Of a stretch of 64,000 nt of DNA, positions 1-64,000 are shown in pieces. Position 1 is the first letter of the stretch; each line of letters starts with the position of its first letter. The position numbers and the translations under genes were made by a program. Location: the NCBI GenBank assembly GCA_021613535.1, contig CP075493.1, forward strand, positions 5,642,001 to 5,706,000, written 5' to 3'. The notes under the pieces were generated by a model. It searched no databases. It was not told the origin of the DNA and saw nothing but the letters and a program-made list of their open reading frames with translations. The DNA is from Adineta vaga (Eukaryota > Animalia > Rotifera).

Positions 1-2881
<2,881 letters not shown>

Positions 2882-3203
2882 TTTATTTCTCTAAAATAGA
2901 TTTTAGTTTTTTCTTCTGAATCAAATCGGTAACATCAATGAATTGAATTTTTTGACAAAAAGAATTTCATTTCATTCATTCTCTCTTCGTTCTTAAATAT
3001 ATTGGTCTGGACATTGTACCATTCAATAATCATGCTAAAGATGTCATTATTAGTCATGAGAATAAAAAGCGAACAGTTTGTTTGATGAATATACCATCAC
3101 AACATGCATGAAAATGGCTGGAATTGAAGGTTATATGAACGATTTTTTTTCAAATATCAATAGAACACAGTTCAATTGTAAAACAAAATCGAAATATAGT
3201 AAG

Positions 3204-4370
3204 ATGACAGATAGAACACGATCAACCATTCAGTATATCTATCCTCTTCGTTCACAATCATGCCGTGATTGTCGAGATAAAGTAACACGTATGTTCAATC
3301 AATAGATTGCTTCTATATTCTTTGTTTTTTTTTCTAACAACTTCTTCGATTTCGATAGGTACAGCTAGTGAACTACATCAACATACAGTCGATCGTGCTC
3401 AACGTCGTTTTGAACGACAATTAGCAAATAGTGAACGAGAATTAAGATCAGCAATGAAACAACGACGTGATCATTCATCATCAGTTGCAGAAAAACGTCA
3501 AGCAACTCAACATCTTGAACATCTTCGAACAACATTGAATAGTGATTATTCACAATTAATTCAAGTAAATCAAACATTTCTTTGATTGTTTGTACACGAT
3601 TCAAATTTCCTATAGGCTTATGTTCATGAACATAAGGTAAGTTTTAAAATCGATCGTCATATCAGTTTATTTATTTATCTCTTTGTTTGATTTAATCGAA
3701 GTTGATTAACAAATACTAATATTCCTTTTCGGTTTACTTCAAATCAATCGTAACGTTATTGACATGTTCTTTATGAATTATTAAATCCATCAATCTTTTC
3801 TTTTCCATAGGAAAAGGTCGATGAAGTTGAAAAATATATGCATCAACGTAATGATGAAGAACGTCATTATGAAAAATCGTTATCTCAAAAAAAACTCAAA
3901 GTAAAATATCGCGAAATATTCATTCTTATTGATTTGATTTAATTTTGAATAAACTAGGACACTCATCAAGAAACTCAACTTCAAAGTGAAAAAGCTCGTT
4001 TAGAATCAATCAATCAAATTATTCGTGAACGTGATGCTGTTTGTGAAGAAAAATTAGCTGCACAAAAGAGGTAAACGATAATTTCTATTCTATATTTACT
4101 CTTTGATTATTTAGTCTTTTCAATCGTCTTCTCGATGAACAAGCTCGACGTTTACGTGCTGAACAAGCATTACATACAAATATATCATCAACATCAACTG
4201 AACCATTTGATATGGCACAGTTAAAAGGTCGTTTAGCTCGTGTTGAATATGAACATCGAGAAATCAAACAATTAATTCTTGACATGCGAAATGATTTAGC
4301 AACTTTAATTACTCAACAGCCAACATATCGAAATACAGTTCATATACGAGATTTTCCAATTAAACCTTAA
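3204..4370 (+). CDS. Uncharacterised coiled-coil protein, 6 exons, divergent from PRPF40
   Basis: Exons join in frame from MTDRTRSTIQ to RDFPIKP-TAA(4368-4370), including a 21-nt exon (AYVHEHK). E/Q/R/K-rich helical composition. Confidence 0.75.
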
Positions 4371-5536
4371 AAGAAAAACAATCATTTTTTTGTCTTTGTC
4401 TTCATAGTACATAGTAGATTTGTCATATTGGAAAGAAAAAGAAATATATTCCTTGAAAAATCAACTTTGAACTGCTTTTTCACTACATTAGAATATTGTT
4501 GAAAATAAATTGTTAGTATCTAAGATAAATATTAGATGTTACTCTATTGAATTTACATGATTCATCAATCGACTGCATAATGAAGTTATTTGTCTACACA
4601 TATCTTGATTTTGTACAAATTCTGACACGAAATAAGTTAACAAAGCGTTATGAATTATAAACATTATATTATTAGTGTTCAGTCAAGTATTAACAAACAC
4701 GTTGTATTTTATTGAATTCTTCCCGAACAACACAAGACATAATTAATATTCCTACGTTATTAACCTGTTATATTTAGAAGACATGGTTTGTTCTAAGTAC
4801 ATTTATCTATAGTATGTCAGGATGTACTAATTTATTTTGAATTATGTGTATGCTTCAAGACGAAATAGACAATCTTTAGGAAAAACTTTTCTTTTTTTCA
4901 TCATCTGAGGATTGTTTTATAATCGTTTTCAATGCAATAAAAGAAAATGACAAGAGTCGCTTTCGATCAAAAACAGAATTCCGTGCTTAAAGAGTTAAGA
5001 CTGTATAATATAAAGTAATTAACGGATAACATCGATCAAAAAGTCAGGAATCATGACAAATATTAATCTAGAACATTTGTTTGTTTTTTGCACAGTCAAT
5101 ATAATATATCAATCAAGTATAAAAAACACACAGTAATTTATGTTAATCTTCATATATATATATATAAGTTAAATAATACGGATGTTGATGTCTGCACAGA
5201 ATATAAAGTAGAAATTTCGAATAGGATATATTCATTATTTAATGACTAATTTAGTAGAAGCTGATAGTTTTATTATTGAGTTTATATGACAAAATGAGTT
5301 TCATAGCTGGCATGATATTTCTATTTTAAGATGTTTGCTTCGTATTCAAAATCCTAACGCATGACTTCAACAATTCATCTTTTCTTTCTCCTCTACACCC
5401 TCACTCTTGATTATTCAACGAACTAAATAAAAAAACATCTTCACATATAAATATAAACTTGTTTTTTAGATTCTCTTTGTCACATAAATTATTCCATCAG
5501 CATATAATATAAGAATAAATTTTTTTTTCTGTCAAT

Positions 5537-5902
5537 ATGGGTCGATTATTTCTAAATTTTGCAATCCTACTCCTAGTTCTTTTATTTACTGATTTGAATG
5601 AAGGCAAACCGTTGATGATTGAAGCTCTCCAACCAAAACATGTTAGTTCTCAAATTGACAATTCAGTAAGTTTGATTGAGAATTAGATTTGAAAAACAAA
5701 AATGAACGAGGATATTTTTTTATAGAATTTCGAAGATATTCATTCATGGTCTAATGAAGATCGTATATCGGATAATGAACGACAGAAGCGAAGTAAGTTT
5801 TGTTTGTAGAGAAATACCAAGAAGAGATGAACATCTTCTTTAGATTGTTTTCTCTATGCTATGAAAACACAAAATCGAGCGTCGAAATGGATGTGTTGGT
5901 GA
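5537..5902 (+). CDS. Small secreted prepropeptide (84 aa): signal peptide, acidic propiece, KR site, Cys-looped C-terminal peptide
   Basis: Exons 5537-5665, 5726-5792 and 5844-5902 with GTAAGT donors and TAG acceptors splice in frame (255 nt). AATAAA at 5941. Confidence 0.85.
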
Positions 5903-6558
5903 TACGTAATAATTTTCTATTCGATGTAGTTTCGATTCGGAATAAACAGAAATGAATCTTTATCGTTTATTGTGTTTTCTTTAGTTATACAAAATATAAT
6001 ATAATGAAAAGATGATTTTTCGTTCTAAAAAATTGTAAACCTATATATATATATATGAGTTCATATGAGCATCAACTGAGAAAGTGCGATAATTATTTTT
6101 TTTAAAATTTCCTCATATGTAAAAGAGAAATATTTGATTTTGAATTTTTATATTAAATTTCGAAGTCATGACGCAAAAACTCTTAAGAACACACATGGAT
6201 GATGAATTTCTACTCAATGTAACATTGTATATCCGTTTATATAAATTGTTGAAAAAAAAGTTCTCTTCTATCAAAACTAGTTGAATACAAATGTTCATTT
6301 CCGGTTAGTTATTTATTCTTTTAAAATATTATTTATCTCTAATATGCTTATGATGATAGGAAGTGAAATTTAGTGCTCAACCCACAATTTACTATGAATC
6401 GAAGAAAATCAGGACAATGTCTAAATGTTAAAGAGACATATATTTTTAATGACGCATTTCCATGAAAAACTGTTGAAATATCTTTCGATAGATAATCTAA
6501 TTTATTCTTTATAGAAATATTCATTATACATAAATTATAATTCATCAAAATACAAAAT

Positions 6559-8319
6559 TTATTTTACACGTGTTCGTCGACTTTTATTTGTTCGAGTATG
6601 ACGTCTAGATAAAGATGATTTAATAGTATAATTATCATCATTATCATCATCTTTGTCATCTGTAGATAGTCGACCGGGTGATAATGTTAAATTTGTTGAC
6701 GAAATCAATGGACTTGATGTTCCAATACCCAAAATATTCTTCTTCTTTTTCTTCTTCTTATGTTCATGTTCAGTGGATTTATGATGAGATTTCGAAGATT
6801 TTATACTCGCCATCGATGTTTGATGACTTTGAAAATGACTATTTTTAGCAAAACGAGCTGTTATCATATCATCGGTTAATAATTTTACACCTAATATAAA
6901 TAAAAACAAGCTGAATAAATCAACATGAAAATCGTTTTCTTACCTTTCGTTCTCGATATTGTCATGTTATCATCATCTTGAAAATCGTATGGAGAAGATT
7001 TTTTCGTTCGACCTTTTCTCTTTTGTACATCAGTCGTTTGTATTACGTTTGGTTGACGTAAAATATCAATTTTTTTCTTTTGTTTTTTTGTCTTAGTATT
7101 TGTTTGAGTAAAAAAAGCATGCGTATCAAATATAGCTGTTGAACTAAATACAGGCGGTGGCGGTGGTGGTGGTAACATGGTTTTCTTTAATTTCGTTTTC
7201 TTTTTTCTGTCTTCTGGTTTCGGTGATGAACATTGATCAGGATCAATATGCTGGAAAATCGAAAGTAAGAAAATACATAAGGTTTCTCATTTGAATAATA
7301 CATACAAAAGACATCTGAGTGATATTTCCTAGTGTTTTATTAATCAAACGATGTGGTTTAACAATCGTATCATCAACAGCTAATTGAAGTCGATCCGATG
7401 GCGGTGATCGACACCTAGAAAAGAAAAAGATTTTTGTAAATTAGTGTTTTTGCCTATAGGTTGAAATCTCATACGCAATCGGTGGTGGTGTTTGAAATGG
7501 AATAATAATTTCATCAAGTGGAGCTGGTGGTACTAGATAATAGAAATGTCAATCGAAAGAACTTGTTTGTTAGAATACTTACAAGGAGGTAAAAATTCAT
7601 GTTGTTTTGTAACATCGATGATATTCTCTGTAACAATCGGCAGTTCATCATCAAGAAGATAATCATTTACTATAGGCAACGGTTCAATGGGTATGGAAAT
7701 ATTAACAGGAGAATCCGATTTAAATATATCTTTTTTGTCACGTTGTATTTGTAATCTTCGATATACATCTCCAATACCTTTCTTCCATTGTTGTTCGAGA
7801 GTTAATTTTAATCGTTTTCGTTGTTTTTTCGTATGAATCGATTGTATTTTAATTGGAATTTCAGTTAAATTAGTCCGATAATAAGAATTAGCAATAAGAA
7901 GTTTGGGTGTTAGATAATTCAGTTGTTTTTTTACTCGAGAATAATCTTTCAAAATATGTTTCTGTTTCGTTTGGCATAATGTTAAACATGAATTTAGTCT
8001 CTAGAATAGAAATATTGTTCATAAAGAATTACTAGAAGAAAATTTTCCACAAACTTGATCTATTTGTGTAAAATCAATCGGTGTTATTCGTTGAAGAAGT
8101 TGAGAAATATCTTCTTCAACATCAGCTATTTGACGACGTAATTCATTACAATGTTCTTGACGTTGAATAAGACGTAATTCATTGACAATACGGACTAGAT
8201 TGTTGTTGTTTTTTTTTAATTTAGGAAATTAGAAATTTAAGAGAACATAATTTTAACTTACTGCGATGTTGAGAAAATAATGATGGCTTCCATGGCCACC
8301 ATTTTTGTTCAATTACCAT
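6559..8319 (-). CDS. Uncharacterised Lys/Pro-rich, probably nuclear protein, multi-exon
   Basis: Start MVIEQKWWPWKPSLF splices in frame to IRIVNELRLIQRQEH. ORFs 7533-7952, 6891-7178 and 6559-6909 are separated by short introns. Poly-K and poly-P tracts. Confidence 0.65.
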
Positions 8320-8951
8320 CGATACCCAAACAAGAATTTCTTATAAACGAAAAAGAGAACAATTGATCAAATACAATACATGAATACAGATTATTGAACA
8401 AAGACCCGCGTTGATCAGCTGTACTGATTAGTTCATTATTGGTGATTTCAATTTTGTTAGTTGGAAGAAAAATAACGAAAATTTTTTATCAAAATTCAAA
8501 TCATACTTCAAGTTTTTCATATATATTTGACAATATAATAAACAAAGATGATTTACTATAGAGGGCGTTAAACTTCAAGTGATATGACGTTCATTGTGAA
8601 AATGTTAATGATTAATTCAAGCAGAACAAAATTGAAATAATTTTGTTTTCAACAATGTGACATAAATCATTCTATTTGTAAGTATTTCAACTCTTTGCTT
8701 TGATGATTATATCAATCATATTTATATATTCGTTGAGAAGAGCAAAAAAAAATTTCCATCAATCTTCTTTGTGATTTTTACGTCTGTCAGACATTTAATG
8801 AATATTTCATCATATGAGCAGTAGCAATAACAACAAAGAAAAACGAAAGTCTAGTTTAAAAAGAAATTAGTATATTTTTATGCGTGTAAATGTGTGTGTG
8901 TGTGTATGTGTGTTAAATCTCATTTGTATTCAGAAGAAAAAGAAAATTGAA

Positions 8952-9687
8952 CTAAGCATGAATGTCCATCATATCGGCACTTGTTTGTAATTCAACTTCT
9001 GATGGTTTGGCAACATGAATTTTTTCTGGATACATATTATCAAGGACACGTATACCTTGAGCATCGATAATTCGTACGAAGACACAATGTGGATATGCCG
9101 CCATGCGTTTACCCATTTCATTAACAATTGTTTGTAACATAAATAAAGCTTCATCAACTGTTAAATCTTCTTTCCATAAACGATCACCAATAGCCAATGC
9201 AAAAAATTGACAGAAACCATGTGCAACAACATTCCCCGATATCATAGCACCTAAATAATCAATCGAATATAATTGTGCACGATCGCTATCACGTTCATTT
9301 GTTGAATAACCGCCGATAACAAGATTAGCAAGAAAAGAATTGCGTGAACGAAGTGATGTTGCCATTTCATGACGAGTAAAGTTCGCACAAGCATATGGTG
9401 ATAATTCAATACCATTGATCATTTTATATAATTGAATATTTTTACCAACATATTCAGAAAATTGAACAACATCACCTGGTTCACCAGCTGAAACAGAAGA
9501 AATTATTATAGTTTTTCATCATTTTGTTTTTATTATACATACCAGCAAGCATAGCACAATGTTCACTCAATTTGAACAATCGATTGGTATCAAATTTCAT
9601 ATTTAATATTCCATATTTAGTTGTATTCGCATCTTGTGCTAACAAGACAAAATCTTTTCCACGAATGCCAATAACTGATTCAACCAT
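8952..9687 (-). CDS. PSMB2: Proteasome subunit beta type-2 (beta4)
   Basis: MVESVIGIRGKDFVLLA...GEPGDVVQFSEYVGKNIQLYKMINGIELSPYACANFTRHEMATSLRSR...LYSIDYLGA; one intron near 9488-9540. Confidence 0.93.
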
Positions 9688-9794
9688 TTTTATTCGATTC
9701 TATCTGAAAAAGAAACAGACAATAACAATAACAATAACAATAGCAACAACAAAATCTGAAAGTTTCTATCAAATCGAAAGACAAAACTTAGAAA

Positions 9795-10211
9795 TCATCT
9801 ACCAAAACTTCCAACTATTCTTTTATCTTGTTGGCCAGTTGATGACGATGATGAACTAAAACCTGTCGAAAATTCCGGTGATTGAAGACCCATATCTGGT
9901 GCCCCTAATGAAAAATCGGTTGATGTACTAAATTCATTGGATTTCATTGATGCAACAGCAGCAGCACCTTCTTGACCAAGTTTGTTAATAATATAGTTAC
10001 TTGAATCAATAAATCGTTCAACACAATTTGCTAAACATGTTTCACTTTTACCATCAAGTCGAGAGGAAATACTTGGACCACATAAATCCCAACATTGATC
10101 CGTTAATGAATGTACAACGGATTGAAAACGTTGTTTTTGATTTTCTTGCTCAATAAATGATGCTAATTGAGCATCTCCAATACCTTGACTGGCACCTGCC
10201 GATAAATCCAT
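9795..10211 (-). CDS. TIMM8: Mitochondrial small Tim chaperone Tim8 with C-terminal extension
   Basis: FIEQENQKQRFQSVVHSLTDQCWDLC...ETCLANCVERFIDSS: twin CX3C motif and Tim8-type flanks; single coding exon. Confidence 0.9.
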   Translation of the reverse strand: MDLSAGASQGIGDAQLASFIEQENQKQRFQSVVHSLTDQCWDLCGPSISSRLDGKSETCLANCVERFIDSSNYIINKLGQEGAAAVASMKSNEFSTSTDFSLGAPDMGLQSPEFSTGFSSSSSSTGQQDKRIVGSFGR

Positions 10212-10403
10212 TATCTAAAAAAACCAATCACATGTCTTTGATATATATGCATGTATATATATATATATATATATTTATAGTGAGAGATAGATTTATATTT
10301 ATAAACGAAAAGAATTTATCGTTGCAGATTAATAATTAAAGATTTATCTTTGTACAGCAAAAAGCACACACACACACAAACAAACAAACGAACAAAAACG
10401 GAT

Positions 10404-13400
10404 TTATTTGTCAAAAAATTGAATTAAATTATTGATACGATTTGGATTGCCTGCTTTTAATGCTCGTATTGAATCCTGTAAAAGAAATAGTAATTAGTAG
10501 TTCGATTGATTTGGTAAGAAAAAGATCATTACTCGTTCAAGTATATGAGAACTTGATTGATTTGTCGATTGTTCAAACATAGATTTTCGATTTGATCGAA
10601 CATCACCAGATGGCGTTGGTTTTCGTATTGTTGGTACTTGTTCATGTAAAATTTGTTGTTCAGATTCATTCTCATTGCTTTTTTCATTCGAAACTGATTG
10701 ACTGAAGAAAAAAAAGCGAAGATATAATATAATTCAAGACCGAGAAAGAAAGAAAGAAAGAGATAGATAGATTCGATTTTTATAGAGATCAAAGTAGTTA
10801 TTATGACGTTTGTGACCTTCCACACCTGTGACTATCTACTACTTGTTGAGACCTATTTCAACGTATCTGAAGGCGTAGAATTCGTTAAAATATAGATCAC
10901 ATGTCAATAAATCGAAACGAGATAATATAAAACGAAATAACTTACAATTTATTATGTTTTTGTTTGGCAATATCAATCCATGATGGTGCAGGTTTACTTT
11001 CATTCGTCGCAACTTTATTATTCGCTGGAAGATAAACACCACCCAGTGTTTTTCGTCGATTTGGTGTTTGGGGAACAGCTGGTGTAGTCTCGACAGTTTT
11101 AGCCGTTGATATGATCGGTTCATTCGTAGGTTCGATAGGTACAAACGGCGGAGGTGAAGGTAGTGGAGGTTCTTCGGCATAAATAGGTACTGACATAATT
11201 TCTTCATTCGGTTGAACGCGACGAATTGAACCACGTTTTTTAAATTGATTAAAAACATTCTCAAATTCATTAGCAGATTGTTTTTCCGTATTACTTGATA
11301 CTAACATCGTAACTGGCCGTAAACGTGCTGGTGCCACAGGATGTTCTCTGGTTTTGACGTTAGTAATAGGTGATGATGTTGATGATGATGATAGTTCATC
11401 TTCATGAGATGATGGATTCTTAGTTGGTTTTGGACGTTTAAAAACATCAAGATTATCATAGATATGTTCATGAGATGAGGAACGTGATCGAGTAAGACTT
11501 GCTGTTTCGTCATCATGATCTCTATGTCGTAACGGTGGATCAATAGGTGTTGATTCATTCTCAAATGGTTTCATCAGTGATGAATCATTCTCATAAGTTT
11601 CTGCCTTTTTTATTTTCAGAATTGGTGGAGTTCTCAATTTCATATCATTCATTTCTTGTGGTCGTTTAAAACTAACAGATCGTTGAATAGGACTACTAGC
11701 CACTGACATAAGTGCTGGTTGACGAGATGATATTTCATTAGTTATATTTGAATTGGTTGCCAAGAGTATATTATCTGCTGAACGATCACGTGAACGAGCA
11801 GACATTCGAAGTCGTGCCCGAGCAGAATCCAAATCAGATAAATCAACTAATGGTTGTAAAATTTTCGACTAAAACAAAATTATAATATTCATAGATTTCT
11901 CATAATTACGTGCGATTTCCGATCAAATCATGCTACACAAGTGTATTCTGTATGACGAATGAAACCATCAACTATGTTAGTTTCATCGATTCTGATGATT
12001 AAGAACATCTCTAACCTAATCCAGTAGAGTAATCAAATACACAAAACTTTATAGTTATACATTTCGTTTGCACGTGTATCATTTCATAATCGATCTCTTT
12101 TAAGTTTTTGATGTGTCAACAAGTATTGTAATATTTACCTCTACATGACTTGTCATAAACATTGATCGTTCCTCATCCGGTGTTGATGAAAGAGCTGAAA
12201 AGATCAAATTTGTTTTTATTTATCAAAATATATAAAATAAGAGAAAAAAATATCGAAATTTATGTCAATCATATGCAAATGCATGTAAAATATTATTTAA
12301 TTTAATCTGTAGTTTATGTGTCGCTGGACTTATAGCTGTTGTAGAAGGTGATGAAAATATCTGGTTGAATTTATAACTGCGTTTCAACGGTAGAGACGAT
12401 AAAATTATATCATCAATATTATCATCATCGTCATTATCTATACTCAAAAGATCTCAAAATATGTTTCAATGTTTACGAAATAAATACATTAGTTCCCTTT
12501 TTCCGATTAGTTCAATCCTTAGGCTATGTTAGCGAAATCTTACCGTCAAATTTTGATGCAAATAAATCCCCATCATTATCATCTGCTTCACGAAGTGTAC
12601 TTAACTAAATAAATAATAATTCATATGAAAAAAATTGTGTTTGTTAATTTATAAATTTACTTTTTGTTTAAGCGGTTGTCGTCGTTTATTTTTAACTGAA
12701 ATACGATCTCGAGCAGCTGAATGTTCTAATTGTTGACAAGCGGATGGTAGTGCTGGCATTGAAACTATACGAGATCAAAGGCAAAATAACAGAATATTAA
12801 TTCAATAGTTACTTACCATCATCTGTTGGCACTGAAGAATCCTATAGACACGAAAAGAAAAGAAGGACAAAAGTGTTTGCTAATCAAATGATTTGTTTTA
12901 CCCCAAAAAAAGATAGTTGATCAGCAACGGATGTGTATGACGAAGAACTATGTGATGATGCCTAATAATAGACGAGAAACTGAGTCATTATTTGTTACTT
13001 CAACAATCATATGAAAAAAGCATTAGTCATTTCAGAATTCTGTTATTTCATCATGTTACCAACGGAATAAATAATACGTGCTTACATTTGAACGGGGTGG
13101 TTTTCTCGGAATAATAATCGGTGATGAAGATGAGGCTGGTCGTCGGCCACCACCACCACCACCATGAATTCCACCAGCAGCAGCAAGAAGTTTTTCAACC
13201 TAATTAAATAAATATATATTTATAAATTTTTAATGATAAAAATTCTTTGTGAATAATTATATGTCACCTGCTCCTTTATCAGCGGACTAGAAGCAGCTCG
13301 AGCCATTCTTTTCTTTCTCTTTCCTCTCAGTTAAAACGCGTCTTTTTCTTTTAAACAATCGTAAATACAAAACAACAGTAGTTCGTCGTTTTCTTTTTCT

Positions 13401-14264
13401 ATATTCGATTGCAAGTGACGGCAATGACTAGGATGAGAATGCCGAAATAAGAAAGACCGTACAGAACGAAAGCAACAACAAGCAAATTAACTTTATAAGC
13501 AATGAAAAAGAAAAGCGAAGCAGAACGAAGAAAAAAAGGCAATGAAAGAAAAATGAGTTGATACATATACACCTATTAATGGTGTAACTCTCAACTGTCA
13601 CATTCGCCTTCCTTTTTTCTTTCTTTGACAAAAAAACCCTGATAAAACATTTTCGTAATAAATGTATTATGAACTTATCCAAAAATGCAAGCATGCAGAA
13701 ATGCAAAGGAGGGAGAGAAGGGAAAAGGGAAAGGAGAAATAAATAGCATTTTTTTTTGTTCTAAATATATACCTGACATCAATTTCAAGTGACTTTCTGT
13801 GCATAAGAAGAAGAAGACGAAGCGAATATTTTAATCATGTCATTTGTGTAAATTAATAATACATTATGTTGGACAAGAACATACCTGACTTGTTGTACCA
13901 TTAGATACAGTACTTGTGGATATTAAATCATTTAAGCTGCTTTGAGAATTAGTTCGTTTTATCGGCGGAATACTGTGATGTTTAGAAAAATATATTTGAA
14001 GCAGTTAAACAATGAATAGAATCTTACTCTTCAATTGGTAAATCGCCTGCTCGAGAAAAGACAGCCGGATGGCCAATAATCTTTTCACGAAGATATTTAA
14101 TCATAGATTCTTCTAAATAGAAATATATCATGTCTTATATTCAATCATTTAAATATTCAATCAAGCAAAAGTAATGTGTGAGTATATTTAGTTATGTTAA
14201 GTACAGACAATATACAAAGCATACCATCATCTACTTCAGATGCCAAATGATCATTCTCGCTCAT
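10404..14264 (-). CDS. CRACD/KIAA1211-like disordered actin capping-protein regulator, many small exons, likely alternative first exons (5' end uncertain, may extend to about 15170)
   Basis: Motif QLEHSAARDRISVKNKRRQP (about 12670-12730) resembles the DUF4592/CPI-type motif; PSWIDIAKQK resembles the CRACD-family C-terminal motif. Last exon ends NNLIQFFDK-TAA at 10404. Family recalled from memory. Confidence 0.55.
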
Positions 14265-15581
14265 GTTTTTCTTTTCTAAGATCTAATTTCATGCAAAAAT
14301 AATGTTATTCAATTGTTCGATTATTGTTCACTTACATGTTCAATGTCGACGTTTTGCCAATTTATTGTCTCTTCAAAATCTGAAAAACAAAATCATAACA
14401 ATTTTTGTTTGCTGTTTTTCAATAGATCTTATCTAAGAAAAATACATAACAACTATTAATATCAAAACACAAATAGACCTTGTTACTGTGCAATCAGTGA
14501 TTACGCGCAACCGTAACATGTTAGTTATACGAATAATCAATTAGTATTTTTTACGCATAACACTACAATAATGTTGATTAAAATCATCACACGTTTTTCT
14601 ATGTAGTTCAATATCAAAGAAAAATTCTTTTCGTTATATTAAGGACAAACATAGAACTTCGCCTTCTCTCATAGGATTGAGAGAATTGAAGTTCTAGAGG
14701 CAGTCTTCTATCAACCGATATTACAGTATACGAAATATCTTGGAGATCTTTACGTAAAAAGATATTCTACTGAATCTCGAGTGACAAGTAAAGAATAGAC
14801 GGTCAAAAAACGTTTCTAAAACGAAAAGAAAAACAAAACAAATGTGAGTGAAGCGATTTTTTTACTACTAACTCACGCATAGTTAGAAAGAGAAATACAT
14901 ACAAAACAGTTAATAAAACTCAAATTCAATCTTGATTTTCATCCTACTGTTATTTCATAGGTTTATCTGAAATGATGATCATACAGCCATCAACATTATC
15001 ATTTCAGATGAATTTGTTGGTGGGCTCAGTGACCTCATTTCCGATGGTAAAAGGAAATGACATTTTGTTTGATTTGAAAGCTGTAGTGATGGTCTGATCA
15101 ATCTAAGAATAGAAGAAAAAAAACAAAATAAATATCAACAAAACAGTTTTTAAGCTTGTGCTTCCGTCCATTTTCTTCGTTAACGATAAGTTTTTCGGAT
15201 AGATGGTAAAGCATGTATTACAAGAGAGTTTTGTTAGAATTACTAGTAGAACTAATCTATTTAGAATTTTCTCTAAAGGAAAAAATGTTTAGCGAGAGAA
15301 TAAAATGAGATGAGATAGACAGAATGTTGTAAAGAAACTTGAACGTATGTCAACCAATCATAAAAGAGATTACAACCTCTCTCAGATTATATATTTATCA
15401 TGAATAGATGTCACTAATAGATAATCACGAAAAGTAATTCATATTGGTAAGACGTTGTTATCTTTAAACTAAACATATTTAAACATACACACACAACGAT
15501 ACTATCTGACACTAAGAAATAAAAATGACAATTCACGTAATTAAAAAGAAACGCTTCGCTCTTGTTTTGTTTTCTTAGATT

Positions 15582-18474
15582 TCAAACATAATTAGTTTCC
15601 ATATTTAATTGTTGATGTTCTTGCAGTTGTTCTTCATCTTCATCATCAATTCGAATTGTTGCTTTGGTTAAACGAAAACGAGTACCACGTAATTGTGTTT
15701 CATGTTCGTTTTCGGCAAGTCTTACTGATTCTACAGTAAATGGCGCGCATGAATAAGATTGTGTACGAATTTTTCTTGGACTATGTGGTAAATGTTGAGG
15801 ATGATCTTGATTAGGTTGAAGAGAACATGCTTGATATGTATTATAATGTGTTGGATTATCCCAAAGACAAGCTCGATGATCCTGAACATTTTGATGATGA
15901 TCTTGTTCTTCAACAATTTCTTGTTCTTGTTGATGTTGAAAAAGTTCCGTCCATTTCGGTGGTAACACATCCATCATTAAAGTCTATAATAAACAGAATA
16001 CAATCATTTTTATTCTCAGTCTTAACACTAACTGGTAATGGTTGTTTATTTTTCAATCCAATATCTAGTCGATTAGCATCTTGATCGAATTGTACCATAG
16101 TTTTATAGAGTTGTTTAACTTTATCTCGAGCTTCGGTATTATTTAATGTTAAATCATTTTGATTCGTCATATCTAAATCATGTAATGAAGCAAGTGCTAG
16201 TAATTGTTTTCGTCGTTCACGTTTTGCACTATCACTACTAAGAAATGAAACTGATAAAGCACTTTTATTCTCTTCATTCATTTCTTGAGTATTATGAATT
16301 GTTTTTTGATAATCACGAAATCGACGCATATCATTATGAAAAAATCGGTCTTTATCCGATTGTTGTTGTTCATTGCGAGTACCACTTGGAGCAACTTCTT
16401 TAATTCGTAAGACAATTAATGCACAAACAACGATACAAACAATATTGACAAGTGTAAGAAGAAAACTTGCAATTGCTAAAATAAATGTTTCAGTTGACAT
16501 ATTACAAGAATATAGTGAACGATAATCATTCGAGAGAAATGTTTGACATGTTATTTGATTAAATGGATATATTTTACGTTTAAGAATCTAAAATTTATAT
16601 ATATATAACTTAGTGAACAAAGAAAGATCATTTATTATTTGTACATACATAAGTTTCATTTGAAAAACGACCAAATGACTTTGGTAAAGATGCTGTTAAT
16701 AACGAATAACCTAAGAGAAGACCCTAATTACAAAAGAAAATAGGAGTATTTTATTCAATAAAACATTTTACCGAATTCACTGCTGGTGGCAGTAATGATG
16801 CTGATATAGCAACGCCAACCAATGAACCTGATCGGAAAGAAGAATATCAGTAAAAATGTAATTGAATAGATTTATCAATCCTACCTGCATTTCCTCCTAA
16901 GACTGACAATGCTACACCAGCTCCCGAAGGTAAAGCAATCATACTACCAACGGATAATCGAGTTAGATCACCACTAACATAAAAAAGCATCATCTTAATA
17001 AAGAAAAATTCATTACTAAAAATACCGTGCTTTCATTTCTAGTGTTGGAAAAGACGTTGTACTACCCCAATTTGTTTCCCATACAGATGTTCCTAATCCA
17101 ATTAAAAATCCTAAAATATATCGAAGAAAAACGTATGTATATGATCATATTCTCTTCATTTGTTCGTACCACAAGTTAGACAAATGAAAAGACCGAAAAA
17201 TTCTGTTCGAAGTCCAGCCCGTCGTAATGAACGGTCATGTATACAAGATCCAAAGACAATAGCTAAAATCGGTCCCTGAAAAATCATTTCAAAATTATTC
17301 CATATCTTTTCTTTTCGAAGACAAACCATCAATGGTGAAATAAGCATAGAAGCAACAAGTATAACAGAACTATTTTCTAATAAACCAAGAGATGCTAAAA
17401 TACTTGGAAATAAAAAACAAGAAGACAATTCGAACATAACAAATCGATTTTATACTAAAATATTGCTTTACCTAGCAAGAGTAAGAAGAACAACAAAATC
17501 AAAGGTAATTGCTGATTGTGCACGAATTGCTTGAACAACTTGAAAAACCATCAAACGTGATCGAATACTTTGCATAAAATCAGCTCGAATGGATTTTCGT
17601 CGTTGTGATTGTCTGTGTTCAACCAAAAACAAAAAGCAGATTAATCATTGGTATAATTTAATGAGTTTTCTTTCTAATTACCGAGGTGGAGGTGGATGCG
17701 GATGTGGTGATGGCACATCAGCACAAACTCTAGCAACTTTTAGTGGATGATCTATAGTTGGTTTTAATGATGTTGTAGATAATGTTGGAACTTTACATGA
17801 ACTCAATGGTGCTAAGGGTGAATAACCAATTGCATATGTCAGAGGTAGAACACTATGAAATACAAAAGAGAATAAGAAATCATGTTGAAAAGATTCTAAA
17901 ATCGTTCATACGCTACTCTTGTACCGTTTAGCTGACCAATCCCTATAGCTGATAAACGACGAAGAAGTTCCTCACAGAGTGTACCAATCTCTGATACAAA
18001 TGTTACCTTAAGAAAATAGAAAAAAAAACACAGAGTAAATCAACCAGGATTTTCTCGAAAAGAACTTTGAACTAATTTACTTCGTATTGTTTACGATCAG
18101 CAGAAAGAATCCATGTTGAATATTCATTTAAACCATATCTATCAAGAATAGCATTTTTAAGAAGCTAGAGAAAAAATCCAATAGAAATAGAAATGAATTA
18201 TTGAGAATTTCATTTGTTTTTATTAACCTGGCATAGAGACAATGAATTCAGTTGGACGGGTTCTGGAATCACAGACATAACTCGATCAAATTGTGGTGTT
18301 TCACCATCATTTGGTTCATATGATTGCTAAAAAAAGATCTCATAATAAAATCAAGAAGAAAACATATTCCTCTTCACTTCTTACTCTAGTTTTACTCGAT
18401 CCATTTTCATCATGACTCATTGGTATTGTCCAATCATTAGGTACTATTATAATGAATAGATGATGGTCACACAT
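15582..18474 (-). CDS. DUF389-family multi-pass membrane protein
   Basis: ITFDFVVLLTLASILASLGLLENSSVILVASMLISPLMGPILA; IALPSGAGVALSVLGGNAGSLVGVAISASLLPPAVNSG; more than 10 short exons, ATG at 18474. Confidence 0.85.
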
Positions 18475-19565
18475 TTCTGACTAGTGTGTGAATATGGAAA
18501 ATCTAAATAAATGACGAACAAATCGAGAAAACGTGCGTTTTGTACTTCTTCAAACGAATGTACGTCACGTACATATATATTCAAGTTCTTATACAAGCTT
18601 TGTCTAGAATGAATGGGATGATTACGACGCGAAAAATCAAATGAAGAGAAAATAACAAATGAGTGTTTTCAGATTGTCGATATTCGTACACGTCGATATA
18701 TATGTAAGAAAAAGAATGTTCTCGGACATCATGATAGATTGTTTGCGATCGTGTTTAAATAAAAATAAAATTGTCTGACACATATCATAAGAGCATACAA
18801 GTACATTATATAGATACACAATACTTCTATCACTCGTTCACTGTACGGTTGATTGAATTTATTTTTAAATTTTTAATGTTTTTCTTTCTTTTCGATCAAA
18901 AATGAATAGGTCCTTTTTTTGTCAATTTTACATTAACTATCGTCATTTCTTCATCGAACAAATCTTGTTATCTGTCTGTCATTATCTCGATATTTACGAA
19001 GTCTTTATTGATACGAATCAATAATTGCAATAATTAACATTCGGCCAACCATTCCTTCAATTTTGTGTATATTCTTTATTCATAGATGTCCTTCGTAATT
19101 ATTTATGATTAGAGAAAAAACATATTTCATTTTCAATTTAAACAATAAATGTCCAAATACAATAAGTTGGTGCTTTGAATCAATATGAATCGATAAAATC
19201 GTTCGAATAATTAATAGTACGGAATTATGCCTTTGCGATTCGACGCTATTTATCAGTGTCACAGAGACAGTTTTCTTCTATTTATTCATCTTGACATATT
19301 TGTCCTTTAATCATCTACATATATATGTATGTATGGATATCATACAGCATCGTTTTTTTTTCTACTGTTCGGCAAACAGCTACCAACCGTCGACTATCAA
19401 GATCTGTATATATCCCTATACATATATATCCTCGTTCCTTATTAGTAGTGAGTCTTGTTCGTTGTCGTTATAACAGACAAAAAAGAAGAAGTAAAAGAAG
19501 AAGACATTAAGTATTTTTTTGCTTCTTTTTGTGTTGCTATTTCTGGATCATCTCCTATTCATATA

Positions 19566-22159
19566 ATGGTAAGATTTTTATACGTTTTTTTTTCTTCATT
19601 TCATCATTATACGAAACGATTAATCGAGTTACTTTGATGTTAAAAGAATTGCATAGAATATTGGATTAGAACTTTTTTATGGTATTGAAATTGATCTATA
19701 GCTACTCTCACCATTGCATACAGTACATCCTATAATCGACAATTAAAAAACGATTTGTATAAAAAGAAGAAAAATTAATAAGTGATGAAAATAACACAAT
19801 TCAAAAGACAGTTTCATTGACATGTAATTCTGTAAGAGCTGTTGGCGAGGGTCGAGGTGGTACCGGTGGCGGTATACGCACAGGTGTTGATTTTGATGAT
19901 GAAGCTGGTGATTTTTGACGGCGATGATGAGATTTGTGATGATGTTGATGGTGATGAGAGTGTTGATGATTATCATTGCTATTACTACGAGCTGAAGATT
20001 GAGTCTTAGGAGAAGATGTTATTGTTGGAGGAGACGTTGATTGTTGTTTTTCTTGTTGTTGTTGCTGTTGTTGTTGTTGTTTTGTTTGATCAATGACTGT
20101 TGTATGAAGCATTGAATCATACGGTTGATAGAAATCCATTGAATTGGAAAGAAAACAATCAGCTAGTGCGCGTTGTTCATTAAGAAGTAATTTTGGAAAG
20201 AGTATATCAAATTTAACAATAAGATCACCACGTTTCGTTAGATCTTTTGGATAAGGTAAACCTTGATTAGGAAAACGTTTTTCCGTTTGTGGTGTCAGAA
20301 TTTCTTGATAAGTTCGTAATTGATAGGATGGTAAAGTTGAATCAAGAAACGGTATGACTAATAATGTTCCAAGTAATGCTTGTTTTAATGTGACTTTAAC
20401 TCGAAAGATTATATCTGAATTTGAACGTTCAAATAATGGATGAGGTTTATCACGAATAATGAAGACAATATCACCAGCTATTGTATATTGATCACCTTCA
20501 TCACCTTCATTTTCAAAGGTAATTTTCGTTCCTAAAAGAATTCTCTTGATGATTAACATTTGTTTGTCAAATATATATATTTCATTTTATTTCTTACCTT
20601 CTTTCCATCCTGGTTTAATCTGAATTTCTAAGACTTTCTCGTCTTTAACTGTTGTATTCAAGTCGGCTTTATATCGATTTCGTGTTACTTTTAATTTCCT
20701 AGTTGCTCCTTTTAAAACTTCATCTAATGTAATGTAAAGATCATAGAATGTTGTTGGATCTTTATATTTTATATAATAATTATTCAATGGATCATATGTA
20801 GAACTAGTTGCAAATGACGAATGAGAATGACCGGTTGAAAATGGATAACGAAAATGAGTACGTGAATCGCCATTAAAACAATTTCGCACATCATCAGAAC
20901 CAAAACGATCATAAATCGAACGTTTTTGAGGATCAGATAGCATTTCATAGGCTTCACTAATATCAGTAAATTTCTTTTCGGCATCGAGATCATCACGATT
21001 TTTATCTGGATGATGTTTCAATGCTTTTTGTTTATAAGCTCGTTTAATTTCATCCTCAGTTGCCCATCGATTAATACCCAATATTGCATAATAATCTTTG
21101 TTCACCATTTATGTTCTTCTAACGATATGTAACTTGTACAGATTGACTTTTCTTCACTTGATTTTTCGTATTACCATCATCATCATCATCATCGTCATCA
21201 TCCTTGTACGTCTGCTATGATGATTTTTCTTATGAATGTGTAATACGACTCTTTTCAGTTGAATTATACGTAGGTGACTGAGAAGAAAGAAAAAAGAAAA
21301 TGAATACGATATATATTATTTTACCATTATAACTTATTTCAAACTTACGAGTATAGCGTTAATGTTGTTCAATAACATACCTAATGAAAGAAGAAAAAAG
21401 AATACATACATAGCGAATATACTATAACATGTTTTGTCTGATCACTTTGATGTAGAAGAATGAAGTCAGATGAATATTGATTGAACTTTACTATGCAATA
21501 ATAATTTACATTAGTATAGACAACTTGTGAAGAAAAAAACTATTATTATTAATGTGTTGACAATTAACAAATTTTTCCGTTTTATTTAGGTAGATTTAAC
21601 TGAACGATGCGTACTTTTATGCATTATATTCAGTGTCTATATATGTCAATATGTTCATAGTCAATCAGCAAACGTTAATTCTGCCGATCGTAATAAAAAA
21701 CAATTAGAAGAAATAGAAGAAGCCAATGAAGAACGGCAAGAAAAAGATTTAGCAAAACGTACGTTCTTTTTCTTGACTCTCATTCGAAAATAGAAAGATA
21801 CATAGTTGACATTGTATCTCTTCGTAGTTTATTCACCATCAAAAGCGAATGCATTTCTAACCTATGATAAATGTATGCAACGAATGAAATGTCCAGCTAG
21901 TCGTAAAGAAGAATGTAGTGAAGAATGTACAGCAGGTATGTTTATGAAATGGTTTTATTTATTCTAATTTTTTGTAATGATAGGAAATACGGAAGAAGAA
22001 ATTGAAGAACATAGTGAACTGACAAAAGATGAACATCGAACTTCAATGGCAAAAGCATCTAAACGAAAATATGAACCAAATATTCAGCCAAAAAAACGCT
22101 CATCTAAAAGTAAAACTATGCCAGTGAATGATAAATCAACAACGAAAATCGATTTGTAA
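19566..22159 (+). CDS. Secreted orphan protein (151 aa, 4 Cys in mature core, Glu-rich); first intron hosts the DnaJ gene
   Basis: ATG|GTAAGA at 19566-19574, then exons 21590-21758, 21828-21935 and 21984-22159 in frame. Signal-like [25 protein letters not shown]. Confidence 0.7.
19801..21108 (-). CDS. DnaJ/Hsp40 class B (DNAJB4/5/13-like) with polyQ/His/Pro tail
   Basis: J domain [11 protein letters not shown]...HHPDKN...[18 protein letters not shown]; C-terminal domain KPGWKEG|[39 protein letters not shown]; one intron. Confidence 0.92.
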
Positions 22160-23619
22160 ACTTTTTATTTTCTTACATTTAAATTCAAGCCTTTCTCTAA
22201 AGTACAATGTAACCTTATTTTTTTTTCATTCTAGAAGAATAAAAGATAGATGATAAATAATTTACTTTTGTTAATTAGCGGTACATAATAAAAGGGAGGA
22301 GAGGCATGTCCTTGAGCAGTCATTTTGATAGAATCAAATCGAGTTAATTATCACCACTCGCGTTAACCTTTGCAATGACATGTTGTTGAATAATATAAAA
22401 GATATTTGTGTAATCATCAAAGTACAAACATGACAACGACATTTTGAAAATAAATTGATTGAATTATATATAATTGTTATATTCAGTTTTTCATATGTCA
22501 AAAAGATGTTCAAATAAAAATACAGATATTTTCGAAATTGAAAATGATTGTTGACTAATTCTTTTAATCGTAGATTGCCTATTTACATCTGTTTTTGCGC
22601 AAAACTCACAGCTGGTGATCTACTGCCTCCCTTGCGCCGTCGCATGTTAATCAATATAGATAACGATATTGTTTTTCTCATCGCTGTATACTCATATTTA
22701 AAGTTATCTAAGCAATTAGCATTGATACAACCGAACTAAATCCAATCAAGCTTTTTAACTTTCCCAACATATATCATATCAATAGCATGCCGACTGAGAT
22801 AGAACTTGAATATTTTTACTTGATCGATTAATTGTCAGAAGAAAATTTTTTATATTTGAACACTTTAATATTCTTGTTTTCATAATCACCCACTGAAAGA
22901 AAGAAAAAGAGCTGAAAAAGAAACTAAAATACTCAGACAAAAAAACTTTCATATTGTCATAAATATATATATATACTATATGCACACTATACCGTTTTGC
23001 AACGGCTGGATAATTGCGTTCAGTTTTACAAAAAAAGAAGTATATCGAAACTTAAACATTTTGCATTGTTACATTGTTCAATTTTAAGTTTGATAAAATG
23101 AGATCAAACCGCTTTTGAGTACATGGTTAACACAGAGATTTCTTAGAGAATAGAAACGTTTTGCAGGATTTATGCAAAACTATTTTTTGTATATTTTAAT
23201 CCAAATAGACGGTTCAATAAATAAATCTGTTAGAGTAGTTATTCAGTTCATTGATCAGTAGATGTCGCTAGCTTGTGATCTCACAATTGAATTAAGAATT
23301 CGTAATCTCATATCAATCTTGAAGATAATTTTCGTCAAAAACCACAAAATCTTCTTATATAACTATGTCAGTTTATTTATTTTACATTTGATCCATCTGA
23401 TGAACATCTAATTAATGACTGGATAGAAATCACCAATGGAGGATCGCGTGAGTTTAATGGTTGTGTTTATTTATCGTGTTTCGCCTCTCTCGTGTATACC
23501 TGTCAGATCGCATCATTTCTTTTCCAAGCAAACGATTCTTATTCTTCGTCAAAGATAAAAATTGATTAATTGCAATTCATATCCATGCAATTAATATCAT
23601 TTACATAATATCGAAAATC

Positions 23620-24326
23620 ATGCAAAGTGATTACACTTTTCTGACTGATCATTCATATTCTATTCGTGTTGATTATGATAAACTACCTCTTAAACAACGC
23701 GAAATGAAAAACAAAAAGCGTCGTGGAAATTCCATTTCATCAAGTAGGATACAAATTTTTCTTCGACTTATAATCTATTCCTGTTTTTGTTTTTACAAAT
23801 TAGGAAAAACCTCATCACCAACATCCATTCATCGTAGTTCAAGTGATAAAGAAAACAATTCATCAAATCCAATCGATGTATCCGTAATTCCAAAAATTAA
23901 CAAAACAAAAAAGAACAGAACTAAACCTCGAACAGCATCTACAAAGAAACAGTCTACTAAATCAAATTCCAAAGTATGATTTTCTTTTTGAAAACCATTC
24001 AATAACAATTTTTCGTTTACTTTTAGTCAAATATGAAATCTCTTTCGAATAAGATTATTCAAAAGAAAACGTCAAGTATGAATTTACCAGATACAACTAG
24101 TATCTTACCATCTTTATCAATTGAAGAACGTGTAAAACTTCGTCGAACAGCACCACTTCTTGCTCCACCAATTCAACCTATAACAACTAAAAAATCTCTC
24201 AAACGAATCCATTTTTCAAAGACAAAAAAAGAAATTATTAAACCCAAAAAATTCTTTCTTGGTTCAGGTCTTGATCTTGACAATATTGTTGCTGGCAATC
24301 GTCAACGACGTTCTATTCAAACTTAA
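23620..24326 (+). CDS. Uncharacterised basic Lys/Ser-rich protein, 3 exons
   Basis: ORFs 23620-23979 and 24033-24326 are linked by short GT-AG introns; ends FFLGSGLDLDNIVAGNRQRRSIQT. Confidence 0.6.
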
Positions 24327-24732
24327 AATAACTAAACTCTGTTCTATCATGGTTTTTCTCTTTCTGTGCCATATGATTTTCTCATCTATTGATTCTATGA
24401 CATATATATATATATATATACTTTGTTTAGTATTGCTTGCAGAAGACAGAAAAAAACTAAGTGTTTCTTTTAGTTTTATTTATTTGTGTATATGATGATT
24501 TTTTTTTGTTTGTTTTGCTTTCTATGTGTATTAGATTGGTTCTTGTAGAACTACAATGTGCATTGATGTACAGAAACAAAAAAAAACAACAAAACGTAGC
24601 ATATATATGTGTATGTATGCATGATAAATTGACAAAATAGATTTTAAACTAACAAAAAAATACTTTCCTGAGATTATCAAATATCAATAGAGATGTAGAT
24701 GATATCCTATCTATCTTGTAGACATCAACGAT

Positions 24733-25908
24733 ATGAATAGATCTATATCTAAACAATCATGTTCTCATCGTTTTATTAATCAAGAAACTGGTAAATGTTT
24801 GCATTGTGGTTATATGAACATTCCCATCGAACCAATTATTCCTGTGCATAAATATTCATCCAATGAACTTGATGATGGTTCATTAGAACTTGAACATTAT
24901 GAACGTTTAGTATTAATGCTTGATGAATGGAAAAAAACGATGACAAATCGAATTGAGTCAATGTATAAATCTAAACTTGAACGTTTACGCGATGAATTCG
25001 AACGACAACAAGCAACAAGACGTCGTATTCAAGCTGAACAGAATAAAATTGAAACTGAATATGAACATGAAGAAATTGAATTAACAAATATTCATTTTCA
25101 ATTAGATCATTTCGTATCGATTGATACTGAATATACATTAATAGCAGCATCATCGGAAACTATTCTTTTACATGATGGTCGAGTATTTAAATTATTCGAT
25201 AAAAATCTCCGTCCGTTATTTGCTTTAGATTTAACGAATTCAATGCGCGAACGTTCAAAAGTTGTTGATCTATGTTATATTTCATATCTTTCATCCTATT
25301 TAATCTTATATGAACAAGGTTTATGGACGTTTCAACCAGGTTCAAATGCAAATTTAGTAACATCAATAAGACGACGAGGTTATCTATCTTTAACAACAAA
25401 TACTAAAGATCTATTTATGCTTGATATCGATGGTACCATTGAACAACGTTCACTTGTTTCCTGGACATTTCTTCGACGTTATACTAAACAACATCTATTA
25501 AATGATTATATTAATGATCAATTATTATCTATACGTTTTCATTCCATAGAATATACGATATTAATTGCTATTGTACGTACAACAAATAATCGTCGATGTT
25601 TAATGATATATAAACATTTTGGTTCGAATACATTTAAATTCTTAGATCGAATTCTTTTTCCAAATATCAATATTTATACCATATCACCAATACATTTATC
25701 ACATATTTGGTTAATTACAACATGTGAAAAACAATCATTCTTTTTTCTTGATAATAAACGTGAATATCATCAACGTGAACAACAACAAATTTGGTTTGAA
25801 TTTGATTTTGATTATCGAATTAAAAATGCTATACAATTTGGTACAAATCAAAGACATCTAATCGTGCGAACGATTCGACCAAGTCAACTAAGACTTTATC
25901 ATTTTTGA
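24733..25908 (+). CDS. Uncharacterised intronless 391-aa protein: N-terminal C/H cluster, coiled coil, beta-rich (propeller-like) C-terminus
   Basis: Long ORF; CSH...CLHC; coiled coil (LDEWKKTMTNRIESMYKSKLERL); alternating hydrophobic strands afterwards. Confidence 0.75.
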   Translation: MNRSISKQSCSHRFINQETGKCLHCGYMNIPIEPIIPVHKYSSNELDDGSLELEHYERLVLMLDEWKKTMTNRIESMYKSKLERLRDEFERQQATRRRIQAEQNKIETEYEHEEIELTNIHFQLDHFVSIDTEYTLIAASSETILLHDGRVFKLFDKNLRPLFALDLTNSMRERSKVVDLCYISYLSSYLILYEQGLWTFQPGSNANLVTSIRRRGYLSLTTNTKDLFMLDIDGTIEQRSLVSWTFLRRYTKQHLLNDYINDQLLSIRFHSIEYTILIAIVRTTNNRRCLMIYKHFGSNTFKFLDRILFPNINIYTISPIHLSHIWLITTCEKQSFFFLDNKREYHQREQQQIWFEFDFDYRIKNAIQFGTNQRHLIVRTIRPSQLRLYHF

Positions 25909-26319
25909 TAAATTGTTTTTTTCTTTGTGTATATTTGTTTGAGTATTTGGATCAAACCAACTAAAGTTATTGACAGAAAAAAAAACAGATTTGAAAAATC
26001 TTTTAATAAAGTCAATTAGTCATTGATGGAATATGATCCATCTTTTCTCTTCGTCGTTCAAGTACTGCCTTACTTAGTGACGATATTATTCAAAAAAAAG
26101 TTTTCCTTATCATTACATGTTCCTCTCAAATCATATTAACAAATAATTCAATATAGTGACCGAGCCTAAGAGTCAAACAACAACTAGAGTGGAAATAACA
26201 AAAGAACATAGAAGGTACAAAGTAGCATCCTATGAATGAATATTGACGTAGGTTTGAATGAAAGAAAGAAGATGATGACAGTTAAAAGTATTCATATATT
26301 CCTCATACAAACACAACTA

Positions 26320-27251
26320 ACGGGTGGTCCAGAGTAAATGGGTAGTTTCATTTCAGGCATTTTTTGACGTATATTCTAAACCAATTTATTTTTGTTTTAT
26401 CACTAAAAGGTGCGCCGTGAAATTCTCTATCAGATGGAATAGCACTCGAGTATTTGTTTTTTAGAAAAACATATTTTATATTATGAACAGTGAAGACATT
26501 CAAAATGTCGTACTTTCTAAGTATAAGAATGTTGGTGATATACATAAAATATTTCATAATTTCAGTGGAAGTTTTGGATCATATCCGATTCAACACTGGT
26601 ACACGATCATCGACAAAAACGATGCAATCAATAAATTTTCATTCGAAACCGTTAGGAGGCATTCATAGTGTTTAAACGACGAGATCCATATAAACCAGAC
26701 TACGAAATAGCGAAATTACACAAAAAATGTATCACAACGAAAATTTGCCAAATTAAAAATGAGCGAAACAACGGCTTATGGGATTTTAATTGATAACGTA
26801 CATGTCAATCCTTACAAAATGCCTCAAGAATCTCCTTTTATAGAAAGGAGAAGAAAATTCAAAAACTATTATTCATTGGGTGACATATAACCTGAATAAA
26901 GATTATATCAAATGGTAGTTATTTTCGAATGAAAATTTATTGATTGCATCGTTTTTGTCGATGATCGTGTACCAGTGTTGAATCGGATATGATCCAAAAC
27001 TTCCACTGAAATTATGAAATATTTTATGTATATCACCAACATTCTTATACTTAGAAAGTACGACATTTTGAATGTCTTCACTGTTCATAATATAAAATAT
27101 GTTTTTCTAAAAAACAAATACTCGAGTGCTATTCCATCTGATAGAGAATTTCACGGCGCACCTTTTAGTGATAAAACAAAAATAAATTGGTTTAGAATAT
27201 ACGTCAAAAAATGCCTGAAATGAAACTACCCATTTACTCTGGACCACCCGT
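26320..27251. mobile_element. Non-autonomous Tc1/mariner-derived foldback element with 329-bp inverted arms and TA target-site duplication
   Basis: 26320-26648 is the reverse complement of 26923-27251 (termini ACGGGTGGTCCAGAG...CTCTGGACCACCCGT); TA at 26318-26319 and 27252-27253. Degenerate transposase N-terminus (MNSEDIQNVVLSKYKN...; KMSETTAYGILIDNVHVNPYK). Confidence 0.9.
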
Positions 27252-28738
27252 TAATTCAATTAGTTAATACTGATATGGTTAGTATTTTTCTTTCATAAAG
27301 AAAAGATCACGATTCTCAATAGTTTTGTAGTCGAACAAGATGAAATTGTCAAAACTCGAGATAATTTGTACAGTTCTTATTGAATTGATTCTTAGTACAC
27401 ATATTTAGTTTCATTGAGAAAAGGAAATTATTTATAACGATATTAAATACAGATATAAAGAAGAAAAAATATATTTATATTAATAGGAATGATTAGGATC
27501 ATTTACAAGCCGGAATACTATCATCGATATTCCTTGAAGTGGATGATGTTGAAATTGGTCGATCGAAATCTATGTCTCATTGAGTAGAGGACGCAGATAA
27601 ACGAAGGAAAAATAATGAGGAATTAAAATCTCCACAAGCTTATTAGGATTATTCGACTTTGTATGGTAAGAAGATTTCTATGCTTTATTTATGATTGTAT
27701 TCTCCATAGGATCCAATATATGATTACGAATATTTTCTGAATTACAACATCACAAATGCCAATCACTGATTTAAATATATACCGAACAATCGGAATATGA
27801 ATCTACACTCGCTCGACATTCATTTATCTCTGATGTTGATAAAAATTGTTGTCAAATACTTGTAAATACGACATTTTCATTTCAACTATCTACAGATTTA
27901 AATCTTCAAAGATATGGTCCGTAGATATTATCGATGTTTATTCGTATGATAATAAAACATCCGTCCGTAAATGTTGAATACTTCTTTAATAGAAGCATCA
28001 AATACTTTCAAAATAACAGCTCCACTCTTACAATATATCATTCTTCGAGTTTTCTACATTTTCACTTTCAGCGTGATTATGAAGGAATCTGTCAAAATTC
28101 ATTAATATGCACATGATTTGTTATTGTGAAAACCTTTTTTTGTAAAGATCGCAAATTCATGGAACATCGGATGATAGAAAATGTAAGAATATAGTTAAAT
28201 CATTAATTACGTCTTTTCCAGCATTAGAATACTTCAATTCATTGATAATGTTCTTTTCTTACGTAAAACGTTTTTTTTCCCATAATGATGAACAACTAGC
28301 ACTATAATACAAAAAAACATGTCTATTTATCATCTTAAAATGATCGTCATTTCTCGTAGACTTTCAAGAGTAACAATCCCATTTTTTAAATTATGAGATG
28401 GAACTTTGTTACGTATATTTGAGGATAGTCTAATTTAAAACGGACGCATTTACAGTGCATGACCTCAATTGTCGTGATGCGTAATGGCATAAAATGAATT
28501 AGGTTTTATGCTTTTACGCTTAACCTTAAAATAGAAATTATAAGCTACCATTCAAATCAATGAAAAATGTCAATTTTCTTTTGAATATTTTTTATTTTCG
28601 AGGAAAAATTATACAAGACTGTACAGTAATATTTATATGTACACATATATACAAATTAATAATGTATTGATTTTCGTTTCGGTTTTTTTAATAAGTATTA
28701 TATACAAATGTAGTCCTTCGAATCTCTGTCTATATCGA

Positions 28739-29358
28739 TCATGGTAATGGTCCAGATGAACATCGATTTCGACGTGAATTAATACTGAAGATATATTCCA
28801 ATTCATCACTATCTTCTCGAGCTGGTGGAATAACGCGAAGATTTGGAATCAGATTGATGCCTGATTGTGTCTGAGGTAATGATTGAGCTTGTGGAGTTAG
28901 AGATTGTTGAAGAATTGGAACAGCATGAGTTTTACCAAAGCTATAAAGTGCTAAGAAAACAAACCGAAAATATTAATCCAGATGAAATTCGTTTTTTATT
29001 TAAATTTACTTTTCTTTGATCCATTATCACCATCATCATCATCATCATATCGATTTCGTCGTGGAGCTGTTGCTATGGCAAAAGCTCGTCGTTTTGGATC
29101 CATAATACGTAAATCGATTTCACTTGTTGTTACACCATCGCGAAAGAAAGCGACAGGAGGAGATGTACGTAATGAACTTGTCACAGAATCTGGACGATCT
29201 ACAAATAAATGTCTTCTAATATAAAAAAAAACAAATGTCATTAGTTCGAAATTATTACCAGTATTTACAAGTGAAGAACGTGGTGAACAATAATGATTAT
29301 TTGACTAGAAACAAAAACGATATGTAAAACAGACTAATTCTTGTTTGATACTTACCAT
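28739..29358 (-). CDS. Small uncharacterised spliced gene with apparent frame inconsistencies
   Basis: Regular splice signals around 28950, 29000, 29215, 29260, 29305 and 29355. Protein-like segments (MDPKRRAFAIATAPRRNRYDDDD; NLRVIPPAREDSDELEYIF) do not join without about two frameshifts. Confidence 0.45.
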
Positions 29359-31391
29359 TAGTTTACGATTATCATATAGAATTGATTGTCAATCTACAGA
29401 ATAAAAAATAGAATGTTCTTTGATGTTTGTCTAGTATTTCGAAAGTATGAAAAGAACTGCTTCTTTGCTCGTTTTGTTCTTTTTACTAATGTCAAATTAT
29501 GAGTTGTATTATATACTTAGCAGGGTAAAGAGCAAGTATGAAAACGACTTGTTAAACATATCTTTATGCGTGTTCATAACTATATGAAGAATTTCGCAAT
29601 TAAAAGCGTTGATTGATCAAAACTCGTTGTAAAAAGGAACTATTACCGGACGCGAGAAGACAAAACGTATTTCGGAAGGATATCTCATCGATTATTTTGG
29701 ATAGTTTAACTGTTGAAAATGTTTATGAAATGAAATAATAAAAAAAAAACCTACTGACTATTTGTAAGAAAGTAGAAGAATATTCTAAAATAAAGATAAA
29801 ATGTGCCTGAGTGTCAAAATTGTTAGGTTGTTTATTATGAGCTTTTAATAAATCTAAAGTTCTTTGTCAATATATTAATAGAGATGCCTACGACATTTAT
29901 GAAAGTCATCAGACTTAATATGTCTTTTAAAATTGTAATGAGAATAGTAAAATAAAATCATCATTTATATGAATAATGACGAAAGGAGAGACTTGATTAC
30001 TTATGTTCTGATATCATCACACCCCCCACGATTTATGTCATATGAATAAATGATACGAGGGATGTTTCCTAATGACAAAAGAATTCATTTCTTTCATAAA
30101 TAGTAAATTTAATGTCTTTTAGTCTAATAGATTTTTTTACCTTGGTAAACAAATGACAATGTATTCATATGCTTAACTAATTCTATAAATTCAAATGAAT
30201 ATCGAATGATATTATGTATGCATGCGTAGTTCCTTTTTTCTATACCATCAAGTAGGTATTGACGCAGTCATTTGAAAATGATAACGACAGTTAATATTAT
30301 TACGCAGTTTTAACTAGGTTATGAGACGAGCCGAAATGAAGTTTTTCTTTTTTTCTCAAGAGGAAATGTAACAGTGTTATGCTATATAATTATTATGTCT
30401 TGTCGTAAGTGAATATTATTCCGTAAAGATGAATAGTTACTAAATACGTAAACGTGTACGTTATATAGTGCTGAAAAATCGACAAGTATTTACTCACGTT
30501 ATAATTGTGTTTGTAGACCTCGATACGAACAATTTGTTGAACTATAACAAAATAATCGTCCATGAAAATAAATCATTTATCATATTCAATTCAAATGATA
30601 TGAATTATTTCTATATGTAAAAAGTAGTGAAATTACAGAGTTCAGTACTTTTAGGTCGTACATAAGTATATAAGCATGTGACATTTCGAGTAATGTCCTA
30701 TATCGAAATAACAACACTGTTCAATGCAATTAGAAAATTACATTTGAAATTTGTTTTTAAAACAATATTTCATTTTGAAAAGAGGTTGAATCTCGATCAT
30801 TAAAAAAAAGACTTCCTTCTACTAGGATCAACGAATTATACAATCGATTAGGATTCTCATGCGATAAAACAGTAAGGAATAGTTTCATTTTCTTGAATAT
30901 GAAATACTATATACTTGATTATCGATAATATCTATGAAATCAAAGAAAACCTATCGGAACAACGTTATAATTCAAATAATCTTTCGTGTTACTCCGAGTG
31001 TTCAATATGAAGATTTGAAATACGCTCTATTCACATCTCAGAAATTTATTTATTAATATATAGACCAAAACGGTCGAAATGTGCCTCATAGCGACGTCTA
31101 TCACAAATTACGTTATATGACTCAAGAAATAAAAATTGCTTAATTTCTTTATTTCCGCACCCTACTCTACTCATCGCCATGTATATATTCATCAAATGTA
31201 TTTTTACATTTCTTTGAGTCAATATCAACATTCTATTCATTGTAATTACGAAATTCAACTTGTGTAATTACACACATGTGTGTTTTTCGTCTTATAAAAA
31301 CAAAAAAATGGTGTGTGTACATGTCATTTAATACTACCTTCATCAAGGGGTAAAATATTTTCATAGAAAAAACCATAATTATTCTATCATT

Positions 31392-31411
31392 ATGGATGAA
31401 AATTTGAATAT

Positions 31412-31444
<33 letters not shown>

Positions 31445-34400
31445 TACTGACGAACTAAATTCTCTTCGTTCAATCTTACCATCAGATGATCATCTTCAAA
31501 TCCAACCATCTGGTGATTTTGAGCAAGTTCGCATCAGCCTTGAGCATGGAACTCAAGTTAGTTTCTTTCTTGATTCACTTCAAATGTTGAGTCAACCATT
31601 AACAGTCAATAATATACATGATTTGCGAATTAGCAAAGCATCAAGTAAATATTCATTGAGTCAAGAGCAATGGTCAGACATTCGCAAATATTTTGATGAA
31701 ACAATTCGACATTCAGACAAAACTACTTTACTTCGATCAGTTATTCAACTAGTCCAAGATCAACTATTACAAATAAGAATCGTAAATCAAAAACATAAAC
31801 AAAAGGAGAAAAAATTTGTCAAGACTGCCACAACATCAGAAACAGACGATTCATCAATATCGAATAAATTTCGTGGCGGTGATTTGATTTTTAATCGAAT
31901 ATTGCATGATAAAAATATAGATCGTACTCAAGTCATCATTGGATATGAAGATCGTTTTACTGGCATACATGAAATTGCCTTTAACGAATTCAAAAAAGTT
32001 CATGATCACGAAGTAAGATGCCGACAATGTTTGTAATATAATATATTGATGTTATTTGTAGTATGGTGTACCAATGCACCGTGTTCGATATTTCAAAATA
32101 GGTGGTCGTACAGTATGGGATAGAACGAAAAAGTTAGATTTATTAACGGGTAGCGAACAACAAAAAATCGAATTAGATGGTATGAAAGATAATTTGTTAT
32201 TTTTTTGTGTCAGCTTTTTATAAAATACTATAGCTAGTTTACTGAACATATTAAATCGATGACTGTATGACTTACAATGATTGTTAAAGATAATGTGTAT
32301 CAACCATGATGCCTTATTGTCTATTTGAATCAATGAAGGAAAAATTGTCAAACGGATCCCTCTATTTTCTACTTATTTATTGAACACAGAATAAATTTCT
32401 ATCGACTTTATAAAAACCATCATTGCTTGTTCGAATACATAGTTAGAAAAAGTAGTCCAACTCTTCAGTAGTGATTTCTATTGAAGTATCTTCTTTTTTT
32501 CAACAACTATACTTCATACTTTACATGATTGTTTCTTGCATGATAGATATGGGACAAAGTGTACCTGTCGCAGAAGGACTTTATCAATTTGATAAGTCTC
32601 TTGAACAATGGATTTCTCTTCCATACGTATCATTGACCAGTGACGATATCAAAACCACATCAACCAATGATACTATCCTTCCTCAAAATCCTCAGCTACT
32701 CACTTGGAACATTCTCTTCGATTATCATCATTCATCGCTTATCTACTCCCAACAACGATATCATGCAATGCTTCAAACTCTCAAATCACTTCTTCCCGAT
32801 CTTATCTGTTTACAAGAAGTTACACAACCTTTTCTTAAACTTCTTCTTAATGAAACATGGTTGCAAGAGAATAATTACTATATCATTATCATGCAAAGTG
32901 TCATTAATAGCGAGGAAAAGAAATTATATGGGCAACTAATGTTAATGAAAAACTTTCGACCTCGTGCATTTTCCATTACACCACTTGACCTTTTAGAAGA
33001 TGATGCAATGACAACAACTTCAAAAACAACGAAAGAAATGATCATTGCACGATTTGGATTGAATGTCAAAGTGACTATCGATATTGTTAATCTTCATCTT
33101 CATAGTAATCGATCGCGAAATGCAGATGAAAAACGATGTCAAGCACTTGAGAATCTTATCAAACAACTCAACATACAGAATTACATGTTGATTGGTGATT
33201 TTAATTTTGGTGATTATGATTTGAAAGAACAATGCTTGCTGCAGAAATATGAAAATGATGTTCATGATTTATGGAAAGATTTTTATGATCTTGAACAGGT
33301 AAGATATATGAATATTTACCCTTGTTTATCTCTTATCTTGTGATGTTGTATAGAATCCAGGATTTACTTATGATCCATCTCGTAATCTTTGTGCTCAAAT
33401 CACATCACGAACACAAATTAATCGTCGTTTTGATCGATATTTTATTCATACATTAAAAAATCTATATTATTCAGTTCAACATTTGAATATGATTGGTATA
33501 GATACTATTCCAGTTGATTCAACCAACGGTGATGATAGTAGTAACAAACGAATCAATATATCTGATCACTATGGCCTTCAACTAATAATTGATTTTCAAA
33601 CAAGATCAATTAGTCATCGATCAGCACTTGTCATTCTTCCAAGTACTGATCACTGGTCAATGATTGATAACTATCGTCAACAGTATGATCCATCCTATAA
33701 TCGTTGGCCACCACATGTGAATGTTTTATGGCCATTTTTTGATTTGAATGGATGTGAAGATGATGAAGAGAATATTCTCTTACCATTACGACTTCTATTG
33801 AGTAAATTTGGATCATTTGATGCTGAAGTAAATGAAATAGATACATTTGTGGAGAACAATGTATGCTTTATGAAAATGAATAACAAATCAAGAAGTAAAG
33901 TACAAGAATTGTATGAGGCAGTGAAACAATTATTTCCACAATGTTGTACAAATAAACGAAATGCTTATAATCCACACATGACTATTGCACAATTTGACAG
34001 CACAGAAAAACGTATTCAAGCAATGCCTACATTAAGTAAGTTATTTAATGAAATTGTCATCAGTATGTCAACAATCGAACATATTATTATATGATCAGTA
34101 TTTTGATGTATTGATTACTATCTGTTGAAAGACACCTTAAACGATAACTTTCGTTTATGTTTAGCTTTGGAATCATCATTCACATTTCCAGTTCAATATC
34201 TTTACATTCTACAACGACCACTTGACGATGATACCACACCTTTTCGCATTGCCTATCAATTACCATTAGGTTCTATTCTTCAACCATCATATTGCCAACA
34301 AGAACAACAAAAACTGCAAAATTTCTTTCATCAAATGAACCTTTACGAGAGTGAACAATCCTATAAACAAAAACAAGAGAAATTCAATAAACTTGCAACA

Positions 34401-35882
34401 TGTATTGATGAAATATTCAACAAAGATACGTTGCATAGTTTCATTCACCAATATCTTCCATATGGTAGTTTTCGAATTGTAAGTAAAGATGAATTTAGGA
34501 AGAATTTATCATGTTAGTGTTGTAATTTGTAGGGCGTAAAAGGAGAAGATGTTGATACAGTATTTGTATTGAATGAAGTGAAATCAAATGGTAATAGAAC
34601 AAGTTTTGATGAAACATTACTAAAAGTGAAGAACGATTCGAATACATTAAATAATCGCGTAGTTGAAATGCTAGAAACACAGATAAACACATGTTTTAAA
34701 GATGAACTATTGTGGTGCAGAAAAGTTCAAGCTTTATATCCGATCATAACGATGTTATTTCGTGATCAAACAAAAGTGGAAATATTTGTACAAATTAAAA
34801 CAATCAAAGAATATTCGGATGAAACAAATAATCAAAATAAACAAAATTCTGAAGAATCCATACATGGAGTAAGTGAAAGATAGAGAAAAAGATCGAATTT
34901 ATTGATATTGATCTATAGATAGATTTATAACAGTGTATTATTTCTTCTGTTCTAGGTTCATGAAATTGAACATTTACTTGTGCATGCTCGTTCTCCGCCT
35001 ATCTTTCAACATCTTCTTGCTTTCGTTCGTACATGGGCACAAAATGTTGGATTGTACGGACAAATATTCAGTTATTTGGGTGGTTTTTCATGGGCTACAT
35101 TATGTGCACATATTTGTCATTCATTTCTATCACCTATCGATTCTCTTTCATCGATCGAACACTTTTCCATTGATGATTTCTTTGCATTAGTTTACAGATT
35201 CTTCTCAACATATGCACAATTTAATTGGACAACACAATCACTTCGTTTACATCCAAAATCATCGGTACAAATAACTCATCTTGATAAACCATCAATATTG
35301 ACGCGTGGTGCTATGCGTATTATATCTCCAAGTCCACCTTATAATAACACTGGTCGTGCCACTCTCAATTCTACTCGCGATCTGATTGTAAAAGGCTTTC
35401 AACATGTCTTTGATCTACTCCATACCATCAACACTATCACTACGGATGATAAATCGAATGCACTTAGACAAATCCTTCAACTAAACAATGATTTTCCAAA
35501 TGAAAAGATCAAAACATTATTACAATTGACATTATCAGGTGAAAATAAAAAAGAATTAGATGAATGGATTGGATGGATGAGATCACGTTTAGCTTATTTT
35601 CTAAATGAGTGTGAAAATGAATGCCGTTTAAGTTTACAAACACAAAGTTGTATTGAATATCGCATGAACAATAATGAAGCACTGTATTCAATTGGTTTTC
35701 AACTTGATGAAAATGCATTAAATATTCAGCGAAATTTTCATCATTGTTTAAACAAATTTCTCGAACAATTTAATGTCTATCGAAATCGTACAAAAACTAT
35801 GAACATCTCACACAAACTAGTATCTGCACATGAGTGGAAAATGGAACGAATGCAACCTAAACCACAAAGGACAAGAAAATAA
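31392..35882 (+). CDS. Multi-domain putative RNA repair/processing enzyme (about 1,250 aa): RWD-like, MJ1316(DUF504), EEP nuclease/phosphatase, 2H phosphoesterase, poly(A) polymerase; 7 exons
   Basis: MJ1316: IFNRILHD...IIGYEDRFTG...VPMHRVRYFK...VWDR. EEP: TWNIL, DLICLQEV, NLHL, GDFN, FDRY, SDHYGL. 2H: RWPPHVNV, NPHMTIAQ. PAP: YGSFRIGVKGEDVD, FVRTWAQNVGLYGQIFSYLGGFSWA, MRIISPSPPYNN. Confidence 0.88.
31412..31443 (+). repeat. (ACA)n trinucleotide repeat encoding poly-Thr
   Basis: aacaacaac... run at the 5' end of the CDS. Confidence 0.9.
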
Positions 35883-36434
35883 ATGATCACATGTATTAGG
35901 ATTTTTTGAATGAATAAAGAAAATATGTAAACAAGTTTTTTTATCATTGAAAATCGAATGCATTTGTCTGTTTATTCTATGCACTTATCTAATAATGTGA
36001 ATAAAACTCAAGTCAATTTCGACACGAACAAGTACTTCTCTGAATCATAGTCACAATAATTTTATGTTCGATTTATTATTTTATCTATTCATCTAACATC
36101 AAAGGATCATTATTTCTTCATCGAATAACTACTTATCGATTTCTATGCAACAATTTAGTTAATAGTACTAAAACTGATTTAGCATGAGAATGACAGTCGC
36201 TCTTATCTGTATTTGTTTACAGTGCTAATTTAATGAAAAACGAATCTCGCGTATAAACAAGATATTCAATTAGCATATGGTTTTCTTATGATTGTAAAGA
36301 AAAAAAAACCATCGCGAGCGAATAGTGTATGTAAATGTACTGAAGTAAGAATGGAGAAACAGAAACAATGATTACCTTGAAGTTGTTGGCAACGATCGTA
36401 GTGTCAGTTACATTTACATCAAATAGACGAACAA

Positions 36435-37147
36435 ATGGTAAGAATATCAAATTCGAAATAAAAAGATGAATTCAATGTCTATTTTTGAAAGGCTGAAGAC
36501 GAGAATGGTGAAGATTATTCTACTGAACAAATGGATGATGCTTTTCGTAAGTTATTTGATGGATGGAAAGCAAGTTTTTGTTGATTTGATTTTGTAGGAG
36601 TAATGTATGACTTATTCGCTCAATTTAAAGACAATTCTGATTTAACAACAATTCATATCAATCGATTAATGGAAGTTTTACAAGCTTTTGGCAGAAATCC
36701 ATCACGAACTGATTGTGAAAAACGAATTCATGAACTTGAAGAAGATGGTATAAACTTTACATTGATGATTTTTAATACTAACTATTTATTTCGTTTTTTT
36801 AGAGAAATTCGAATTAACATTTGAAGATTTATTACAATTACTTAAAGAACCATGGACAATCATTAATAATGATCGAGATATTCTTCGTCAAGCATTTGCA
36901 AAATTCGATCATTCAAAACAAGGTTTTATAGATATTGAACAATTTCGAACTGTAATGCGTACACTTGGTGAACCGTTAACTAATGATGAAATCGATGGAT
37001 TAATTCAATTAGGTTTAAATGACGAACATCGAAAGATTGAAATCGAATGTAAGTTGTTTTTCTTTTTTATGAAAAAATTCCATGTCATCGTTTTTTGTAT
37101 AATTATTTTTAGATCTTCTTGATCAATTACTTGGAAGTGAAGAATGA
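36435..37147 (+). CDS. Divergent calmodulin-like EF-hand protein, 5 exons
   Basis: ATG|GTAAG first exon; LMEVLQAFGRNPS; ILRQAFAKFDHSKQGFIDIEQFRTVMRTLGEPLTNDEIDGLI; ends LLGSEE-TGA. Confidence 0.85.
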
Positions 37148-37253
37148 TAAACTTTGCATTTTATTATGTAGTTTGTTTAATAACAAAAGAAGAAAAAAAA
37201 AGAAAACGAATAAAAATATAGATATAACAATATATCTGGCATTTGAACGATAC

Positions 37254-40200
37254 TTAAACATCATGAGATAATGTTTGGGGATCATTCTTTGAAAATGTTG
37301 TAGTATTAGTAACTGGACATAGATAATAGAAATCCGATTGAAATCCATCAGTAATTATCGATGATGTCATATCATTTTCACTTGGTTCATCGCGTACATC
37401 ATCTGAAGGAATATGGAAAGGTGGTGATGGTAAATGATCCGTCCATGAATGATTAAGAATTTCTTGAAGAATTGAATTATTATGATCGGAAGATATTGGA
37501 GATGAATGATGATTATGTAAAATATTTTGCGGTACAGCCCATGATGTTGATGTTATGCCAGCTGAACTTCGAATCGACAGATGTTGTTGTTGTTGGACTG
37601 GATAAAGAGAACTAGAAATAGAATAAAGATGTAATTTATTGAGAAAAATTTTCGTGAAATAAGAACTGACTAAATGACTTTGTAGTAGTTCTTCCACGTG
37701 AATTTTACTTGAACAACTGGACGCTGTTTCTTGTTTATCCTTAAAAAGCAACAAAAAAAATCAAATTCGACATTTTGATGAAATTCTTCTGTTACTTGTT
37801 GATTCACTGATGTTAAATTTAATATTTCAAGTTCAGAATACCAATCAAGTTCTTCTTCCATTAGACTATCACTACTACTAATTTGTTTTAATTGATTATC
37901 ATGCTCATAATCATCAAGTTGGAATCGACTATCATCATAATGACATACATTATTGACAAGTTCATCATCACTACAATCAATCCAAGCACGTAATTGTGAA
38001 TCTGAAGCATATGTTGTTAACATATAAAATTCCATAGAATAATTACGTATAGTATCTAAATGATAGACATTGTGTGTAATTTCCGCATCTTTTGAACAAT
38101 TTTTCTGATATATATCCGAATCTGATAAGACGCGACGAAAGAATATCATTCGACCAAGTCGACTTGGAAATACTAAACGATGTACAACTGATTTTTGTGA
38201 TACAGATGATGTTTTGGTAGATAATTGAGTTTCTCTGGAACCTAATTTATCATCTGTTAACAAAAAATATCCTTCACTCATATTTGTTTCTTCATGTTCC
38301 ATCGAACCATTACAATAAGCTGAATCTGCTGATGTTTCAGTTTGTATCTGTATGATAGGTGAAATATCACTTCTAGATGAATGATCACGTAAAGTATTAT
38401 TAGTATTCACTGATGCATCTAAATGACAATATTTTAAGAAAATGAGAAAATAGTTCTTTGTAGAAATGTATATACTTTTTTCAAGGAATTGTTGAATATG
38501 ACGATGCTCATTGAGACTATCTTCGGAGAAATCTCGTGTTATACTTGTTGCAATTGATTCATCTTTTTTCTCATTTGATTGATATTCAGCAATTGATTCT
38601 AATGATGGTGGTGTTAACGTTGATAATGATTCATTTGTTTGATCGATGATTTCATTTGGAATTACTAATGTTGGTATATGTGGTGTTAAATGTTCGGAAA
38701 ATGTTTTCAATTCTTGACTACGAACAGGTCGAACTAATTTCACTGTATTCTTTGTAAAGAGTGGTTTTTTAATATTGTTTACTACGGGAGTAGTTGATAT
38801 TACTGTTGGTTTCTTTGATTTATTTTGATTTTGTTGTTGAGCAATTAGCACATCAAGATCAGAAACACGCGCTGGTTGATGAGTAATATGAGTTGTACAG
38901 GGTTTGACAATAGTTGATGTCGGTTTATGAGTGATTGTTGATTTCGATACAGTTGAACGTGTTGCTGTTGGTGTTACAGTTCGTAATGGTTCAGAAGATT
39001 TTGCTAATGTATATCGAGGTCGAGAAGGTTTAATAGTTGTAATTGACGATGAGGAAACTGTCTTCTGTGTTGTAGTTGAAGGAACTGAAGGACGTGGTCG
39101 ATTGATTGTTGTTGTTGTTGTTGTTGATGATGGTGATGGTGATGGACGAACTGGAGCTGTTTGTACTCGTATTGGCTTAGAATTGCAAGTTGCTGATGTG
39201 TTTTTAACAGCTGACGTTGTACGATTGGGTGTTTGTGTTGATAACCTTTCATGGTTAGAGTAAGTTGTACGGGTTTGTTTTTGTGGGGGTGGTGGTGGTG
39301 TTGATTTATTCCTGTTAATTGTTACTGATGATTGTTGTTGTTTACGAGGAATAGGATTAACATCATCAACAGAAATGATATTTACACTTGGTAATCGATG
39401 ATTATCACGAGGAGATTTCTCATTACTTAATAGATAATATAGTTTATTTGTTAAACCAGTTGATGATTTGTCGGATTTCGATTTCACAGTAGCCAGTGTT
39501 GAAAATTGATTAGAAAATTCTACAAGAAAATGATTAGATGAGCGAATTTATTCCGCTTCAGTGATAACGATAATAATATTAATGAATCTTATCTCATTCC
39601 TACATTGATTAATATGTGTTATTTGAAACTGTCTTAGAAATATGAGAATTTCTATCGATAGCACGCTGATCTAGCCGAATTCTATACTCCAAAATGTTGT
39701 CCTTGATTTGTCATGTTGACAAATATTGTTAGTCATCTTTTATTTTTCTCTTATTTGAAAACCAAGGCAAAAGAAAAAAAACTATTTTCTTGGAAAAAAA
39801 TGATACGAAATAATAACAGAACACATCTGATCATATCAATTTAACTTTCATATTGGAAAAACAGATCCTCTATTGAGAATGTCAACTTCCATAGATCCCT
39901 CTATCGGAAGTTTTCTGACTATCTGATGATTCCTATGTTAGAATAGTTTACTTCTATAAGACATAGATAGTTATTTCTTTTGACAGTTGCTCTTCATGTC
40001 GATTTTCTATAGTTATTTACTCAATAAAAGCATGTTTTCTTATCTTATGACAATTCAAATGTTTGTCATTTATTGATTGAACTTTCTCGACATTTAGTTA
40101 AATAATATTATCTTACCGTTTTAGTTTTCAGAATGTTTTCTTTTTCTTCTTGTAAAAGCGACTCGGTTAATAATAAGCATACTTATTTTTTGCCTTCGAA

Positions 40201-41570
40201 ACTGCCATTTTTCTACTTGCCGTTAGCATATTTTCTTTTTGCTTTACGGAAAAACATAGTAGTTTGCTTCTTCTTTTTTTTCCTTCTCTTCTTTCTTATT
40301 GCACTTTCTCTTTTTTTTCCATTCTGTTATATCTAATTAGACATGTGTATGATGGAGAAGAAAAAACCGACAAGAAAGAAAAAACGGACCTTACATCATA
40401 ACATATTCTCTCACATGAATATTAGAATACATACCCGATGACTGATTTCTTGTTTGCTGATCGTGTTCATCGACATTCATCAAGCATTGATCAAGCCATG
40501 TGGTCTGATCATTAGTAGTACAACGATTATCATCCTATTGGAATAGAGTATACTAATTGATGAAAAGCCAAGAATTTCTCATATACCTGCTGCTGTTGCT
40601 GTTGTTTCGTCCTCCAATGAACCGAATCGTTTTCATCACATTGTTCAATACGTTCTTTTCTTCGTTCCTATGAATAGAAATAGGATCGTTAATAAAATAT
40701 TATCTATTCATTAGTATTTTATGAACATTCTTTTGTTGAAACGTCTTCTACCTGATATGTAAAATGTTCATGACATGGTAAAATACAATGTTCCAAAAGA
40801 TCTTGAATTCGTCGTCTTTTCTGTCTAGTCATGATGTTTTTCTATTTATCTACGATAACCATGACTGTTTTGTAAAACGAGAACACAAAAAATAAAGTGA
40901 GGTATATATATATATATTTTGATAAAGATGTTTCATATAGTTTGTCCACAGCTTTTTCGCGATTCGTTGATAAATGAAATGAAAGAACAAAGTACACATA
41001 ACTCGGGTATTGTCTATGTCAATTAGACAAAACAACATTTTTCTTAGAAGATGTATGGATTAGCACTTAACAGTTGTTTTTTCGGTAAACAAGTAAAAAG
41101 CAAGTAATACAAAGTTTACCTGCTGGACTAAAAGTATCTTCATGATTAAATCCGTAATTGATCGCATACATGTTTCATTTTGCATTTGATACGTAAGATG
41201 AAGTTCATGTAATTGACGATTTTCATTTTCGAGATGTTCAATACGTTTAGTCAGATAAATTTGTTCGTTATTAATCCATCTTTCATACTTAAAATAGAAG
41301 TTTTTTGAAAATATATTCTACTTGTTTTTCTTTGAAATATAAATTTACTCGTTCTTCTATTTGATCCAATCGTGTTCGTAAGAAATTATTTTCACTAAGA
41401 ACATTATCGATAATTAGATGTACATTTTTAAACTAAAACGATAAGTTTTGTTTTTCTGATATAGAGAAGTTCTTCTTTACCTGATCATCAATAGATAATT
41501 GATTTTGATACATCGTTTGTTTATTTGAGCAATGAAGTCGATTCTTCCATTGTCGTAATGTCGAACTCAT
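37254..41570 (-). CDS. NCKAP5-like protein: N-terminal coiled coil in small exons plus long Ser/Thr/Pro-rich region
   Basis: Exons at about 41570-40435 encode RIEHLENENRQLHELHLTYQMQNETCMRSITDLIMKILLVQQ (resembles the NCKAP5-family N-terminal motif, recalled). A phase-1 join links them to the exon carrying ORF 37670-39487; last exon stops at 37254. Confidence 0.6.
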
Positions 41571-43466
41571 TTCTTCAAACCAATTGATCTAGAAAACGAA
41601 AAAAGAAATCTAATAAATGAAATTGTAATTTTTTTTCTTCATCTTTTCAATATTTATTTATCTTACAAATGCGTACTACTTGCCTTCGGGTCAGTTAGTC
41701 ATACCTTGCAAGTAAACTTTAAGAAGTATATAGTACTCGAACGATTTAGTTAAGTAAACGAAAGAAGAAGAAGAAGAAAAAAAAACGCTTTCGTCTTTTC
41801 AGTGTCTACGATTACCTACTCATTTTACTTGACAAAAAAAAAGGAAGGAATGAAATGAACCGATTAAAAGAAGAGAAGAGGGTAGACAAATCAATGTCAA
41901 ATATTTAACGAAACTAGAATTGAACTCATCTCGTTGACTGTTGTTTTTCTTTTCTTATTCTTAAATTTATCTCGTTAGTTAGACAATCATCAACTATGTA
42001 TGACTTATTTGTTCTTCCTTCTTCATTTGACATTTGAAAAAAAAGACACGTCGTATATGAAGGTAAAAAAAAGTGTCTCAAATTTCATCTTTAGTATATA
42101 TATATATATAAAACGAAATCATTCGTTCTTTTATGCATGTGCATTTATCCAATTGATAAATTTAAGTAAATGCATATATATACTTGAATATTAAAATGCA
42201 TTTATCGAGTTGCTGTTTATACAATTATAAATGCGTTCGTTATACTAACTGTTGAGAATAAAATTCTAATAGACTTACGATTGAAAGATAAATTAATTTC
42301 AAAGTATTTCCAATGAATAATATAAAAGGCATGATTAAGATATCATTGGATTGAAAATTGAATAATAAATCAAGACATGAAATGTCAAGAGAGTTTGTAA
42401 TTTCTTGATTTGAGTTCTTTTTATTTTGCTAGTTGAAATGGGAATAAATAATGTACGAATTGTCTGAATGTTTTCTTGTTTGTTATTTTATCGCCATTCT
42501 CACTAGGGTATGTGATGTTCAGAAGACTAGGCGATAATGTTGAGCTCCATGATGACGAAACATAAAAGAAATGAAGAGAAAAAAAAACGAGAAGAGGAAA
42601 ACGTCGCTTTTGTCGTCGTTTTCTTCTCTGTGGATACACAACAACATCAATTATCTTTTTTCTACTCTCGTGTTATATCGTTTTCTTCTCGACTATGATC
42701 GATGAAAATAAAGTAATTGTTAGAAAGTTCGGATGCCTGAAAAAGAACACACGATTTCTTTCACAAGTCTTACTGTACGTTATATGTCTACATCGTGATT
42801 GCATGACGAAATATTTGTTCTTTTCTGATGATATACCATCTGCATCCCACTTCTGACAAATTTTCTTTATTAATAGAAACTTTCGAAGTTCAAACAATCA
42901 TCGAAATATTAAAAAAAAAGAAAGAAAACGACTAATCGATCATCGATGAATTACATGAACTAAAATTTCTCAGAGAATAACAATTGAATAATCGAATTCA
43001 TTTTATTCCCATGGTAATACATTTTCTCCTATTGAAATAATATAGACTAAATTTAATTCGTGAACAAAACCAAACAAACCCTGACACTACTACGACAATC
43101 GACTAAATCAAATAACTATTTACTATAGCAAATAACTCATGACTTTTTATCTAGAAAAATACTCTTACAGCTACTTAATTGCTTTTTTTTTGATTGATAT
43201 ACACAAATGACACACATGTCTAATATACATTCGAATGAGTTACAAAAAGAAGAAAGATACATTACCTGTATATTTCGGTGGAAATATTCAATTAAATGAT
43301 AGATTTTTACATTAATTATATTTCTTTATTGGACAAATTAATTATCGAGCAATATTTATTAAATATTTTCTTGTATTTACGTCTTTCTTTTTTATCAATT
43401 AGTTTGATATATCAAATATTCGACTAATATTCATGTTTCTCTCCATATATGCTGTACCAAAGTTCA

Positions 43467-45127
43467 TTATAGCTGAGAATTTTCTTCATTTGTATTTTTT
43501 TGTATCGGTCCATGAAATTTATGATATTGTGAACGAATAAGTCGATAAATCATTTCAGCAATTTCCATTAATGAAAGAAAACTAATACCAATCCAAAGAC
43601 CTGTTTGTCCACCAACATTAGAAAGAACATCAACTGCACTAATCGTTGGCTGTTGTGAATACACTTCACTTCGGCTTGTTTCATATGCAACTTCGAAAGA
43701 AACGTAACTTAATTGAATTTCTGATGGCCATGTTGTTGACCAATTAATTGGTAATGGAACGTCTGTTGATTCAACAAATTGTTTAATATCATTCATTAAA
43801 TAAGCTGGTGGTGCATAGACGGATGTTAATCTAATTATAAATTCATTGTACGTACATTCTTGTTGACACGCAGGACAATACTTCGTCCATATACTTCGTG
43901 TATTCAAAAGTTCAGCTGATGCGTCAACATAACAAGGATCACTCATATTACAAAATAGTACACGAATCCATTTATCACTACCAGGAGATACAATATAACG
44001 TATAGTCCAACGAAACGGATTTCCACAACCACATTTATCATATCTAAAACAAATTATAAATATTAAAAATTAAGTTTTCCTCCAAATATGTTTGTCTTAC
44101 GTATAAGCCTGTATACAAACAGCATAACATACAGTTTGTTTATATCCGTATTCAGTATCATGATATTCATTATACATGACTTGCATTCCTAGATTAACTT
44201 TATCACTACATGACGTATAAGGTGATGATAAGAAATAACTCGTTTTCTTCGAATATCCTAATCTATGATGTCGATTAGGTGCAAGATGCATCGGTGTCAA
44301 TTCCATGTCTGGTAATAGCTGATTATCATGAACTAATGCTGCCACGCCAATACCTAGAATAAAAATCTATATAACATTGAAATCTCAACTTTACTCTTAC
44401 CATTCGAAAAATAAGGTACATATTGATGTTGATGAACATAGAGACGGATTTCAAGGATTCCAGTTCCTCCATAAGTTGCACTATCTTTTACAGGACTATT
44501 GAGAGAATCTTTTAATTTAGCATTGAATGTATAACATAGTCCATATTGTGGTGATATAAACCAAGTGAAATTCGCTGCTGTACATAATATATTATTGAAA
44601 GAACAATGCATCATCATTGATTCCAATGAATAGAAGTATTCGTCTAAGGATTCATTTTGATTGAGTTTATAGATTAAAAAATCACGAATATATAAAGCAT
44701 GCTTGCTAGTAAAGTTTTTTATATCAGTTATATTAAGTAGATTAAATGTTTTCGTATAATTGAGAAATGGTTCAATAAATCGATCGTATCGTAAAGGTGA
44801 ATAATTACAGATTGTTACTGCCGGAAAAGCTTGTGGCCATTCATTGACAATAGCTACAGATGTTTGAGATGGATATTCAAAGTATGCTCGAATCGATTGA
44901 GTTACAAAAAAAATCATTATACCAGTAAAAATAAGTAATGAAATCGACCAAAACATTCGATTATGCACACTTTCGCTACGAGCTATACCTGGTATACCAT
45001 GAGTTGATGTGTTCAAGCTAAACTCTTTGATAATTGAAGCAGCTCGTCGAGAATCTGAAGGTGATTTCAATGCGTCTCGATTGACAGGAAATACATTTGT
45101 AATAGATTTGATTGTATCAGTTGACAT
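43467..45127 (-). CDS. DEG/ENaC (ASIC-like) amiloride-sensitive sodium channel, 3 exons
   Basis: FSLNTSTHGIPGI (HG motif), FPAVTICN, YGLCYTFN, CPACQQEC, LSNVGGQTGLWIGISFLSLME. Confidence 0.95.
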
Positions 45128-46092
45128 GTTATTGGAAAATAATGTTTCAGTTGTGTAGGATCATAAATATATATATATGCAGGTCAATAACGACTGGATG
45201 AATTGATTCTATTCAAATAGAAATTTCGAACACTATGTACTAATATGTTGAGTTCTTCAATTCGCTGACTGATTCTATTGTTAAAGTATAGAATTAGTAT
45301 GCAGTAGTCACTGCAGGGAACTTGCTAAAATGAATTGGTTTATTGTAGCAAATATTTATGAAAACTACTTCAATATCAACCATCGATTTTCACGGTAAAA
45401 TTTTCCTTGCAAGAACACAATCAAAAGATTACTAATCTAAGTAAATATAAATATTATTCTGAAGCATTTTCAGCATATTATATAATTATGCTGTTGTCAT
45501 TTTGATCTAGAAAAATACGTATTTAATAGTACAAAAAAACATGTTGTGCTATCAACCAATCCAGTATTTATAGTCGCATTATAATTCGACGATTGACTAT
45601 GTACACATAAGTATGTTTCATTCTAATAAATCTTGTCAAAATAACGAATTATTAAACTATTCTATAGGAGCAACTTGATTGATCTTACATTCATTGCGAA
45701 AACAATCAACTACAATCGGATATAGAGATTTGACAACGGAAAGATGTTATATTGTTTAGTTGAGAATGTTTTGTAATTAGACCGAAAAAACTCACCATGA
45801 ATTTGTAGACAATGTGAATATACTCATAAAATAATTAGTTCACACTTTAATTCAATAATTTTTACTAAAATTATCGAGAATAATAATTATTTTTCATAGT
45901 TTCTTAAACTGAGAAATTAAATTTATTTTTCAAAGCTAATTATTTTAACAAATACAACGCAATAAGTATTTCGAGTTCATACATGCCAATACAAATGTAT
46001 ATACAAATAATTCTCGATAAGAAAATGTCACACACAAACAGATTCATTTTTCACAGACAAGAAATTAACATAGTTGTTCTTCGCAGATTCAT

Positions 46093-47567
46093 TTATTCTA
46101 ATCGAAAAACACATTGCATTAATTGATCAGATATATTAGTTGATTTTTCCCTTCGAACAATATCTTCCATAACATTCATCAATGTTTGAAATTGTAAGAT
46201 TTGTTTCTTTATAATATCCATTGATTGTATTGCTTCATCTTCTGAATATAAATGTTTTAAATATCGCCAAAGTAATGCAATAAAAAACTCATGAAGTTCT
46301 TCGATACGAAATTTATCGGAATAATCATTACATTCATAAATAGTAAAGATAAAAACAATCAAGGCTAATTTTAAAATCAATGGATGCTCATAAAAACGAT
46401 AGAGACATTGACGTGCTTGCGACATATGATGATGAAAATCTTGATGGATCCATTTACTCATGAAATAACCAATGCTTGGACTTTCAGAAAAGTTTTGAAT
46501 AAGAATATCATGTAAATGAATGATATTAATAAGATTTGATTTTATCAATCGAACTTCATCGTCTAGATTTAATTGTTTAAATTGAGGAATTTTTTTATAA
46601 AATTCAATCAAGGATTTATGAATTGCACTTTCTTTATCAAGAAATTGTATTAATGACATCGATTCATTGTAATGATTGAAACGTAAACCATCTGTTTGAT
46701 TTGCTGTTGATTGATAAGCATGCGTAATGTTATTTAACAAAATATTATCTGCTTCATCCAAATTTCCATGAAAACCAATATTTCTTACACTAAATATCTA
46801 TGATATTTTCAAAAATAAGATTATCATTTTCTGACCATTGTGTATTTACCGATTGATCAACATCGCCTGATTTTATCATCAAACGTTTTTTCTTTCGTAC
46901 AACAAGTGGAAGATTAAGAACAGGTGGTGCGTCGCATCCTGATTTATTTCGTTTTCTTTCCTGTTTCATCAGCTTTTGTAATTGTCGTAGTTTTGTTTCT
47001 TCTTCTGTTCGAATCCAATCTTTTCGCATTTTGATATCGAAACATTTCTTTAGTCGACAATATGTACATTGTCGACGTGTATGAATATTGATGATACATG
47101 AACCAGAAAAATGACATTTCAAATCGGACTAGAAACAAATATATATATATTCGTTTATTGCCTTATTATTTACGAACTCTTACGGTTTCTCGTAAAGCAT
47201 TTCGACGAAAAAATGCTTTACATGATTCGCATGTGATTTGATCGAAGTTATAACCCGTTGCTGGTGCACCACAAACACGACATATGAGATCACATTGAAG
47301 AGTTTCTATTTGAGAATCATGTGTTTGTTGTAAATGAGACTAAATTAAAAGAAAGATATTAAATTTTCAATAAATATTAAAATTATCACAACTTACTTCG
47401 TCGGATTTAAGTAGATGTATGTATTGTTCGACATCTGATAGATGATCTTGATTATACGTTTCATGGGGCGCAGAATCCAACAATGCAGGAAATAAATCAG
47501 TGTAATTCAATTCATCAAATGGTAAGATATGATCCCAATCGGAATGATTTAAAATCGTAGTTGTCAT
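46093..47567 (-). CDS. Nuclear hormone receptor, HR96/NR1J (VDR/PXR-related) type, copy A, 4 exons
   Basis: CRVCGAPATGYNFDQITCESCKAFFRRNAL, CHFSGSCIINIHTRRQCTYCRLKKCFDIKM; LBD signature FYKKIPQFKQLNLDDEVRLIK. Confidence 0.9.
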
Positions 47568-48223
47568 TATACAGAACTGAGTTTGTTTTTTTCTTTTTTG
47601 TATTCAGTCCAAAGTATTGTATTGTAAAAATTTTCTTTCTCTAGCAATTGGCGTTTTGTATTATTACCTCTCCTTCTCAAAAACAAATGTCAATACATTA
47701 TGTTTTTTTCTCTTCCTTTTTATAGGAATGGAATACGCCTAATGATGTTTTTACGTCTTTATTTTTTTTTTCTTCACATATATATAACCCGATGAATCAT
47801 ACGTCAGGTAGAACGAACAAAAAAAAAGTATTCAGAAGCCGTTTAATAAATGACGGTGCGTCATCGAATCGAATACGATTATGAAGAAAAAGTCATGTCT
47901 CTTGCTTAGAAACCAATATTTTGGAGATATTGTCATAATATCTGATAATAAATGGGCGATAAAGTGAGTAATCGATCAAAGTCATAACTGAGTTCTGTTA
48001 TATAAACAAATGAGATGTTTTTCTATAAATAAGACACAAGCGTAATTTATTTTCAATTTGAAAAATAAAAGAACAATATACAACAATAAACTGTATTTTC
48101 TCTGCTAAAATTCATCCCAAGAAGAAAAAGAAAACATTTAGCTAGCATATATAAATATATACATGTGTTTGAAACAAATCTGCAGATTTATATTTTACAT
48201 TTTGATGTCGAAAACTATTTTTA

Positions 48224-49818
48224 TTAAACTTCTGTTTGGCCATTCAATTCAAAGATTGTTTCTATTAATTCATGAAATTTTTCCTTTTTAAGCATTTGTC
48301 GCATATGGCTTTCCAAAATAACCATCAGTAATTGATAACGTAACATTTGTGTGACAATTATTTCCATCGCTAATACTGCATCGTTTTCATCAAACAGATA
48401 ATTTAAATATCGCCAAAGTAATGCTGTATAGAAATCTTGATGTTTCATCAATAGTTTCTTAGTTTTGTATTCATCGAATTCGTTTGAACTATGTGTCGCA
48501 GATAGATTCATACTGAATAGAAAAACAATTAATGCAAGGTTTAATAGTAAAGGATATTTCATAAAACGATTGAAACGATGATACGTTCGAGACATTTGTT
48601 CATGAAATTCTACATTAATCCATTTCGACATATGTTTACCAATTTGAGGAGGCTCTTCGAAATTATCCACAAGGATATGATGTAAATGTATAATTGTTCG
48701 AAAATTGGATTTAATTAAGTGAACCTGATCATCAATATGTAATCGTTTAAAATCAGGAATTTGTTTAAAGAACATAATTAATGATATGTGCATCGAACAT
48801 TCATCATTTATGAATTGTGAGAATGTGGTATTGTCAGTATATTTTGTAATAAACGTACGATCTATTTTATCGGCTTCTATTTGATAAGCATGCTTGATAT
48901 TATTTAACCAGATATTATCTTCATTATCTAGATTCCTGTGAAAACCAAAGTATGTTCCATTGAATGCCTATATACACAACAAATTAAATATTATATATGC
49001 ACTGATTGATTCTTTTACGTACTGGTTGAAGAATATTGAATGGTTTATTCATCAAACGTTTTTTCTTTCGTACAACAAGTGGAAGATTAACAGCAGGTAG
49101 TACGTCGCATCCTGATTTATTTCGTTTTCTTTCCTGTTTCATCAGCTTTTGTAATTGTCGTAGTTTTGTTTCTTCTTCTGTTCGAATCCAATCTTTTCGC
49201 ATTTTGATATCGAAACATTTCTTTAGTCGACAATATGTACATTGTCGACGTGTATGAATATTAATGATACATGAACCAGAAAACCGACACTTCATATCAG
49301 GCTAGAAACAAATTCAAAGTTATTCAATTCGTTTGAACTATAAGTACTACAAAAACGTAATCATGGATATATAAACGAGAACTTCAATTGTTCACTGAAT
49401 GATAAGCGGTGATTAGTAATATGAATACTCTTACCATATGTTTCAAAGCATTTCGACGAAAAAATGCTTTACATGATTCACATGTGACTTGATCAAAATT
49501 ATGACCTGTGGCTGGTGCACCACAAACACGACATGTGAGATCACATTGAAGTGTTTCTGATGATAAAGATGCTTGTGATTGATCATTCTATGAAAATAAA
49601 GAAAAGAATTAAGATAGAATATACTCTATCGAAACTTGATCTACTTCGGGCGATAAATCCAGGTCATTCAAAATCATTTCAATGTTATCATTATTATCAT
49701 TGAAATGAGTAAAATTATTGAAGTCTTCATCAGGAAATATATCATTCGGTAGTGAAAATAGATCATCGACGTCAAATAATGGAAGAGAAGTACGATATTG
49801 ATTACTTAAGAACGTCAT
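48224..49818 (-). CDS. Nuclear hormone receptor, HR96/NR1J type, copy B, 4 exons
   Basis: CRVCGAPATGHNFDQVTCESCKAFFRRNAL; LBD FFKQIPDFKRLHIDDQVHLIK; same exon layout as copy A. Confidence 0.9.
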
Positions 49819-50976
49819 TGTGAATATCTAATTAAAATATTGATAGAATATTTGTCTCATATAATTTACTATAGAGATTTATGTGTCATAAAAACATGTT
49901 ACAATTAAACTAAAATAAAAAATAAAAAAATCCGCCTAAGTACAGCACTATGTCGCGAAAATGTTTTTTTCTTTTTGCATTTCTGTTTCTCTGTCACTCG
50001 TATTGCATACGACAATCGTCATTCTTCACATTTTTTGCTGCAGTCAGTTTGATGAAAAAAAGAAAAAAGCTGTATATTTTTTTTTCTGTTCTGTAATTTT
50101 TATTTAGGCGAGTGTGTATCGATGAAAAACCGACCATTTTATTTGTTTGACGGTACAAGAAGCAAGAGAATGATTCAATAAAGATACAGAACACGAAAAA
50201 GGTAAACTTTTAGAGAATGGTAGTTCTATCAATGATTATTTGTCATTCGATTAGTAGTACTTTTGACTCATCGATCAATTATGCAAAATTTTATTAGAAC
50301 CAAAAATGTTTCTTTGTATTGCAAGTGTGTATAAAAGAACGTGCTACAGATGGCAGTTATGTTTTCGATCAATATTATTTTGAAATAGTCGACGTCATAG
50401 GTTCGAATTAATCTAAAAGACTGGTAACATCTTGAATAGGGCACGCATTTTCATGTTTTCTTTTCTACGAATAGCTACGTTAAAATAGATTTCTCAGTTG
50501 TGTGTTTTTGTCATGTGCTTACAAGTAAACTAAATTTTGTTCAAAAGAAAAAGAAAAAAAATGCGCGGATGTCGTTTTCTGAAAGTGATGAATAAATAAA
50601 AGAAGAAAAATAGCGGCACAGATCAAGTGTTGAATTCTATTACTATCACATCCTGAATATTCACATAAGACAAAAGGAATCAATGTTTTTCTGTGGAATA
50701 ATTCATTTGTGAAAGTAAATAATCAAGATAGTTGATGAAAAACAAGGAAAAAGAAACAAAACGTTACATATATTGAAAGTTTTAAAAGGCTCCAAGGCAG
50801 AATAATCTTAAGGAAATAAATAAGTTTGTTAAGACTGACATCTGTAGTTGTGGATTGTCATACGTTTTCTATACGTCCAAAGTGAATCAAGTTAGAATGA
50901 TATAGTAAGTATCTCTATACTCGAACTCGACAGTGCTTGCTTGATTGATTGTACTGTTCTGGAGAACTGATTGATA

Positions 50977-52365
50977 ATGTTAACAATTCCTGTTTATTTC
51001 ACATCACCAATTGTAATTAGTGTTAGTATTTTAACAGCAATTGGTGTCTATGTACTTTTTGGACCTGAACCACAAGATCGACGGAAACGAGGTATGTTTG
51101 AGACTTTTTATTTTAAAAAGTTTCTTTCATGATTTCAATAGGGCATCCTGGAGGATTAGTCAATTATGGAAATAATTGTTTTGCTAATGCGATTGTTCAA
51201 TGTCTTGCCTCATCTTCGATATTCATTCATTGGCTTGAACAATATCTTCACAAAAATCGTGTTGCACAAATTCTTCTCGATTTGATACATTCTATAAATG
51301 ATAAATCAGGATCTTACTCACAAGAATCAACTGTTGCAACACTAATTGATCATATGCGTCAACCACGATGGTTAAGTCCATTTGAACAACAAGATAGTCA
51401 TGAATTTCTGCTCTCGTTAATCAATGTATTAACATATAAACAATCCGTACAAACAAAACAACATGGTTTTGCTGCTTGTCTTGATTCTGATGAACAGGAT
51501 GAAACCAAATCTCTGTTGATTACTGAAAGTCCATTGATAACTCCTCATCCATTTCAAGGTTTACAAGCAACACAATTACAATGTATAGAATGTAAACATA
51601 AAGTAAATTCTCTCGCATTTTTTCTAGATTTCCTTTTTTATATCTATTGTCTTTTATTGAGAATCCAATTAGTGTATCTCTTTTTGAAACTTTATCATTA
51701 GTCATTCCTGATCGACAAATATCCAATGCATCAGTATGATATTACTGTTGATAGAATACAGAAATTAATTTTTTTTTTATATCTTCAGCCATTTACTACT
51801 CGACAACAACGAAATTTTACATTACAAGAATTGATTGGTAATTATCTCAAATCAGAAATGATAACAAGTTTAACATGTAGTCAATGTAAATCAAAAAGCA
51901 ACTTACCACATCGAAAAATAACAACATTTTCTCGAGTAAATCAATCTGATTTTTTAAACTTTTCTCAGCTATGAACTTTGCTTTTTTTAGCTACCAGAAA
52001 TTCTTTGTTTGCATATTATTCGAACAACATGGACAAATGAAGGTTGGCCGACGAAAAATACAAGTCATATTTCATTTCCTGATCTATTAGATATGAATCC
52101 ATTTATATCATTATCACGCCTTCTCCCTGCTAATATACCTCCAACTCAAACAATCAAAAAACCATCGAATGCTCTCTATCGACTCAATTCCGTCCTTGTA
52201 CATTTAGGTGGTATCAGTGAAGCTGGACATTTTATTATTTATAGAAGACGCATAGATAATCATGGATGGTTATCCATATCTGATGATTCTATTCGAGAAT
52301 GTAGCGACCTTCAAGTATTCGCTTCCATGGCCTATATTTTGTTTTATGAAAGAATAAAAAAATAA
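50977..52365 (+). CDS. USP30: Ubiquitin carboxyl-terminal hydrolase 30 (compact)
   Basis: N-terminal TM segment ending GVYVLFGP, basic RRKR, Cys box GLVNYGNNCFANAIVQCLAS, EQQDSHEF, His box VLVHLGGISEAGHFIIYRR, WLSISDD, AYILFYE. Confidence 0.88.
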
Positions 52366-52508
52366 CTGATTTTTGTATTATTTTTTTTAATTTAATAAGA
52401 ACAAAAAATAGATAATGTGAGAAAACAAATATTTGCATACAGATGTTTGTTATCCCATTCTTGTTGCTAATCAAAATTTGTGAAAGCATAATAATAACAG
52501 TGCAAAGA

Positions 52509-54319
52509 ATGGTTAACTTGAAATTAGGTTCGATTTGTTTATTACTTGCAATTCTATTACCAATTGTAAATGGATTCGGATTAAAAGGTGTAAATGGTGG
52601 TACAGATTGCGCCACATGTACTATTGTTCTTGGTCTTGTTGAAAAATTATCCGTTGTCTATAATGAAAGTATGATCAATTCTCTTGAACGAGTTTGTAAT
52701 GCTTTACCCACTGATTTTCGTGTCTATTGTAAAGTTACAATTGAATTTTTGGGTATGTTTATTCTCTTGGTTATCGTTCTAAACCAAAAATATAATTCAT
52801 CTGTAGGTCCAATTATTCTCGATGGATTTATTAAAAATGAAACACCAGATGTCATTTGTCATGCATTACAACTTTGTACTGACGACGCTGGTCAAGTGAA
52901 ATGCCGTCTTTTCCCATCGAAATCGACTCTATCAGTACCACAACGTGCTTCACATCTGCATCATCGACATTTACTGCCACAATATGATTTATCAGATTCA
53001 AAGATTTGTCAAATACCTGGCATTGCAGAAATTTGTAAAATTCTAGAGAATGTCTTTAATAATCATGTTCCATTAGTTGATTTGGATAATGATAAATTTG
53101 GAACAGAATCTTCATTTCGTGGCAGTTCATGGCGTGGAAAAGATTGCAACGACTTTTCATCACAAATCCATCCTGGTGCTCATGTTTCTCAAGGTGACGA
53201 TGTTATTGATCATAATTGTAATGGTATTTTTGGAATGAATTCAGCAAGTGGTAGACCATGGGAAGAAGAATTTTGTAATGAAACACAACGAATGGGTATT
53301 GCTGTGTTAGGTGATTCGATTTCTGCTCATTTTCATATTCCTGAACAATGGCTAGATGCAAGTCAATTCTCACCAGAAGCATTTGAACATCTGATGTTTA
53401 TTTTGGAGAATGAATTAGATTGGCCACAATTATCGGCAGTTACAGGACATACTAATGTGAGTTGGCCGAATATAGTCGGTATGAAATCTATTTTATAATA
53501 TATATTTGAGAAAATAATATGAATTTATCTAGGTCCTACTCGATCACTGTATGCTCGTTTATTTGATCTTGATCATTGTAATCATCGTGATTATCAAAAT
53601 ATTGCCGTTAACGGTGCAAACAGTGGATCCATTCTTGATATAGCTAAGTCGCTAAGACGTAATCAACAGAATGATGTACCACTGCTTGTCATCTACTCCT
53701 TAGTGGGTAATGATGTTTGTAATGGTCATCCAAATACTATTGATGATATGACAACTGTGGAACAGATGCATAAAAATGTGATGAACGGATTAGCTTACCT
53801 AGATACAATATTACCAAAAGGTAGTCATGTGCTCACCACCGGATTAGCAAACGGTAGTTTATTATATGAACTTTTACACGATTGCATTCATCCATTCGGT
53901 CGTGCTGGTGTACCATTTACTTATAGACAAATATATGACTATTTATCATGTTTACAAATTTCACCATGTAATGGATGGTTAACTTCTAATGATACACTAC
54001 GCGCATTAACATCACAACGAGCAGTAGAACTCTTGGTGCAGTACGTAATGCAACATTTACTTATCAAGCGAAAAATTTCGATACTGATTATACTGATTTT
54101 CCATTTGACCAAGTTTTTCGAGAATGGGAAGCACAAGGTGGTGAACCATGGCAGCTGATTGAAAGTGTTGATGGTTTTCATATTAATCAATATGGACATG
54201 CTGGTCTTTCCGATGCTCTTTGGTCATGGTTAGAAAAAGAAAAACCACAATGGCTACCATCAATGAATCCACATAATGCAGATATCGAACGTGTATTTAA
54301 AGATCAAGGTGGATATTAG
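52509..54319 (+). CDS. AOAH: Acyloxyacyl hydrolase, copy 1 (1-nt frameshift near 54033)
   Basis: Signal peptide, saposin-like NGGTDCATC..., RGSSWRGKDCND, DHNCNGIFG, catalytic LGDSISAHFHIP, CNHRDYQNIAVNGA, GNDVCNG; VDGFH and VFKDQGGY lie in a shifted frame. Confidence 0.92.
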
Positions 54320-54528
54320 GATTAATAACAGTGAATGTTGCATCGATGGTTTTACTCGCGTTTATAAAAACAACTATTTCACTTTTAATTAGATGATTTT
54401 TTTTCGATCTAAATTGAATCTAATAAAAAGAAACATCTGACATATTTCTCATCAATCAATACTTTTTTCGGAGGTGTATATGTACGTGATATTCTCACGA
54501 TTTCTTTTCACACAAAGAAGGATTATCG

Positions 54529-56351
54529 ATGTCGACAGCAGCTATTAATTGGATTAGTTTATTACTGATCATTTTTGTATCAACCGTAGATGGTCGTTTT
54601 ATGGCCTAAATTCTGGTGTTAATGGTGGTGCAGATTGTGCAACATGTTCGATTGTCTTAGGTCTTGTTGATCATCTTACGATTATTTATAATGAAACGGC
54701 TGCTCTTGCACTAGAACGATTGTGTACATATTTACCAGGTGAATTTAAAATCTATTGTAAGACTGCAGTTGATTTTCTAGGTAATTCTAATGACTGCTTA
54801 CTAGAAAGATCAGCAGGGAATATATATCATTTTAGGGCCGCTTATCATCGATGGTTTTATCAAAGGTGATAATCCGGATGTTATTTGTCATGCATTGAAA
54901 TTTTGTCACGATGATCCTGGTCAATCTAAATGTCGTATTTATCCGTCGAAATCGACTCTATCAATACCACAACGTGCTTTACATCTGCGTCAACAACATC
55001 CATTGATTGATTTATTCTTAGCAAAATCAAAAATTTGTCAAATACCTGGCATTGCAGAAATCTGTAAGATACTAGAGAATGTTTTCAATCATCATGAACC
55101 ACTGATTGATCTTGATCGAGATCAGTTTGGTACAGAAGCAACGTTTCGTGGTAGTTCATGGCGTGGAAAAGATTGCAACGACTTTTCATCACAAATCCAT
55201 CCTGGTGCTCATGTTTCTCAAGGTGACGGTGTTATTGATCATAATTGTAATGGTATTTTTGGAATGAATTCAGCAAGTGGTAGACCATGGGAAGAAGAAT
55301 TTTGTAATGAAACACAACGAATGGGTATTGCTGTGTTAGGTGATTCGATTTCTGCTCATTTTCATATTCCTGAGCAATGGTTGGATGCAAGTCAATTCTC
55401 ACCAGAAGCATTTGAACATCTGATGTTTATTTTGGAGAATGAATTAGATTGGCCACAATTATCAGCAAGTACTGGTCATCTTAATATTAGTTGGCCAAAT
55501 ATAGTTGGTAAGACACTTGTCTTCGTACTTTATTCTTAATCTATATAGATGTCCATATAATAGGTCCCACTCGATCACTGTATACTCGTTTATTTGATCT
55601 TGATCATTGTAACCATCGTGATTATCAGAATATTGCTGTTAATGGAGCTCGTAGTAGTACCATGACTAATATTATGAAATCGTTAGCACGTTCACCACAT
55701 GATGATGTACCTTTACTTGTTATCTATTCCTTAGTTGGCGATGATGTTTGTAATGGCCATCCAGATACCATCGATCACATGACAACTGTTGAAGAGATGC
55801 AGAAAAATGTCATGACTACCTTAACTTATCTTGATACAATTTTACCGAAAGGTAGCCATGTCCTTACCACTGGATTAGGTAATGGTAGTATGTTATACGA
55901 TCTTTTACACACCCGTCTTCATCCATTTGGTCGTGTGGGACCACCTATTACGTATCCACAAATGTATGACTATTTATCATGTTTACAAATTTCACCATGT
56001 AATGGATGGTTAACTTCTAATGATACATTACGCGCATTAACATCACAACGAGCAGTAGAACTCTCTGGTGCAGTACGTAATGCAACATTTACTTATAAAC
56101 CAGAGCATTATGATGTTGCTTATCTTGATTTTCCATTTGATGAAGCTATTCAAGAATGGGAAGCACAAGGTGGTGAACCATGGCAGCTGATTGAAAGTGT
56201 TGATGGTTTTCATATTAATCAATATGGACATGCACTCGTTTCTGATGTACTCTGGTCATGGTTAGAAAAAGAAAAACCTCAATGGTTGCCATCAATGAAT
56301 CCACATAATGCAGACATTGAACGTGTATTCAAAGATCAAGATGGATACTAA
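54529..56351 (+). CDS. AOAH: Acyloxyacyl hydrolase, copy 2 (1-nt frameshift near 54600)
   Basis: Same motifs and intron positions as copy 1. The signal peptide frame stops at TAA unless one T is added to the TTTT run at 54597-54600. Confidence 0.9.
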
Positions 56352-56858
56352 ATTTTTTTGGAAGAAATGTAATTCTTGTTTCTTAAAAATAATAAATATT
56401 ATTCGAGAATATCTGTTTGATCATTCTCCATGTCTTGAATATATTCGTTTCTAAAAAGGAAAAAAAAGATCTGATTGTTTGCATTGAATTTAAATAAACA
56501 CTTGTCGTATCATATTCTCAGTGGGTGGTGGTAACTTTATTCATTCGTAGAAAAGAAAGCACATGTTTTTTATCGATCTATTCCTCTGATGAACAACATA
56601 TGTAGTCTATTAACCTCGTTTATCATTCCAATCAGTAACCTTGAAATAATAACATCGAATTGCTTCCAGCATTATTGTACATTTAGCAATGTGAACTGCT
56701 CTTCGATAGAAATCATTTTTCCTTCATACTTTGATGATCTGTAAAATTACTTCATAATCAGTGAGATCAATCGATTAGCAGGATGCCATTTCGAACATAG
56801 ATCATTCAATTTTTTCGTAGCCGTTGACCTTTTTCTTTTTCGTGAATCGATAGCGGTC

Positions 56859-56885
56859 AGAGAGAGAGAGAGAGAGAGAGAGAGA
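56859..56885. repeat. (AG)n microsatellite
   Basis: About 13 tandem AG units. Confidence 0.95.
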
Positions 56886-57462
56886 AATGAGCTGCTTATC
56901 AAATCTAATCACATAATGAACATAACATTCGTTTTCTCATTTTCACCGAAGAAAATCAAACAAACAAATCATTTCATTCCGAATAGCTCTACATAGTCAG
57001 AAGCAGATGTGTATGATTACTGAAAAATAGATAGTATTGGACACATATTTGTCTCATCGACAATTCATATTAGTTATACGAGATAATCATTCTGATAAGT
57101 TCACTAAATTATTTTTCTCGTCCAAAAGGTTATTAGTCTGCTGAATAAATCACTTTTAAGAAAATAGTTAATTTCTTATATTTATTTATTCAATAGAATC
57201 AAACAATATGCATCATTGTTAAGAGAGAAGCCTTATCTAATGAACAGATAGAAAGTTCGTTGATGAATAACTATGTTATCTTCTTTTCTTTCAATGGAAC
57301 ATCAGAGATGCCAATTCAAACGAACATGCTACTTTCTTTCTTTCTATGCCGATGAATACGTCATTCGTCTATCTATTCATTCAAAACACAGCACGAATTC
57401 TTCATTAAGACATGCTTAATCGACAACATCATATTTCCTATGAATTTCATTTATTTTCAGAT

Positions 57463-58802
57463 ATGTCTACGAATCGATATACCATATTAATTTGTTTTAC
57501 ACTTTTCATATTGGAATCAATCAATTCCGATTTGAATAACACAATACATCAGAAAAGACGTTTACGTATTCGTCGTCGTGAATTTATTCAAGAAGAAGTT
57601 CAAAAAACGATGTCAAATTATATGACAAGTATCAAAGGTGAAATAACTGATATCATTCTCGAAGAAATGATTGCTTATTATAATGATCAACAAACGAAAT
57701 TATATGATTTAGAAAAAGAATTAATCAATGTGAAAAATTCATCATTACCAATTCGAAATGTGAATAGAACATTGAATGAATTAGTTTCACAGATGAATAA
57801 AGAACAACGTTCATTTGCATTAAATATATCATCAATGGAAAATAAAGTTAAAAATCTAACAAATATGATCAATATTTTATCAAATAAATTACAACAGAAA
57901 TCTCTTCAACAAGGAAGAACACTTATTTCAGTTAAAAGAAATTTAGATAATAATGATTTACCAATAGGTAAATATTCATTGTTTTCAATGTTTTGAAATT
58001 CATCGTTGCTTTTAGATTGTGATGATATACTTCATCAACAACCATCAAATATTTCAGAAGGAATTTTTCGTATAAAACCTCGCTCATCATCACAATCATT
58101 TGATGTTAAATGTATATTTGAAAATAATACGGGTAAGAAAAGGCAGAGAAAATGTTAATCAAATTTATTTTCTCATATTGAAAATTAGGTTGGTCAGTTA
58201 TTCAACAACGAATGAATGGTACAGTAGATTTCTATCGTGAATGGAAGGAATATAAAGATGGATTTGGTGATTTACAAACAGAATTTTGGTTAGGTAATGA
58301 GAAAATTCATCAATTAACAAAACAAGAAAAATATGTGTAAGGCTATTATTCAGATAAATCTTGTTTTTCACTATCTTATTCTAGTCTTCGAATTGATTTA
58401 AAACCATGGGATGCATCGATTCTTATTGCTGAATATGGTCGATTTATGTTAGATAATGAAAATGAAAATTATAAATTATATATATCAGATTATCATGCAA
58501 ATATTTCAACTGCTGGTGACTCTCTTTCATCAGCATGGGATACTGCAAATGGTGCTTCATTTTCAACATATGATCATGATTCTGATAAATTATTTTATGA
58601 TAATTGTGCATTAATCTATCATGGTGCATGGTGGTTTACTAACTGTTTTCAATCACATCTCAATGGTATTTATGTTCGATCACCACTTGCTCTACAAAAT
58701 ACAGCACGAAATGGTTTACATTGGAATACATATGCATTACATCATTCAATGCAAGCAACGACCATGCGAATACGACGACAAACAACATTGGAAATGCATT
58801 GA
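57463..58802 (+). CDS. Secreted fibrinogen-related protein (angiopoietin-like architecture: signal, coiled coil, FReD), 4 exons
   Basis: [44 protein letters not shown]; FSTYDHDSD...[22 protein letters not shown]; polybasic RRLRIRRR after the signal peptide. Confidence 0.92.
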
Positions 58803-60043
58803 CTTACCTTTTCCTTTTTTGTTTTCATGAAAAACTAAATAAAACATAAAAATTGTTTGCACTATTTAATCGATGTTTCACCTAACCGATCCAATGAAAT
58901 GGAACAAGAAACATGTCTGAATTCAAATTAGATATTTATCAACAGAACATGCTTGTTCAAATCATAACAGTGGACCGTCAGGTACCCGCTCGAACACCGT
59001 ATATCCATCTCCACCACGAAATACACAGGTCCATGTGTAATGCGTCTCTAAAAGAGCCGATTGCGTAGCCGCTAATTGGAGATAGAATGGCATTCAAAGC
59101 AGGCCTGTCAATCCGGAAAGAATGAAAAGCTCGTAGACGAAAGTGAAAGACGCGGTGGGAATCCAACGATCCAAGATGAATCTTGAAAGATCATCGAGTC
59201 GCATGGAGTCACCGCAAATCATTAGCCAAATACTTCTTGCATCAGTTTTTGGATTCGAAGTAAGCGGAGTTGATCTCGCAAAGCACAAACGTAACAACGC
59301 ACGTTCTACTTCACTGTTTAAGATGAAGAACAACACGCAAAACAACGCGTATATATACCCATCGACAGACATTGCACCACCAACATATAATAACTGCTTT
59401 TTTTACGCCTCAAAACAGTCCTATTTCATCGATGTTTTGAAAGAAATTACACGCGGCAGAATAAAAAAAGCATTATTATTGCACAACACAAAATAAGAGC
59501 AAAGAAAACTTGCATTTTTTGATAAGCAATGCAAATTTACTTTGTAAAAATCGTATAGTTAATAGTCGTTCGGTCGTTCGTCAACACAAGAAAATAGAAA
59601 CGTTTTTCCAACATACTGACGTTGGTTGTATATCAATGTGTCATTGAATGAATAATTAACTAAACTAATACATGAAATTTATGAATATATCAATCGATCT
59701 TTATTAGATTGAGAGTTGTCTACTGAAAGAGAAAATCTGTGCTTTAATGATTTGAATTAGAACATATGCATAAGTTTCTATTTTTCAAATAGATGTCGCT
59801 ATATCTATGTGATAGAGTATTTTAATTGCAAAAGAAAGCAAATAGAGGATCAATGAAATAAACATAGAAGGTAAAATTAGGATCGAAAAAAGAATAAATA
59901 GATGGCATCGTTTAAATAGGAATTTGTTGTTATTTCTATAAAAAAATACAATATCTGCTCTGCTGTTTTGATTAGATCAATGTAAGATAAAATAAAATAG
60001 TAGTTTTAATCATTCAATCAATCTCCAATGTCGAGGAGCTAAA

Positions 60044-60854
60044 ATGAATTTTTTATTGTATGTTATTCATCATAGAATACTTCGATATTTTGATCGTATT
60101 TGTTTTTTTTTGCCTCTAGTCGACAACAACGTACATTTAAACCTCATCGAAATATACCAGAAGGTAATTTATCTGTTCATTGATATGTATCATTATCTTT
60201 CTTGTTGAATAGGTACTAAACAACATGATCTAATGAGACATGCTCAAAATACGCTCGGAAGTGGAAATCTGCGTTTAGCTGTACAATTACCTGACGGTGA
60301 AGATCAAAACGAATGGATTGCTGTGAATAGTAATAAAATTTTCATTAGAAAAAGTTTCATCTCATAATCGATCATTTAATTTAGTTGTGGATTTTTTCAA
60401 TCAAATTAATATGCTCTACGGTACAATTACTGAATTCTGTACAGAAACAACATGTGTTTTAATGACAGCTGGACCGAAATATGAATATCATTGGGCGGAT
60501 GGTCAAATAATAAAAAAACCGATTAAATGTTCAGCTCCACGTTATATTGATTATTTAATGTCATGGGTTCAAGATCAACTTGATGATGAAATTCTTTTTC
60601 CATCTAAAATTGGTGTACCATTTCCAAAAAATTTCCTTTCCATTGCAAAAACAATCTTAAAACGTTTATTTCGTGTTTATGCTCATATATATCATCAACA
60701 TTTTAAAGAAGTTGTTATGCTTAAAGAAGAAGCACATTTAAATACATCGTTCAAACATTTTGTTTATTTTATTCAAGAATTTTCTTTAGTGGAAAAAAAA
60801 GAATTAGCACCATTACAAGAATTAATCGATCGTCTAACAACTAAAGATCATTAG
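60044..60854 (+). CDS. MOB1: MOB kinase activator 1, 4 exons
   Basis: RTFKPHRNIPEGTKQHDLMRHAQNTLGSGNLRLAVQLPDGEDQNEWIAVN; DFFNQINMLYGTITEFC; KRLFRVYAHIYHQHF. Confidence 0.96.
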
Positions 60855-61180
60855 TGAGAGAAATTTTCTTTCTTTTGTTCTAGTCAAATGAATTCAATCA
60901 GAGAAAGAATATTTATTGTATATATATATATATGTGAGAAACAACTACTGCATGCCATCTCTTCTTTGTTTTGTTTTATTCTTATGTGCGATTGATCTGC
61001 TGATCTTTTCTTTTGTCTCTGTTAAAAAAGATTTTTTGAAAACGTTTTTTTTTCTCTCACGATATGATCAAATTAATACTTCTACTAACAATGAATACAA
61101 ACAACACGTATATTAATCTCTTTCTTTCATTTTGTAACGATAATTATTCAGAAAGAAAACATATTGTTGTCTCATTTTAG

Positions 61181-61896
61181 ATGTCTGATATGCATTTTAG
61201 TCTATTAAATCAATCTCATAATCATCTACTAACTTATGGTGCATTTGAACAAGTTCGTCTGATTGCTCTTCGACATTATTGGATACCAAATTCTATTCTT
61301 TTCCATTTACAAAATGATGAATCAGATTATGCATTTGAATTTTCTCTCATAACATCGAATGAACATTATTATTTATATATACCATGGAATATTGATGAAC
61401 ATCCAATTCAATGTCATATATCATGTCGAAAATTAGCTGATGATGGTTATGCATGGACAATACGTATGTTAGATCGAATATTAAGATTATTGTGTGATCA
61501 TTGTCCAGGTCTCTTTCAATTGGAATATAAAAATGGTTTATTTGGCCGTCAAATAAATCGTCCTATTATCTATAATGGTCTTACTAATCTTTGTCCATTG
61601 GAATACAGTCATTGGAAACAACGTGTACAGTTACAATATGATCGTTTAAGTCCAACAAGAGAAACAGCAACAATCCTATCAGATATCGAACAAACAAATA
61701 ATGGCAATGAATATGCCATACGTTCAATAAAATATCAAACACTTGGTCATGGAAGAATATTGAATGAAACTCATTATGATTGGTACGTGTGATATGTGTG
61801 CAATAATTAATTATGATCTTTAGGTCAGATGAAATTTCTTTTCTTTATTTTTGTTTCGTTCTATTAGAACTATTCAAAAATAGTAAACCTAATTAA
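61181..61896 (+). CDS. Uncharacterised globular protein (about 224 aa)
   Basis: 203-aa ORF starts immediately after TTTTAG. A probable 41-nt intron (61783-61823) extends it to TAA at 61896. Confidence 0.65.
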
Positions 61897-62082
61897 TTCT
61901 TTCTTTCTTTCTTTCTTCACCTATCAATTAAATCCATTTCAAAGCGTTTGTTGAAATGTGATATGATCGAAATGATTACTACTATTATTATTCTTCAAAA
62001 TTGAAAATAAACAATTGAAATCATTATCGATCAAATATGTTCTTTCTATTTTCAGATAGACATTTTCGTTATTTTGTATCAC

Positions 62083-62445
62083 ATGGCAACCTCATCATCA
62101 TCATCAACAACAACAACATCAACGACAACTGAAACAAAACAATCTTCACGAGAAAATCCTCCGATTCTCGTGTTAGGATTAAATAATCCAACAGAAAATG
62201 GTCCACGTGTACGTTGGACAGAAGAAACAATTGATAATGAACATATGAACAAAAAGAAGTCGAAATGTTGTTGTATATATACCAAACCACATGATCCACA
62301 GTTGGATGATAATCAAACGGACGAAGAAAAAGAATTCGATAATTGTCAACATTGCCGATATCATACAGAGTCCGATTATGCTGCTAAAACCGAAGATAGA
62401 CAAGCAAAGATCAAATTAGTTATTGGAAAATCAGATACTTCTTAA
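62083..62445 (+). CDS. PPP1R11: Protein phosphatase 1 inhibitor-3
   Basis: RVRWTEETIDNEHMNKKKSKCCCIYTKP (RVxW PP1-docking motif and CCC motif). Confidence 0.93.
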   Translation: MATSSSSSTTTTSTTTETKQSSRENPPILVLGLNNPTENGPRVRWTEETIDNEHMNKKKSKCCCIYTKPHDPQLDDNQTDEEKEFDNCQHCRYHTESDYAAKTEDRQAKIKLVIGKSDTS

Positions 62446-62572
62446 ATAAAAACTAAATGTTCCAATAATTTATTTCTTAACAAATTAAAATCTCATCGTG
62501 TAATCTTCTTTTTATTCTATAATTTTTTTAGATTATCTCGTTATTTTTATCTTTGAAACTTAACCAACAACC

Positions 62573-63034
62573 ATGGGTCGTGTTCGTACAAAAACAATCA
62601 AGAAAGCATCACGTCAAATTATCGAGAAATATTACACAAAATTAACACTCGATTTTCACACTAACAAACGTGTTGTCGAAGAAATCGCGATTATTCCAAC
62701 GAAACGTCTTCGAAATCAAATCGCTGGTTTCATTACACATTTAATGAAACGTATTCAAGCTGGACCTGTTCGTGGTATTTCAATTAAACTTCAAGAAGAA
62801 GAACGTGAACGACGGGATAACTATGTTCCTGAAGTTTCAGCACTTGAACCTCAAACAATGATCGCAATCGATCAAGATACAAAGGACATGTTAAATGCAT
62901 TCGATTTCAAAAATTTAAATAACGTTAGTGTACAAGAAAGTAATGATCAACAAAATCAACAACAAGGTGGAAATCAACGTGGTGGTCATGAACGACAACA
63001 AGGTGGATATGCTCGACGAGCTGGTTTTCAATAA
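62573..63034 (+). CDS. RPS17: 40S ribosomal protein S17 (eS17), intronless CDS with Q/G/R-rich tail
   Basis: [21 protein letters not shown]...[28 protein letters not shown]. Confidence 0.97.
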
Positions 63035-63290
63035 AGACAACGTCGAAAATCAAGCGATTAGAAAAGCAAATGCCAAACGAGAAAATAAAATTCATCCCAT
63101 TCAATTAACAAATAATAACAATCTAGCAAAAAATGCATTTGCTTCATTGTTTTTGCTTTGTTTTTGTATGAAAATTATCATCAAATAAAATGGGATAAAT
63201 AAAAAAAAAACTAACAACAAAAATTTCTTCTAAATTTAATGCTCGATTTCTTTGAAAGATCATTGATTTAGTCTTTATTTTAGATTTAAA

Positions 63291-64000
63291 ATGTATTTAA
63301 CAACATTTGAATCGAAAATTCATTCTAATTCAATAGAAAAAAATCCATTTCGACTTGGATCAAGTCAAGTCGATTGGTGTGAACCAAATTATGTTGTTAA
63401 TGAATATATAGCCGAATTTTGGAATACAGTAAGTAAACAAATCGAAATTATTCTTAATATCGGAAAACTAATCTTACGCTTTACTAATAATCACTCGAAC
63501 AATAATTAAAAGTATATTTATATTGCAGGCTAACATACTAAATCATTCATTTATAAGGTAACATTCTGACTTGTTTTCCGTTTTTATTTTTGGAATTTGC
63601 TCTATTTTTACCCATATGAATGCATGCTCATTTGTTACTCCTGCTTGCTATTTTAATAATGGAATAGTGTGGTTTATTTGACTAGAAGTTGTTTTTCTTC
63701 TCCTCATTTCAAATAAAATATGAAATGTCTATATGAAAATTGCCCTTTCTTTGTTAAGATATCCAATGTGTTCTTCTTCTTGGTACCACCAATAATGATT
63801 TATCTCTTTCAACCATATTCGAAACGAGTAGCCAATGGAATTATGATATTATGGATTATATTAATTATTATTGGTATTGGTTCAGTTTACTTTCATGCTA
63901 CACTAAGTCTCGTATGTTTTATAACGATGCTGATTGTAAATAAAAAGTTTCATTCACTGATTTGTTAAGGTTGGACAATTAGTTGATGAAATATCCATTC
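63291..64000 (+). CDS. ACER2: Alkaline ceramidase (ACER1/2-like), 3' end runs off the window
   Basis: SSQVDWCEPNYVVNEYIAEFWNT|ISNVFFF...IGIGSVYFHATLSL|VGQLVDEISI. Confidence 0.9.

What the first reader, a model, noticed from the sequence alone, without database searches (positions are those of the whole stretch)
31392..35882. All-in-one RNA end-healing/tailing enzyme (MJ1316 + EEP + 2H + poly(A) polymerase) in an animal-type genome
Seen: seven exons join into about 1,250 aa carrying an RWD-like start (DELNSLRSI), an MJ1316 domain, an EEP domain with an intact N/E/D-N/D/D-H motif set, a 2H phosphoesterase (HVN and HMT motifs) and a canonical-type PAP with GS...DxD. Established: the animal protein LENG9 has MJ1316 + 2H without EEP or PAP; fusions with EEP and PAP are described mainly from bacteria, fungi and microbial eukaryotes as predicted RNA-damage repair proteins. 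Inference: one polypeptide could bind a 2',3'-cyclic phosphate end, open it (2H), dephosphorylate it (EEP) and extend the 3'-OH (PAP). It may be a horizontally acquired, intronised gene relevant to desiccation-, radiation- or ribotoxin-induced RNA breaks.
Basis: partly seen in the sequence, partly recalled or inferred. Interest (0 to 1): 0.85.

Follow-up and report, generated by a model that had tools for sequence, protein, structure and literature searches.

The report
Rotifer five-domain RNA end-repair enzyme
Rotifers carry an intact, spliced gene for one five-part protein that is predicted to clean up the broken ends of RNA molecules and add nucleotides to them; it is a rotifer version of a fusion also found in bacteria, fungi, amoebae and a springtail, not a recent bdelloid import from bacteria.

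Summary
The gene is real: seven exons, 1,249 aa, all six introns spliced in transcript-type contigs. The window is Adineta vaga; NCBI's model (931 aa) loses the polymerase's C-terminal half. Order: RWD fold, MJ1316, TDP2-like EEP, 2H, canonical-type poly(A) polymerase, with all catalytic motifs present, though the third polymerase carboxylate is Glu. The four-domain core is not new. It has the same order in cyanobacteria, myxobacteria and actinobacteria (beside an RNA ligase-kinase gene in 32 of 37 actinobacterial loci), in Capsaspora and in the springtail Folsomia, and is permuted in a fungus and an amoeba. This scan noted it before in bacteria and giant viruses. Bdelloid and Brachionus copies form one clade outside the sampled bacteria (AU p=0.0013), so it predates bdelloids and their desiccation tolerance. 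Origin is either transfer from a microbial eukaryote or patchy retention; unresolved. Likely function: bind a 2',3'-cyclic-phosphate end, dephosphorylate it, add nucleotides. No activity or stress-expression data were found. What is new is modest: an RWD-capped animal variant with an altered polymerase site in a tractable animal.

The parts
31392..35882 (+). Whole gene, ATG to TAA, 7 exons, 1,249 aa (Adineta vaga; NCBI locus I4U23_001795, whose model is truncated)
31443..31796 (+). RWD-fold domain, aa 18-135
   Evidence: AlphaFold2 pLDDT 83; best structural matches are RWD domains, RWDD1 Z 8.5 rmsd 4.6 over 111, GCN2 Z 7.8
31869..32124 (+). MJ1316 domain, aa 160-228, split by intron 1; predicted reader of RNA cyclic-phosphate ends
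   Evidence: PF04457 E 4e-8 and 2e-5; best-conserved module, 88% to A. ricciae, 63% to Brachionus
32690..33596 (+). EEP phosphoesterase, aa 295-578, split by intron 3, full catalytic set; nearest solved relatives TDP2
   Evidence: PF03372
33621..34271 (+). 2H phosphoesterase, aa 587-760, split by intron 4, HxN and HxT motifs
   Evidence: PF13563 E 5e-22
34314..34868 (+). Poly(A)-polymerase-type nucleotidyltransferase domain, aa 775-941, split by intron 5 inside the GS...DxD loop; G825 S826 D835 D837 E912
34956..35507 (+). PAP central domain, aa 942-1125; absent from the NCBI model
   Evidence: PF04928 E 9e-14
35508..35879 (+). C-terminal domain aligning with the RNA-binding domain of canonical PAP, aa 1126-1249
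   Evidence: profile alignment to PAP gamma and alpha runs into this region
35883..36031 (+). 3' untranslated region ending at a probable poly(A) site
   Evidence: one contig of run X5 ends at 36031 with 8 loose A

Best explanation
The gene encodes a single five-domain protein that likely binds broken RNA ending in a 2',3'-cyclic phosphate, strips that phosphate and then adds untemplated nucleotides to the freed 3'-OH. Shown: the spliced gene, the domain order and the catalytic residues. Inferred: MJ1316 reads the cyclic end; EEP is the indispensable phosphatase and 2H an auxiliary ring-opener; the class I PAP module extends the end, with base choice uncertain; the extended RNA is then either re-ligated by separate RNA ligases or marked for decay. 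The RWD domain is a eukaryote-type protein-docking addition. The gene was already present in the common ancestor of bdelloids and monogononts and did not come from any sampled bacterial group.
For: Gene and splicing. EEP N301, E337, H430, D464, N466, D568, H569: unchanged in 17 of 17 bdelloid (one E337D), 11 of 11 monogonont-like and 57 of 57 bacterial rows; GS and D837 in all 85, D835 in 84 of 85. PAP module closest to canonical PAPs, E 3e-31, against 2e-5 for GLD2. Same order in 57 of 84 bacterial loci; an RNA ligase-kinase gene lies upstream on the same strand in 32 of 37 actinobacterial genome loci. In Entosiphon the polymerase slot after RWD-MJ1316-EEP-2H holds a primase-polymerase instead, so the conserved need is nucleotide addition after healing. 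MJ1316 as cyclic-end reader fused to RNA repair domains: PMC6514570 passage. EEP phosphatase clearing 3' phosphates so that a poly(A) polymerase can act is established for ANGEL2/MTPAP: PMC9525292 passages. Rotifer clade support 96-99, bacteria-rotifer grouping rejected.
Against: No member has a biochemical test in the papers I could search. The EEP domain resembles TDP2, a 5'-tyrosyl phosphodiesterase, more than ANGEL2 (E 2e-9 against 0.0085). Bdelloid polymerases have Glu at the third carboxylate (15 of 17) and differ at three positions conserved in canonical PAP (N to H940, K to R966, N to Q977). The first 2H motif is HxN, not the textbook HxT/S (shared by 33 of 57 bacterial rows). No RNA ligase or kinase family was found among the 23 neighbouring ORF pieces scanned. 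MJ1316's role is itself a prediction.
Confidence: 0.55

Rival explanations
1. The protein heals both sides of a break for re-ligation: the TDP2-like EEP removes 5' adducts or caps, 2H alone opens the cyclic 3' end, and the polymerase adds only one or a few nucleotides to rebuild a ligatable end (rRNA or tRNA repair after ribotoxin attack).
For: Foldseek top rows are all TDP2 and the sequence profile agrees. Ligase-kinase neighbour in actinobacteria. Bdelloids strongly upregulate horizontally acquired RNA ligase genes against a fungal pathogen (PMC11258130 passages).
Against: Forms without 2H (14 of 84 bacterial loci, Balamuthia) still keep MJ1316, EEP and PAP, so EEP must be able to free the 3' end there. 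I could not match this gene to the upregulated set.
Confidence: 0.2
2. In bdelloids the polymerase module is weak, inactive or no longer A-specific, and the protein is mainly an end-binding phosphatase.
For: E912, H940, R966, Q977 and the shortened loop depart from canonical PAP; residue roles are recalled from PAP structures, not tested.
Against: GS and DxD unchanged in 17 of 17 bdelloid rows; NTase and central domains are 67% and 77% identical to the A. ricciae orthologue, like the other domains at 71-74%.
Confidence: 0.15
3. Origin, rival A: an old eukaryotic gene inherited vertically and lost from most animals, possibly trimmed to LENG9-like proteins elsewhere. Origin, rival B (slightly preferred, about 0.5 against 0.4): separate transfers from microbial eukaryotes into the rotifer ancestor and into springtails.
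For: For A: same core in Capsaspora and Folsomia; a clade of rotifers, their two unnamed sister rows and the Folsomia pair is not rejected, p 0.14. For B: rotifers and Folsomia fall apart in every tree, an animals-only clade gives p 0.03, Folsomia lacks the RWD and keeps the 10-residue loop, and both lineages are known for gene transfer.
Against: Only 28 proteins were looked up by name and only the best 150 of 484 clusters at E 1e-30 were seen, so other animals may be hidden. Trees are unrooted, deep nodes weak, composition uneven; the careful mixture-model search did not finish. LENG9 was not fetched.
Confidence: 0.4
4. A bdelloid-specific gene taken from bacteria as a desiccation or radiation adaptation.
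For: Identical domain order in bacteria; bdelloids carry many foreign genes.
Against: Brachionus orthologues share the clade and the two-residue deletion; rotifers plus cyanobacterial rows p 9e-6, rotifers plus the 15-row bacterial clade p 0.0013; RWD is a eukaryotic domain; the gene lies among housekeeping genes.
Confidence: 0.04
5. A nucleotide-signal enzyme: the NTase makes, and 2H/EEP destroy, a 2'-5' or cyclic oligonucleotide messenger.
For: 2H proteins of the AKAP7 type cleave 2'-5' oligoadenylates (recalled); weak AKAP7_NLS match.
Against: The NTase is canonical-PAP-like with an RNA-binding C-terminal region, and the bacterial neighbours are ligase-kinase genes.
Confidence: 0.05

Closest known systems
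MJ1316-EEP-2H-PAP fusion proteins of bacteria (Calothrix BAY66805.1, Nostoc, Myxococcota, Streptomyces, Nonomuraea), annotated 'poly(A) polymerase' or 'RNA 2',3'-cyclic phosphodiesterase'; predicted RNA repair proteins (Burroughs and Aravind 2016, not held, content recalled)
   Same: Same four domains in the same order, same catalytic motifs.
   Different: Rotifer protein adds an N-terminal RWD, has six introns, a two-residue shorter GS-DxD loop, Glu as third carboxylate in bdelloids, no ligase-kinase neighbour; 14-30% identity per domain.
Eukaryotic members: Capsaspora CAOG_08076, Folsomia candida LOC110844676, Balamuthia, Pelomyxa, Catenaria, Soliformovum, Entosiphon, Ascomycota clusters
   Same: Capsaspora and Folsomia have the same four-domain order; Entosiphon and Soliformovum have RWD before MJ1316.
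   Different: Catenaria and Pelomyxa are permuted (2H-EEP-PAP-MJ1316); Entosiphon has a primase-polymerase instead of PAP; the Soliformovum record has no polymerase; none groups with rotifers. All five domains together were seen only in the rotifer clade (11 of 159 rows).
Canonical poly(A) polymerase (PAPOLA, PAPOLG, yeast Pap1)
   Same: NTase, central and C-terminal domains align along their length, E 3e-31.
   Different: Third Asp is Glu, three conserved active-site positions differ, and it is fused to end-healing domains.
ANGEL2 with MTPAP (animal mitochondria)
   Same: Works like it: an EEP phosphatase clears a terminal phosphate so that a poly(A) polymerase can act (PMC9525292 passages).
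   Different: Two separate proteins; the rotifer EEP is closer to TDP2 than to ANGEL2.
LENG9 (animals)
   Same: MJ1316 plus 2H (recalled; not fetched).
   Different: No EEP or PAP, and a CCCH finger in front (recalled); the rotifer protein has RWD there.

Membership tests
MJ1316-EEP-2H-PAP RNA-end repair fusion | All four domains in one polypeptide | tested here: met
   Pfam per exon and on full-length orthologues; spliced joints across all six introns
MJ1316-EEP-2H-PAP RNA-end repair fusion | Order MJ1316, EEP, 2H, PAP | tested here: met
   Same order in 57 of 84 bacterial loci and 90 of 159 protein rows
MJ1316-EEP-2H-PAP RNA-end repair fusion | Intact EEP and 2H catalytic residues | tested here: met
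   All present in the window protein; first 2H motif HxN as in 33 of 57 bacterial rows
MJ1316-EEP-2H-PAP RNA-end repair fusion | Healing and extension of cyclic-phosphate RNA | not testable with these tools
   Needs an in vitro assay; no report found
RWD domain | alpha-beta-beta-beta-beta-alpha-alpha fold of about 110 residues | tested here: met
   Model pLDDT 83; best matches RWDD1 Z 8.5, Knl1 Z 8.1, GCN2 Z 7.8; Foldseek top five rows RWD, E 0.03-0.08; Pfam RWD passes its cut-off in monogonont-like P0056
RWD domain | Binding to GCN1 (subset of RWD proteins) | not tested
   No rotifer GCN1 sequence at hand; many RWD folds bind other partners (PMC10931611 passages)
Canonical (class I) poly(A) polymerase | NTase, central and RNA-binding domains | tested here: met
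Canonical (class I) poly(A) polymerase | Three catalytic aspartates | tested here: not met
   D835, D837 and E912; Glu in 15 of 17 bdelloid rows, Asp in 11 of 11 monogonont-like and 57 of 57 bacterial rows
Canonical (class I) poly(A) polymerase | Conserved ATP-site residues (SLNG Asn, KLWA Lys, IYSN Asn; roles recalled) | tested here: not met
   H940, R966, Q977 at the aligned positions
ANGEL2/CCR4-type EEP phosphatase | Closest EEP relatives are ANGEL, nocturnin or CCR4 | tested here: not met
   TDP2 ranks first by fold and by profile; nocturnin and ANGEL2 weaker
LENG9 | CCCH finger plus MJ1316 plus 2H only (recalled) | tested here: not met
   No zinc-finger family in exon 1; RWD, EEP and PAP present
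Bdelloid-specific horizontally acquired gene from bacteria | Absent from monogononts and nested among bacterial sequences | tested here: not met

The most novel reading that the evidence does not exclude
The RWD domain docks this enzyme on GCN1 at stalled or collided ribosomes, making it a one-chain heal-and-tail station for RNA cut during ribosome quality control or by fungal ribotoxins, and two transfer-prone animal lineages (rotifers, springtails) recruited the family independently; the bdelloid polymerase has changed its base preference.
Probability: 0.12. Interest if true: 0.8.

Novelty: new variant of a known kind. Interest (0 to 1): 0.45.

Why it matters
A widespread family of predicted RNA-end repair fusions appears to have no biochemical test in the literature I could search. 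An intact, expressed copy in Adineta vaga, with a natural 2H-eroded paralogue as internal control, makes the heal-and-tail hypothesis testable in an animal. The RWD cap suggests a link to ribosome surveillance. The corrected gene model matters in practice: the NCBI protein lacks half the polymerase. The finding does not explain bdelloid desiccation or radiation tolerance, since the gene is older than bdelloids.

Tried and rejected
No whole genome was held, so synteny and other paralogues were not searched; the paralogue I4U23_019387 came from the protein search. The run finder listed no holder on record as RNA; kinds are guesses, and contigs give no expression level. Five viral-contig scans and the phage collection found no relative, so the giant-virus copies in earlier notes are unconfirmed here. 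The first bacterial genome scan with rotifer patterns found none. The metagenome scan for the rotifers' sister rows gave 4 loci; in the two whose ORFs I listed the 2H match was not fused to EEP or PAP. Profile-profile comparison of the bdelloid N-terminus with monogonont N-termini or protist RWDs was not significant (probability 2.5% or less), so common descent of the RWDs rests on position and fold only. The near-full-length model of a Didymodactylos orthologue was poor in the polymerase (mean pLDDT 61.6) and was used only for the EEP fold search. Stress expression: neither locus number occurs in the main text or readable supplement of PMC10809525, whose data tables were too large to read; in PMC11258130 the term polynucleotide adenylyltransferase is enriched among early upregulated A. 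vaga genes (4 of 41), but those ids could not be mapped to this gene. The supplement of PMC13342648 could not be read. Unread supplements may bear on transfer status and expression. The NCBI model's 42-nt gap in exon 1 and its read-through into intron 6 were rejected: no joint there and intron 6 is spliced. One planned AU test (rotifers, sister rows, Folsomia clade and Capsaspora) was not run for lack of time.
Full report
Observation. Pfam finds MJ1316, Exo_endo_phos, 2_5_RNA_ligase2 and PAP_central in that order. Exon 4 is 100% identical to Adineta vaga I4U23_001795, on an 18-Mb contig, so the window is this bdelloid rotifer; neighbouring ORFs are ordinary eukaryotic or animal genes such as a proteasome subunit, DnaJ, an amiloride-sensitive channel, fibrinogen C, Mob1 and RPS17 (15 of 23 ORF pieces matched a family). 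Eight public runs were laid, as contigs. Seven show spliced joints; X10 covers the introns and shows none. Introns 1-4 and 6 are joined exactly at GT-AG in several runs, intron 5 exactly in X15 and with a neighbouring allelic difference in X1, X2 and X12. Contigs overlap as exons 1-5, 4-6 and 5-7; none spans the whole gene. One contig ends in A residues at 36031. The NCBI model of 931 aa is wrong in two places and lacks the last 308 residues.

Anatomy. The N-terminal 135 residues have no Pfam match in the window protein, but a model from 36 aligned sequences (pLDDT 83) matches RWD domains best: RWDD1 Z 8.5 (rmsd 4.6, 111 aligned), Knl1 8.1, GCN2 7.8, and the top five Foldseek rows are RWD domains at weak E-values. 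The EEP domain has its full residue set, unchanged across 17 bdelloid, 11 monogonont-like and 57 bacterial rows apart from one Glu-to-Asp (D524 in 24 of 25 rows, the miss being a fragment). Its nearest solved relatives are TDP2, then nocturnin and ANGEL2. The 2H domain has both histidines. The polymerase aligns with canonical poly(A) polymerases over NTase, central and C-terminal domains (E 3e-31; GLD2 2e-5). It keeps GS and DxD, has Glu at the third carboxylate in 15 of 17 bdelloid rows, and differs at three positions that canonical enzymes conserve (their ATP-binding roles are recalled). Bdelloid and monogonont-like rows share a loop two residues shorter than in all 57 bacterial rows except one with a local gap.

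Distribution. Orthologues occur in Adineta, Rotaria and Didymodactylos, often as two or more paralogues, and in Brachionus plicatilis and B. calyciflorus. A scan of bacterial genomes seeded with three bacterial proteins confirmed 450 stretches and kept 80, from Cyanobacteriota, Myxococcota and Actinomycetota. Of all 84 bacterial loci held, 57 have the four domains in one ORF in the rotifer order and 14 lack 2H; an RNA ligase-kinase gene lies upstream on the same strand in 32 of the 37 actinobacterial genome loci (the query was actinobacterial, so its absence elsewhere is weak). A profile search of 1.84 billion representatives gave 484 clusters at E 1e-30; the best 150 were seen. Of 159 rows examined, 79 have the colinear core without RWD, 11 have it with the rotifer-type N-terminus, and 16 are permuted with MJ1316 last. 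Twenty-eight proteins were looked up by name: they include Folsomia candida, Capsaspora owczarzaki, Balamuthia, Pelomyxa, Soliformovum, Nematostelium and Entosiphon; Catenaria came. The ESM Atlas shows clusters dominated by Rotifera, Actinomycetota and Ascomycota (one source). So the family is patchy but wide, and two animal lineages are named. Most rows are unnamed, so other animals are not excluded. Earlier notes of this scan report the fusion in bacteria and giant viruses; my viral scans did not recover any.

Origin. In trees of 171, 59 and 42 rows (domains cut out and concatenated, rows with fewer than three of four enzyme domains left out, subsets chosen by hand) bdelloids and monogononts are sisters (support 94-97), two unnamed rows are next (97-99), the named bacteria sit in a clade without rotifers, and Folsomia and Capsaspora sit elsewhere. 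The N-terminal half and the polymerase half give the same picture, with one long row entering the rotifer group in the latter. AU tests under LG+G4: rotifers with cyanobacterial rows p 9e-6; with the 15-row bacterial clade p 0.0013; with the Folsomia pair p 0.03; with sister rows and the Folsomia pair p 0.14. These groups were chosen after seeing the first tree, the trees are unrooted and the careful mixture search did not finish. A recent bacterial transfer into bdelloids is rejected. Transfer from a microbial eukaryote into the rotifer ancestor (about 0.5) and retention of an old eukaryotic gene lost in most animals (about 0.4) cannot be separated.

Mechanism. Shown: gene, order, motifs. From the literature: MJ1316 is described as recognising RNA 2',3'-cyclic ends and as fused to RNA repair domains across eukaryotes (PMC6514570, one passage); ANGEL2, an EEP protein, removes terminal phosphates that otherwise block polyadenylation (PMC9525292, passages). 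Inferred: MJ1316 holds the broken end, EEP and 2H remove the phosphate, the polymerase extends the hydroxyl. EEP looks like the essential healer because 2H is lost or eroded repeatedly while EEP never is. The swap of PAP for a primase-polymerase in Entosiphon and the ligase-kinase neighbour in actinobacteria suggest rebuilding ends for ligation; tailing for decay is equally possible in a eukaryote. Several RWD proteins, RWDD1 and GCN2 among them, bind GCN1, which sits on collided ribosomes (PMC10931611, passages); that makes a ribosome link an attractive but untested idea, since other RWD folds bind other partners.

Stress link. PMC11258130 (passages and searches of 14 of 16 supplementary files) reports RNA ligase functions upregulated by fungal infection and not enriched in desiccation, and includes PF13563 among its ligase domains; I could not tie this gene to those lists. 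PMC10809525 (passages, one supplement) names other ligases and unnamed EEP genes; its tables were unreadable here. There is thus no evidence here for or against stress induction.

What is known. Burroughs and Aravind 2016 is not held; that it describes such fusions is recalled and is consistent with the citing passage. Searches for MJ1316, DUF504 and PF04457 gave two papers holding MJ1316, one read in passage and one seen as a listing only; LENG9 was seen as a listing only. No paper on the rotifer gene or on activity of the family turned up in these searches.

Verdict. A real, intact, expressed gene and a new variant of a known, predicted kind: RWD-capped, rotifer-wide, with an altered polymerase site.

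Noticed in passing
window 26315-26648 and 26923-27256: Perfect 334-nt inverted repeat with a 274-nt spacer, about 4 kb upstream of the gene; foldback or MITE-like element, or an assembly palindrome.
   Followed up: no
window 31392-35882: The NCBI model UJR14808.1 (931 aa) drops 14 residues of exon 1 and stops in intron 6, losing the PAP central and C-terminal domains.
   Followed up: yes
P0031, P0032, P0034, P0017, P0023: In the second bdelloid paralogue clade the 2H motifs are eroded while EEP and NTase motifs stay intact; P0014 in the same clade keeps them.
   Followed up: partly
P0127 (Entosiphon sulcatum), P0202: MJ1316-EEP-2H fused to an archaeo-eukaryotic primase-polymerase (PPL4) in place of PAP; P0127 also has a weak RWD match.
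   Followed up: partly
P0102 (Folsomia candida LOC110844676): A springtail has the four-domain fusion with intact motifs on a 19.5-Mb contig, apart from rotifers in all trees.
   Followed up: partly
P0032 (Adineta ricciae): Paralogue record joined to cold-shock domains at the C-terminus, possibly an annotation merge.
   Followed up: no
window 52416-56351: Two tandem saposin plus GDSL lipase genes, acyloxyacyl-hydrolase-like (name recalled).
   Followed up: no
window 46093-48967: Two similar ORFs (234 and 247 aa) that look like nuclear-receptor ligand-binding domains by eye; no Pfam match at E 0.001.
   Followed up: no
P0062, P0186: Unnamed proteins of the permuted form; P0062 carries a P-loop kinase (AAA_33) inside the fusion, the module that is a separate neighbouring gene in actinobacteria.
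   Followed up: no
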